A DNA stretch of 63,279 bases, filler included, from Sphacelaria rigidula (lineage: Eukaryota), in assembly GCA_964200075.2 (NCBI GenBank). It is 5 parts of 5 records of this genome, joined end to end, with 100 filler letters (N's around TTAATTAATTAA, not from the genome) between each part and the next. Parts side by side here need not be neighbours in the genome. Positions count along the whole stretch, not along the records: positions 50,707 to 63,279 come from CAXNAA020003614.1; 4 more parts are not named here. One strand, given 5' to 3'. Below are positions 1 through 63,279 of the stretch, piece by piece. A program made the translations under genes and the position numbers. The notes beneath the pieces were generated by a model. The model searched no databases, was not told the origin of the DNA, and saw only the letters and a program-made list of their open reading frames with translations. How positions within the stretch are numbered: position 1 is the stretch's first letter; each line of letters opens with the position of its first letter.

Positions 1-36
1 CTACTGCGGGGAATCAGGGAGACACTTTCCCCACTA

Positions 37-3000
37 GTGCGCGCGCTGGCCGTAATAGCCGTAGTCCACTACGTCTGGTTGATGTTCGGGAACTCATTAT
101 ACCCCCGGGCCACGTCGAACCTCGACAACACCGCTGAATCGTTTGGCGGAATCACCGATACTGATGATGGGACGGCTCTCGCAGGGCCCGCTCTTGACAA
201 GTGGACTGAGGGTAGCAATAGCCATGCCAGTGTCATGGTAGACAATGGTGCGTCGGGACATTACTTCGACGACGACGTGGAGAGCGACCGGTATTTTTTC
301 TCTCTGGAACTAAGCAGCGGCAACGACGCATCTGGACTGGCTATGCAAGCTGCAGACACCGCCACGCTGTGGCATCGGAGGATGGGACACTTGAACAGCA
401 ATAGTTTGAATCTTCTCAAAAACCTCGAAAGCAACGGTGTGGATTTCGGTGGAGCCGTTCTGGACTGTGATATTTGTGCTGTTGGGAAAAGTCATCAACT
501 GGCCCACCCGAAGACAGCCAAAAACAAAGTGCAACGCGTTTTTCAACTAGTCATGACAGATCTGATGGGACCGATCATGCCGGAGGCGCTGGGAGGCTTC
601 AAGTACGTCTGCAAGATCTCCAATGAGTATACCAGATGGACAGAGATATACCTCCAGAAGATCAAGGACGGCACCCTTCATGCATTTCAGTCCTACGTAC
701 AGTCAATGGTCATTCCTGGCGGTGTTCGGGTGGAACGACTAAGGCCCGACAAAGGCGCGGCCTATCTTGCAAACAGATCACCGCATTCGGCGCTTGACAT
801 GCAGTCGCCTCATAAGATGCTGAAGGGGACAGAACCGGATCTCAAACACCTGCGAGTCGTCGGAGCCAGGGCTTTCGTACATATCGAGCGGCATATATCG
901 AAAATTGCTCTCAAAGCAGTTGAAGGACGACTACTTGGGTACAGTAATAGCAGTAAGAGCTACCGAGTCTACAACCCGGCCACGCGCCGTATCATTGAGA
1001 GCAGAAAGGTCGTCTTCATCGAGACTCCGACACACCTTACCCCGACGGGAGAGCCGCAACTTCGGATACACCCACTTTCACTTGGTGACCAGGACTCCAG
1101 CAACAGAGAGGGCCACAATTACGTCACCGACGACGACTTCTTCCGTGATCTTCGCGATCACACCTCCGTACTAGCTTAAGCGGCTCACGCCTTCGTTGGT
1201 CATATCACTGCCAGCGGGATCTCTGACGATCCACAGGTGGCCGAGCTTCTGGAGAGAATCAGCGTCATCACCAAGCGGGACATGCTACACGACGATGACA
1301 CACCTCGTGGAGAGATGTCGTCAAAAGTATCACCGGAGAGCCGTGTGCCGCTGGAAAAAACTGCACCCCCTTCTCGGGACGAACTCAGCCAGTCCACATC
1401 ATCAGCCGAATCACCACTGCTCAACCGCTCTCGACACTCTCGCCGTCAAGTAACTCCCGCCGTGACGCGCGCAGGTATTGCAGCGCGCTCCTTCAGGGAA
1501 CTCAGCACCAACAACGACGGCGCAGCTTTTGCGCACCTTTGAGCCACTGTGGACGACGAAATGCTCTCCGAGCTACGGCGACTGCAAATGCACACCAACG
1601 CGCTCCTACAAAATGTCGTGCACCAGAGGTTTGGGGCGGAATCAGTCGTGGAGTATGCCTACACAACTACCAACCTCTCGAGCTGTTCAGTGGGGGAGAA
1701 AATCGAGAGAATCCCAAACACGTTCAATGAAGCCATGAGTCTCCCCGAAAAGGAACAGTGGAAGGCAGCATCAGATAAGGAGATGGATGGCCTAAGAAGG
1801 AACAACGTGTATACTCTAGTGCCGTCAAGCTCCGTCCCAACTGGACACAGGTTAATCGGGTCCCGATGGGTGTGCAAGAAGAAAGCGGATTCCTCGCACA
1901 AGGCCCGAGTCGTCGTGCAGGGTTGGGGACAAGTCCCTGGCGTCGACTGTGGCAGCACTCTCGCACGGTCTGCAGGATCCAAAGCATCCGCATGGTATTA
2001 GCTGTAGCGGCGGAGTATGACTTGGAGTGTTGTCAATTGGAGTATAATATCGCCTTTCTGAACGCCGAACTCAAGGAAGAAGTTTACGTCAAAATGGCGC
2101 CAGATACGAGGAGTTTGACGCCAATGGAACTCCGATGGTAATGCGGCTCCACAAAAGTCTCTATGGCCTCCGTCAAAGTCCAAATTACTGGTGGGGAACG
2201 GTCGACACACATCTGGCGGAGATTGGATTCAAGAGTCTTAAGTCGGACCCTTGAGTGTACATGTACCAAGAGAGCGGCGGCGACGTCTACATTTTGACTT
2301 TATACGTCGATGTTGTCCTACTGCTTGGGAAATATGTCAAAGTGCTGGAAGGATCAAGCATAAACTGATGGGACGTTTCTCGATGACGGACATAGAATAT
2401 GTATCGTTAGTGCTGGGGATGGAGGTTGTTCGTGATTGCGTTAGAAAGACAGTCACCATCAGCCAGAAACGTTACACCAAGTCCCTCCTGGAACGATACG
2501 GGATGGCGAATTGCAACCCAGCATACACTCGTGGTGTGGGACAAGAACTGTCACTGGATCAGCCAAGGGAGAAAGCTTTGAACGAGGAGGACAAAAAGCG
2601 TTTGCAGGCCATTGCGGGCAGTGTGATGTATCTCGCTCACGTGACATGCTACGACATTGGATACGGCGTAAATCAACTGGCGCGGGCGATGTCCAATCCG
2701 TCGAAGGCGCATATGGCAGCTGCAAAACACTTCCTTCGATATTTGGCCGGCACTACAGATCATGTCATAACCTACAACCAGGGCGGTTTCCAATTGACGG
2801 CGTTCTCAGATGCGAACTGGGGTAACAACCCAGACAACGGTAAACCCACATCATCATATCTTATCTTTCTCTCGAATGGACCCATCAGTTTTAAGGTAGG
2901 ACTACAAGGACTCACCGCGCAATCGACGATGGAAGCAGAACTCGTGGCCGCTGCACTCACCAAGTAGGAAGGCGTATTTTGCTCGAATATGATGCGGGAG

Positions 3001-3264
3001 ATGGGATTTGGCACACGCTTCGACTCCGTTCCTGTCTACATCGAAAACACTTTAACTCTCCACGTCGCAGGGGACCGAACTTACAGCTCGAGAGTCAAGC
3101 ACGTAGCTCCACGGTACTTCTTTATTCAGGAATTAGTCACGGAGGGAAGGATCGACATTCGTTACGTCAACACCGAAGACCAACTCGCAGACATAGGGAC
3201 CAAGTACCTCAGCAAACACAGGCACTGCCATCTCGTCAAGCTGATCAGCGCATTCAAAATATGA
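37..3264 (+). pseudogene. pol: Copia pol polyprotein (PR-IN-RT-RH) pseudogene
   Basis: Split over ORFs 37-1179, 1237-1542, 1549-2001, 1866-2141, 2251-2967, 2989-3264. In-frame stops at 1177, 1540, 2252 and 2965, several frameshifts, and catalytic YVDD reads YVDV. Confidence 0.92.
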
Positions 3265-3409
3265 GTACAGCCTGGTTGTAGCTTTGAGTTCTTATTTCGT
3301 CCTTGAGTGCCGGGACGGTTGTACTGATGTGGGTGTTTGAAACTAGTACGTATTTGCATTAAGGGGGAGTGTGAACGGTTAAGAGTTATACTTGCGTTGA
3401 GGGGGAGTG

Positions 3410-3618
3410 TGTTACAAAATGAGGCTGTGGAGTCATGCTCTTCAACGCTTTGTATCGTATTGACTTGATATATATGTAGTGTTGGGATCGCAGGTACCGG
3501 TCACGAAGGTTTGGCCTGATGTTGGGGCGTATAATGTGGGATAGCAGCTGTTGCACATGAAGCACTCTTCTCGCTTGACCGTGTACCCCGGTGGGTTCTT
3601 TGTATTGTCTTGCCAACA
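3410..3618 (+). repeat. Putative 3' LTR of the Copia element (~209 bp)
   Basis: Follows purine tract GAGGGGGAG (3399-3407). Starts TGTT (3410) and ends AACA (3615-3618). The 5' LTR is not in the window to confirm the end. Confidence 0.55.
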
Positions 3619-4074
3619 AGCGGCACCTTGAACACTGTCTTCTGTCTACACTCCGAAGCAGCCTGTCTGCTTGCTTGGCTTAACCGCCATTGCACCAACT
3701 CTAGCGACCACGACAAAGGGGTTCCGAGTGAATCCTCTAACAGAGTGCTCTACGATCTACCGCATGTCGTTGCATTCGAGACCCACGCCATCAACCGCCG
3801 ACAGCAAGGGTCTTGTGGCTTTCACGCGATGCTGTCGGCAGTACGGCAGGCAAACCGGATCATAGCTACCTTTTGTTGCTCTAACGCGCGTACTCCCCTC
3901 TGCTCACAGGTGGTCACGGTAACAAACTGCACCGAAGCACAAAACATTTTAGATCTTCGTCAAGGAATCATAAGTGGTCCAATGTATATCTTGCCGCATG
4001 TACGAGCACAATTTCGCGAGTTCAATACCCACCATTGCCATATCTCGACCGTTTTTTTCTGCCAGCACCATGCC

Positions 4075-4447
4075 CATGCTGTAAGGTGGAGTATATTGTA
4101 TGTGCGCTACAAACACTGTACATCATATTAACAACAATGAACAGTACACAGGGTGACGGAGCTCTGTAAAGCGTACTGTGCGGCGCGAAAAAATACCCTA
4201 CAGCCAAATGCTGTCGTCGTTCTTTAATATCTGGCGGGGGTGCGGGGAAGATACCCATGGGGGGAACATGCTCATGCTGTAAGGTGGAGTATATCGTATG
4301 TGCGTACAAACACTGTACAGCATATTGACAACAATGGACAGTACATAGGGTGACGAAACCCTATGAAGCGTACTGTGCGGCGCGAAAAAATACCCTACAG
4401 CCAAATTCTGTCGTCGTTCTTTCATATCTGGCGGGGGGACGGGGAAG
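4075..4447. repeat. Direct tandem duplication, ~175-bp copies with a 198-bp period
   Basis: CATGCTGTAAGGTGGAGTATAT...TGTGCGGCGCGAAAAAATACCCTACAGCCAAAT...GGGGAAG at 4075-4250 and 4273-4447. Confidence 0.9.
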
Positions 4448-4459
4448 CCACAGTTCCTC

Positions 4460-4960
4460 AGGTAACAAGAGTCATTTCAATCATATGGACGTAGTTTATA
4501 AAGTCGAAGTGTTTTGATTGTATAGCTGTTCCGAAAGTAGGCACATACATCTTGTTATGGTGGGTGACGTATCTGCCGACGGCAGTCAGTAGAGTAGAGC
4601 AACGAAAGCTCCAGATTGCAGCATCGCCGCACCTCTCTGAACCACGCTAGTAACAGTGAGGTCACCACCATAGGTATCTTTTTTCACTCCGCATGTCAAG
4701 AAGGTCTCCACAAGTGTTTGATCTCTCTCTCACACACACCCCAACTGGCATGTGACACGCGCTTGTGGTCGGGCGCCTAGATGGTCACAAGTCGGGTAGA
4801 ATCAACGATGAGTAACACCCCCCAAGTTCAAATTGGACCTGTTTTTATTGCCGCAGCACCGCCCTTGCTGGCATGTGTGTAGTGGTCTGACCACGAGGTG
4901 ATAAGGGCGTCGATCTCTAGGGACAAGCATAGTCGGAGTTGAAATCTGTAATCAGCCGAC
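4460..4960 (-). mobile_element. Possible highly decayed LINE ORF2 C-terminal fragment
   Basis: Minus-strand translations give LEIDALITSWSDHY (like LGV.ID..L.W..H) and AYFRNSYTIKTLRLYKL (like F.NSF..RT...WN.LP). Weak motif match only. Confidence 0.3.
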
Positions 4961-7900
4961 TTGAGAGGACGATTGCAGTCGAGTGCAGCTCGCGGCACAG
5001 AGACCGTTGAGTCCGACCAGCACTGCATCGTAGGGCAAAGTCTTTACTCACTTTCACGTGCAGAGAACTGCTCTTGACTTGCTTGCAAGCGAGATATCTC
5101 CAGGTGATGCCTGATAGCTTTGTTATTAGGCTTGGCTACTGGTTAGATAGAACCGAAGTTGCTAGGTGGTGGAAGTTGTGATGGGCCTGGGCCCCGACTG
5201 AGCACGTCTGATATGAACACGACACCAACATGCGAAGAATGGAATAAAACCAAGTGTACATGCCATGTGCACTTCGAAACGCCTACTAAACATACAGTCG
5301 GTATCCACCGTAACATCCCCCTCCCTTGCTTTGTGCACGCTACTCATGCAAGACGAGGAAAGACACAGTTCAATTCACTCCGGGGGTGATTCACTCAAGT
5401 TTGTATGCCATCAGCCTCATATCACGTCAAAGACGAGAAAATCGCAGAATTTCGGGGCTAGAGGTGACCGCGGAAAATACTTGTCATAAAATCAAAAAGA
5501 TGGGCAAAATCTCTTATTCAGGGGGAAAACGCCTCATCGTTTGGGGGGAGAATCTCTCACAACCTTTCAGATCATAGCGAGTGCTTTCGCATATGTATGT
5601 CGTCCCGGGATCCCAGTTACACTGGGAACAGAAACCACCGAGAATAGCCGCGGTGACTATTTTCCGATGATAACGGCGCTTAGACACCCGTGATTGGTTA
5701 CACCGACCCTGGGTAGTGTAGGACTCGCAAAAAGAGCTGACCCACTAAAAAAACCCAAGAAAGCTCTTACTGGTTGATGGGAGTGCGTTGGCTTTTCTCT
5801 CACCCACCAGCAGCAACTGATCTACTGGACACCGGGGGACTCCTACATCTCAGATTAACAGTTCCGTCGTGGTACAGTGTCCAAGCAGGTACTCGGTCCC
5901 CACCCTTTTTGTACAATGCTGACTCCACGACAATAATTTCTCTACTCAAAAGGGCTGGGGCACCCTAAAATCGGATCAACGTTCTCCGAGAACGAAGAAA
6001 CGTGATGAACGGACCAGGTACCTGGAGCAAAAGGTGCGATCAGGTCTGACCAAACCAAGAAATGAAGGATTTCCATGGAATGCAAGACCGGGAAAAACAG
6101 GACAACAAATGGAGCAAGATCGATCCCGCGAAAACGTGAAAAGGAGAAGAAACCGAAAAACAGTGCCGGAACAAACCATGCCCACAAAAGGACATATCAG
6201 GTCCACAATACGAAAAAAAACAACTCATGAAACATGAAAAAAAATAAAGAAAACTAAAGAAGGACTGACACGAGAAAAATGATCAGGTCCTACAAAATCA
6301 AGAGAAACCAAAACGGAAGAGGAAAAAAGAAAAGTGGAATCCAGATCAGAAAACCGAACAGAGAAAAAAATAATAATGAGGGCCTGAGGGGAAAGTTCTC
6401 ATCCGAAAAAAACGAGGCGAAAAAATCAGGCGGGCGATGCCCCCAAAACTAAATCTAGATCAATCGTTATAAAGTGAGGCAATAAAGCTGGAAACGATGA
6501 CCAGATATATAACCCAGCTCATGATCAACGGGAAAACACGAGTGAAGAAAGATCCGACGAGGGTAGAAAAAAAATAGAAATACTGCACAGCTGTTCCAAT
6601 GAAAAGAAAGAAACAGTACTGAACTACTGCTCATCACTATAAAAAAAGGAAATAGAAACCACCGCTCGCTCCTGTAATGCAGCACAAAATGGTCTCCTAC
6701 TCTCTCCTTCGCACAGTATTAATGCTTTTCTCTGCTTCGTTCGCTCAATGCCACAGGCTCGCTTGTCTGGGCCATTTGCTGGAGCTCTTCACTCAAAGAA
6801 TCCACGCAGTCTTCGTCTCATCACTGTCCCGAAGCGTTTGCCGTCGTCGAACGCTTGTCCTTTCTGCTCAGCTCCGTCAAAATCCTCTCAGAATGCGAAA
6901 CCTATGGGGAACAAGTTCAGAGCATCACTGCGCGACAGAGGGACATGGCGTGCTCGGGCGGGATGACATACTTGATGCCTTGGCTGGGTGGTGCAGATGC
7001 CAAAGGGCGTGGAACCCGTCCACTCGTGGAAGCGTGAGGCTTTCCAGGATCCCGCTTCCTGGTAGCCCCTCCGACATTGCTCCATCCTGAGCCTTTCTTC
7101 GCTATTTCCAACCTGATTTTTTTTGGATTGAGACTCACGACGGTCATCCCGGGTGAGGTGGGGTTTTGGGTTCAAGCTTGGCTTCGCCTTGGAGTCTAGT
7201 TAGTGTTCAGGCAAACTAGGCGGACCCCTCTGCGAATGAGTATCTCAGGTGAGGCGGGTAACGAGATGCGGTTCGACCTATGGCGGGCTATCTTGCGCGT
7301 ACGTATTTTGTGTCCTTGCATCTTTACCTTCGGACCGCGTGCCGTCATCGATCCTTGTCAACTTTCCATGTACCGTGTACTAGCGCTGCAGTTTCCTGCC
7401 GTTGCCATCCCGACCCGTTGAGATCTCTCTCTCCGGATCCATCACCAGTCTTACCTCGCATAGGTGCTGTTCGCGCTGTTCTACCAAAGGGTCCAGTCCT
7501 ATACTCGGTTCTGCTTCTTGTGAGATAGGAGCAAGTCTGCTATGATATATGCGTGGTTTTGCGTCGACACGGCAACTCGGGGAGGGAAGCAGCGTGTCAA
7601 GCAATGTGCGCTTGGTTCAAAGAGCCAATGGGACGTGCTTACCCCACCTGACGTCTTGGCTTGCAAAGCTCCGACAACATATCAGTAGCGATTATCCTGG
7701 TCTTACGACTGCGTCCTGATCACGTGGGAGAACTGACGCATCGGAAAGCGATGCACTCTTGCAGTCACCTGCCTAAATGGGTGATTACCTCCACACTAAA
7801 CTCTTCTCTTCTGTGCAGCGAATCTTTCGAGGGGCACCGGAGGTTAGGCACATTCCGCAAGGGCACAGACCACCCCGTTGACTTGTTTTGATGGCTGTGG

Positions 7901-8304
7901 AAAATCAAATGGGGATCGGGAAGCGAGGTCAACTGCCCGGCAGATGTATGTACGTGAGTGCAACATTACCTCAATCGTTGGCAAGTTGATCACCTCGTCC
8001 CATGGGTCTACCGCACGCCCCTACCTGATGGTCGTTTGGCGACTGCTTGACCTCTTGGGCCTCCTGCAACTGCATGACAGCACGTATTGCCCGATATCTT
8101 TCGTATTCCTTGACAAAAGGAAGCGGTCACTCATCGTGGATAGGGTGGCGCCTACTACTGAATTTTCAAGGAATATGTAAACGAGTGTCAATCATTATTT
8201 TGGAACCGCCGGCAGCTCCTCATCATCGACTCCCCAGTATCGCTTCTATTTTGTACTCAGATCGCCTCTCACCTACCGTTTCGGCAGTCGTTTTCCCCTC
8301 AGGT

Positions 8305-8920
8305 TCGGTGACTTTGGGAGGATTTCAGGAACAGCAGAAGGATTGCAAAAACAGATAGACAAGGCGCTAGGCTACACTAGGAAATGGAGAGTGACAGCGG
8401 ATGTCAACAAAAGTGCGGTACTCGTCTGTAACGAAGATGAGAAAAATCTACTGGAGTTCGAGTGGAAGTGGGTAGGAGAGGAACTGCCGATTGTAGACCA
8501 ATATACATACCTTCGCGTAGAGGTCTCAAACCACTGTTGTTGGAATGCACACATGAATAAAGTAATAGAAAAGGGTAAGGCACAGATAAAAAAGATTGGA
8601 CGTGATCCTCAGAGACCCGCACCTAGACACTAGAATTAAGAGATGTATCCCGATGAACGTGATCGTACCAAAGCTGGAATATGCAGGAGAAGTACGGGAG
8701 GTGAACGTAAAAATCATGAAGAACTTAGAAACAGTACAGATGGCAGCAGCTAAGAAGATACTTGGATGCTCGAAAACGACGAGTAATACATCACTGAGAG
8801 CAGAGTTGGGAATGTACTCACTTAAAGCAAAGACATGAGGAAATTGAGATGACAATATTGCGTGAAGAACATCCCAAAAAAGAGCCTGCCAGCTATAGTT
8901 GATAAGGCTGTATGGAAGGA
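8305..8920 (+). mobile_element. 5'-truncated non-LTR retrotransposon (LINE) RT C-terminal fragment
   Basis: Starts at the degenerate (YA)DDF motif: GDF..ISGTAEGLQKQIDKALGYTRKWRVTADVNKSAVLV..ELPIVDQYTYLRVEV..WNAHMNKVIEKG, frameshift, IVPKLEYAGEV..LETVQMAAAKKILGCSKTTSNTSLRAELG. Confidence 0.85.
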
Positions 8921-8935
8921 ACGTAATGAGCTATA

Positions 8936-9049
8936 GAAGGAACGTAATGAGCGCCGGAATGATGAAGGTGTCTCTATTAGGAGTAGGAGCGGTGCTCCGT
9001 CTCGAAAGGGATGCGTGGTCAATGGTTGAACGACTAAGGCAAGCAACAA
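8936..9049 (-). repeat. Dispersed repeat, inverted copy of 62770-62880
   Basis: The reverse complement contains GACCACGCATCCCTTTCGAGACGGAGCACCG.TCCTACTCC, also present at ~62798-62838. A neighbouring part (~62914-63009) recurs at ~51706-51773. Confidence 0.8.
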
Positions 9050-9077
9050 ATGGGTACGCCTTCCCTCAGGTCTGACT

Positions 9078-9202
9078 TGTGACGATTTATAGGCAACCGA
9101 TTAGACTACCGTACAGTCAGCCGCTGACTGTACGGTAGTCTAATCGGTTGCCTATAAATCTTCACAAACGTTAGTCTAATCGGATGCCTATAAATCGTCA
9201 CA
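9078..9202. mobile_element. 125-bp foldback MITE, TGT...ACA ends, 31-bp TIRs, 4-bp TSD GACT (Ginger-like)
   Basis: TIRs 9078-9108 and 9172-9202 match 30/31. GACT flanks both sides (9074-9077, 9203-9206). Internal hairpin of 45-bp arms, 9077-9121/9123-9167. Confidence 0.8.
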
Positions 9203-11648
9203 GACTGCACCTGATCTCTCAAAGGGTCTCCTTGCTGGCGATCAGATTGGATGCGTTAGTAAGGAGGGTCTGCAGAGCACGATCATTCTCCACTGTGTCC
9301 AGTTGGAGGTCTGCGGATGAAGTAGGCGTTCTTTCCCCCTGCGGAGAGCACTTCGCCTACCTTCCTTCGTTCGCTAACTGTGCGGAATGACCAGTACTCA
9401 CACCTGTTATGGAACCTTGTTCGGTGCTTTGCGGGCGGTCTCGGGTCTACCACTTGGGGAACTACGCGACACTACTCGGCAAGAGGAAAGTGGCGTTGAT
9501 TTGCTGCAAATGGAGTACGGTACTCTTACACAAGGGGTAGTTGTAGCTCACCGTTGATGGTGACCAGAACCTGCTTCGGGTCCGTGGAGAATAGCCCAGT
9601 GTCCAGAAAGCCCAGCCGGACGCCTACCAGCTCCCGTTTCTCCGATTCACCCACCAATTTCATATTTGTCTGATACGCTTACCTTGGAGGCGGTTGGGAC
9701 GAGCGACACTGTTGGAACGTGCTGCCCGGGTAGGGACGTATGACGCGGATCTACTCTAGATGTGTCTGGGTCGACCTTGATTACTCTCATAAGTATGTTA
9801 CGGACCCGTCAATCGGGAGATCAGAGGCAGGGGTGCGATTACGGATCCAACTACATGCGTCGGGGAAACCTTACTCCGAGCAGGGATGGAAGCGGGGAAA
9901 CGCCTGCCGCGCAAAGGTTCAGAGTGCCGTCTCACCTGTTGAGTTTACGCTACAACCTTACCGATATATAGTTACACCACCTTCTTCGATGTCTAGCAAA
10001 ATTTCCATTGGTTGCGATTGGTGGAGTCGCTGTCGATGCCCGATCTCACCCCTTACCCCGCGTTGGCTTTCGTTACGCTTAGTGGTCGTCCCTGAACTTT
10101 TCCATCGCGGATTTCTCAAGACAGATGTACCTAGGGTGTACTTTCGTGCATCGGGTAACAGCTCTAGCAAAAAAAAACACCATGGATGGGCGGGGCTGTA
10201 CGCTTGCAACATGAAAGTAGCAAAAATAAATAGCGAAGATGGCTGTAGAGTAAAATTGCCACGGGGAGTGAAGAAAATGAGACTGAAAATGTGGAGAGGA
10301 GAAAAACGGCAGAAAATCGAGGGGTACCATATAGCAGAAAGGGGAGAAAAAGGAAAAAAAATCAGTATGTGAGTCAGTGAAAGGAGAAAATGACGCAAAT
10401 AATGCATCGTGGGCTACGACTGCTAAATGCAGACGATGAGGGGAAGGGATCATCAGTATAAAACTATTATAGCGAAAGAGAAAACAAATTAACAGCGATA
10501 AAAATACCAGCGGGAGGGGAAGTAAATGTGTGGAGAAAGTCGCAAAAATAGGAAAAAATAATGAGGAGAGCACGCGGAAGAGAGCAAAAAGCATAGAAAA
10601 GGTCGCAAATACGAACAGTGTAGTAGTGGAAGAGATGGCTAGTTATATGAAAAAGAAAGAAAACAGAGGAAGCGGAAGAGGGAAACAGGAACAGAAAAAC
10701 AAACAAGGGGAGAAGCCCTCGACCACTGACACGGTGTGATGCGATAACGACGATCATGAATGGGTCCCGGCATTGCGCCTGTGCGTTCGGGATAAGCAAA
10801 ATCGAACAGCAAAAACAGCGGGGGCGGGTGGGAGGGACGTAGTTTTAGTGCGGGCTCATCTGATGTCCATGTGTAGCCTTGAAGGCGCTGTTTTCAAAGT
10901 ACTGTAGCAAAACGAGGCGCACAGGGATAGAAGACACCGGTGCAACAGTGTTGTATTAATAGAGTAAAAGCAAACATAGTAATGATAGACTGTAAACAAG
11001 ACTAGGTGGGAAAAAAACGAGAAAACATGACATGGCGTAACGAATCAAATATCCCAACATATCATCAATTAAGGATCGTTGTGCAAAACAAGTCAAATGC
11101 ATGAAAGAATTCCTAGACCTCAACTAAATAACGAACTCCTGGACCTCAAAATAAACCAAGACGTAAATGGTGGATGGAAAAAATAGCATATAAAAATACA
11201 GGTCACTGTAGAGGGAGGAATCAAACGCAATGCTACTGTAGTGAAAGGGTGAACAGAACAAAATGATCAAGGTGTGAGCCCTGCATATACTATCTTATAC
11301 GATGGGTATGTCTACGGCTGTCGAGCGACGGCACCGGGAGCCCCAAGTTTGCCGATGTGGAGAAGCCACGATGCCCCCGTAGTGTCGTGGCGAAAAGTTG
11401 TTTGCCCCATGAAGTGACGATAAGTTGCCCCATGACGTGAAGGGAAGGTACCGCTTGTCGAGTAGATGTGATGGTGCCGGATTGTAGGCCGATGTGAAGA
11501 TACCAGTGTAGTGGCGACATGTTGTGACGGGTAGCGGAGGCGAATCTACAACGACTTGACCCGATGTTGGAAATTGGGCAACAAGAGGGTTTATTTCGAA
11601 AAGCTTCTGCTGGATAAATAACTACAGATCTCGTAACAAAATTATTTG

Positions 11649-11898
11649 GACTAATGCCGAGATAGCCCCCCCCACGAAAAGTGCACCGGAAACCGTCCGA
11701 CAAACCGGCTGCGATCCCAATATTCAGCTCGTTTGCAGCAATTTTGACCACATGCGAGACGTGTAGCAGTCTGAAATCAGCTATGATGCCCAAATGAGTC
11801 GCGTCGTACAGCACGGAACCAGCTTTAACGGCATTTATGACCATCGCCTCCGTGCACTTTTTTGGCCGGTTCGGGAGGGGACTATCTCGGCAGCAGTC
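11649..11898. mobile_element. 250-bp MITE with GACT(AA/GC)TGCCGAGATAG TIRs, 4-bp TSD TTTG
   Basis: Ends GACTAATGCCGAGATAGCCCC / GGGGACTATCTCGGCAGCAGTC. TTTG at 11645-11648 and 11899-11902. Full-length inverted relative at 47732-47981. Confidence 0.88.
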
Positions 11899-12579
11899 TT
11901 TGGGTATTTTAAAATTGGGAGTGCCTTCACAGGGTTGCTTACAGTGTGTAGAGAAAAACGCTATACAAAATGCAAGTAGAGGTACTAGGGGTTGCAAATG
12001 CGGTGCAGGAGTTCTCACAAAGACTGTGAAGAACCCTGTGCAGCACGTCCTACAGGGTGCTATCTGTCCACGTGTGTTTACACCCTAGGAAGGTATATGC
12101 TGAAGTCGCACCATTACCACAGCTCAGCTCAGCCGTGTGGACATACACTCGCAGTCAGTGCATGGGATTTGCAAGAAGCATATGCTGTTGAAAATTCCCT
12201 TATTGCCCGGAGTGACATGTATATCGGGAGGCAAAAAGATCAGTTTTCAACAATTTGTTGTGCCTCTTGAATCTCATTCGCCAATTGCCGCACGGTATGT
12301 TGGACTTGCACAACTGAGGCTGTTCGCAATAAATTCTCATTTGCCCAATTTCTGGATGAACTGGCAGAAGTGAGGATGTATTTCGAGCAGCTTGTGCTAT
12401 ACACATTCCAAATCTGCCAGTGTATGGGGTTTGTAAAGCAAAACTCTTGAAAATATATCCTCTTTTTGCCCAATGTTGGAAATTGGGCAACAAGAGGATA
12501 TTTTTCGAACAACTTCTAACAGGGTTGCCAGAAAAATGAGAAGGCATTTTGAAATGAGAATCCACCGCTCCCCGGGATT

Positions 12580-12679
12580 NNNNNNNNNNNNNNNNNNNNN
12601 NNNNNNNNNNNNNNNNNNNNNNNTTAATTAATTAANNNNNNNNNNNNNNNNNNNNNNNNNNNNNNNNNNNNNNNNNNNN
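12580..12679. other. Artificial contig linker N44-TTAATTAATTAA-N44
   Basis: 100-nt spacer; the 12-mer (12624-12635) puts stops in all six frames. Identical at four places. Confidence 0.98.
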
Positions 12680-12974
12680 AAGACATGTTTCATGTTTTTG
12701 TTGATCGGCTGATTTTAAAAGGGCCCTCAGTCTGTCTGTGCAGGGGGGGGGCTACGCATCGAAACAGTGGTGGAGGTTGTTGGTAACTTGGCGTAATATA
12801 GCAAATAAGTTGCAACGGCAGTGAGCAGGAATTTTGAGGTCCCCCAATCCCAGTAACAGTGAGATACCTCCGATGAAGATTCTAGGGTCAGCGGTAATTC
12901 CTATTCATTTCCACACAAAGAATAAGTTAATGAAGATATGGGTCCGGGTAGTCCATGGATTACCATATAACGCC

Positions 12975-13137
12975 ACAACAAATTGTGCGAATTAAGGTTT
13001 AACTCCGAGATGAGGTTCAAGCCTAAAACAGGCCGACAAAAACGTCATTGGGCATCATCGCTGAATGTGTGGGGAAAGCACTGTTTTAGGCTTGAACCTC
13101 ATCTCGGAGTTAAACCTCAATTCGCACAATTTGTTGT
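12975..13137. mobile_element. Foldback/MITE with 57-bp near-perfect inverted arms
   Basis: 12975-13031 vs 13081-13137 have one mismatch. A second partial copy is at 50539-50606, where contig 4 ends. Confidence 0.8.
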
Positions 13138-13249
13138 TAATATGGATTTATTTCGGCAGCTAATTTCTTCAGGAGAAACAAGAGCACGTTATCTTTCGGA
13201 GTGCGATCGAGATTTCGGCCTTCGCCAGAGGCACCGTGAGTACGGTTCG

Positions 13250-16200
13250 TGTCTAGCAGTCCCCCAAAACTCGAAGCTGTTGACACCGACCACCTAACCA
13301 GCCAAGGAGATTCGGCAACTTTGGACCTCCTCCGTGCTGTCAAGCCAAGCGCGCTCGGTGACAACTCGACGGGGAGGTTGTCTGGTCGGAACGAACTGGC
13401 AGCATCAAAGGAGGTGTGCAAAAATCTTGGAGTGACGTGGGAGGACGATACTACGCTGCAGTGGCTGCTGCATCTAACGGAGGACGTAAGCTCAGAAGGT
13501 TTCGCTAGCAAGGTAGTCCCGGGCTACGTGCGATCGACGCTAGCATGGGCAGCTGCCTGCGTCACGGTTCGAAAGAAAGACGGACGGTAGTTTACGACCA
13601 TGTCAAGATTTTCGTTAACTGAACCAACTTCTGGAGTCATACAGTGGCAGTTTGAGGGATATGCAGACCATGTATGGTGGGCTGGCAGAATCCAAGTACT
13701 CTACGAGTGTTGATTTAACGAATGAATTTTTCCAGTTGGAGGTGGAGAAAGTATTTTGGCAGTCAAAGAGTTCGTTGAAGTGATACGCTGATGCGGACTG
13801 GAAGGCGTTGGATTGTATTGGAGTAAACCAGATTGGAAAGGGGAGTCAAACTGGTACATACGAGTCCGGGGCGGGATTCTTTCCACAACCTTGTGGAAGA
13901 AGTGCAACCACAAGAGTTGGTAGGGGGTACAGCTCGGGTTGCACCAATCGAATGGGGCGAGCCGGAGTCAGCATCAGCCAGCGTCGTCAATAAGTTGGTC
14001 GAGTCATTTCTCTCATCAACCTCTGCGACAACGCTGATCGCGGAGAGCACTGCTGTGATGGTGTACTCTCCTGGTGAGAACAAGCTCGTTGCTCCGTGTT
14101 AAGCGGAGCTGGGGGTCTCCCTGGGTAGGCCTCAGTCAGCCGTACAGGTGGGCGCACCGTATCGGAAGAGACGGGCCTATGTGGTCGCCTTGAAAGCTGA
14201 TCGTCGGAGGGAAGGACAAATGCGAGCGTGGAAGCAGCGAGTGAAAACGTACACCGTCGCCTGCCCCACGTTGGGTTAGCGATTAGGGCGGACAGGTTTT
14301 TTTTTTCTGGTGCCGACAGGACAGGGCGAGGCGATTCACACTTCCGAGAATCCGATGCCCAGATTATTTTGTTCTCAGGTGACGAAAGGGAAAAGGCGTG
14401 AGGAATTCAGACCCCATGGGGCGGACGCAGGTGGATAGGGAGAAGCAGTCGAGCTGAAAAAAAGACGATTTCGTAAAAGTTGCGACTACTCTCGACTGTC
14501 ACGAGAAACCACCCCGGTAAACAACGACGTCATGCCATAGGTTGTGGCTAAATTCGTTCACCCATGGATGATGAAGGCGGTGCTATCAAGTGGAAGCGGA
14601 AGGTTTGTTTAGCCTGACTCATATCTAGGGTAAGGATGAGGGTTTGAGCACGCTCGCTACGATGTGAGACGAAGTAGAGTTGCCGGAGGCTTGGGGAGCC
14701 GCTGTAACTCGTTCGTCGATTCACGAGGCTGAGCGGAAGTCAGACCAAGACCCTGGTGGGGGGGAGGCTCCACCCGAGGAGCCACGGATACCAGGTAAAG
14801 TTAGCCCTCAGACCGTTCTCGAGCAGGCAAGAGCGATTCTGATGAACGAGTCGCGACTAGTTTTGCTGCAAGAGCGGGACTCCCGGCTCGAGCCCATCAG
14901 GGATAGGTTAATGTTGGAGAAAAGGACGAAGGTACAGGTAAGGGGCAGGAAGCATACGTTTCAAAATGATGGTGATCTTCTATGGTATATACCTCACCTA
15001 GGGCGCCAGGTAAGTTGGGCACCAGGTAAGTTGGCTATTCCACGCAGTCTAGTTCCTGGCCTGCTCGCGTTGGTGCACACTACGCATGGGCACGCCGGAG
15101 TGATGAAAACGACTGTAGTGGTAGTGGTCAACGCACGCTATGAGGGACCCGGTCGTTTCGTCGCTGTCTTGTGGATGTCGCCGACGCAGACGTACTAATA
15201 GACACACCATAACGGTGCGACCCGCCCGCTTCTTGCAGTTCTGGCAGATGATGTAGATGGACATATCGGACATAAAGCATATTCCTACTTCTGGTAATAA
15301 GTACTTGTTGGTTTTTATGGATCGAGCAACCAAGTTCTCTTCGCTCTTTTACTAGCAGCCAAGGTTACTGAGCACGTAGTTAAGGGTCTGAACTATTCTT
15401 GACGCTCGAAACGCCCTATTTCCTTTGAAGTGACGCTGGGGGGGAGTTCGCTTCGGAAGTAGTAAATCATGTATGCCATGTGGATGAAGGTGAAACTAGA
15501 TCATGATTTTTTCATGTGCACGCAGAACAGCTGCAGCACTCATATCGAGGTAAGGTCTGTTAGCTAGCTTGGGGGGGGCAGATTTAGGGTTGGCTGAGGA
15601 CATCACGTCCACACCTCCACTATTTACTCTGACGGATAGGAAAGCAGTGCTGGGCCCAGGATCGTCGTGAGTGTGAGAACATCAACGGTTGTTTCACGAC
15701 GGAGCTGAGCCACACTGGCTTTCAGAGGAGGGGATTTGGACAGTTTCACTGAGTTCCAGATTGATGTGTTTCATGCCTTGTGGGAATTATATCTACCGCA
15801 GACCAGGCCACGTCCATCTGATACACCATCTCGAGCAGAAAGGGGCTCAATTGCGCGGTAGATTTCCCGTTGTACCAAGATCCGCAAACGGTTTAAAGAC
15901 AGCCCAGAGCAGTCAACAGGAAGAAGAGCTTCTCCGGACGGGATCATATCGTTTCTGTACGATGTTGAAATTCCCTTCGTGGTCTAACCCGGCAGAGCGA
16001 TCAACAAGATCAAGGACTTCTCCGGACGGGATAGGATCGTTTCTGTACGGAGTTGAAATTCTCTACGCGGTCTAACCCGGCAGAGCGGTCAACAAGACCA
16101 AGGACATCTCCGGACTGGATGAGATCGTTTCTGTGCGGTGTTTAGATTCCCTACGTGGTCTAACCCGGCAGAACGGTTACCAAGATCGACGGCTATACGA

Positions 16201-16674
16201 AGCAATGCCGATTACTCGGGGAAGAGGAACATGGTGACGCGGGGACCCATCGTTAACCACGTTCAGTCCCAGGGTTTGTCAACCCTGGGCCTGAGGGGGG
16301 TGTTGTGGATCGCGGCGTAATGGTGGGAGGGTAGTACGAGGATAAGCTCAGCTATTCGACTGATGGGCTCGGAGGACTAGTTGATGTGACCTATGGGTAT
16401 TCCAACTAGAGGAGAGGGAGTGGTGTCCGTTGTAACGGATACAGACACGCCTCCGTGCGCGCAGTGGTTTCATTACGCTGTGCGACCCTTGGTTTTACTC
16501 TCTTGATGAGCAAACAACGAGCGAAGAGCTTACGTGAATCTATAGATGAGGCCATCAAAACCACCACCACGAAAGAGAAACGGAATCGCTTCTGGAGCTG
16601 TGATCACTGTACTGCGTTGGACGTATTTCCTCTTGCTACGTTTTTGCGGGTTGGTCGCTGAACACCGTGAGACA
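13250..16674 (+). mobile_element. Degenerate Ty3/Gypsy retrotransposon (RT fragment, integrase, chromo-like tail, PPT, putative 3' LTR)
   Basis: WAAACVTVRKKDG..CQDFR*LNQLL..YSTSVDLTNEFFQLE (RT); LAIPRSLVPGLLALVHTTHGHAGVMKT (IN zinc finger); MDISDIK..GNKYLLVFMDRATKF and SDAGGEFASEV (IN core); FHDGAEPHWLSEE..IDVFHALWELY. PPT GAGGGGGG at 16293-16300, then TGT (16301) ... CCGTGAGACA (16674). Confidence 0.85.
15931..16187 (+). repeat. Three tandem 88-bp repeats in the Gypsy 3' region
   Basis: TCTCCGGAC..ATCGTTTCTGT..GGTCTAACCCGGCAGA units start at 15931, 16019 and 16107. Confidence 0.88.
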
Positions 16675-19600
16675 ATATAGTACGGATCCCTCAACCATAC
16701 TCGGTACGTCCGTATGTGATGAAGATCATCATGATAGTAAATTGATGAATTCAGTGCGCAAGCAGATGTGTACTTGTGGCATGTTCCGGCATAATCAACA
16801 TGATGTATTAGTCATCACCTATTTGCATGCGCATGAAATGACTCAACTGGATGCTTGCTCGAGACCACGAGACATATCGCACTTCTGTAAGCCAGTTACC
16901 TCAATACACAATTCATCCCCGGTTAGTGAAATCCCGTTTTGTCGGCTGTATGGCGGTCACCTTCGGGTTTTTTCTAGCGCTGGGGAGGGCTCTCGGGGGT
17001 GTCGGTGTTGCCTACAGAACGTACTTTGCCCTTGCCCGCTCCCCTTACGGTGTCAAGTTCTGCGTGACCTTGAGTGTGCTGCGGGAGTGCGGCGCTACAT
17101 GGCGTGCGGTATTCTATGTGCTGCTATATCTTCGTCGTTGCTGGCGTCTGACGTGATTCCTGACATCAATCAAATTATTTGTTTTGGCGAAATCAACCCT
17201 GACCAATAGTGATATCTCAAACTCGGTTCCCGGCTTCTTGGTTTGTTTTCTTCGATTTTCTCAAATGAAAGTGATGGCGATTATTCAGATGATGAGACCC
17301 TTTGACCGCCAGGTCGGGTCCTGTTATAAATCGGCATCACCTTTCACTTGAAAAAATGATACAAAACCCAGAGCCAGCGAATAAAGCAGGAAAACGGGAA
17401 CCGAATTTGAGATACCTCCAATGAGTTGATTTACAACCCTTTTTTGGAATCCATTGACGATTTTTGTTTTTGCGAATCGGCACAACCATCATCACTTGTT
17501 CCCATCCAACGAATTTTCCGCCAACTATCATCACCTTTCCAGGTGCTTAACTATAAGGCACGGCTCAACCTGTATCTCGGCCCATCGTATCATGGACGTA
17601 GAGCTCGGGATGAGTGCTCGACCGTTCCGTTATACTGTCAACATCCTCTGTATCAAAATAATCCAATGCTCTGTTCCGAGTTGGGCCAGCTTAAAAGCGG
17701 CCAAACGTGGTCCAAAGCGGCCAAACGCGGTCCACATTAAGCTTTTCCAGTTTCCCGAATGAACCCGATGTGAGCACATCACTGTGGAGTGCAGACCAAC
17801 CTTGTAACACACGGCACCGCCGCTGACTGCAGACAAAACAAAAAAATGAGTAACTCAGATGGACTACCCGTACCGTGGTCTAAGGGTTGACAACGGACGA
17901 AAAAAAAATGTGACACCTCGAAGGGAAACACAATGTGTCTTCTTGACAGGAACATAACCGAAGGCTGTACCCACAAGTCAACACCATCAAACGTGAACCT
18001 GAGGATTGCATTTCCCTCGCAAATCGAAGCACACCATTCCATTTATTGCTGCTGACCAGCTGAGCATGCCATGCGTGACCCTGCTCAAATCCATTGAGAA
18101 ATCAACGAGAAAAAAAAATGAGTGAGAAGCGCACACAGCACACGCTCACAGCCGAGTCTGAGAAGTTTAATCAAGACTCGATCTGTTCAAAAGAGGTCCA
18201 AATGGGGGTGTATTCGAGTGCGCCAAGAGACAGAAGCGTCACACAACGCCATGGGCACCAATGAAGCTGAAACTTGTTGAGACCGTCTCGATTGATCTTG
18301 GAAGAGCGACGGGATAGGTTTTTCGGTACAGCGCGGCTTCGAAACAACTCGGGAAAAATAAGTGCGTTGTTCGGACCCTTGTCATGAGGCTCAAACGGAT
18401 GGGACAGGACAAATGAGACGGGACACTTTTTGAACTTAGGTCCAGTAGGAGCGTTTTCAGCCTCAAGAGACTGGACCCTTCTTTACAAGATGATTCACTG
18501 TGCACGGTGTTGAAGACACGAGAATATGAGTGAGTGCAAGGACAGTTTACTTCACGAGGGTCGACGTAGGGTGGAGGGGGGGAAGATCGCTTTCAAAATC
18601 GACAAAATATACGCAAGGCAAGGGGTGTACCAGGGGGTAAATGGGTGATACCCCTACCGACCGCGGACCCGTCCAGAGGAGAGGGAGATGTTGGGAGTGT
18701 CACGTAAGAACCAGAACGGGATAGAGATGAGATGGTTAAATAACATCAACGTTAATTCATGTAGACAGCTGCTCCTCCCGATACCCGACTGTTCTACGCA
18801 AGTACCGCGCGTCGGGAGAAAAAACAAGGAAGCGATAACGAACGACACCAAGCAGGTTGATCCGCTCATTCATTGCTGCCAACGTAGAATGGTCACGGTG
18901 CACGCAAAGGTATTCGTCAAAATAGTGTTCAAACGAAGTTGAGCCCACTCTCCATGACCCCCGCCAGTGCGGTGGATGTCGGTTGTCGGTGGTGGAGGTG
19001 GTGGTAGTGGTGTCATGGTTCATGCTCACAATCACTGCCACACTCCCACTACTCCCTCAACTCAACAACCACTCCCCCAAAATAACGGAATACTGTAGTA
19101 ATCGAAAGGTACTGCTACATGTAGAAATACGACTCGTGTTTTCGCCTCGATAGAAAAAAAAAAATAGGGTCCTCAACACCACCTAAGCATACACTACTAC
19201 TATTGCCTGTGAACCTTTTGATGAACCGTGCTTCAGTCAACGACCAACAAAAATAAAGTGACAGCATCCATCCACTGCATATGTACCTCCACTCTTCTTT
19301 GCCTGGCGTCCTAAACAACACCGGGCGAGTGGCGTGGCCCGCTCAGGTGTTCGAAAATTTCACATCATGACGAGATGACCCAGCCGACCACCAAAGTAGC
19401 GGGCGCCATGAATACTGACACCAAATCAGCCGTGATCATTTGTTCAAAGGCTGACTATGCTATTTCCGTCATCTTCTCTCTGAACAACGTGCTATGCTAC
19501 TACCGACGGGGAAAGGTGAGGGAGGGGAGGGGGGCGAGGGGAGGGGAGGGGGGCGAGGGGAGGGGAGGGAAGAGGAGGGGGAGTGTTCATGTATGCATAA

Positions 19601-22600
19601 TATTGCTTCTTGCTTCGTCACACATCCGCCCATCCATTCTTTCATCTCATCTTAACCACAGGAACTCTCTTCTTTGGGCACCACAGCAACCCACCACCTC
19701 TTTTTAATCAACCACAGGCTAAAAGAAGAACCAAAACACAGCTGAATGGAGATAATACCACCACCACAACCACCAAAAGAGCACGACGGAACGCAAACCC
19801 TCAGTCATCGCCATCACCAACCACTTCTTCATCACCCAAATTTAAGATGACACGAACGAAACGGCACGTAGAAGATAGAACACAAAATCAAACCGAACCG
19901 AACCACACCGATCGATTCACCGAAGCAACCCATGGATTCAATCGTATTTGCGTGGACAGTCCCGGATCTGCCATGCTGGTGGTGAAGAAACGCTACAACA
20001 GACAGGGGGGAGCCTAGTAAGAGGGGGCCTCAAGAGTATAGGATCATACATGATGGGGTTAAACAAATCTACAAAATGTACACCAAACCCTATATCCACA
20101 CGAATACAGGGAGAGATTTTTCGTCACCCCTGCACTACTCCCACCCCGCTCTCCGCCCACCATCCTTCCCCCCTTAGCGCTTCCATTTCAACTTCGCCAT
20201 ATTTGTTTTTTTCCCAACATTATTGCACAGTTCCCCCGCTCCCTCAAATTCTTTTTGCCCGCCCATGCGAGCGCGTCGACGTTTGTTAATTTCGTACTGT
20301 CCGCGCAAAATCTCAAATGATACATGATACACTGCGCCCACGCCCCCACTTAAACGGGACGGGACGGGTTTTACGGGAAACCTACATGTCGCACATCAAC
20401 GATCCCATTTCGGCGGCCTTAAATCAAGGGTAAGGACACAGAATCGTGTGCGGTACGGTACACACGCCGTATGCACCCGGCAAGGATGCCTCTTCCCCCT
20501 TCCACCCCGCCATTTCCCGTCACCAACCCTACTCGAGCTGATCAGATTTCTCCTCTCGTCTCCCGCGAGGATAGCCTTGAATCGTTCGCCTTTCAACGCT
20601 AAAAACATAGGGCCGATATCGAACGGGACGGTGAGTTGGTGTACATCGAACGCAACAGGCAACACAAATACGATTTTTTTTCAACAGTCCGAAGCTCAAA
20701 GCCTAAAGCACACGACACACCCCCCCTCTCGTGCGATGATCACTCTCGTCGTAAAGCACTACCTCCTTCGACAATAGATATGTTCTTCATGCACGAATCT
20801 CCCCTCCCGACACCCTGAACCCTTCCCTGAAGGCCATCAAATCAAATGCAGCAAACCACACCATCAACCCATCCCTCCTCTCCTTTCATTCTCGGGGAGA
20901 CAACTGTTGGTTGGCGAGCCGTTTCTCAAAATTCCATGAGAGCCTTCCCTTTTGTAATAAAACAAAACGTGAAAAAAGGGGAAAGGACGTCCGTAACATA
21001 CAGCGCTAGCGCGAAACACCAAATTCTTTTTGCAAGTGGATAGTCTTGGGGCCCCCATCCCCGCTTCGGTCCTTCCCCCCTCCCCCTCAAGTGAAGCAAT
21101 GGACAAGAGAAGTCAGAAAATGTCGACCATGTCTCACAATATGAAAATACAAGTGCACGGTATCCAAGGCAAGGAGTCAAGACCACCGACACGTTCGTGC
21201 GAGAAGAGGACCACACAGCACGCCATAAACCTGTGGTAGTGAAAGTAGTAGCGAACGGACAATCGTCACCATCCTCATTGCCAACCCAACAAACCAGCAC
21301 AAAATTAATCACATATAGCAAAGCCGCGTGCACTAAAAGTCTACGGCAACAACGGGCGCACAATTCACTCAACTAGGACGGTAAGAGCAAAAATAAGAAG
21401 AGCACACGCATTCACACACAAACCTGCGTCCAGTCCAGACCCCCCCCCCCCATCCCCCCCCCTAGTATGTCCACCTGGCAGTGTCATAACTTGAAATTCA
21501 CAACATGCCGACTTTTCCTCCGAAAACATCCACGGACCCTATTTTTCACTTCCGGTCTCAATGTATCTCATCTAGTATAACTCCAAACCTCCGCAAAAAT
21601 ACAAGCTGTCTCCAAATTTCATATTTTTTAAGATCCATGTCTTCCAAAACCATCTCAATTAACCTCTGTTTCACCATTCCCTCCACGGGAGAGGCGTCAG
21701 GCATGCATGATGACGTTCGCGGGGAGAATTCTCGCGCCATGGTTGTCGCCGAGAAAAATATAAATTAAATCCACATTGAAAAAGGGGAACGGTGAGGTAG
21801 TAGAGAAAAGACCCCATGAAGAATCCCCCATATATTTCATAATTGGCGTTTCATGTTGATATAGCCAAACTAGAATCACGATGCTCGAGTTTCTTCCTCG
21901 CGAAAAGAAGATTCAAAATAAAAACCTTCCAACTTTCCAATCCAGTTGAATCAGACCGTGATTTAGTTTCAACACGTGAGCAAAAGAGAGAGGAGAAAGA
22001 GAAAATGATGGCCGCTTTCGCCCTTTTCCCACGTCCCTCGAACAGCGACATAAAAAAAGGCATTATGACCACCACATTCGATTTGTTTTCCATCGGTCAG
22101 TGAGTCCGCCCTGCCCCCCTCCCCTCCCCTCCACGTTACGTGAACCGAACCGGAAGTCCGATAACATCTCGGGGGGGGGGGGATATGGGGGTAGGGGGGT
22201 TGGGGAAGCTACGGTAGACCTAGCGCGAATTAGTAGCGTACTCCCCACCCTCCCACCGCGACCTGAAAGATAATACTGGGTCAGCTGAAAACTGTACTCG
22301 ATCGTTGACGCTTCCCCTTCTCCGGAACACGCTCTGATGTCGAGGGCAACCACCGTCTGAAAATTCACGTGTAACTGTGACATCAAGTCTCGCGAGACTC
22401 CGGTCACACGGGCAATGCACGCGTGTACACACACACAAGACCTTGTCTGGTCGTTGTAAAAATGCGGTGTGTTTGAGTAATCTGCACAAATGAGCCATGA
22501 GTACGGGGGTCATTTTCTAGCCGACATCACCACCACCACCACCACCACCACCATCAACCACCGTCACGACCATCATCATTTCCCCTCTTACGTGCTGTGT

Positions 22601-23644
22601 TCTCCAAGCCGAGATATATTCAAAACAGCATAAGTATATATTTATATATGTATAGAAAAAACAAATGGATGTCATTCCTCACGAAATAACACAGTAATCA
22701 TCAAGGGTAGTAGTAGCAACAGTAAAGAGGCAGCATCAACATCATCATCGACAAACCGCGCACGATACGCGTGCACATCGAACAGACCTGACAACGCCGT
22801 GACGAGTGACAGGAACGACAGAAGGATGCTAGCAGCTGTCACCCAGCAGGATTTGCTGATCCGCACGGACTATCGTTGTTGAAAAGCCGCCGTACTTTCC
22901 CCCCTTTTATTCCCCCGCGTTTTCTCGGGGCAAACATTGCCCCGAAAATAATCCGACCCGCCGTCTCCCCTCGTGCACGTGATCTTTTCATCCATCAACC
23001 ATCGAACAATTCATCTACCAACGCCCCGGTCGACACTCCAGCACAGAGACCAACTACGCCGCAGTGATCTGGATGTGAGGTGGAACGCAGCATCACTTTC
23101 GCCAAACAGACGAAACAAAATACCATGATGGGGTACATGGTAGGTATCACTTGCGCGTAGGTGCTGCCCGACCGCGAGACCGCGGTGCGGACCGTCGTTT
23201 ATGCCCTATTTGTGCGTCACATCTTCTTGCCCGACAGCTTCTCCAGACGTGAAATGATGTGCTTGCCGAAGGTGTACCTGTGGGTGTGTTTTTCCATCAC
23301 AAAATATAACACGAAACTTGTCTCATCAGTTCACACTTTTTTTTCTTATTCAGACGCCCTGTATTTTCTCTTCATGATCATTTCATGTGTCAGGCATTCC
23401 ATTCCTCCCGTGTATGACGGGGAATTCGAAGTTTCAACGAAACAATGGACCCGCATGTTCCGCAATACCCGTTTCGTAAATTTCGCTGTCAGGGACAGAT
23501 CAACACAATTACACCCCGGCGCAACTCCTCGATCCGCGCTGCATTTTTTTCATTTTCAACCCACGTCGCCCATTTTTCTAGACGGACATATCCTGTCGAG
23601 GGAAAAAACGTGACTTGTCCTACTGGAAAATAAAAAGAAGGTAC

Positions 23645-25177
23645 GAGCTGGGCCAGCCGAGAAGCGAATTTGTAGTTTGCAGGCCGTTTGTACGGCCAAT
23701 ATTCAGAACTGACCCTGAAATTTGGTATGGGCATTGAATAGGGCATAATAAAAACAATCGCCAGTGCACACATTGGGTTTTTTCTTGTGAGTTAGGCTAC
23801 TTTTCATATATGAAAAAAACATATCATCTGAAGAGCGATTTTTCAACAGCACGTTTCTTGACAGAACTGTTGAAAAAAGTAGCCCTTCTTACATGATAGA
23901 CCCATTGTCAACATTAAAAACGCAGTGCTCATCGTTTTCTATGAGGTGTGCAGGCACGATTTCCAATTCTGGGGCGTGCGGACGAGACGCAGCACTCATC
24001 CTGTCGTGGTGTACGGTACGTACTGAATGTACTACTGCGATACATTGCCTGAGCAATACATGGTGGGCTGCGTGACCCAAGATTATCAATAAGTTCAGGG
24101 TCCAACTCCGAATATTGGTCGTACAACGAGCCGTTTATGACGGGGTCAGATTAAAATCGAAACGGTATTTTGCAGGTCACTTACCAGCCCACGTCTGGTG
24201 CTTGTGTATTGAAACTTCAAGTGGGCCGTGGCCAGGGCATAATCGATTACCCAAAGTGGGTCAGGTCGATTTTTTTTCACCTTTTCAACGAGAACGCCCA
24301 AACCTCGACCAAAAAATAAAAAACCGAGCGTCAATTTCCTCTCATTCGGCGTATCTCTGTGGTTCTTCATCCTGAGTTTCAAAGTACCGTTCCAGAAATT
24401 GAGATAAGGCCCAGAAGCAGTGTTCATGTCTTTCAGAACCCGCGGAAACCCGAGGGCAATGGGGAAAAAAAAAAACAGAAAATTGGAAAGGCTGCGTGTA
24501 AGAAGCTCATTTTCCACTAGCGATTCTCCATACGAAATTTCACAGCACAACTCTAAAAATCCAAGACGCGATATCCAGGTTTAGTTGATGCAGTGCATCT
24601 GCTTGTGATATACTGACTTTAGTAAAGCAACTTGTGTGTGCCATTTTCCGATATAGATTAGAAATAGATGCAGGTAAGGGTATCTAACGTCTCCTCGTGC
24701 TCCAGGAACTGTCAACACCAAAATTCGTCGTCATCCGCTGAATGCATCGATCGGGGGAGATTTTGTATGACTGATATCTCCGTTGGGTATAGCCCACCTG
24801 ACATGGGGTTCAATCAACGAGAAAATATTGGACCTAACTTTTGACTAGATGGGCACCTTCCGCTTGGTTAGACGATTACAAGGGTAGGCCGAGTAGAATA
24901 TACTCAATACTCCGGATTTTTGGAGAGTCATACTTTTAGTACTCGAAGTTCGAGTAGAGTATCTGAGATCATACTCAACGTACTCAAAATTTCAGGAGAG
25001 TATTTGGGGTCGTACTCGACCTACCCAAACGTCGAGTAGAGTAGATACTTTAGTATTTTTCTCGAGTACTCAAAAGTACAAACTCTACTCGACCTACCCT
25101 TGGCCGATTGATACAATATCCGTGTCGACGATATATCGCTCTGAGGGTGTAAATCCGTGTCTAGGCAGGCCCAGCTC
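23645..25177. mobile_element. Non-autonomous DNA transposon with GAGCTGGGCC terminal inverted repeats
   Basis: GAGCTGGGCCAGCC at 23645 and GGCAGGCCCAGCTC ending 25177. Internal sequence (23645-23771, ~24090-24810) is homologous in reverse orientation to 25470-26589 on the next contig. Confidence 0.65.
24879..25102. mobile_element. hAT-like MITE nested in the 23645-25177 element
   Basis: TIR CAAGGGTAGG(C/T)CGAGTAGA at both ends. 8-bp flanks GACGATTA / GCCGATTG (6/8) fit a decayed 8-bp TSD. Many internal TACTC/GAGTA motifs. Confidence 0.75.
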
Positions 25178-25255
25178 GTGAAAGGTTCCACGGTTAGGAC
25201 AAATCATCACGACTCAAAATCACCAAATTCACGATTTCTTCGGCCTCATTGCCTA

Positions 25256-25355
25256 NNNNNNNNNNNNNNNNNNNNNNNNNNNNNNNNNNNNNNNNNNNNT
25301 TAATTAATTAANNNNNNNNNNNNNNNNNNNNNNNNNNNNNNNNNNNNNNNNNNNN
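25256..25355. other. Artificial contig linker
   Basis: N44-TTAATTAATTAA-N44. Confidence 0.98.
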
Positions 25356-25469
25356 CATACATTCGTTGATTTTTAGCAACATGAAGCCAATGTTTCATGT
25401 ATAATATGCAGGATACGTCATTCCTAACCAGCCTCGTTGGTCGTTCTGGAGGCCCAGTCCCAGAAGGGT

Positions 25470-26589
25470 TAAACCCCATGTCTAGTGATTCATATATCTA
25501 ACGGAGATAGCGCCCATGCTAAAATCTCCATCAAACCCCCGATCAATGCATTCAGCGGATGACGACGAATTTTGGTATGGACATTTCCTGGAGCACGGGG
25601 AGACGATAGATACCCTCACCTTCACCTAATTCGTAATCGATGTCGAGATATGGCGCGCATAACTCTTCATACTAAAATCAGTATATTACGAGCAGAGGCA
25701 CTAGATGAACTAAACCTGGATATCGCGTCTCAGTTTTTGAGAGTTATGCTATGAAATTTCGTATGGAGAACCGCTAGTGCATAAGAAAGCTTAAAAGAAC
25801 AGCCTTTTTTTTGTTTCGTTTCTTTTTTCTCATTTTTTCGGGTTTTTGTAGTAGTTTTGAGGAGAAATGAACACTGCTCTTGGGCCTTATCTCAAATTTT
25901 TAGCTCACTTTTTAGAATTGTTATTTGAAAAATGAACACTGCTCTTGGGCCTTATCTCAAAATTTCAGCTCGGTTTTTAGAATTGTCATTTGAAAATCAG
26001 GATAAAGAACCACAGAGGTATATGCTGAATAAAAAGAAAAATGGGCTCTCGTTTTCTTTTTTTCTGTTTGGAGGGGTTTGGGCGTTCGCGTAAAAAAATG
26101 GTGATTTCCACACTGAAACGCCCTACCCCAGTGAAACAAAATGAAAAAAAAAAAACTGATTCACTTTGTTTCGTCAATTATGCCCTATTCATGGCCCACA
26201 CAAAGTTTCAATACATGAACACCAAACTTGGGCCAGTAAGTGGATTGCAAAATACTGTTCCGAATTTCTTTTGACCCCGTCACTAAAGTCTCATTCACCA
26301 GCCAATATTTAGAGTTGGACCCTGGAATTTGGTATGGACAATAATTAGGGCATGATGAAAACAAATACCAGTGCACACATTTTTTTCATGTGTTAAGGGC
26401 AACAATCAGTTTTCTTGTATCAGTAAAATGCCCTCAACTAATGAACAAAAAAAAACTTGTGTGCACTGGTATTTGTTTTTATCATGCCCCTAATTATTGT
26501 CCATACCAAATTTCAGGGTCCAACTCTAAAAATATTGGCCGGTGAATGGGCCTGCAAACTACAAATTCGCTCCGAGGCTGGCCCAGCTC
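25470..26589 (-). mobile_element. Second, inverted and partial copy of the GAGCTGGGCC element, with internal ~88-bp inverted repeat
   Basis: Ends GCTGGCCCAGCTC at 26589. Inverted arms 26292-26379 / 26458-26548. ~66-bp tandem duplication near 25864-25996. Confidence 0.7.
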
Positions 26590-27564
26590 ATAGGGTAGAT
26601 CTGTTGAATCGGCAGCACTTTACGTGACATGCACAAATATCAATGTTTCATGCACTAATAGAAACGCATAAAAGCAACATGTTAGTCTTGAAAGCTGACT
26701 CTCAATCGAAAAATAAACTCAATCTGCGGAAAATATCGTAAACCAGCAATGAGTCGTGCGTGCGGATATGGTTTGGAGTTTGGAGTAGCTCAGAGATGAA
26801 GACCTATTTGCGAGCTATCGCGTCAAATACATCATACAAAAAACGGGTATATTCATACTTGTCTTGAGGTTATCAGCAGAAAGTATATCGCAAAACGTCT
26901 TGAGGGGGTTTGGTGAGTATGCTTGTTACTTGTTAGAGCGAACACAACGCATTCTCGACAGCCTTCTTCGTTTCAGATGAGCACATTGCAGTCGCGCACA
27001 AGTATCGAAGTGAAAAACATGTGATTTTACAAATTGGGAATGAGAACCCGGAGAATTAAAGTTCTCGTATCCACACCAAATCTTCGACATATGGTTCCAT
27101 TTCTTCACTTGCTGATAGCTTTTGACAACTACTACACGCCATGCAAATTTGGATTCCGATAACCGAAATGTTAGGGTCCTAGGTGAAAAATCGTTTTGAG
27201 GGAATTTCGGTTCGATTTTAATTTTATTTCTCCCGGTTCTCATCCCCAATAAAAATTCCATCCCCGACGTGTAAAATCACGTGTTGAAAGACATCATCAA
27301 CCACTTCACACCTCCATACCGGCCCCTGGATATTACATGCGCGTGATGACAATGTGTCCGCCCAGAATGTAGAGCTCTGACCACAGCTACATGCAACAAT
27401 CCGCCGTGGACTCGACTCCATAGAGCATCTACATGACTTGCTCTCAGGAACCATAACCGCAGCTTCGCACAAAACGAGGTGAGAAATGTCTGGGATTTAA
27501 AAGGGTATAGCTCCTCAGTGCTACATGCAACGAAAAAGAAAAAGATTTGCAGCAGCGGTCAGCA

Positions 27565-27696
27565 TCAAGATGCCGCTGCAACCTCGATCATCTCTTGCAA
27601 CTCTCCCGACTGAAAGAGCTCGATGACAATGTCCGCACCGCCGATGAACTCTCCGCCGAGATACAGCTGTGGGATGGTTGGCCAGTCGCTGAAGTC
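27565..27696 (-). CDS. grxD: Plastid monothiol glutaredoxin (class II, Grx4/GrxS14-like), exon 3 of 3
   Basis: CAG acceptor 27699-27697, phase 0. [52 protein letters not shown] and GG.D are class II Grx hallmarks. Confidence 0.95.
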
Positions 27697-28227
27697 CTGA
27701 AGAAGACCAGAGAAGGACAGCGATCGAAACACAGGGCAAGCTGCTCTCACGTTGACGATTTTCACGAAGAGTTCGAGACATTCTCATACACGAGATCAAT
27801 ACCGGAAGTGCTGCATAGATACACGTAACTATAATCGCCTGCTTCCCTTCCCGCGCGCCACACCTTCCGCATTTCACTTGCGAGAGCAAGAAGGCTGTTA
27901 CGCGATAATCGCACGTCAAATGACTCAACCATGCACGGTTCGAACGAGTCAGAGTTCATACAGGTTGACTCCCCGTGACTGTGAGAGCGAATCACGCGCC
28001 TGAGAGCCATCCGGTATGGATCACGGGCGGAGCTGTATGGGTACGTGCAAGGTCATACCGCACGAACTACGAACTAACAACGAATATGAATACTCTAAGC
28101 AGTGCCACACGAATGGAGAGTGCAACATGTGTACGAATGATAGTTCCAGTGCTAGTCACTGGTGGGAAAATGTCACATGGAGTCGTCCCGCACAAAGTGG
28201 AGTCGTCCCGCACAAACCGCGGATGGT

Positions 28228-28490
28228 AAAATATGTACGCTTGACTCATGTCGCATGAATCACAGGTGGAGAACATGTACGAAGTACAAGCGATTCATGC
28301 TACATGAATGAAACGAAATAAATGTGTGCCCATGATTTATGCCATACGAATGGCAGATGGCAAACATGTACCATGATTCATGCTGGATGAATGGACATTC
28401 GGGAAACATGTACACTAGATTCATATCGCATGAATCAGATGAAAAAAATGCAGATGTGATTCGTGCTGTATGGATGAAAGGGGAGAAATC
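28228..28490. repeat. Degenerate ~42-bp minisatellite, block 1 (Grx intron 2)
   Basis: Repeating AACATGTAC..ATGATTCATG..GCATGAA..GG units. Confidence 0.7.
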
Positions 28491-29189
28491 ATTACCCGCT
28501 GACCTGGGGCAACGCATCACATTGTTTACCCCCGACAGTACAGTAGTAAGGCGAACCATCCTCTCACATCTCGACGGGTACAGTTTGATTTCGAAACATC
28601 CGTACTGAATGCCACACCTACCCCAATCAATCGATACATACAAAGGGTGAGCGTGGACGCGCTCTTTGAGACACTGTTGTGCTGTGTGTACACTGTACTG
28701 TACTGCGCTGTTCAGTATGCGCGGTCGGGTGCTTGTGCTTGTATTTCACTGGAACAAGCAAGTCGTAATCACGTGCCGTTAGGCCGTCGGATCGCCACGA
28801 CCTTGACAGCTGCTGACGCTGCTGCTTGCTGGTGTTTTCTCATCATCCATCCTAGAAGGCAAAAAAATCGTCGTCCTGTACACTCATCACGGACGCGACG
28901 CGGTTTGGTCTGCTTTGGTCCCTCAAACACTCAGCTGTGTGCCCGTACCAGTCCAGTGATGCTTCGTGTTCGATCAACCTCGCAACAGCGCAACAAACTA
29001 ATGCGTGGGCGTGTTCTGGCACATGATGGGGAGAGAAAATATCGAGCCTATCTCTGACCTTAGACATTGCACCTACAGGGGGCGAACGGTATCATTGATC
29101 AGTATATTCGTTGTGCAATTTCGACGTCACTTTGTTTCCATATAAAAATCTCGTTCCCATTTTGCAGGATCCCGAATTAAATGTCAAGT

Positions 29190-29460
29190 GATGAACATGT
29201 CCTCATGAGCTATGCCGTATGAACGGAAGGTGGGGAACATGTATGTATGATTCATACTGCACGGATTGAAAGGGGGAAACATATACGCTTGATTCACCTT
29301 CAATGGATAGAAGGTGGAGAATATGTGCCGATGACTCATGCTGCATGAACGGAAAGTGGGAAACATGTAGGCATGATTCATGCCGCAAGAACGGGAGGTG
29401 GGAAACCTGTACACTTGATTTATACCATACGGATGGAAGGTAGGAAGCATGTACCTTCGA
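29190..29460. repeat. 42-bp minisatellite, block 2 (Grx intron 2)
   Basis: AACAT units at 29194, 29236, 29278 and onward. Consensus ~AACATGTAYRCATGATTCATGCTGCATGAACGGAAGGTGGGA. Confidence 0.85.
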
Positions 29461-30205
29461 CGGTGTACCTCTCAAATTACCACGCAGGAATATGTACGTT
29501 TCATGTGTTGTCGCACGAATCACGAGCCCATATCATCCACGAATCACAATTTGTGGACGAATCACGATCTTTATTCGTCTGGTCCTATTCAACCATGGAC
29601 ACGAAATGCACACGGGGCATCGTGCTAAAAGGGTTAATTACGACTATGCACGCTAGAACGGGCGGATGGGGGCCCGGGTACGTGGGAACTGTATACGTAC
29701 AGCGAGTTAGTCGAAGCGACTCCAACATCTACAGATGGGGTAAGCGTCTCGATCACTGCAATGAATTTCTTCAACTGGGCTTATCATACCATGATATCGA
29801 CGCAGTGGTGCAAGAAGCATGCTTTGTTGCTTCACGTATTGCGTATTAACAAAAAACACTTGCACCGCGAATGACGCTACATTTGCGACTACAGCACAAA
29901 CCTGTGTCGCCCTGTCTCGAATTTGCTTACTACTGTACCGTCCGCAGTTTCAGTTTTGTAGAAAGGGTTTCAAGTGCTGCAGTGCGCCCTCTACACCCTC
30001 ACCACAACGAGCTCTCGGGGACAGTACCGTCTGCCCGCACGGGGGCGACGATGTTCACCGTTCGCTAGCGTGCCCAATATCGCTCACTCATTATACGACG
30101 AGTCTAGACACAAGAAAACGACGAGTTTACACTCAATTACACGTCAGTGTTTCAGTAAGAACGATACAGTGAGAGAGCACCATCAAGCTCATATTGTGTA
30201 GTCAC

Positions 30206-30328
30206 CTTGATGCCTTGTCGAATGCGATCGTCCGACAACACGTCCACGGTTTCGAAAGGCACGGACAGGCTCTGCAGGATGTTCACCAGGGTGCCGCTGT
30301 ATCCGCATTGCGGCATCAGGCGATTTCC
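30206..30328 (-). CDS. grxD: Plastid monothiol glutaredoxin, exon 2 of 3 (active site CGYS)
   Basis: CAG acceptor (30331-30329), AAG|GTGAC donor (GT 30205-30204), phase 0/0. GNRLMPQCGYSGTLVNILQSLSVPFETVDVLSDDRIRQGIK. Confidence 0.95.
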
Positions 30329-32109
30329 CTGCCGCATAAATAAGCGCAATAAAGTATGCAAACACAGTCATTTATAATTTGTGGGATACAGATGGAGATA
30401 TATCACTGAGCAGGATCATCTTGCTATTTTCCTTCATGCGCTCGTTCGTTCGTCCGTAACAAAATCACCTTAATTTACGCATACTGCGGCTGTTCTGAAC
30501 GAATGGGCTTCAAAGAGCGCGACGCATGGGGATTCAACAGACAGATACAGATATCGATGTCACCCACAACAGCGCTGTTTTTCGAAATACGGTCGGTATT
30601 GTACTGCTGTGTACCAGCCTCGTGGAAGCATCAGCCTGGTGAGCTCTGTAATGTGTGAGGTCCCTCGTCGGAGCTGTGTGGTACCATTTGAACTGCTTGC
30701 TGTCTCGGGGCATATCAATCAGGGTCGGTCGAACTGAACTGCGCGATTGGACGTTATCATACACTGTGCGTTCGGTAGTGTCAGCCTCATGGGCTCGGTG
30801 GGTACATCAGCCGTATCTCTCAGTACCGTCTGAACTATGTTGGGGGTCTCGAATAGTGTCAGACTGACTGACTGCGCTACCGAGATTCCATATATACCGT
30901 GCGGTAGAAAACATATTACGAGAAAACATAAGGCAACCGCTTTGAATCATTTGGGATTTGGAGAGCGCGGCGCATGGCATGGCGCATCTGAGTTCAAACA
31001 CACCTGACACGCAACAAGCATACATTCAAATACACCTGACACAACGAGCATACCTTATTCAAAACTATTATCCGGCAGCGCGGAGAAGCGTTTAGGGCGT
31101 GTCTTAGCACATTGTTTTTCAATTATAAAAATGCGGCGGCAATCGCCCATTTTTGTCGAATTGGATCCAAGCGAATTTCAATCTTTTGATCGAAAAAAGA
31201 CAGTGAAAATCGTGAAACGGTACATGTTCACTCGTGTACAGTACAGACAGTCTGTGCTGTCTGCACTGCTTGCAAACAGTGTGTCTTGGATGCGTGTATG
31301 CGTGTTTCGTACACGAGGATATAAAAACGTGCAGCTTTGTACTTCCTGCACTGTCCATGAGCGTGTACACAACTCGGTTGCCCATCGTACTACGCAGCTC
31401 CGTTGCTGATCCTATCATGGGAGAAGATGCGCAAGTTTTCGCCAACAAAAAATAAACGAAGCATACCTTTTTCGTGTAGATGTTTTGTTTATTGCCTTCT
31501 GCGGGCTGTTTGGGTTATGGGTATATTGGTGGTATGCTCTTTGCACTCTGTGACCACGGGTTCGAGAGATTGAGCTAATGTGGCGGATATAATAATAACA
31601 ACAACAACCCAGCTACTGCAGCGAATTTATCCCTGTGCTCAACTCGTACTCGATGCTGCAGGGTTGCGATGGTAGCTGAGAATGAGTCGGATGAAGTTAG
31701 CATGGTTCTGTTAAAGGGTGTTATCTGGCGTGGTGGTCTGTAGGATATAAGCCAAGTGCCGCTTCGTGCCCTTCGGCCGCATGTTTTCGATCGGAAAAGT
31801 TCAGCTTTTTTGTTTTGTATCATTTTTCTCCGGGCGCCACTTACTATATATTTGAGTTGAAGTCTTCTACGAACAGAAATGCGGTGGACGACCGCACTTC
31901 CCGCTACATAATAATGAGGTCATTCGAGTCGATCCAAACACGAAAATCAGGGAGAGTCTGGGTATAAATTACTTGCGAAAACAAGACGTACCTGCTCCGA
32001 CAACTTCTGGCCTGTGCATAAGTTGGGACCAGCTGCTGCACCGTTGGGGGCGCATCGCGTCCGGTATTTACCGGGGTATACCAAGGGTTTGTAAAAAAAA
32101 TATGTCGGG

Positions 32110-32640
32110 ACATGTAGGCCCCAAGATTAAAAATTCGAGTTTTTGAGGGGGGGGGGGGAGGGGAGTACACCCAGCCTGCTGTCCTCTAGTTTATTGCCGA
32201 GGCGTTGGCGGATGCGGTCAGCTGCCGTGTACAGAGATCCTTCGCATGGAGACCGCTGAGATGACGGATACACCGCACCTCCAAGCTCACCACCTGCCAT
32301 GACTGCATTCATGGGATCATATTGCGTGTCGTGTGCCTCGACTACCCACCACTAGTCCGGGCAAATTTGGCGAGGCGTGAGATAATGTTCCCACTTTTGC
32401 TACAGGCTGTCGCTACCGTGCGTTCGTGTATTGTAAATATATGTGTGTGAGCGTTGCCGGCATCCGAGTTGGCGGGCAAGGGGCAGAAGCGAATATACGA
32501 ACTTCGCAAAGCCCGCCAGACTTTTCGGGTTTTGTCGGTGTTCGTTGATCAAATTGTTTCAACAATATCAACAAAAAAATGTAGAAAATCATGACAACTT
32601 TCGAAAAATCGCCCTCCGGGAGGGGAGGGGCTCCCTGTTC
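32110..32640 (+). repeat. Dispersed repeat in Grx intron 1, related to 36778-37320
   Basis: Shared GTAGGCCC.AAGATTAAAAA..GCGTTGGCGGATGCGGTCAGCTGCCGTG.ACAGAGATC..GCATGGAGACC and GGCAAGG.GCAGAAGC blocks. The latter is tandemly duplicated at ~36905-37190. Confidence 0.8.
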
Positions 32641-33457
32641 GATTTTTTTCTTCCGACAGACCCTTGGGTATACCCCCGGTATTCACCAGGGTATCCCATA
32701 CCGTGGTATTCACGTGAAAAAATTATCCATGACCCAGATGGACTATCCGCACCGCGGTGTAAGGGTCAACTAGCCAATGTTTCATTTCGTGCATACTTTT
32801 CTTTCCCAGCATCACTCGCGTGTGCTTACAGCTACACGTAGATATCCTACTCAGGAATATCAAGGGCTTCGGTGGCAACCTACTACAGAAAGCATATCAG
32901 GCCTCCCGGAGGGGCATTTCGGAACTCAATTGCTTGATTCACAAATTAACGCTTCTCACTCTCGATCGTATCCTCTACTCTCAATTTTACGAGAACGTTG
33001 TTGGTCGCGGGCAACAGTACTCTCTTGAGATAACGAATTCTAAAGGCTGAGATAGACAACTGCGTGGGAAACAAAACTAGCTGCGCTAGTGCTTCGGTGT
33101 CGATTTTTGTGGCGTTTTCACGCCATCACGACCCCGTGCATGAATTAAATTGAAAATAAGTACCTGACCCGCAGTCGACCCTCTTGACAGTGTCGCGGGC
33201 TTGGCGTCAAAGATACAGGTACGCGAGGATATATTTTCGCCGGTATTTGTGTCGTCGTATGTATCTGATACTACAGTCATACTTGAAACAATATTAACGC
33301 TGTGCGCGACGATAGCTTCACCTGCAGTAGCGTAGCGTACATCAATATTAGCCATCTCAGAAGCAACGACGACACAGACAGCAGTCGCTCGTGCCCCGAA
33401 CATCAACTCGACATCCCACGTAAAGCCCCACGCATACTACTCCCGAGGTCTGTCTAC

Positions 33458-33793
33458 CTTGATGAACGCGATGATTTTGTGCTCTGACACCAACTCTTGT
33501 AGCTCCGCCCGGGTGCGCTCTTTCATTGCTTTCGCCGCGAAGCTTTCCTCCATCCCATCGTCGTTGTCAGACATTGACAGAAATGAACTCCTCCCCCATC
33601 GTGCCTGGCTGCTGTGCAACACGTCCGGACGCCCTCTTGGACACCATGCCCTTGTTGCTCTATAGTCTCGACATACGGGCGTTGGCGCCTTGAGATTTCG
33701 TAGTGAGGATACAACCACGAAGGCGGATATCTGAGTGCTTAATATGCTGCATGCAAGGCACGCCAGCGCAATGCAGCATCTCGAGAAGGTCAT
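33458..33793 (-). CDS. grxD: Plastid monothiol glutaredoxin, exon 1 of 3 (bipartite targeting peptide + Grx N-terminus)
   Basis: ATG 33793. MTFSRCCIALACLACSILSTQISA-FVV (signal peptide + ASAFAP-type motif), Arg/Ser-rich transit peptide, then ..ELQELVSEHKIIAFIK and AAG|GTAGAC donor. The spliced product is 196 aa. Confidence 0.9.
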
Positions 33794-36700
33794 GATTGCG
33801 TCGTGTGCTGTGCGGGCTGCTGGATGGGACCGCATGTTATCGCGCTTCCCGGGTCACACTTGTCTGGTTGCTCAGACCCGTGTTTCATACTTGAAACCTT
33901 CGCATGTCGCAACTTTCCCATCGCCAGTGCGTTGGACGCATCCCGAGGCCATCTTTTGGGTGTGATGTGCCATACTCTCCCCCTCTACTCACTGCTCAGC
34001 TTCCGGACGCGGGTGCAGGTGTCTCGTTTGCCGTTGGACGGTACCGTTGATCTCCTTTCGTACAATCTACACCAAGTTGTACAGAGGTGCTACAGCCGTA
34101 CAGTCGATGCCGTCGACAAAAGATCGTGGTTTGACTCTTCTCTTGAGAGATCAGCACCTACCTCAAGCATGGGCTAGCTGCAGATAACGAACAATCTTCC
34201 GAAAGAGTGATTATACCAATGTAGAGATGCTGCCGTAGTACGGCAGTCCAGCAATAGTAAAGTACACTGCATGGTCAGTATTGCAGTACAGAGTACAATA
34301 CCAGAGACATTTCGGTAGTGCGTGTCAGTGCCGATGAGTGCAACAAATATGGCCGTTGGTTGCAGATATTCTACAACGACCAATACATGTTGTCCGATGA
34401 AAGCAGCCGACAAATCGGATATCACTACTATACCCGTAAGCACTTGTCAGTGGAAATACAACCAATCAGATCCGTTGAGCAACGCCATCTGACGTGCATA
34501 AAGTGGTACAGTACGGCACACGACAGGTTTTTGCCTGCGGTCCCTCACTGGATGATCGTCAAGCAGGCATCCCGGAAACCACTGCCGCAATCCCTCATTT
34601 TTTTGGTGTTCGCCGTACCGACTTTGGATGGAAATTTACTCTACTACGCAGGTTGATCCAGGAAAGTACAGGAATTTCGTCAGCTACCAAACCTCGCCGG
34701 GTTGTAAGAGTTGGAAGACGAACAATCACGCACGTGTTCCTGGAGGTAAACCCGAGGTCGCCAGTTGACGTCTCCAGTGTCTCGGTTGGTCGGAGGGAGA
34801 TTCGGCCGGTTTTACCGGTTTCGTGAGGTCACAAGCCGGTCTGGGGACCTTGAAAATCGGAGAATCCGACCGAAGCTCCGACCATCCAACCACCAACGAA
34901 TTCGGACTTTCCTTAAAGAGCACATATGTGCAATTTCATCTCGCAACTCTGATACATGCGTGAGGATCTGTGCATCCCGAGAATGTGGGGTCTCTGTCTC
35001 CCGGCGGCTCGTGACCCCAAGGAACCAGTTAAACCTTCCAAAAATCCGACCGGCCGAATACCGTCGACCTCGGGTCTGCCTCCAGGAAAGCGTGCGTGAA
35101 ATTTCGTCTCCCAACTCGTGAAGCCGGCGTGAGGGTTGAAGTAAACGTGGTGTATTTTCGAGGAGCTGGGATCCCCGACCACTTCTGGCGGCTCAAGACC
35201 CTGAGAAACCAGTAAAACCCACCGATTATCTTACCCACCGACAGCTGGCGGACTCAGGCCCGCCTTCATGAGCGCGTGCGTCAAACTTTGTCTCTGAATT
35301 CTTCACACCGTCGTGAGCAAAAAGACAATTTCACCGGGGGGCATACAAGAGATGCACCCAAGACCCGCCTAGTCGTTACCACGTGCACCTATTATTCAGA
35401 TCCTATTGAGGCAACACCAACCTAGAACGCAACCAAGCAAACCATCCAAGCTCAGGAGTGTGTGTGGGTTTGGGTCAGGGTTCGGAACAGGGTTTAGGGG
35501 TTTGGGTGCAGTCAGCGCCCCAAAAAGGTCTTGAGAAATGCAAGAAATTATCTGCCAATAAATAGCCACAAGTGCTGGGCATGACTGGATGGATATATTT
35601 ACGCATTATGATATTGATGTACTCGTATTGCAGAGAGGGCTTGGGGCCGGCCACATTGCATTCATCCCCCTTGTGGTATTTCCCGGCCCTCCTCCGTAAC
35701 GAAAGAACCCAGTAACTACCCTGGGTGCATCGCCAATATGTAACCCACTCGGGATAAGGCCTCGCGTAAGGCCTGGAGTGGCAGTTTGGACCTGAAATTG
35801 TTTCGGACATGAAACGACCATTTCTGCAAATTCGAAATGATATATTTCTGATTACTTACGTCAATGCGATAAAGATATACCTATATTCCATCCCACGGCT
35901 AAGAACTTTCGTTCGAGCCGCTCATCGTCCGGTTCGATGAAGTATTCCCCAAGGAAAACCAGTCGATGAATGGATTAGGATTCCTTTTCTTTGGGTCCTC
36001 ACTCTCGATTAAACCCTGTTGAATGCCGTCGGCAGTACCCCGCCCAAAGTCCCGTACATGGTTTGATCACTGATGGCCATAAGCAGCCAAAGAGGATGAC
36101 ATAGTCGGACCAATCGGCGCCCTTTAAATTGTTCTGAAATTAAAATACGAATTCCCAAGACAATTTCCGCCCAATGTCCACATGCTTCATATCGTAGGAA
36201 CCATCATCAGCTCGGAAATCTGACAAATGACACATATTTGAACATTCTTACGTACAAAGAGGTCGAATGATACCCCAAACCATGGTATTTTAGTCATATG
36301 GGGTTTGGCGTCGCCGAATTTCCACTGATGATATGCACACAAGGCCCAGAGAACCTGCTTACAGTTTCCCTTACATCTGTTGTAGAAGAAAAGATCAGAT
36401 CGCCCTCAAAATTGGCAGTTCGGTGGCACTTGGTGCTCCAAGTGGTAAATGTAGATGTATCCTTGATTTGTTTTCGAAGTTTCTCCACTCTTGACCGGCT
36501 TCCGGAGGTGTTCACGCCGGGACCCCCGTAAGCGGGTATAGAATAACTCAAGACAAAAAACAAACAATGTATGCCTCCCGAGGTAGCCCAAGGAATATTT
36601 GCAGAAAATCGCGTTGCGTAACTGGAAAAACTGACGCAATGGGATCATCTTCACGTTAACCTTTTTGCCATTTAACCGGATTCCCAGTAGCATGTGGTTT

Positions 36701-37931
36701 GCACGCGAGGGCCTTTTTGTGAGCCGTCATCATTCTCAGTCGTTTTTCCAGGGGGTAGAGTAAAAATAATCCTGGACACGTAGGCCCAAAGATTAAAAAA
36801 TTGATTTTTTGAGGGGGGAGGACACCCAGCCGTCCGTCCCCTGGTTTATTGCCGAAGCGTTGGCGGATGCGGTCAGCTGCCGTGAACAGAGATCATTGGC
36901 ATGGAGACCTGAGGCCATCGGGACAGAGGGGGGCAAGGAGCAGAAGCAAATATATAAACCTCGGAAAGCCTACCAGACTTGTCGGTTTTTGTCAGCGCTT
37001 GTTGATCAATATCTTGCAATAAAATTAACGAGAAAAAAAGAAATCAACAGAATTTTCAAAACAATGCCCTCCGGCATCTGAGGTCATCGGGACAGAGCGG
37101 GCAAGGAGCAGAAGCAAGTACACAAAACCCGCAAAGCCCACTAGACTTATCGGTTTGTGTCAGTGTGTATTGATCAATTTCTCGCAACAAAGCCGAGAGA
37201 AAAGAATCAAAACAGTCCTGATTAATCAATTTCTTGCAACAAAGTTGACAAAAAATTATGACAATTTTTGAAAAAATGCCCTCCGGGGGGGGGGGGGCTA
37301 CGTGTTCGATTTTTTTTTCCCCGCTGCCCCCTGTTTTTTCAAGGGAAAATGATGCATTTCCAGTCGTTTTCGAGTAAAAATGATGCCGATTCACAAAAAG
37401 GCCCCTCGGGATGCAGACCACATATTTCTGGGAGTTCAGTCTCCCGAAAGGGTTACACGTACCCGAAAAGTGGGTCTCGATGCTGAAATCAACTAGTTGG
37501 TAGTTTTCACCTTGTAGGCTCACCCCATCTCACAAGAAAAGCAGAAAGCTTCACGCCGTTTTGGGGGTCAGATCGCTTCTTACGGTTGGTATTTTTGGGG
37601 GACGTATTAAAAAAAAAACTGTAGACACCGCATTTTTTGTCCAACTGATTTTTGTTTTGATGATACCATTTTTGACATCTCGGAGCCGAGCGAATCAGAA
37701 AAGTGGGCTCAGTGAGATGATGCAAAGTGTCCAAGACTTGTGGCGGCGATATTCCCTGTTGTTCGGGGGGCTAAAACCGTGTCCAATGCCCCAAAAGTGC
37801 GAAATACGCCTCAAGACATACCAACCGTAAGAAACGATCCTAGACTGAAACTTTGCACACATACACCATGAATAGATATAATCGGCTAAATGCATAAATC
37901 GGTAGTTTCACAGAGATTTTAGTATTGGCGC

Positions 37932-38031
37932 NNNNNNNNNNNNNNNNNNNNNNNNNNNNNNNNNNNNNNNNNNNNTTAATTAATTAANNNNNNNNNNNNN
38001 NNNNNNNNNNNNNNNNNNNNNNNNNNNNNNN
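37932..38031. other. Artificial contig linker
   Basis: N44-TTAATTAATTAA-N44. Confidence 0.98.
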
Positions 38032-38099
38032 CAAAAGAAGTTAAAAGACCTACTGCGTGAGTTATTGCCTCTTATCTGACGTATAGTGGTATACGGTAT

Positions 38100-40443
38100 T
38101 TACGAGTAAATACAGCCGACGGTTGTATACTTGTCTGCCAAGCTTGTGCCTTGGGCTGCACACTGTGCTCCTGCATTATACTGCCGCTTGCTCATCATTA
38201 CATCGCCCACCCCGTCACCTACTCCCGGAACGATCTTACAGTCCGGGGGCAGAGTTGCAACGCGTTCCTGCCGGCGTGATGCCATTTTGATACACTGGGC
38301 ATCACGACGACCGATATCCATGCGTGAAAAAAAATGTGCTATTGTGCTAGTGTTCCAAGGCCGCCGCTAGCAAGCCCCAAAAGCCGGGACTGCTGCCCCA
38401 ACCGAATTCTAGACACAGATCGACGACCGCCATATCACCAAACACGTACCCGAAATAAGCGGCCCGTGCTGGGTTCACCAACACCTGGCGAAATGCTTCC
38501 TTGACATCAATTTCACTCAGCACAATGCGGGCCGCGGGGCAAAATTTCTGTCGCAAGAACAAAATCCGCATCAGAACTTTACGCAGCACTCCACCGATGT
38601 CACACGGCGATGCCTGCAAAACGTCTGTGTCCGCATTAACACTGGTATGCGGCGCTCAACGGGGCGAAAAGGTGAGATCATGTATGATACGAAATTTGGG
38701 GTGCACCGCCACCCCAAGCGGGGACACACGAAATAGTTTGATATCGAAGATCCGTCTCACGTCGAATACCAGTGCGCGACCGTTGATAACATCCAGGCGC
38801 AGCTTTTCATATGTACGGTTCTGGTGCTCATCCACCCCACTTTGGTTCCCATGGTTAATCGCACTGACCAAAACACCCCCAGGTTGGACATCAACTGGTA
38901 CACCCCGTTCTAGCACCTTTGCCAACAGAGTGATATCCGGGAAACCCTTGAGGTCACCAAACCAACGACGAACACCTTGAACATCTACCTGCGATCCGAA
39001 AAATTCTCGTCCTACTCGGTTCACGAAAACTTCAACACTGCCGTCACACGCGTGCAGCATGGCCGAGCCTATATCTGCAATGCGGGTAAGGTGCGCTATC
39101 GCCTGCGTCCCCGTCAAGTCACGCAACTGCTCAACCGAGGATTTCCACCTCTTACTGCAGCATTGAAAATGATCATCATCACACACATCCAACATACCAA
39201 AATCACAGTTCGCCATGGAACCTGGCACCAGCACCTCACTCTCGCATCCGCCTTGCTACCGTCCCAGAGCGGCGCGTGCTAAGCCCCGTAACCCCATTCT
39301 ATTTTGGCATGTACCCATCCCGACTATCCTGTCCTGGGTTGGCCCCGCCTCAAGGCGAACCCCGCCCCCCTAGTCCGACCTTCCTGCACGCGCCGCCGTA
39401 CCATTGCCACCGCGGGAACCCCCGTCCTCACTAGAAGCTCCCCCGCCGTCATTGCTCCCGTCGGCAATCCGAACTCGCGGCCCCGATGCCTGCGTGGTCG
39501 GGGCCCGACTGCTGCCGCTGGTCCCGGGAACAGGGACCCCGGTGTCGGAGGTGCGGGTCCCACCGGACCGGCCGGCACCACTGCTGCCACTACCGGTGGC
39601 GGCGCTGGAGTTGCCATCGCCTCCCGATTGTGGCACGTCATGACTGAACCTGCATCTGTCCTCCCACCGACAGTGTCCGTAGTCCAGGAAAACGAAGCAC
39701 GGCTGGCTCCGCCGCACTCGCTCGGCCGCCGATGACCCGCTGTCTCCGGCTGCGGTGCCCCAATTCCCCGCAACCCGGTTGCCAGAGCTCGATCCACCCC
39801 CCCCCCCCCCCCCAGCGGTGGCGCTTCCTGAGCCCCTCCCTTCCGACGCGTCAACGTACCCCGCTCTCACCATTCGCACAGCGTTGCCCCCGGTCTCGAT
39901 GAACGAGTATAGCTAAGGAAAGGCGGGAACAGGCGAAGGAGGGAGAACGCCGACCGACGGTGGCGGCGAACAATTATTCGCGAACAAGTGCTGCGACCCC
40001 TGTGCCAAGGCATCAGACCACTTGCCGAGGTCAGAGTTGGTGATGAGGGTCGTGGTATCAGTACCCGCGTGCTGCGTCATCATATCGAAGTGAGAGTTGG
40101 TGTACGACCGAAGATCGGAGGTCATCTTCGCAAAGGCTGCCGTAAGCGCCTTCACCCGGCCGGCACACATCGCGTCCTCTGCCCCGGACCGCGCTCCCAG
40201 ACCGGCACCCAGCAAGCGCCGAAAGGCTTCACCCATCAGACCCAAACGATCCGGCAGGGATATCTTGTCGCTCGAACCAGATCCCGCCGCACCGTGCGGC
40301 ATGGTTGCTGCAACGTCAAGTAGAGAGATAGTGCGGAACATGCTCGCTACCTTCGAAGAGGCATGTATCATAGCACCCAGGACCCCCTGCAACTCAGGTG
40401 GACTGAATGATGTGCCGGCGGTTTGCCGGTGAGGAGCCACCAC
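38100..40443 (-). mobile_element. DIRS/Ngaro-type (tyrosine-recombinase class) retrotransposon remnant: gag-like ORF with CCCH finger + RT
   Basis: C-x8-C-x5-C-x3-H (CFVFLDYGHCRWEDRCRFSH, 39699-39640). RT motifs RVSPLGVAVHPKFRIIHDLTF, IDVKEAFRQVLV, VVDLCLEFGWGSSPGFW are typical of DIRS/Ngaro RTs. Stops at 38656 and 38347. Confidence 0.82.
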
Positions 40444-40444
40444 T

Positions 40445-41800
40445 TACGCGACGCGGCGTCCTCGTCCTCACATTTTGGACCAAAGAGCGGTTTGTTAGTG
40501 TACATGGATGACTTAGTCGCCTGTTCCTTTGCGTGGGAAAGCCACCTGACTGTACTGGAAGAATATTCAAAGCACTGAAAGAAGCAGGTCTCACTCTCAA
40601 GCCATGAAACGTACAGTTCGGACAAAAGGAGGTGAAGTAAATCGGTTACACCTTGTCCGCTGATGGCATAAAAATCGGGGAAGACCGCATAAAGGCCATA
40701 TTAGATTTACCCACGCCAACCAATTTCAAGCAGTTACGTTCGGTGCCAGGCACGATAAGTTTTGAAAGGAAACTTATTCCGAACTTCGCAGAATTGCGCC
40801 GGTGGTAGATCTCACGAAAAGAGGTAGCCAAGGAAGTATCTAAACGTTGGAATGCACAATACGATGCAGCTTTCGCAGAAGCAATTGTCTTCTCACGAGT
40901 GCTCCGGTCCTTCATTTCCCAGACTTTTCAAAAGAGTTCATCATCGAAGTGGAAGCGTCTGGAGAAGGTGCTGGCTCCATGGTTACCCAAGACAAGGAAG
41001 ACGGAGATGCGATCGTAGCGTATTTCAGCCATCGTTTTAATCATGCTCAGCGGCACTACTCTACCACCCTCAAGGAATGTTATGCCGTTGTATGAACAAT
41101 TAGCATTGGCGCCTGTTCTCTGGAGACGATATTTCACCTGTGTGACAGACCATGCAGCTCTCAGTCAGGTAGCTCCACTCGATGCAAGACATAAGCAACA
41201 TGTTGACAAGATGAGCGATAGCATTGCGGTCATATGACTTTACTGTGAAGCACATACGGAAATTAAACCTTGTTCCGGATACTCTGTCAAGGCTCTTCCA
41301 AGTTGAGCAGCAGCAAGAACATGAGATCAAGAACCTGCTCGCGCCAATATGTCGCGATGTTTCTAAGGACCCCGCGTCACACATGAAGAAAACCCCACTA
41401 GCCATATCACATTTCGGCCGAAAAACTGGACAATCTGAAACCAGTACAGAGCGATGGAGAGTTCTTCACCATCAAAGTCACACAAACGAGCGCTACACAT
41501 ATTTTCGCGTCTATAGACAAAGACAAGTTGCGAACCAAACAGGCAAACATGGCTCATATATTCAGTATCTGACTGACGAAAACGCACCCATACCGGAAAG
41601 CGAGACCCTGACATCAGTGTCCTATTGTGTGCTACGAGACGGTATTTTATTCAAGTAATACCTGCCAGGACACATTCGAAGAAAAGGCACCTATCGCGAC
41701 AGATAAGTGCTACCAGACGCTCTGAGTAATTTCGTTTTGCACTTGTATCACGACCATGTGTTGTCTGGAGGCCACCTAACATTTGAAGCCGATATACGAA
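40445..41800 (+). mobile_element. Degenerate Ty3/Gypsy RT-RNase H-integrase fragment
   Basis: LVYMDDL (YMDD 40501-40512), EAGLTLKP, LTSAPVLHFPDFSKEFIIEVEASGEGAG, VAYFSHRFNHAQRHYSTTLKECYAVV, FTCVTDHAAL, NLVPDTLSRL, LHLYHDHVLSGGHL. Confidence 0.9.
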
Positions 41801-42406
41801 AAAATGAAACTCGAACACCACAGTGTCAGCAACTCATAAACGTGTATCGAATCAAACATAAGTTGAATAATACGCGCTCACCTGTCTCGACATCTCCAAA
41901 TACGAGAAAAAAAAGCATACAAGTAAGGCGGGCTGGGAAAAACATTTTCGTCACATGCGGAAGACAGTATAACGTGATAACCATACGCTTCTCAAAATGT
42001 GGACGCGACAAACATAGTATTGAGACAGATTTCACGGCTGGAAATATGTCGACGGTGAAGAGAGATTTGGTCTAAGAATGAAGTTCTCATCAATGAAAGG
42101 GGACCTTGTTCACAAGGATTACCGTAAAAGGCCTTTCGACTCCGAGAAAAATACTCCAGGAATCGAAGGACACAATTTGTTTCTACCACCACTCTCTCCG
42201 ATATTGACCCGCCCCTGGTTACCCGTCATCACGCGGCCACCATGTGTTTCACTCCTCTGCAAGTCATGAGAAGGCCTTATATTGGTGGACTGTTGGATAC
42301 GGTAATCTGTGTCAATCGTTCGGCAGTTTTTAAATCACAAAGCAACACTCGCGTAAAATCAAAGCACAATAATTTGCCTTTTCGTATTCGTTTTCTACAC
42401 GAGCCC

Positions 42407-42720
42407 TCAGACGCCAGCCAGAAGAACTGGTGGATCACTGCTGTTAAGAGACTCCCCAGTCTCACTGGTCTCAGTTTCAGTTGGCAGCATTTACAACATT
42501 TCATTATCCGGAGTGCCCTTACAAGTACAGCTCCATAGACCCGCAGGGGTATCATCCCTGAGTCCCCCGTCACTATCCAGAATCCTACCGGAGTCCTCCA
42601 GAATCTTCGTGCCCCCGCTCATTATCCAGAACCCTCCCGGAGTCCTCCAGGATCCCCGTGCCCCCGGTCATTAATCATATCGTCACTACCAACTAAACGC
42701 GATGGCGTAGTTTTGTCACA
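42407..42720 (-). repeat. 3' LTR of the minus-strand Gypsy element
   Basis: Direct repeat of 47039-47302. Ends GTCACA at 42720 and carries one extra ~45-50-bp internal repeat unit. Confidence 0.9.
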
Positions 42721-45700
42721 GCACCCCCCAAAGCACATTGGACGAAAATCGATCGACAAGCTTGACACATAGAAAACGCCAAGACGATGAGTACGTCACA
42801 ACTGAATACCAAACTCACGCATAATGCGAGCAACAACGGCACAAGTCACGCGCAATTGACGCAACCCCTTCGTGAGAAATTCCGGAGCGGCCTCAAAATT
42901 ATCCTTGAAAGGCTCGCACGTACGCTCCTCAACGTCGAAACCAACCCAGTCGACCAACACGATCAACGAACGATCGTCTGCTTCTGCCACTCGGACAATA
43001 CCAGCCATAGGAAACTGCCCCTGATCGAAAGCATGTTGGGACACGTCCTTAACGTCATCCGTAACATTAAGCTGCGAGTCTACATCAAAACGCAAACGAG
43101 CTACATGGGCGGTCTGAACACGAGCTGAAACAATGTTTTAGATCTCACACACGTGTGGGTAGTGAGCCCCAACTACTCTCCACGGACGAGTCCACGTCGC
43201 CATCAACTTGGGCGTAACGCCCGGACGACGCACGCGTGCATACAAGACATAGTCGCCTACCTCGAGATTCGACAGTTTCAGCTCCGACTACCCCTCACGT
43301 CTACGCGCACGTTCAACGGCAGCACACTCCTGCACTTGAACGTGGGAACGTTCTTGCAAGTCCAAGACTCCTTGCAATACACACCTGATTTGATCATCAT
43401 CCAAGACATCACAATTCCGTTCCCCCGCCGACGAAGACGCCAACACCGGGAAATACGTCCGAGGAGCACGACCAAACATCACGTGGTACGGCGTACTATC
43501 GTTACGACGACGATACGCTATATTTAGCGCCCATTGCACCGCAGGCAACACGTCCACCCACTCGGATTCCGCTCTACGCCGCTCAAGAAGAATAGAGCAA
43601 AGAGCACGGACGACTTCCTTGACCATGCGTTCGCACGTACCGTCAGACTACGGAGAATACGCCACCGCAAACTGGTGATCAACGCGCAAAGCCTCTCGCA
43701 ATCGGGCCAAGATCGCATGCTTGAAATGCGTGGCGGTATCACTCACCCACACACGCGTCATCCCCAACGTTTTGCACCAATTTAGCAAAGACGCAGCAGT
43801 CTATTCAGCAGTACACACTGCTACAGGTTCCAGAGACACGAAGTTGCTCCAATCATCCATGATTACCAAAATGTATCTGAACCCAGCATCCTCCGACAAA
43901 TCTTGGGAAGCTAGCGGGCCACTCTCGCCCACGTATAAGAAGTCAAAATAAACGACTTCATTCGGCATGGTCCCATGGATCGCTTCAACGAGTGGGCGGG
44001 GAACAACATCGCCCACTCTCGAGTCAGCACAGTGAAGACACTGGCGGGCAAATTCGCGCACATGAATTTCTATTCCCTGCAAGACACAAACGCTTGTAAG
44101 CGCACGAGTGTCGCAGCCACACCACGATGCCCGGCGTCGCGCATGTGCGCGCAAATCATCAGACGTACCTGCAACTGCTTGTCAGAACTCGGGATCCACG
44201 ATACGTTTTGGACACGAACATGCACACGAAACAGACCTACGTTGTCCAAAATAGCAGTTTCAACGTCCGACTCGAAAGATTGCACATCCGCATCTTCGGC
44301 CCCAAGTTATTTCCGTTGCGCTTGGCAGACAACAGACTTGGACGGCATCGAGTCATCAGATTCACACGGACCATACATAGCCACAGCACGCACAGGCAAA
44401 GCCGGGATATTCACCCAACGCGAAAGCAAGTCACCGCACGCGTTACGGTCACCGGAACTATGGCAAATCGAGTGATGATACTGGCCAAGAACACCTTTCC
44501 ATCCCTCCAAACGTTGTGCCAATGCCTTCGACACAGACGTAACGCACGCTTCCGGGGTGAAAATATATACGAGATTTAGGTGACCCGTGAAAATGTGCAC
44601 GCCACCATCCCACAAAAGATGCTCCAAATGATGAAAAGTGCTCATAATAGCAAAACCTTCCTTGTTAATTGTGGCCCAGCGCAACTGCGAACCCTTGAAA
44701 TTGCCACTGAGGAAAGCCAGCGGCTCATGCGTCACATCCTCGACCGGCAAGCGTCGTCGCATTTCAACTTCAGGCACCTGCGTGACAAAAGTACCCCAAT
44801 GGAACTCAGATGCATCCGGAAACATTGACACCTGATAATCAGGACGAGGATGGAACAGCGTCACGGCATGAGCCACCAGATCCTTCACTGCCGCCCACGC
44901 CTGCAGCCCGCCCTCCGTCCACGATGCAGGAAGAATAGACCGGGTTTTTGCCACACGCTTCGTCCGCCTCACAGCAGTCGTCGTAAGGTTTTCGAGGCGA
45001 ACGCGAGGGAGCTAGGATTTCTGCCATACGCAGCGACGAGGTACACAGCCAATTCATGGTCTGAAGGAATTGCACGAGTTCTGCGGCCGTCTCCGGGCGC
45101 CGCATGTCAGACAAGCCTTCAATTTGACAGGGTCGTGAGATACGCGTTCATGTGAGTACACTTTCCCACACCACACGAGTTCACTTGCGAAAAAGGTACA
45201 CTTGTGCGCAGCCGCAAAGAAAACAACACTCTCTAAACGAGCACTCAACAGATCAAGCATATTTGACCCTTTGTTGGGCATCACACCCGGTGACTTCTAA
45301 TCCTGCTCATTCACGACCTTGTAGTTGCTCACCAGGCGAAACGAGTCCTTTTTTGGAATCGCCATAGCTGGACTGGACCACACCGCCTGCAAGTTCTGGA
45401 ACACCAACCGGAGCGCCAAAAGAGCCGCCATACACGACGCCAACCAACTCGACTTCACCGGATCGTACTGCCGCGGCTTTGTCTTCACCGAGGTTTCAGC
45501 TGAACACGCATGGGCTCCACGCGCAGGGGGATCACCCCGCAGCGCACGACGAAATACGATGATGCGGCGATGCAAGATGCCGCGCAGGCGCTCCGTGTTT
45601 GAGACGCTGAGACCTTTCGCCACAGCATCCGTCACGCTCTCCTCCAGCGCGACCTTCCGAGCGGACCCCTTCCACCGGATCCATAGACATCTCCGGGTCG

Positions 45701-47022
45701 CGCTCCACTAAGCCTTCCATCGCACCATCCCGCTACTCGGTCACCTGCCTCCCAGCCTCCTGGAAAGCATCCACCGACAAGCTCACGCGACGACTTTCCG
45801 AAAAGGCCAGCGTCTCCAAGCGCGGACCAGGCGGAGACATCCGCGTCGTGATGGATTCCCACAACCGCTACGGGTCGACTTCAAGATCCTGAAGCGTCGA
45901 CAACCCCAGAAGAATCACGACATCCGGGGGGGGCTCTCCACCGGAAGACGTTGGGCAATCGCGCGCGTGATGGCCGACCTGGCCACAGCGGTGGCAGGTG
46001 ATGGTCGCGGCGCGGCCGGCCGATTTCGAGCCGTGGTGGCGCAAAGACTTCGGCGCGGAGGTGGACGGCTGGCCGAACACCTCTATCTTCCGCCATTCCT
46101 TGGCCTCGGCCACGATAATGTCCACTACCAGGTAAGGGTCGGCCTTTCAATTTGTTTCGCGCTGTAACTTAACAAGCACGACTTGCCTAAATTTTTCCGG
46201 TGCCAACCCCTCCACGAAAGCCTTGGTGATTACTGCAGAAGGGCCGGGAATGAATTCACCATCGGGGGAACGATATACTAGTTCCACGTTCGGATTTTCC
46301 GATACGTATTTATCCAGATTAGACAAGATCGGCTCCACCCGCTCTTGCACCGTTTTTTTCCCCGAGGCCTTACGGCGACAGCTTTTTCCACGGCCGTGGG
46401 CGCCTGGATCAACTCCACCTCGGCGCCCGCCGCATGTCCAGCATGCTTTTGATCACCGCAACTAATTGCGGTGGGGTTATTGTACTCTTATCAAGGTCCA
46501 CACGAGCAAACACTCTCTGCACATGCGTTGACACTTGTTGAGCCATCGACACTACCTGTTGTCGCACAGCACCCCCTGCGTTAGCGTGCTCCAGACGCTT
46601 CCTGTACTCAAAGTACTTGGTGTAGAAAGTGCGAGATGCAGTCTCGGAGCACGTATCCCCGTATCGGGGAGGTCGCAACTCTTGCCGCATAACCACGGGC
46701 GTCACGCTGGACTCAGCACGCGACCCGGTCGCCATAGCAGCAGCCGGCTGCCTGCGAATCTTTAGCAGGCCAACGGACCGTCGCGAATTTCACACTTCAA
46801 GCTTGCTTCGTCGCCGCACCACACAGTCGTAGGAGCCTCCAAACTCCCGCTGCACGCAGCCTCAGCAAATCTCCAGTCTGGATCAATCACAGGCCAACTG
46901 CCTTCCTACCGATCACCTCAGCTTGAACCCCCTTCACGCGTCCGTGGTGAATCAGGTTGTCCCCAGCTACCAGAATCTTCCACCGTAATTCTTCCAGCAG
47001 GTTCCGCTAGGTACTAGCTCTA

Positions 47023-47034
47023 GCACTAATATCA
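47023..47034 (-). promoter_or_regulatory. Degenerate primer-binding site (tRNA-iMet type)
   Basis: Minus strand TGATATTAGTGC, 4 nt inside the 5' LTR; 9/12 match to TGGTATCAGAGC. Confidence 0.5.
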
Positions 47035-47038
47035 ATAT

Positions 47039-47302
47039 TGTGACGCCAGCCAGCAGAACTGGTGGATCACTGCGGTGAAGAGACCCCCCAGCCTCACTGG
47101 CCTCAGTTTCAGTTGTCAGACTTTACAACATTTCATTACCCGAAGTGCCCTTACAAGCACAGCCTCATAGACCCGCAGGGTATCACCCCCGTGTCCCCCG
47201 TCATTATCCAGAATCCTAACGGAATCCTCCAGAATCCCTGTGCCCCCGGTCATTATCCAGATCATCACTACCAACTCGAAGTAACGGCGTAATTTCGTCA
47301 CA
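47039..47302 (-). repeat. 5' LTR of the minus-strand Gypsy element (264 bp)
   Basis: TGTGACG...CGTCACA termini; homologous to 42407-42720. Confidence 0.92.
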
Positions 47303-47731
47303 GCCGGTAGGAGAACATCGATAATGTTTATTGGTTAGTAGTGTTTTTCAACACCCAGTATAGAGGATATGACGCGTTCAACTGCGGGCCACTATAGAAT
47401 TATCTCAGAAACATATATGAAATAGACTCCGTAAAATATCATTATCTCGAATGCTCGCCACGATCCCTGCAAGATGGACTCGAGGCACATCAGAGGGGGG
47501 GTGGTGTGGAGATCGCAATATTGCATGTGCGGAGAGATTTCTTTCATCACGTGGAAACCGAACAACGGCTCTTGCAGGTGCAGCTTGTGGCTGGAAACTG
47601 CCCGGGAGCTCCGAAACTCCCACATCTGTACAGCGGAATCTGGGACCCCAGGTAACAGGGAACCATGCCGGTGAACTACCATCAAGCTCCATGGGGATCA
47701 CTGGAAACTAACATGCCCCTACCTAACCGGT

Positions 47732-47981
47732 GACTGCTGCCGAGATAGCCCCCCCCCCGAACCGGCCAAAAATGTGCACGGAGGCGATGATCATAAATGC
47801 CGTTAGAGCTGGTTTCGTGTTCCACGACGCGATTTATTTGGGCGTTATAGCTGATTTCGGACTGCTACAAGCCGTTTATGTGGGCGGAATCGCTGCAAAC
47901 GAGCCCAATAGTGGGATCGCAGCCGGTTTGTCGAACGGTCTCCCGTGCACTTTTTGTGGGGGGGCTATCTCGGCATTAGTC
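47732..47981. mobile_element. 250-bp GACT-MITE, second copy, 4-bp TSD CGGT
   Basis: GACTGCTGCCGAGATAGCCCC...GGGGCTATCTCGGCATTAGTC. CGGT at 47728-47731 and 47982-47985. Reverse-complement homolog of 11649-11898. Confidence 0.9.
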
Positions 47982-50606
47982 CGGTACCTGGTGATCCAAT
48001 AGTCTAAGCACTCGACTACGGTCAATCCTTGCCCACGTAGCACGAGGAAATCATCGGCCGCCTTCGACATTTGCTACCGTCCACCGGAAGTCCCTCCACA
48101 TCATCACTTTTTCACGTGCAAAATGCCGGGAACAAAACCTCATCCACCCTGGCGGTCAAAGGGTTGAGCACCGACATAGTAGTGATGACGAGAGGAAGAG
48201 GACGCAAAGAACAGTCGCGTACGTGGCCGCTGATATAGCTGTGTCGGCGCTGAAAATGATTTATGAGTTATATCCCTTTTGGAGGCCGCAAAGGTCTGTT
48301 TTGGGAATCCCGCCTCTAACAGTATTCGCCAGGTTTCAAACGTGAGCAGTAGCGTAGGCGTAGATGGCCACAATTAGACTGAGTGGGCGCTAGAATGAAT
48401 ATCTGAGTTTCACAAGGCTTTCATTGGTTCATCCAAAAGAACAGGAACCTCGTACACCACTCGCTCGCTTTATGGCCATCCCCGAAACGTTGACAGGACT
48501 CTTACCTCCCGGATTCTCGGAACAAATGGCTGCGCGGCTCAGAAGAGGCCATCAACATTTCGTCGCCGATATGTTGGGGAAGCTCGGTATACCCTCCTTC
48601 CTCCGGAATTGTCGCGCTGTTTTCACAACGAGTACAGAACAATTTTTCACGGGGTAAACGTTTCACGGGGAAAACGACGGAACGGACAGCATTCCCGTCC
48701 CGCCCCGTCGTGTTTCAGAGGGCGGACTCTCCGTCCCGTCGTATATTTCTAGGGGCGCACTCCCAGTCTCGCGTTTTGTTCACAACAGGAAATTTTTCCG
48801 TCCGGTCCTGTTGGTTTTTCGAGGACGGAAATGTTCCCATCCCGTCCTGACACCGTCCGGTTTTTTCCGTTTCCATCCCGTCCTCACGGGATATTCGTGG
48901 CTGTTCCCCTCCATGCTCAAGGGATATCCGTCCCCATAGGACGTCCCGTTAATGGAATGAGAAATCCCGCCCAATCTCACCGGAAAACGAAGATATATTA
49001 TGCTGGAGTATCTTGGATTTTTATCACGTAGGAGTCATGTATCTTGCAAACAGAAACGGAGTCTGCGATGTTTTGGTCTACTGATGCAGGAAGACATCGT
49101 TTTTACAAAATCCTGGTCTCAGCGCAGACATTTCAAGCTGAGGGCACACATGTCGCGTGACGATGGGACGGGACGAGAATCTCACCGGAAGACAATTATT
49201 CCTTCACGTGACAAAAGGATGAGACGAGTAGTTTCCGTCCAGTCCCGTCCCCATGTTTTTTCCGGGGGCGTATTGGGCCAAAATACGCACTTGACAAAAA
49301 AACAGTAATCGAAAATCGAGTCGAGTGTTTTCGCCTCAATTTGCCTCCGAAATCCGATGGATGATTGAACAAGCTTCGTTCCTTATCATCAAGCCGTAAC
49401 GCCTACCCCAACCCAAACCTCGAACAACCCAAGGCAGATTGAGAACCCTCGGACGAGAGAGGTGCACATAGTGCTTCCTCCACAGTATGCAAACTGTCCT
49501 GTGGTTGGACCAAAACGCGCGCTGTGCGCGCTGCGCACGCTACGCATACGCTGAGCGAGTGCTTGGAATCATTCCCTTTCCGTCTCATCCCCTTGTTGCT
49601 TTGGCAACGGAAAAAACTCCCGTCCCGTCCTGACCCGTCTTGACAAAGTTTTCGTGAGATAAACATTGTGGTGTGAAAAAATGATTCCTCCGCGGACTTG
49701 CGGGAATTTTCGCCTTTTATATGGTGGTACCCACATCGCCTCCCTCCTCCCCCCCCCCCCTTCATGAGCGCCTTCGTCAGTTAAAGTAACGATAAGAGGT
49801 TTGTAGGGGTAACCTTTTTCGCCAGGTAGCGAGTGTTGCTACGGTAGGGGTACAGAAATAGTTCCTGAGATTAGAATTGTTAGGAGCCCCTTCTCTCACC
49901 CACAACACGACTTATGAAAATATGCGAGAGTACGCCAGGATTACTATTCCAATGTGCTGGGAATATCCCGAATAAATCTGCAAACGGGGCTGGCCCATAT
50001 GCTTGTGCGTCTAGAATCGTTAGGAGCCTCTGAACCAGACAAAATTTCGCGAAAAAAGTGCACCCCTACCGTAGCATTGCTCTAGCGGTGAGGATGTACA
50101 TCTTTCTTCACATCTCTCCCACGTGTGTCGGGTTGCCAAATGCACAGTCTCCACACAAGAGTTTACCGTGAGACGGTGAGCTCTGCTTCGAAGTCCCCAC
50201 CTTGCGTCTGGTCTCCTACTATTTTTACGACCTTTTGCTGCCCACTCTAATGTTTGGGTGAGTGATGCCGCGATAGCCCCCCCCCCCCCCCCCCCCCCCC
50301 CACCACCNNNNNNNNNNTTTGTCCCGCTCCTTGTGTTTGGGTGGGTGTGCGGCCGCCGCCCCCCCCCCCCCCCCCCCCCTCCCCGAACCAGCCCCAAAAC
50401 TGTCAACAAGAAAATGATCATGCAACGCATGATAGCTAGTTTCAAACTGCATGAAACGCCTCCTAAGGGTAACATTGGGGAAAATGATCGTGCCCGACTA
50501 CTCGGTGTGCTCGGGCTTTGTCGTTGTCATTTACATGTAACAACAAATTGTGCGAATTGAGGTTTAACTTTGAGATGAGGTTCAAGCCTAAAACAGTGCT
50601 TTCCCC

Positions 50607-50706
50607 NNNNNNNNNNNNNNNNNNNNNNNNNNNNNNNNNNNNNNNNNNNNTTAATTAATTAANNNNNNNNNNNNNNNNNNNNNNNNNNNNNNNNNNNNNN
50701 NNNNNN
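50607..50706. other. Artificial contig linker
   Basis: N44-TTAATTAATTAA-N44. A separate N10 gap lies at 50308-50317. Confidence 0.98.
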
Positions 50707-50774
50707 GGCTTTGGCGTGGCGGGGAGGGGGGGGGGTGGGGGGGGTGGGGTGGGGTGGAGGGGGCGCAATGTGGC

Positions 50775-50806
<32 letters not shown>

Positions 50807-51953
50807 ACAGGTTTGAGGTAGGGATTGCGGTTTTTATTCATCCTGTACTCATATTTTTGTTCCATCATTGCATCGGCTTTTTTCATTCAGACCCGCAGTC
50901 GAGAGTAACTCAGGAGGACAACATTGTTCCATCCCTCGGAAATGATAACCATACTCACGATGACAAAATCTGCGTCATGAAGGGGGCGAGGGGGGGGGAT
51001 GTACGAAGACAGGAGTAGTTGAAGGTGGAGCACTTCTGCGGACTGTAGATACAAGGTGAAAATAAATTAAGCCAGCATCGAGAGAGGCACCCATGAATGC
51101 ATCGAACATACGGCAAATCTCAGGGTACTACAATTAAAAGTCCACACTAAGGAACACATGGGTGAAGCGCGTTCAACCCGGGTTACGACGCGATATCGAA
51201 TTCAACCTCGACTTCGGCACCAATTTATTTCTTCAATGGCCCCCTAGGTGGGATCACCGAAAAGATGCGAAGAACAAACTACCAACGGTCGGATGAATGA
51301 ATGATTCGTCTGGAAATGACTTGATTTCAGCTGAATCGTACCGTACGAATCAATCCTTACGCTCTGCTTTCAGCGTTGCAACCCAGGTACGCGCAGCCGA
51401 GGCATGTGGATGGGCGCAAAAATTGTGTGGAGACCTTCTTGACCAGCGGTCAACTTTTTCCTTCTCTTTTGAGCAATCGTGCCTGAAAAATCGCGGATTC
51501 GGTGCTCCAAACTGGCGATGATTCGTCCGAACCGTGCAAACTATTTTCGATTGAACAAATATATGCATGATTCAGAGGTTGGCGACCCTCTTCGCCATCT
51601 TGTCTTGGAAAAAAAATAAAAGAGAGAGACAATTTTTGTGCTTGCGCGCAAAATGGAACATTGGCTCCATATCCGTAGTCAGTATAAAAAATGATCAAAT
51701 GACGGGATGTACTCATGATCTTGCACGCCGCACAAGGCCGGGACGGAGCACGCTGGGTTCCCGCCGGACCAGGAATTACGAGGGGTGGGGGTGGGGGGGT
51801 TGGGGGGGCAATAACATTAGATGGCAAGAGAAGAAGAACCGCTCCATGCGCGACAGTACAGTACAGGGGGAGAGATGGGTGGATTCCTTGACAGTACGGG
51901 CTCGTCCCGAGAAAGGAGACCGTCTAAAAATAGGACAGAAGAACATATATTTT

Positions 51954-53449
51954 TTAAAGTACGGTTCTCACTCCCTGCTCCCCCGTAAGCCCATACGCGC
52001 GAGCACAGGCGGACTCAACCTGTACAGTGTCCACCCCCGACCAAGCATGGAGTCCCACCTTTGTTCCTTCGCTCAGGTCCGCGTCGGCTCTTCGTCCTTC
52101 GGAAGACAACTTGCTCACGTCCTTCCGACTTCCCTCTCCCCTTTTCTGACCACCCCCCTTCCTCTTGCCCTTGCTCTTGTTCGTCCTCTTGACACCAGCA
52201 CTACCACTACTACTCTTGCTCCGCGACTGCGGAGCGGCGGCGTCGCTGCCACTTGCCACGGTCTCAACAGTGCGCCCACCACCGTCGCCGGCCACACCAC
52301 TAGCTTGACCCTTGTTCCTCACAGCTGCCGGAACACTTTCTCCCGTTCCTCCGGCGCTGGCGCTGCTGCCCGTCGCCGCAATATCCCCGGCCACCGACAA
52401 AGCTCGCGCAGGTGCTACTCGCGCATCCTCTAGCCCCCCTCGTTCTTCTCGCATTTGCGCCGCCGCCGCCGCCGCCTGCGCCTTTTCTCGGTCGCTTGTT
52501 TCCAGATCCATGTTTTGTATCCCTCCCACTACAGTCTTATGCCCATTCCCGTGCCCATTTCGAGCCATCCCATTCCCGCTCGTAGTAGTGGCGACAACTG
52601 TGGACTGCGTCTCCGCTCGTAGCTCCGTGGCCGCCGCTGAAACTCCAACCGAGCCTGCTCGGTATTCATTCTCGACGCTCTTGGCAGTAGTAGCTCCGCC
52701 GGTGCCATTTCCGCCTGCAGTACCAGCCCTTGGTCCAGCAACACAAGGCTGCGCTACGTCTACCCCAACGCCCCTGGCGCTAGCGTGGCCAGGCTTGGAT
52801 ACGCCAGACTCGGCTATACCCCCCGGAACAGCACCGGGTCCATGAGCCGCCGCCGTCACTTCTGCTGACGGGTGCTGCCGGCCTTCACTTCCCTCGCGGG
52901 TGGCGGCCGTTAAGTCACCTTCCCGTCCGTCATCCAGTCGCGCTCCTCCCCCCCTTCCGTCCCGCCGGCTCCGCGCAGCAGTGGCAGCAGTAGCACCAAC
53001 AACAACGACATCCTGCGATCTTCCTCTACTCTCACCACTTGCACCACCATCACTATCATGACTACTAAACTCACTGCTACCACCACTAGATTCACTACCG
53101 CTGCTGCTGCTGCTGCCGCTCGTATCAGAGGACTCTCCAGTGTCGGTACCACTATCACCACCCCCGTCACTCCCGCGCGCCCCCCGCTTCACAACCGCTG
53201 CCGTTGCCGGCGCCGCCGTCTGCAACCGCTCAGGATGATGGCGATCATTATAATATCCAGGGTCCTTTGAGAGGGGCGATCGACCTTCAGCAGATTGGCG
53301 AGACGGTGCTGACGACTCGGCGGCGGCAGCTAAGGCGGCCCCGACCCCCTCGAACAGCAGACGTAGCGGACGCGCGGCGTGTGGCAGGAGCAGCATCAGC
53401 TGGTCGTAGTCATACAGGCGGCGTCCCTCGAGCCCGACTAGGTAGTCGC
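51954..53449 (-). CDS. ArfGAP/PDZ-like protein, exon F: end of PDZ-like domain + long Ser/Gly/Ala-rich region (3' end uncertain)
   Basis: CAG acceptor (AG 53451-53450), phase 1 completes Gly: (G)DYLVGLEGRRLYDYDQLMLLLPHAARPLRLLF. The frame is open to the stop at 51954, but a likely donor AAG|GTGGGA at 52059 may lead to further exons. Confidence 0.8.
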
Positions 53450-54576
53450 CTGGGCGATCGTTGGCGCACGCACGCCGCCGAGAGGATAGGGGGAAATGGG
53501 AGGTGCGTTGAGGCGCCAAACGCGGTGAAGTCACACGAAACAACAGATCATGCTCACGCCGCTTCTTGTAGGCTGAAAAAAGTCACTGAGAAAAGTCGTT
53601 TCGGTCAGTTTCCAGAGTTTTTTTTTTCAGAACGCGACCTTGTAGGACCATTTTTCATTCAAAAAGTCTCTGGAAACTGACGGACGTTTCTAAACAGCGC
53701 GATTTTCCCAAATATCTTTGGGAAAATATTATCCAGTTCCCAGAGATTTTTCTGTCTGCGAATTGACGTTCCATCATACACTCATCGCACACCGCACCCA
53801 CAATGGTACAGTCAGTGCCCCATCACACACTCCTCGCATACAAGTGTAGTACAGCCAGTACAAAAGTAGCTGTGCATGTTGTATGTACAGTACCGTGGCA
53901 ACAGCATAGCTTCTGCAGCACTCCGTGCATCCTCTTCATGACCGTATGACTAGGGACAGGCAGTACAGTACAGTGCTTTTTCGCCGGCAGCGTTACTACC
54001 ATCAAATAGAACGATGTCGCCCCTACTGGCTGTATTGACTGCTCGTATCGCTTTATGCCCGTCGTGCCCGCCACCGATTGCAAACTCTGTAGTATACTGA
54101 GACGGTTGCTACCACACTACTGACTGTCACATGAGTTTGTCGTGTGCGGTATGGCACAAGCCGTACTGCTGCACACTGCACCGCTTGCGACACTACTACT
54201 GTACCAATCGGCGGTCGGCTGAAGTAAGGGTTGATACGCCTGTCATTTCGATCCCTACAACACCAGTAGCTACTGTGTGGGTGTGTTGCCATCTCATCTA
54301 TCCTGCACCTGGACGGGATTATTTACGCGTTAGTTCACCGCAGGTGGCACAAGCATAAAATGCAAATGATGACCACCACCACCGTCTGCACGCAGGCTAG
54401 ATGATGACCTCGGGTGTACAAATCCCCAGATTATAAGGTGAGGTTTTGAAAACTGACTAGTCTGAAAAAAGTCACTGAGTAGAGTCGTCCGCCCGAACTT
54501 TTTTCAGTGACTTTTTTCACTCCATAAAAAGCGGCCTCAACAAAAAAGTTGAACAAAGAGATGACTACAACAAGTG

Positions 54577-54579
<3 letters not shown>

Positions 54580-54614
<35 letters not shown>
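54580..54614. repeat. (GA)n microsatellite
   Basis: Direct reading. Confidence 0.95.
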
Positions 54615-54617
<3 letters not shown>

Positions 54618-54846
54618 GTGCTAGCTTGCTTGCTTGCTCGCTTGTTCGCTGCACGGCTGTCCTCGATCCTGGTAGCGTCACTCTAGAATAGCACTATACA
54701 ATCGTGTGTGTCGCGCTCTCTGTGCCCCACCTGTTCGTTCGCTCAAATAATCTGCAACGAATAACTCAACGAGCCACATGCAGAGCGCGGCGTGTCATGG
54801 ATATACGCCCACATCTCGTTTGCGGGCATCCCGGTTTCTAACACAC

Positions 54847-54961
54847 CTGTTCGGACCCCTAGGCGGAAGGCGACCCCGCCAGGGGCCAGGCGGGTAACCA
54901 GCGCCCGGTTTACTCCATCCTTCATGAGAGTGAATCCCATCCCACCAGGTCCGAACACAAC
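54847..54961 (-). CDS. ArfGAP/PDZ-like protein, exon E (PDZ-like core)
   Basis: TAG acceptor (AG 54963-54962), ACAG|GTGTGT donor, phase 0/1. VVFGPGGMGFTLMKDGVNRALVTRLAPGGVAFRLGVRTG (GMGF equivalent to the GLGF loop). Confidence 0.85.
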
Positions 54962-55190
54962 CTAAGAGTAGTAGCAGCAGCAGCGCACACCACGCCAGGG
55001 TATAGTGCACGGTCAACACGCCAACAGCGATACGTGAGAAAATATTACCATGGTGGGTCAAAAGTGCTGTTCGCCCCTTCGCATGTCACCGGTGCATGTT
55101 GAGGGTTGCCGAAATCATCTTGTGCATACAGTACAAGGGCTTGCGGGCGGGACAGACAAGTTTTTCCTCACTTTTTCGTAAATTCATCCG

Positions 55191-55506
55191 TAGAGCTCGG
55201 AAATGGTTTGTCTAACCATCAACCAGTTAAATGGTACATAATGGTTTGGTCATCGAGCGGCGAAGCCGCGAGCCGAAAAGCCCCCCCCCCGGCAGAGGGG
55301 GCCCCGCCGGAGGCGCCCCCAGAGGGCCCCACGCGAGGCGCCGTACCGGAGGCACGTTTGTACGCGATTTGGTTTCACTAGAGCTAACAAATGCGCGTGC
55401 TGTACGTAAATTACATAGCCGGTAACGGTAGATAATGGTTTGAAACCATTGTCCGAAAGTCTCGTATAAGCATTACCGTTATAACTGGTACCGTTTCCGA
55501 GCTCTA
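55191..55506. mobile_element. Old hAT-like MITE in intron
   Basis: TIR TAGAGCTCGGAAA(T/C)GGT / ACCGTTTCCGAGCTCTA. 8-bp flanks TTCATCCG / TTAACCAG (5/8). Confidence 0.65.
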
Positions 55507-56187
55507 TTAACCAGCGAAAGAACACTACGTACCCTCCCACGCAACATAGGCTATATACCGCGGGCGCTGTGTCGGTGCTCTATCGTAGAGGCTAGCTTTA
55601 TGGATGTACGGCAGTAGTGTGGGGAGGCACACACAGCTTGCGAGTTCTGGAGAAAGCGAGTCTCTTCTTCGGGCACCAGACAGCTAGTCGTTCGTCGTGA
55701 CGAATGATCTCTCGTGGACGTTGTCTACGGAAATACACTTACGGAACCTCAGGAACGTCAGGACTTTCAGGAACGTGTTCCCCGCAACGAGTACCAAACG
55801 TAGGGTGTAACATCTTTCATTCTGCCTCGACTGCGGTACCAAATTAACCAAAAATAGTCCAACATGCGGGCGGAATACAGCTATCAACAGAAGATGTTTG
55901 TTTCATTATTCAAATGAAGTTACCGCTACTTCACGTGACAGAGGTCAAAACATTGAGCGTAGAAACCCCCCTTTTCCCCCGGCCCCCCACCCCAAAAAGA
56001 TGATGACAACTACTACATAACGATGATGGTGACCAGCATCCACTACATATTTTCGAACATTGCCAGAAACTGCGGTGAGAAGCAGACACACAAAAAAATT
56101 CATGACAGCTACATGAATGTCTACGTAGCTCCAATTTAAAAAGAATTAAAAAATGACCATCATGACCTCATAGACAAGCGCACGCAC

Positions 56188-56430
56188 CTCGTATTCTCCG
56201 TTTCCGCAGCTCCGCGCCTTCGCGAATCCGGCGGCACTGCTCAGTTCCATCACTGCTGCTGATGCCATCGCCGTCGACGGAGGAGAAGGAGGAGTTGGAT
56301 TTTTAGAAAAAGAAGCTACGCCGCTAGATGGCGAAGCCGGCAATCGGCGTGATTCCCTCTTGCTACGATTACCCTTGCGGCTCGCCTTCGCTGCCTTCAG
56401 TTTTTTCGCCGCTGCTTTGGCCTCTGCTTT
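56188..56430 (-). CDS. ArfGAP/PDZ-like protein, exon D (Lys/Ala-rich linker)
   Basis: CAG acceptor, GAG|GTGCGT donor, phase 0/0, 81 codons: KAEAKAAAKKLKAAKASRK...CGNGEYE. Confidence 0.8.
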
Positions 56431-56951
56431 CTGTTTGGTGGGGCGCGCGGGAAGATGGGGAGACGAGGAGACAGATGCGGGGGGCGGGGGGGGGAGCGGA
56501 GGGGGCAAGTCAGGAGAGAGGGGGGGAAGAGGGCTTGATTCTGAAAATATGTATAGAGAGACAAAAATGCTTCTGTCTTCGTGCGAGTTTGTTATCCTAG
56601 TGAACATCGAGTTTGCGGTGATAACAGGGCGCCTCATCACCATGTTTGTTTTTGCAAAATCTCAAACTGCAGGGGCCAAATGACACGAAAAGGGTGGGGG
56701 CAAAAAATACAAAACACGAGGGGGGCAGAAGCATTTTAAAAAATCCCGAATATTAATTATTGTATTTTCTATTTCTTCCATCATTATATGTCTTGGCCCC
56801 CGGGATGATCCCCGCCTCTCCCTCCTCAGCATGATGATACTGCGATTAATCGTCAACGATGAACTGTAAAAACTTTTATGTTGACCTACTCGTCTTTGCA
56901 TCGCTGTCATGTACTGCTGCGGAGCTCGACCCGCCACCCGTGGTCGTTCAC

Positions 56952-57090
56952 CTCTCGTCGAAGATCAGCGGCGGCCGCGGCTTCCGCTGCGGCAAAGATC
57001 TTCCCTGCACCAAATCCGCGAGGGCTAACACCCGCAAACTGCCCACCCGATTTTTCCAATTGGTCGTCCGCAGCGGCTCGAAGGTTGTCG
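56952..57090 (-). CDS. ArfGAP/PDZ-like protein, exon C (end of ArfGAP helix)
   Basis: CAG acceptor (AG 57092-57091), phase 2 completes Arg: (R)DNLRAAADDQLEK...DLRRE, then GAG|GTGAAC donor. Confidence 0.75.
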
Positions 57091-57625
57091 CTGTGGATCC
57101 CCGATGTTCGGCCGAAACGCGGGGGGGCGGGGGGGGGGGAATGAAACCAAGGAGGAATGAGAAGGGGAGAGAGAACAAGACCAGCAAAACCACAAAGTGT
57201 AACCGATCAATACAAACACCCGCACCCACACGTTGACAAGACAGACAGATCCAGGGCAGATCAGAAAGAAACGTGAAATATTGCGGCGTTAGTGGATTGT
57301 TCTAGAACACGCTCTAGGATGATCTGTGCCACCTATTAGGTGCCGGTTCACTCGCCACGAAGACGAAGCCTCCTGGCCGCTCGCTCTGTTTGTTTTTGGT
57401 CCCTGCCAGAAATGGAACACTGTACGTGGCCGCCACGGGGTCAATTTCACGGCGACAAACAAAAGCGATGTGCGCTCTTTTCTCGTGTGTGAGTGTGTGT
57501 CATGCGCGTGTGCAGAACACGCTGCACAAACCTGATATCGCAGATCTGTCTTACTTACAGGGTACGGACGCCTACTTAAAAACGTGAAAATCTGAACACT
57601 TTTTATTCAAATATTATTTAGTTAC

Positions 57626-57771
57626 CGGTACAGCGTCGAGGCCTTCGTGCGGTATTTCATCTCCAGCTGGCTGTTCTCAGTGTGACACTTGGCGAACCAC
57701 GCTCTCAGCTGGGCGTTTCCTCCGAGCTCCATTCTCATGATCTGACCCGGATCCCATCTATCCATAGTCAG
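57626..57771 (-). CDS. ArfGAP/PDZ-like protein, exon B (ArfGAP domain C-half)
   Basis: CAG acceptor, CG|GTAAC donor. LTMDRWDPGQIMRMELGGNAQLRAWF...KYRTKASTLYR matches the ArfGAP S.T.D.W...M..GGN...KY motif. Confidence 0.92.
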
Positions 57772-57858
57772 CTGCGACAAAAATACAAATATACATACGT
57801 GCATACATTCAAGGATCGGTGGTAGTTTTTTTTAATGCGGGGGCGCCATTTAAAAAAA

Positions 57859-57931
57859 AGGAAAAAGGAAACAGGAAACAGGAAACAGGAAACAGGAAAC
57901 AGGAAAAAGGAAACAGGAAACAGGAAAAAGG
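57859..57931. repeat. (GGAAACA)n heptamer repeat
   Basis: Direct reading. Confidence 0.9.
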
Positions 57932-58773
57932 TGGGGGTAGGTGGCAAAGGGCCTGTCACGCTAGCCTCCCGAGCAAAAGGGGGATAGTACAGTACATGCA
58001 CACCTACAGTAACAAGCTAAGCGGGATTGGTCTTGACGTGATATTTCATCAGCTTCCCCCCCCCCTTTCGTGAGTGAGGAGGGCAAGGGTTTAAATGAGC
58101 ATTAACATAATTAAAAGCAGGAGGGTCGTACAGAATGATTCCCCGATGGGAGGGGTGGGGTCGAATGGAGCCAAAATAACCCGACCGCCGCGACGGTGCT
58201 ATTGTTCTCGCCTTATCGACAGATACCGCAAATATTGTGAGGAACAGGGGAACACGTGAAGAGTGTCTAAGATATATATCAGGAAGCGGCACTTGTGTAT
58301 TAAATATAGTCACACACACCCTGGACAATAGAAAACACGGTAAAAAAATGTACTGCGTACAGTATCGACCATTGCGCATATTGCAATAGACAATAGATTC
58401 TCTACTGTACGCGGTACATTTTTTTACAATAGAATCCATCGTCCAGGGTGTGAAGTTAGTGCATGCGTACTGCAACCAAAATTCCGGCATGATACTGGTC
58501 GATCGACGATCGTTGACACCGAGATCAATATCCAGAGGTCAAAGCGAATTCTTGATCGCCCCGGAGTTCACTCATAAGCCTCGACACGAAGCGTACATGT
58601 ATGGTCGTGATATCTACCGCGGGTCGCCGTCGTTTTTGTCCCGGGAAGCGTGTGTGCTTCAGTTGATTTACAGATAATAAATGTTTGTAACAATTTGCTT
58701 CTACAATGTGGTTCCTTGTTCGTAAAACCTGCTCCGCCCCTCTTTTCCCCTACACACCGTGTGAAATATTCCA

Positions 58774-59108
58774 CAGGTATCATAGGTAAGGTAGGTACCA
58801 TGTACCGGTATTTGGGACATTTCACACCCTACCGATACCGGTTCAATCGGGTATTGTCAAAATCCATGCCTACGATACCCATGATACCACGGTATTTCGA
58901 GATACCAGTACCTACCGTACCCGCTCGATCGGGTATTTTCAAATGTCGTCGGTACCTACGATACCACGGCGTTTCGATATTTCAATACCTACCGTACCCG
59001 CTCAATCAGGTTTATTAAAACTCATACCCACGATACCCACGCATACCATGGTATGGGATACCCCTGCAAATACCGGGGGTATACCCGGTAAATACCGGAC
59101 GCGATGCA
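58774..59108 (+). repeat. Intronic repeat element with internal tandem units, copy 1
   Basis: GATACCACGGTATTTCGAGATA..GTACCTACCGTACCCGC..ATCGGGTATTTTCAAATGTC units; colinear with 60477-60880. Confidence 0.85.
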
Positions 59109-60476
59109 CCCCCCACGGTGCAGCAGCCGGTCCCAACTTGCGCAAAAGCCACAAGTTTTCGGAGCAAGTACGACTTGTTTTCACAAGCAATACATACCCA
59201 CAATCTCCCTGATTTTCGGTTTGGATCAATTCGAATGAACATTTCAATATGTAGTCTGATGTTCTTAGTAAATGGACATAAATGTTGGGTATATCATCAT
59301 TACGATGCTATACTTGTTTCATCATTTATGTCGAAGATGAGCATCATACACAAAAATATTACACGTGCAAACGAGCAGAGAGAAAAAAACGAACAGGAGG
59401 AAAAGTAACAACAAAAAAACGAGGGGCCGCAGGAGGCATACAAACAACAAGGTACCAACATACCAATTGAATAACCTTGGATATATACATATACATGCCG
59501 TATATACTGCGCCATTGTCGGGTGCTCTAAATGAAAAAATACAACTACAGGAGAGGCAAACCCTGCTCTTGCGTACTACTGCGCGTGCTCTTACTTACCA
59601 CTGCAATACCTTAGTGCCACAAAGTATGAAGCTATCTCCTCGAAATGAACATCGAACCATCCAATTTCAACTTTGCACTTACTGCTGCTCTATTTTCAGA
59701 TTGCTTCAGTCTCTGCACCCACGTCAACAACCACGAAGATCACCACGCGGTACTCATGATCGATCCATGGATTGGGTGTCTCACCCTGCCAGCTGATTGC
59801 AACGATCCAGCTGATGCTCAGGGCGAAGAGTAAAAAAAACAAGAAAAAGCATGCAAACGCCCGAGAGCAACAACGAAAAATAATCCCTCGTATTAGGCGT
59901 GGAGACAAGAAAAAAAAGTGGAAAAAAAGCCAAATAATATGCTACTAGCATCGCTATAACAGCACGGGCGCAGGCATGTAGCATGGTGCATCAGCTGCCA
60001 CTCACGCCCTGAATCTCGTTCTCTCCCTCGCTAAGATGAGGGGTCGTCCATCATGTCCATTGGGGTCGCTGCGCGAGTGGGATCGATGAAGTCGTCGGCC
60101 CCGCGCAGCTCAGGATCGGCCCCGGTGAAACGCTTAGGGATGAATGATGTTACTGATGCGGTGGTGAAAATAGGCATCACTACAGGTATCTTGGCGAAGG
60201 TGAGGTGAAGGAACAGCAACATTTCAACGTAGAATCGTCGAGGCGGCTTCTCCAGCTGGACAGAAGCTGCCCCGCGCCACCGAAGTCACGCTTGATCTAT
60301 GATGCAGAAGCTTGGTTACCGAACGTCTGCTACGCTACACTGCGCAAGTCTGTGAAGTGAAGCTTCCCCTGGCGCGCCCCACCCCTTGTGCGTTGTGTGC
60401 GGGTGGGAATGGGACTGCCCATCTTGCACAGCAAGCTGAAACGCTTCTACGCACTGCCGGATGACAGTTTTGGAAT

Positions 60477-60880
60477 CGGTATAAAGGGTAAGGCAGGTAC
60501 CCGGTACTGGTATTTGGAACATCTCACACCCTACCGATATCGGTCCAATCGGATATTTTCAATAGTTACACCTACGATACCCATGATACCACGGTATTTC
60601 GAGAGACAGTACTTGCCGTACTCGCCAAATCGGGTATTTTCAAATGTCATACCTACGATACCTACGATACCACGGTATTTCGAGATAACAGTACCTACCG
60701 TACCCGCCCAATCGGGTATTTTCAAATGTCATACCTACGATACCTACGATACCACGGTATTTCGAGATAGCAGTACCTACCGTACCGGCTCCATCAGGTA
60801 TGTTCAAAGCTCATACCCACGATACCCACGCATACCGCGGTATTGGATACCCCTGTAAATACCGGGGGTACGCTCGGTAC
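60477..60880 (+). repeat. Intronic repeat element with internal 82-bp tandem units, copy 2, followed by (CAA)n at ~60882-60914
   Basis: CAAATGTCAT at 60641 and 60723 (period 82); one more unit than copy 1. Confidence 0.85.
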
Positions 60881-61453
60881 GACAACAACAACAACAACGA
60901 CAACAACAACAACAAGATGCAGTCATGCGTAACACGTGAAGATGCACTTGCTCTGATTCCTGTGACGAGGATGGTTTTACCCCATTTTGGTTCCCCGAAT
61001 CCATGGTCGACACATTTTAAAAATAACACGATCCCTATCGCTAAGCCTCACCCTAAGCCTCACCCCAACCCGAGGCATACCGAAAACCCTCGGGCAGGGG
61101 GGGTGCAAAGTGTTCCCCAGGCAAAGTGTGCGTTGCCATACCTCAAATCGTCGCCGCAGGCGCCAATTTAGACAAAAAAGCATCCTGCGCACGCCAGGAA
61201 CACAGTCCCCATTCAAAATCCGGATGTCACGGTCCACACCAAAACCAAGTCGGGCCAACTTCACCCTACCAAGCGGGAAACTCTACTGCGCTCGGGACTG
61301 TATGCCCCACCAGATATCTGAATCTCGGTGTTGACACTAATATCAAGAATGTTCCACCCATGGGCTCTTGGGGAGCCGAACTGGGGTAAACTCTACTGCC
61401 CGTGACTGACCATCCAACCGTCGTCATATCCACGCACACACCATCTCCCTCAC

Positions 61454-61577
61454 CGATTTGATAACCGTGATGTGAGTGCCGAGGCTGCGATGCCTGCCGG
61501 CGCACTGGACGCACAGCAAGATACCGTACGTCGCACCCCCCCAGCTTGTCTCCGGCTGGCCACAATCCATGCAAACG
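61454..61577 (-). CDS. ArfGAP/PDZ-like protein, exon A (ArfGAP zinc finger); upstream exons not found in window
   Basis: Not listed in this frame in the ORF track. VCMDCGQPETSWGGATYGILLCVQCAGRHRSLGTHITVIKS = C-x2-C-x16-C-x2-C-x4-R. CAG acceptor, TCG|GTGAG donor, in phase with exon B. Confidence 0.93.
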
Positions 61578-63279
61578 CTGCTTTAAGGGAAAAAAAAAAA
61601 GAAGCGAGACGGAAATAGAAAGTTTAGAAAAGACAAGGGAGAAAGACGGTCTTTGTTTCACCAAGTCATTGGGTTGACGGTGTAGCATGTGCTCCACAGA
61701 TACACACACACACAACTCAAACACACACATGGCTTTGGTGAGCTCCAGACGGACACGATAGCTTCATAGCTCGGGAGGGGCACAAATTGAAAATAACAAG
61801 GCATTGCTTGCTGCGCGGTGAGCCGTGCTGTGAATACGGACGCATACTGCGGCGCACTTGTTGCGGTGTCTAACTAACCCCTGCAGACATGAAACAGAGA
61901 GTACATGTATTGCGAGTACGGCGGACTACTACGCTGCCTCAGCGCCTGTTCTCTTTCCACAGCCACTACTAAAATGTATGTACCAACAGACGCGGGCTTC
62001 CAAAGTAGCGTATTCCGGTCGAGTCTCAAAACCCACTATCAAGTATGCTACTGTATTTTACAACACGTGTATAAAATAGTGTAGTGTCTCTAATTGAGCG
62101 CCATTCTTCACGTTAGATTTTTATCATCTCGTTCTTTCGTGATCTGAGGCGTGGCTTGATCTTTTTGATCGCCAGGGTGAATTATTTGTTGAATCGGCAC
62201 CACTTCCACTTGAAAGTGAATGTAAGCCCTCGACGATCCACCCCGGCAGTCAAAGAGTTGAAAAAAATAAGCTCGATCCAAATCCGACATCGAAGGTGAC
62301 CACGGTTCCGCGATTGGCCCGCTGCCCCGAACCGCAACAAAACTGATTTTGAATTCCCTGAGCACTAAGATATCTCTACACTTGCCAGAAATCGAAAATA
62401 ACCCGATTTACACAAAGGCGGCATAAAAAAGTGTGAAGAGAAACATAGAGGCAGGCCCCGTGCAATCGTCGAGGTCTAGATATGTCGATGACCTATGTTC
62501 CTCCGCGTATGGTATTGACTCAGGTCAGTTAATTGAGATTTGGGTTGTTCGTTCGGCAAATACTTCGACGTCTTGTTTGGACCCAACCCGCCTTACCAGA
62601 TTGTTTTCTTTTTACTCCGATTTCGATTGTTTTTCGCTGACACAATCGCCTGGTTTCACTTTCTTTTCGGCCCCTAGCCTGACCCTGTCGACGTCATACC
62701 TCATTTCGTAACAATGCTACCGCCTGCCAGTTTCTCAAAACAGGGTGGGGGTGGAGGGGTGTACTTTTTTGTTGTTTGTCTAAGTCGTTTGACCATCGAC
62801 CACGCATCCCTTTCGAGACGGAGCACCGTTCCTACTCCCGATAGAGATACCTCCAACATTTGGATGCTCATTGCGTTTCTCCCACACATCACATCGGGGG
62901 AAGACGGGGGGGAATGTACTCATGATCTTGCATGCCATAGTCGTGTGGCCATTGATGTCGTATCCCTACAGAGCCGGGACGGAGCATGCCGGATGTCGCC
63001 GGACCAGGCTCGCAGTCAATCACCAAACGCGGAACGCCGTAATGTGTTCGGCGAGTCGCATGAGGAGTGAGCTGCATCCTGCTACGATTGTTCGGCCTGA
63101 AGAGGACTGATCATCTTGCACGTGGATGAGCATCGAATGGGTTGTTTCATTTTCTGGTATACCCACTCCCAGAGACAGCCACGGCTTACACACATCGGGG
63201 GGGGGGGGGGGGGGGGGGGGGATCCCTTTTTTTTTTTTGCTTTTGGTGTGTGCCCCCTGAAACCCAACCCCCGAGCTGG

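What the first reader, a model, noticed from the sequence alone, without database searches (positions are those of the whole stretch)
51954..61577. ArfGAP-PDZ-like fusion protein reconstructed from six phase-compatible exons
Seen: exons 61577-61454, 57771-57626, 57090-56952, 56430-56188, 54961-54847 and 53449 onward join in frame by GT-AG introns. They give an intact ArfGAP (C4 zinc finger + catalytic Arg), a basic Lys/Ala helix, a PDZ-like domain (YEVVFGPGGMGFTL..ALVTRLAPGGVAFRLGVRTGDYLVGLEG..PLRLLF) split over three exons, and >400 aa of low-complexity sequence. Known: described ArfGAP subfamilies pair with PH, BAR, ANK, C2, SH3 or RhoGAP domains; PDZ is not a standard partner. Inference: a lineage-specific trafficking regulator coupling Arf inactivation to C-terminal-peptide cargo or scaffold recognition. 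This is the best candidate for an undescribed system here.
Basis: partly seen in the sequence, partly recalled or inferred. Interest (0 to 1): 0.7.

Follow-up and report, generated by a model that had tools for sequence, protein, structure and literature searches.

The report
Stramenopile ArfGAP with tandem PDZ domains
These six exons are the middle of a real brown-algal gene that joins an off-switch for Arf trafficking GTPases to three PDZ peptide-binding domains; the combination is shared with other algae and water moulds, and I found no paper describing it, but its function is untested.

Summary
The six exons are real and join in frame; a deposited partial protein from Sphacelaria rigidula matches the join letter for letter. 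The model is incomplete: the last 34 codons are intron read-through, and the first exon, PDZ2 and the end of PDZ3 lie on three other contigs. Six full-length brown-algal orthologues read ArfGAP-PDZ1-low complexity-Tudor-like-PDZ2-PDZ3. Two intron-free metagenomic ORFs carry ArfGAP plus three PDZ, so the fusion does not depend on splice inference. PDZ1 folds as a PDZ. Named relatives include a pelagophyte, a chrysophyte and oomycetes, so it is not brown-alga-specific. The GAP domain is ArfGAP1/2/3-type with catalytic residues invariant; its placement within that group is unresolved (AU p 0.187). ALPS-like helices are mostly missing. PDZ1/2 have Tyr and PDZ3 His at alphaB1, predicting class III and class I tails. 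Best reading (0.55): an Arf1 GAP targeted by partner tails rather than membrane curvature; untested. Ten paper searches found no description; the key 2013 survey was unreadable. An unchecked earlier scan note reports an ArfGAP-PDZ gene in a dinoflagellate.

The parts
61454..61577 (-). Exon: C4 zinc finger, conserved Trp and arginine finger (codon 61489-61487) of the ArfGAP domain. First base completes a Ser codon begun on the upstream exon on G000:C2426 (GC donor, phase 2)
57626..57771 (-). Exon: second half of the ArfGAP domain (conserved Asp-x-Trp, GGN, closing helices)
56952..57090 (-). Exon: last GAP helix, linker and start of a conserved Ala-rich helix
56188..56430 (-). Exon: basic Lys/Ala helix (P0007 121-165: 15 K/R, 5 D/E), linker, first strand of PDZ1
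54847..54961 (-). Exon: PDZ1 carboxylate-binding loop (G-M-G-F, 54943-54932), betaB, betaC, alphaA
53343..53449 (-). Start of the long exon: C-terminal part of PDZ1; alphaB1 Tyr at 53408-53406 (P0007 Y268)
52059..53342 (-). Rest of the long exon: about 427 aa Gly/Ala/Ser-rich disordered region, ending at the first residues of the Tudor-like domain and a GT donor at 52058
51954..52058 (-).

Best explanation
A catalytically intact Arf GTPase-activating protein of the ArfGAP1/2/3 type, conserved across ochrophyte algae and with a two-PDZ form in oomycetes, that is brought to its membrane by PDZ binding to C-terminal tails of membrane or scaffold proteins rather than by an ALPS curvature sensor. 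Shown: one gene product ArfGAP-PDZ1-disordered-(Tudor-like)-PDZ2-PDZ3; invariant catalytic residues; PDZ folds with intact loops. Inferred from family rules: substrate is Arf1-GTP; PDZ1 and PDZ2 (Tyr at alphaB1) prefer D/E-x-hydrophobic tails and PDZ3 (His) prefers S/T-x-hydrophobic tails. Inferred, untested: PDZ1 next to the GAP domain docks it on a cargo or receptor tail, the long linker lets PDZ2/PDZ3 tether a second partner, so Arf1 is switched off, and coats released or cargo sorted, where those partners gather (Golgi or endosome). The basic helix may add electrostatic membrane contact.
For: Join equals deposited protein; same architecture in 6 full-length brown-algal proteins; intron-free ORFs with ArfGAP + 3 PDZ on two metagenome contigs. 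Among 42 family rows every aligned residue is Cys at the four Zn ligands (26, 30, 31, 31 rows; rest gaps in fragments), Trp 31, Arg 31, Asp 33 of 34. PDZ1 pLDDT about 95 and Foldseek PDZ matches at rmsd 2.3-2.8 A; PDZ2/PDZ3 of P0022 Z 11-12.7. Hydrophobic-Gly-hydrophobic loop in 38 of 42 first PDZ (4 gapped), 26 of 28 middle, 16 of 16 last; alphaB1 Tyr in 36 of 42 first (Phe 5), 24 of 28 middle, His in 16 of 16 last; class rules from PMC4704001 and PMC2891790 (passages). ALPS-like helix (my own scan, moment >= 0.40) in 35 of 42 plain ArfGAP1-type proteins but 3 of 16 three-PDZ members and 0 of 6 brown-algal ones. ArfGAPs are commonly targeted by binding partners (PMC6724607, passages).
Against: No activity, ligand, localisation or expression data. 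alphaB1 class rules are approximate (PMC2891790 says the classification has been challenged). The basic residue that usually precedes the carboxylate loop is missing in PDZ1 of the window protein (sequence). 3 of 16 three-PDZ members do have an ALPS-like helix, and 5 of 6 brown-algal members keep a GFG motif found in 28 of 121 plain ArfGAP rows, so ArfGAP1-style targeting is not excluded. The oomycete second PDZ has Pro at alphaB1 and a Cys in the loop. The joining of the four contigs into one gene in this genome rests on orthology only; their ends do not overlap.
Confidence: 0.55

Rival explanations
1. It is simply the ArfGAP1 of these algae: a Golgi COPI regulator recruited through coatomer, with PDZ and Tudor-like domains accreted as secondary add-ons.
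For: A family profile scores human ArfGAP1 best (124.7 bits); the family lies outside the 99/99 ArfGAP2/3 branch, among ArfGAP1-type rows; only four ArfGAP loci were found in the own genome and none is a plain ArfGAP1; a Globisporangium member is named 'gcs1' and the Atlas cluster 'AGD6' by automatic naming.
Against: The margin over ArfGAP2 is 1.6 bits and one member scores ArfGAP3 best; a sister position to ArfGAP2/3 is not rejected (p-AU 0.187); plain ArfGAP1-type proteins with ALPS-like helices sit beside the family in the tree, though their organisms are unnamed; the genome has 27214 contigs and searches are lower bounds; PDZ pocket residues are strongly conserved.
Confidence: 0.25
2. It is mainly a multi-PDZ scaffold (plasma membrane, flagellar base or endosome) whose PDZ domains bind lipids, internal motifs or each other; the GAP domain serves as an Arf-GTP-binding anchor or local terminator and is not gated by cargo tails.
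For: Up to three PDZ domains, a Tudor-like barrel and 400-500 disordered residues make most of the protein; PDZ domains can bind lipids and internal sequences (PMC2891790, PMC4704001, passages).
Against: Conserved, class-typical alphaB1 residues and loops point to canonical C-terminal binding; compact members keep GAP and three PDZ but drop the linker and Tudor-like domain.
Confidence: 0.17
3. The fusion is an artefact of joining exons from neighbouring genes.
For: No junction reads were seen; one intron inside the GAP domain is 3682 nt.
Against: Orthologues in six other brown algae, and single intron-free ORFs holding ArfGAP and three PDZ.
Confidence: 0.02

Closest known systems
ArfGAP1 (human ARFGAP1, PDB 3dwd/3o47; yeast Gcs1 and plant AGD6/7 named from recall)
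   Same: N-terminal GAP domain of the same type; best PDB sequence match of the family profile (E 4.4e-35); tree side shared with ArfGAP1-type rows; GFG motif in 5 of 6 brown-algal members.
   Different: PDZ x3 and a Tudor-like domain follow the GAP domain; ALPS-like helix absent in 13 of 16 three-PDZ members by my scan; 480-1340 aa.
ArfGAP2/3 (human ARFGAP2/ZNF289, ARFGAP3; yeast Glo3; PDB 2p57, 2crw, 5nzs, 7jtz)
   Same: GAP domain nearly as similar (123.1 and 122.1 bits; top Foldseek hits); a basic helix follows the GAP domain.
   Different: Excluded from the ArfGAP2/3 clade (99/99), which holds another gene of this genome (C16980); BoCCS and Glo3 motif not tested.
The described ArfGAP subfamilies (ArfGAP1, ArfGAP2/3, SMAP, AGFG, ACAP, ArfGAPC2, ADAP, AGAP, ASAP, ARAP, GIT)
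   Same: Shared catalytic domain with arginine finger (PMC6724607 passages).
   Different: That review has 0 occurrences of 'PDZ'; no PH, BAR, ANK or C2 domain was found by Pfam in 8 brown-algal or closest members.
Canonical PDZ domains (ZASP, PDLIM5/7, Scribble, NHERF1, INAD PDZ3; class III exemplified by nNOS, class I by PSD-95)
   Same: Fold, loop and alphaB1 residue types.
   Different: About 15-30% identity; found in one chain with an ArfGAP domain; ligands unknown.

Membership tests
ArfGAP domain (PF01412) | Pfam score over the curated cut-off | tested here: met
   P0007 76.9 bits, cut-off 28.7
ArfGAP domain (PF01412) | C-x2-C-x16-C-x2-C-x4-R zinc finger with arginine finger (consensus recalled; role of Arg from PMC6724607) | tested here: met
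   Read in exon 61577-61454; Arg in 31 of 31 aligned family rows, 11 further rows gapped
ArfGAP domain (PF01412) | Stimulates GTP hydrolysis on an Arf | not testable with these tools
   needs an assay
PDZ domain | PDZ fold | tested here: met
   AlphaFold2 pLDDT 93-97 over residues 211-290; Foldseek PDZ hits, e.g. 4ydp_A E 2e-4, rmsd 2.4 over 81 columns. Pfam on the window protein alone is under the cut-off (PDZ_6 17.3 of 27 bits)
PDZ domain | x-hydrophobic-Gly-hydrophobic carboxylate loop | tested here: met
   G-M-G-F in the window protein; 38 of 42 first PDZ, 4 gapped; the upstream R/K of the long motif is absent in the window protein
PDZ domain | Binds C-terminal peptides | not testable with these tools
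   needs a peptide screen
ArfGAP1 subfamily | GAP domain groups inside ArfGAP1 | tested here: inconclusive
   Outside ArfGAP2/3 in both trees, but backbone open and family+ArfGAP2/3 not rejected, p-AU 0.187
ArfGAP1 subfamily | ALPS amphipathic helix after the GAP domain | tested here: not met
   Own helical-moment scan: 0 of 6 full-length brown-algal orthologues and none in the window's part (0.12) reach 0.40, against 35 of 42 plain ArfGAP1-type rows; 3 of 16 three-PDZ members do. Threshold is mine; the species' own C-terminal half was not scanned
ArfGAP1 subfamily | Binds coatomer / acts at the Golgi | not testable with these tools
   needs cell biology
ArfGAP2/3 subfamily | GAP domain groups inside ArfGAP2/3 | tested here: not met
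   9 ArfGAP2/3-type rows form one side of a 99/99 branch without any of 17 PDZ rows (clade anchored)
ArfGAP2/3 subfamily | BoCCS region and Glo3 regulatory motif | not tested
   no profile at hand
ArfGAPC2, ACAP, ASAP, AGAP, ARAP, ADAP, GIT | C2, PH, BAR, ANK or RhoGAP domains | tested here: not met
   None in Pfam scans at E <= 1 of 8 proteins
Tudor/Agenet domain (orthologues only; exon not in the window) | Five-strand Tudor barrel | tested here: inconclusive
   Five strands at pLDDT 93-96 in P0022 327-370; weak similarity (E 4e-5, 8e-6) to repeats that Pfam calls Agenet; Atlas feature scores 0.83-0.86, leads only; no Pfam hit on the domain itself; fold searches were filled by PDZ

The most novel reading that the evidence does not exclude
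Probability: 0.22. Interest if true: 0.72.

Novelty: new variant of a known kind. Interest (0 to 1): 0.45.

Why it matters
ArfGAP subfamilies are defined by the domains that aim the GAP activity, and the review consulted lists none with PDZ. A conserved ArfGAP-multi-PDZ protein in seaweeds, microalgae and oomycetes would add a lineage-specific subfamily and give a direct, cheap way to ask whether cargo tails can time Arf1 inactivation without an ALPS sensor; the conserved Tyr/Tyr/His pocket code predicts which tails to look for. The parts are all familiar and the pairing is already visible in automatic annotation, which limits the surprise.

Tried and rejected
Pfam on single exons finds no PDZ (0 of 4 PDZ-bearing pieces). 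The Tudor-like exon of this gene was not found in the own genome: whole-orthologue search (40 of 47 candidates scored), a 21-nt pattern (1 hit, a chance match; control 2 hits) and a 50-residue query (only the tandem-repeat ORF, E 0.05); exons for the start of PDZ3 were not found either. No end overlaps join C2426, C3614, C25381 and C18797. No plain ArfGAP1 found in the own genome; not proof of absence. A profile search with alignment A2 added no new family member. Idea that the conserved helix between PDZ2 and PDZ3 is a remnant ALPS: not supported in brown algae (moment 0.26-0.31). Single origin of all PDZ-bearing rows: support only 34/23 in the careful tree; the oomycete pair is a long branch. 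The AlphaFold model of the GAP domain is poor at its start (pLDDT 42-56) because P0007 lacks the first exon and first Cys. Schlacht et al. 2013 could not be read. No complex prediction was run: GAP with Arf is a textbook pair.
Full report
Setting. The window is a chain of contigs separated by N runs. The finding lies on G000:C3614 (12573 bp; window 50707-63279). A deposited partial protein, CAM9378145.1, named by its source as Sphacelaria rigidula and coming from a 12573-bp contig (P0007), identifies the organism as a brown alga.

Observation. The six exons have AG before and (for the first five) GT after, and their phases join into one frame of 753 codons and a stop. Introns are 3682, 535, 521, 1226 and 1397 nt. 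P0007 is itself a gene prediction, so it is agreement, not transcript proof; no junction reads were seen.

Corrections to the model. The last exon ends at 52059: P0007 stops there, a GT follows, and 6 of 6 unspliced ORF calls of this exon lose similarity right after the same G-x-K-V site. The first coding exon (21 codons plus two bases, 76% identical to the orthologues' N-terminus) is on C2426:12143-12207; it ends in a GC donor whose phase fits the first base of exon 61577. PDZ2 and the conserved linker are on C25381, and the second half of PDZ3 with the stop on C18797. These contigs are tied together by orthology only; their ends do not overlap, and the Tudor-like exon was not found.

The whole protein. 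Six full-length brown-algal proteins of 1102-1344 aa (Ascophyllum, Ectocarpus, Scytosiphon, Nemacystus, Undaria, Cladosiphon) and an unnamed 960-aa protein align as ArfGAP, basic helix, PDZ1, long low-complexity region, a 55-residue beta domain, PDZ2, a conserved linker, PDZ3. AlphaFold2 gives PDZ1 of the window protein pLDDT 93-97 and under 50 for most of what follows; Foldseek returns ArfGAP and PDZ structures. In the compact relative P0022 all three PDZ and the beta domain are modelled at pLDDT about 85-96, and PDZ2/PDZ3 reach Z 11-12.7. The beta domain is probably Tudor/Agenet-like, on weak evidence: similarity at E 4e-5 to 8e-6 to repeats in this genome that Pfam calls Agenet and Atlas scores of 0.83-0.86, with an unnamed viral cluster on top at 0.91.

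The fusion does not rest on splicing. Of 10 metagenome loci found with P0024, the two that I read whole are single ORFs of 554 and 561 codons with ArfGap and three PDZ stretches over the Pfam cut-offs.

Spread. A search of 1.84 billion representatives listed 150 of 7861 hits. Of 30 of these picked mostly for multiple matched stretches, 21 have both ArfGap and PDZ in Pfam. With profiles built from alignment A1, 48 of the 182 proteins held have both; 42 after dropping 6 same-cluster copies; 16 have three PDZ, 12 two, 14 one (many are fragments), 12 the Tudor-like domain (7 of them were in the profile). Of 10 clusters looked up, 3 carry organism names: Chrysophaeum taylorii, Epipyxis sp. and Globisporangium (their classes, pelagophyte, chrysophyte and oomycete, are from my own knowledge). 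An Atlas cluster of 64 members, mostly Oomycota, has ArfGap in 94% and PDZ in 89% (score 0.85, a lead). The oomycete form has two PDZ and no Tudor-like domain. An earlier, unchecked note of this scan mentions an ArfGAP-PDZ gene in a dinoflagellate; I could not test whether it is related, and a look-up by sequence found nothing.

Kinship of the GAP domain. The family profile matches ARFGAP1 (124.7 bits), ARFGAP2 (123.1) and ARFGAP3 (122.1) well above ACAP1 (86.7) and SMAP (76). In a quick tree of 139 domains all 29 PDZ-bearing rows fall in one 42-row group (SH-aLRT 89) among ArfGAP1-type rows (clades anchored); the 13 other rows of that group are mostly short fragments, two are ArfGAP-FYVE proteins. 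In a careful tree of 46 rows ArfGAP2/3 is a 99/99 clade holding another gene of this genome; 15 non-oomycete PDZ rows group at 85/87; adding the two oomycete-type rows has only 34/23. A sister position to ArfGAP2/3 is not rejected (p-AU 0.187). A Giardia preprint also notes that ArfGAP1 and 2 are hard to resolve (10.1101/2025.10.20.683495, passages). Four ArfGAP loci were found in the own genome, none a plain ArfGAP1, but the assembly is in 27214 pieces.

How it likely works. Shown: Zn ligands, Trp, Arg finger and Asp are invariant or nearly so in all aligned rows. The PDZ loops are intact. The first residue of helix B (register from the models: Y268 in P0007; Y242, Y507, H698 in P0022) is Tyr in 36 of 42 first and 24 of 28 middle PDZ, and His in 16 of 16 last PDZ. 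From the literature: Tyr marks class III (D/E-x-hydrophobic) and His class I (S/T-x-hydrophobic) (PMC4704001, passages), a rule that is approximate (PMC2891790, passages). ArfGAP1 is stimulated by an ALPS curvature sensor, and other ArfGAPs are targeted by protein partners (PMC6724607, passages). My own scan for uncharged, Ser/Thr/Gly-rich amphipathic 18-mers finds one at moment 0.40 or more in 35 of 42 plain ArfGAP1-type rows but 3 of 16 three-PDZ rows and no brown-algal one (threshold mine, set). Inferred: the protein turns off Arf1 where PDZ ligands gather, PDZ1 docking the GAP domain and PDZ2/PDZ3 tethering further partners over a long linker (0.55). Rivals: ArfGAP1 proper with accreted domains (0.25); a scaffold in which GAP gating by tails plays no part (0.17); artefact (0.02).

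Novelty. Ten full-text searches (one search was for PDZ classes) listed no paper that, by title or abstract start, describes an ArfGAP-PDZ protein; I saw only listings for most hits. The ARF review has no 'PDZ' in its main text; the brown-algal genomics preprint has no 'ArfGAP' or 'PDZ' in its main text (10.1101/2024.02.19.579948, passages; its supplements are closed and include composite-gene tables that may list this gene); the Blastocystis paper has no 'PDZ' (PMC5608401, passage). Schlacht et al. 2013, the survey most likely to have met these sequences, could not be read, and most subscription papers are not searched. The pairing is already visible in precomputed Pfam annotation. Verdict: a real, conserved, apparently undescribed variant of the ArfGAP1/2/3 kind built from known parts; interest 0.45.

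Noticed in passing
window N runs at 12580-12679, 25256-25355, 37932-38031, 50607-50706: The window is a chain of separate contigs of about 12.5 kb (C3609 first, C3614 last); neighbours across the N runs are not genomic neighbours.
   Followed up: yes
G000:C2426:12207/12208 (L027): The first intron of the gene has a GC donor (GC-AG intron), with a phase that fits the exon at window 61577.
   Followed up: partly
window 1-2964 (+): Retrotransposon remnant broken by stops: gag pre-integrase, retroviral SH3-like and weak RVT_2 matches, Copia-like.
   Followed up: partly
window 39373-39912 and 44310-45011 (-): CCCH zinc finger (under cut-off) and RT-RNase H matches in interrupted frames; likely a decayed Gypsy-type element.
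   Followed up: partly
window 58776-59090 and 60478-60879: Two copies (85-89% alike) of an element with internal units of about 80 nt inside the long intron; similar sequence at the end of contig C18797.
   Followed up: partly
window 53551-54542 and 58315-58452: Intronic inverted repeats: 46-nt arms 900 nt apart and 50-nt arms 38 nt apart, MITE-like.
   Followed up: no
G000:C5818, C3767, C1530: Single open frames of 1468-2025 codons; the one scanned (C5818) is a tandem array of Agenet/Tudor-like repeats, and all three weakly match the Tudor-like domain of the ArfGAP-PDZ orthologues.
   Followed up: partly
proteins P0084, P0168: ArfGAP-FYVE proteins (one with WW) group with the PDZ-bearing ArfGAPs in the quick tree; organisms unnamed.
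   Followed up: no
proteins P0037, P0038, P0041, P0088: Proteins with two ArfGAP domains in one chain; organisms unnamed.
   Followed up: no
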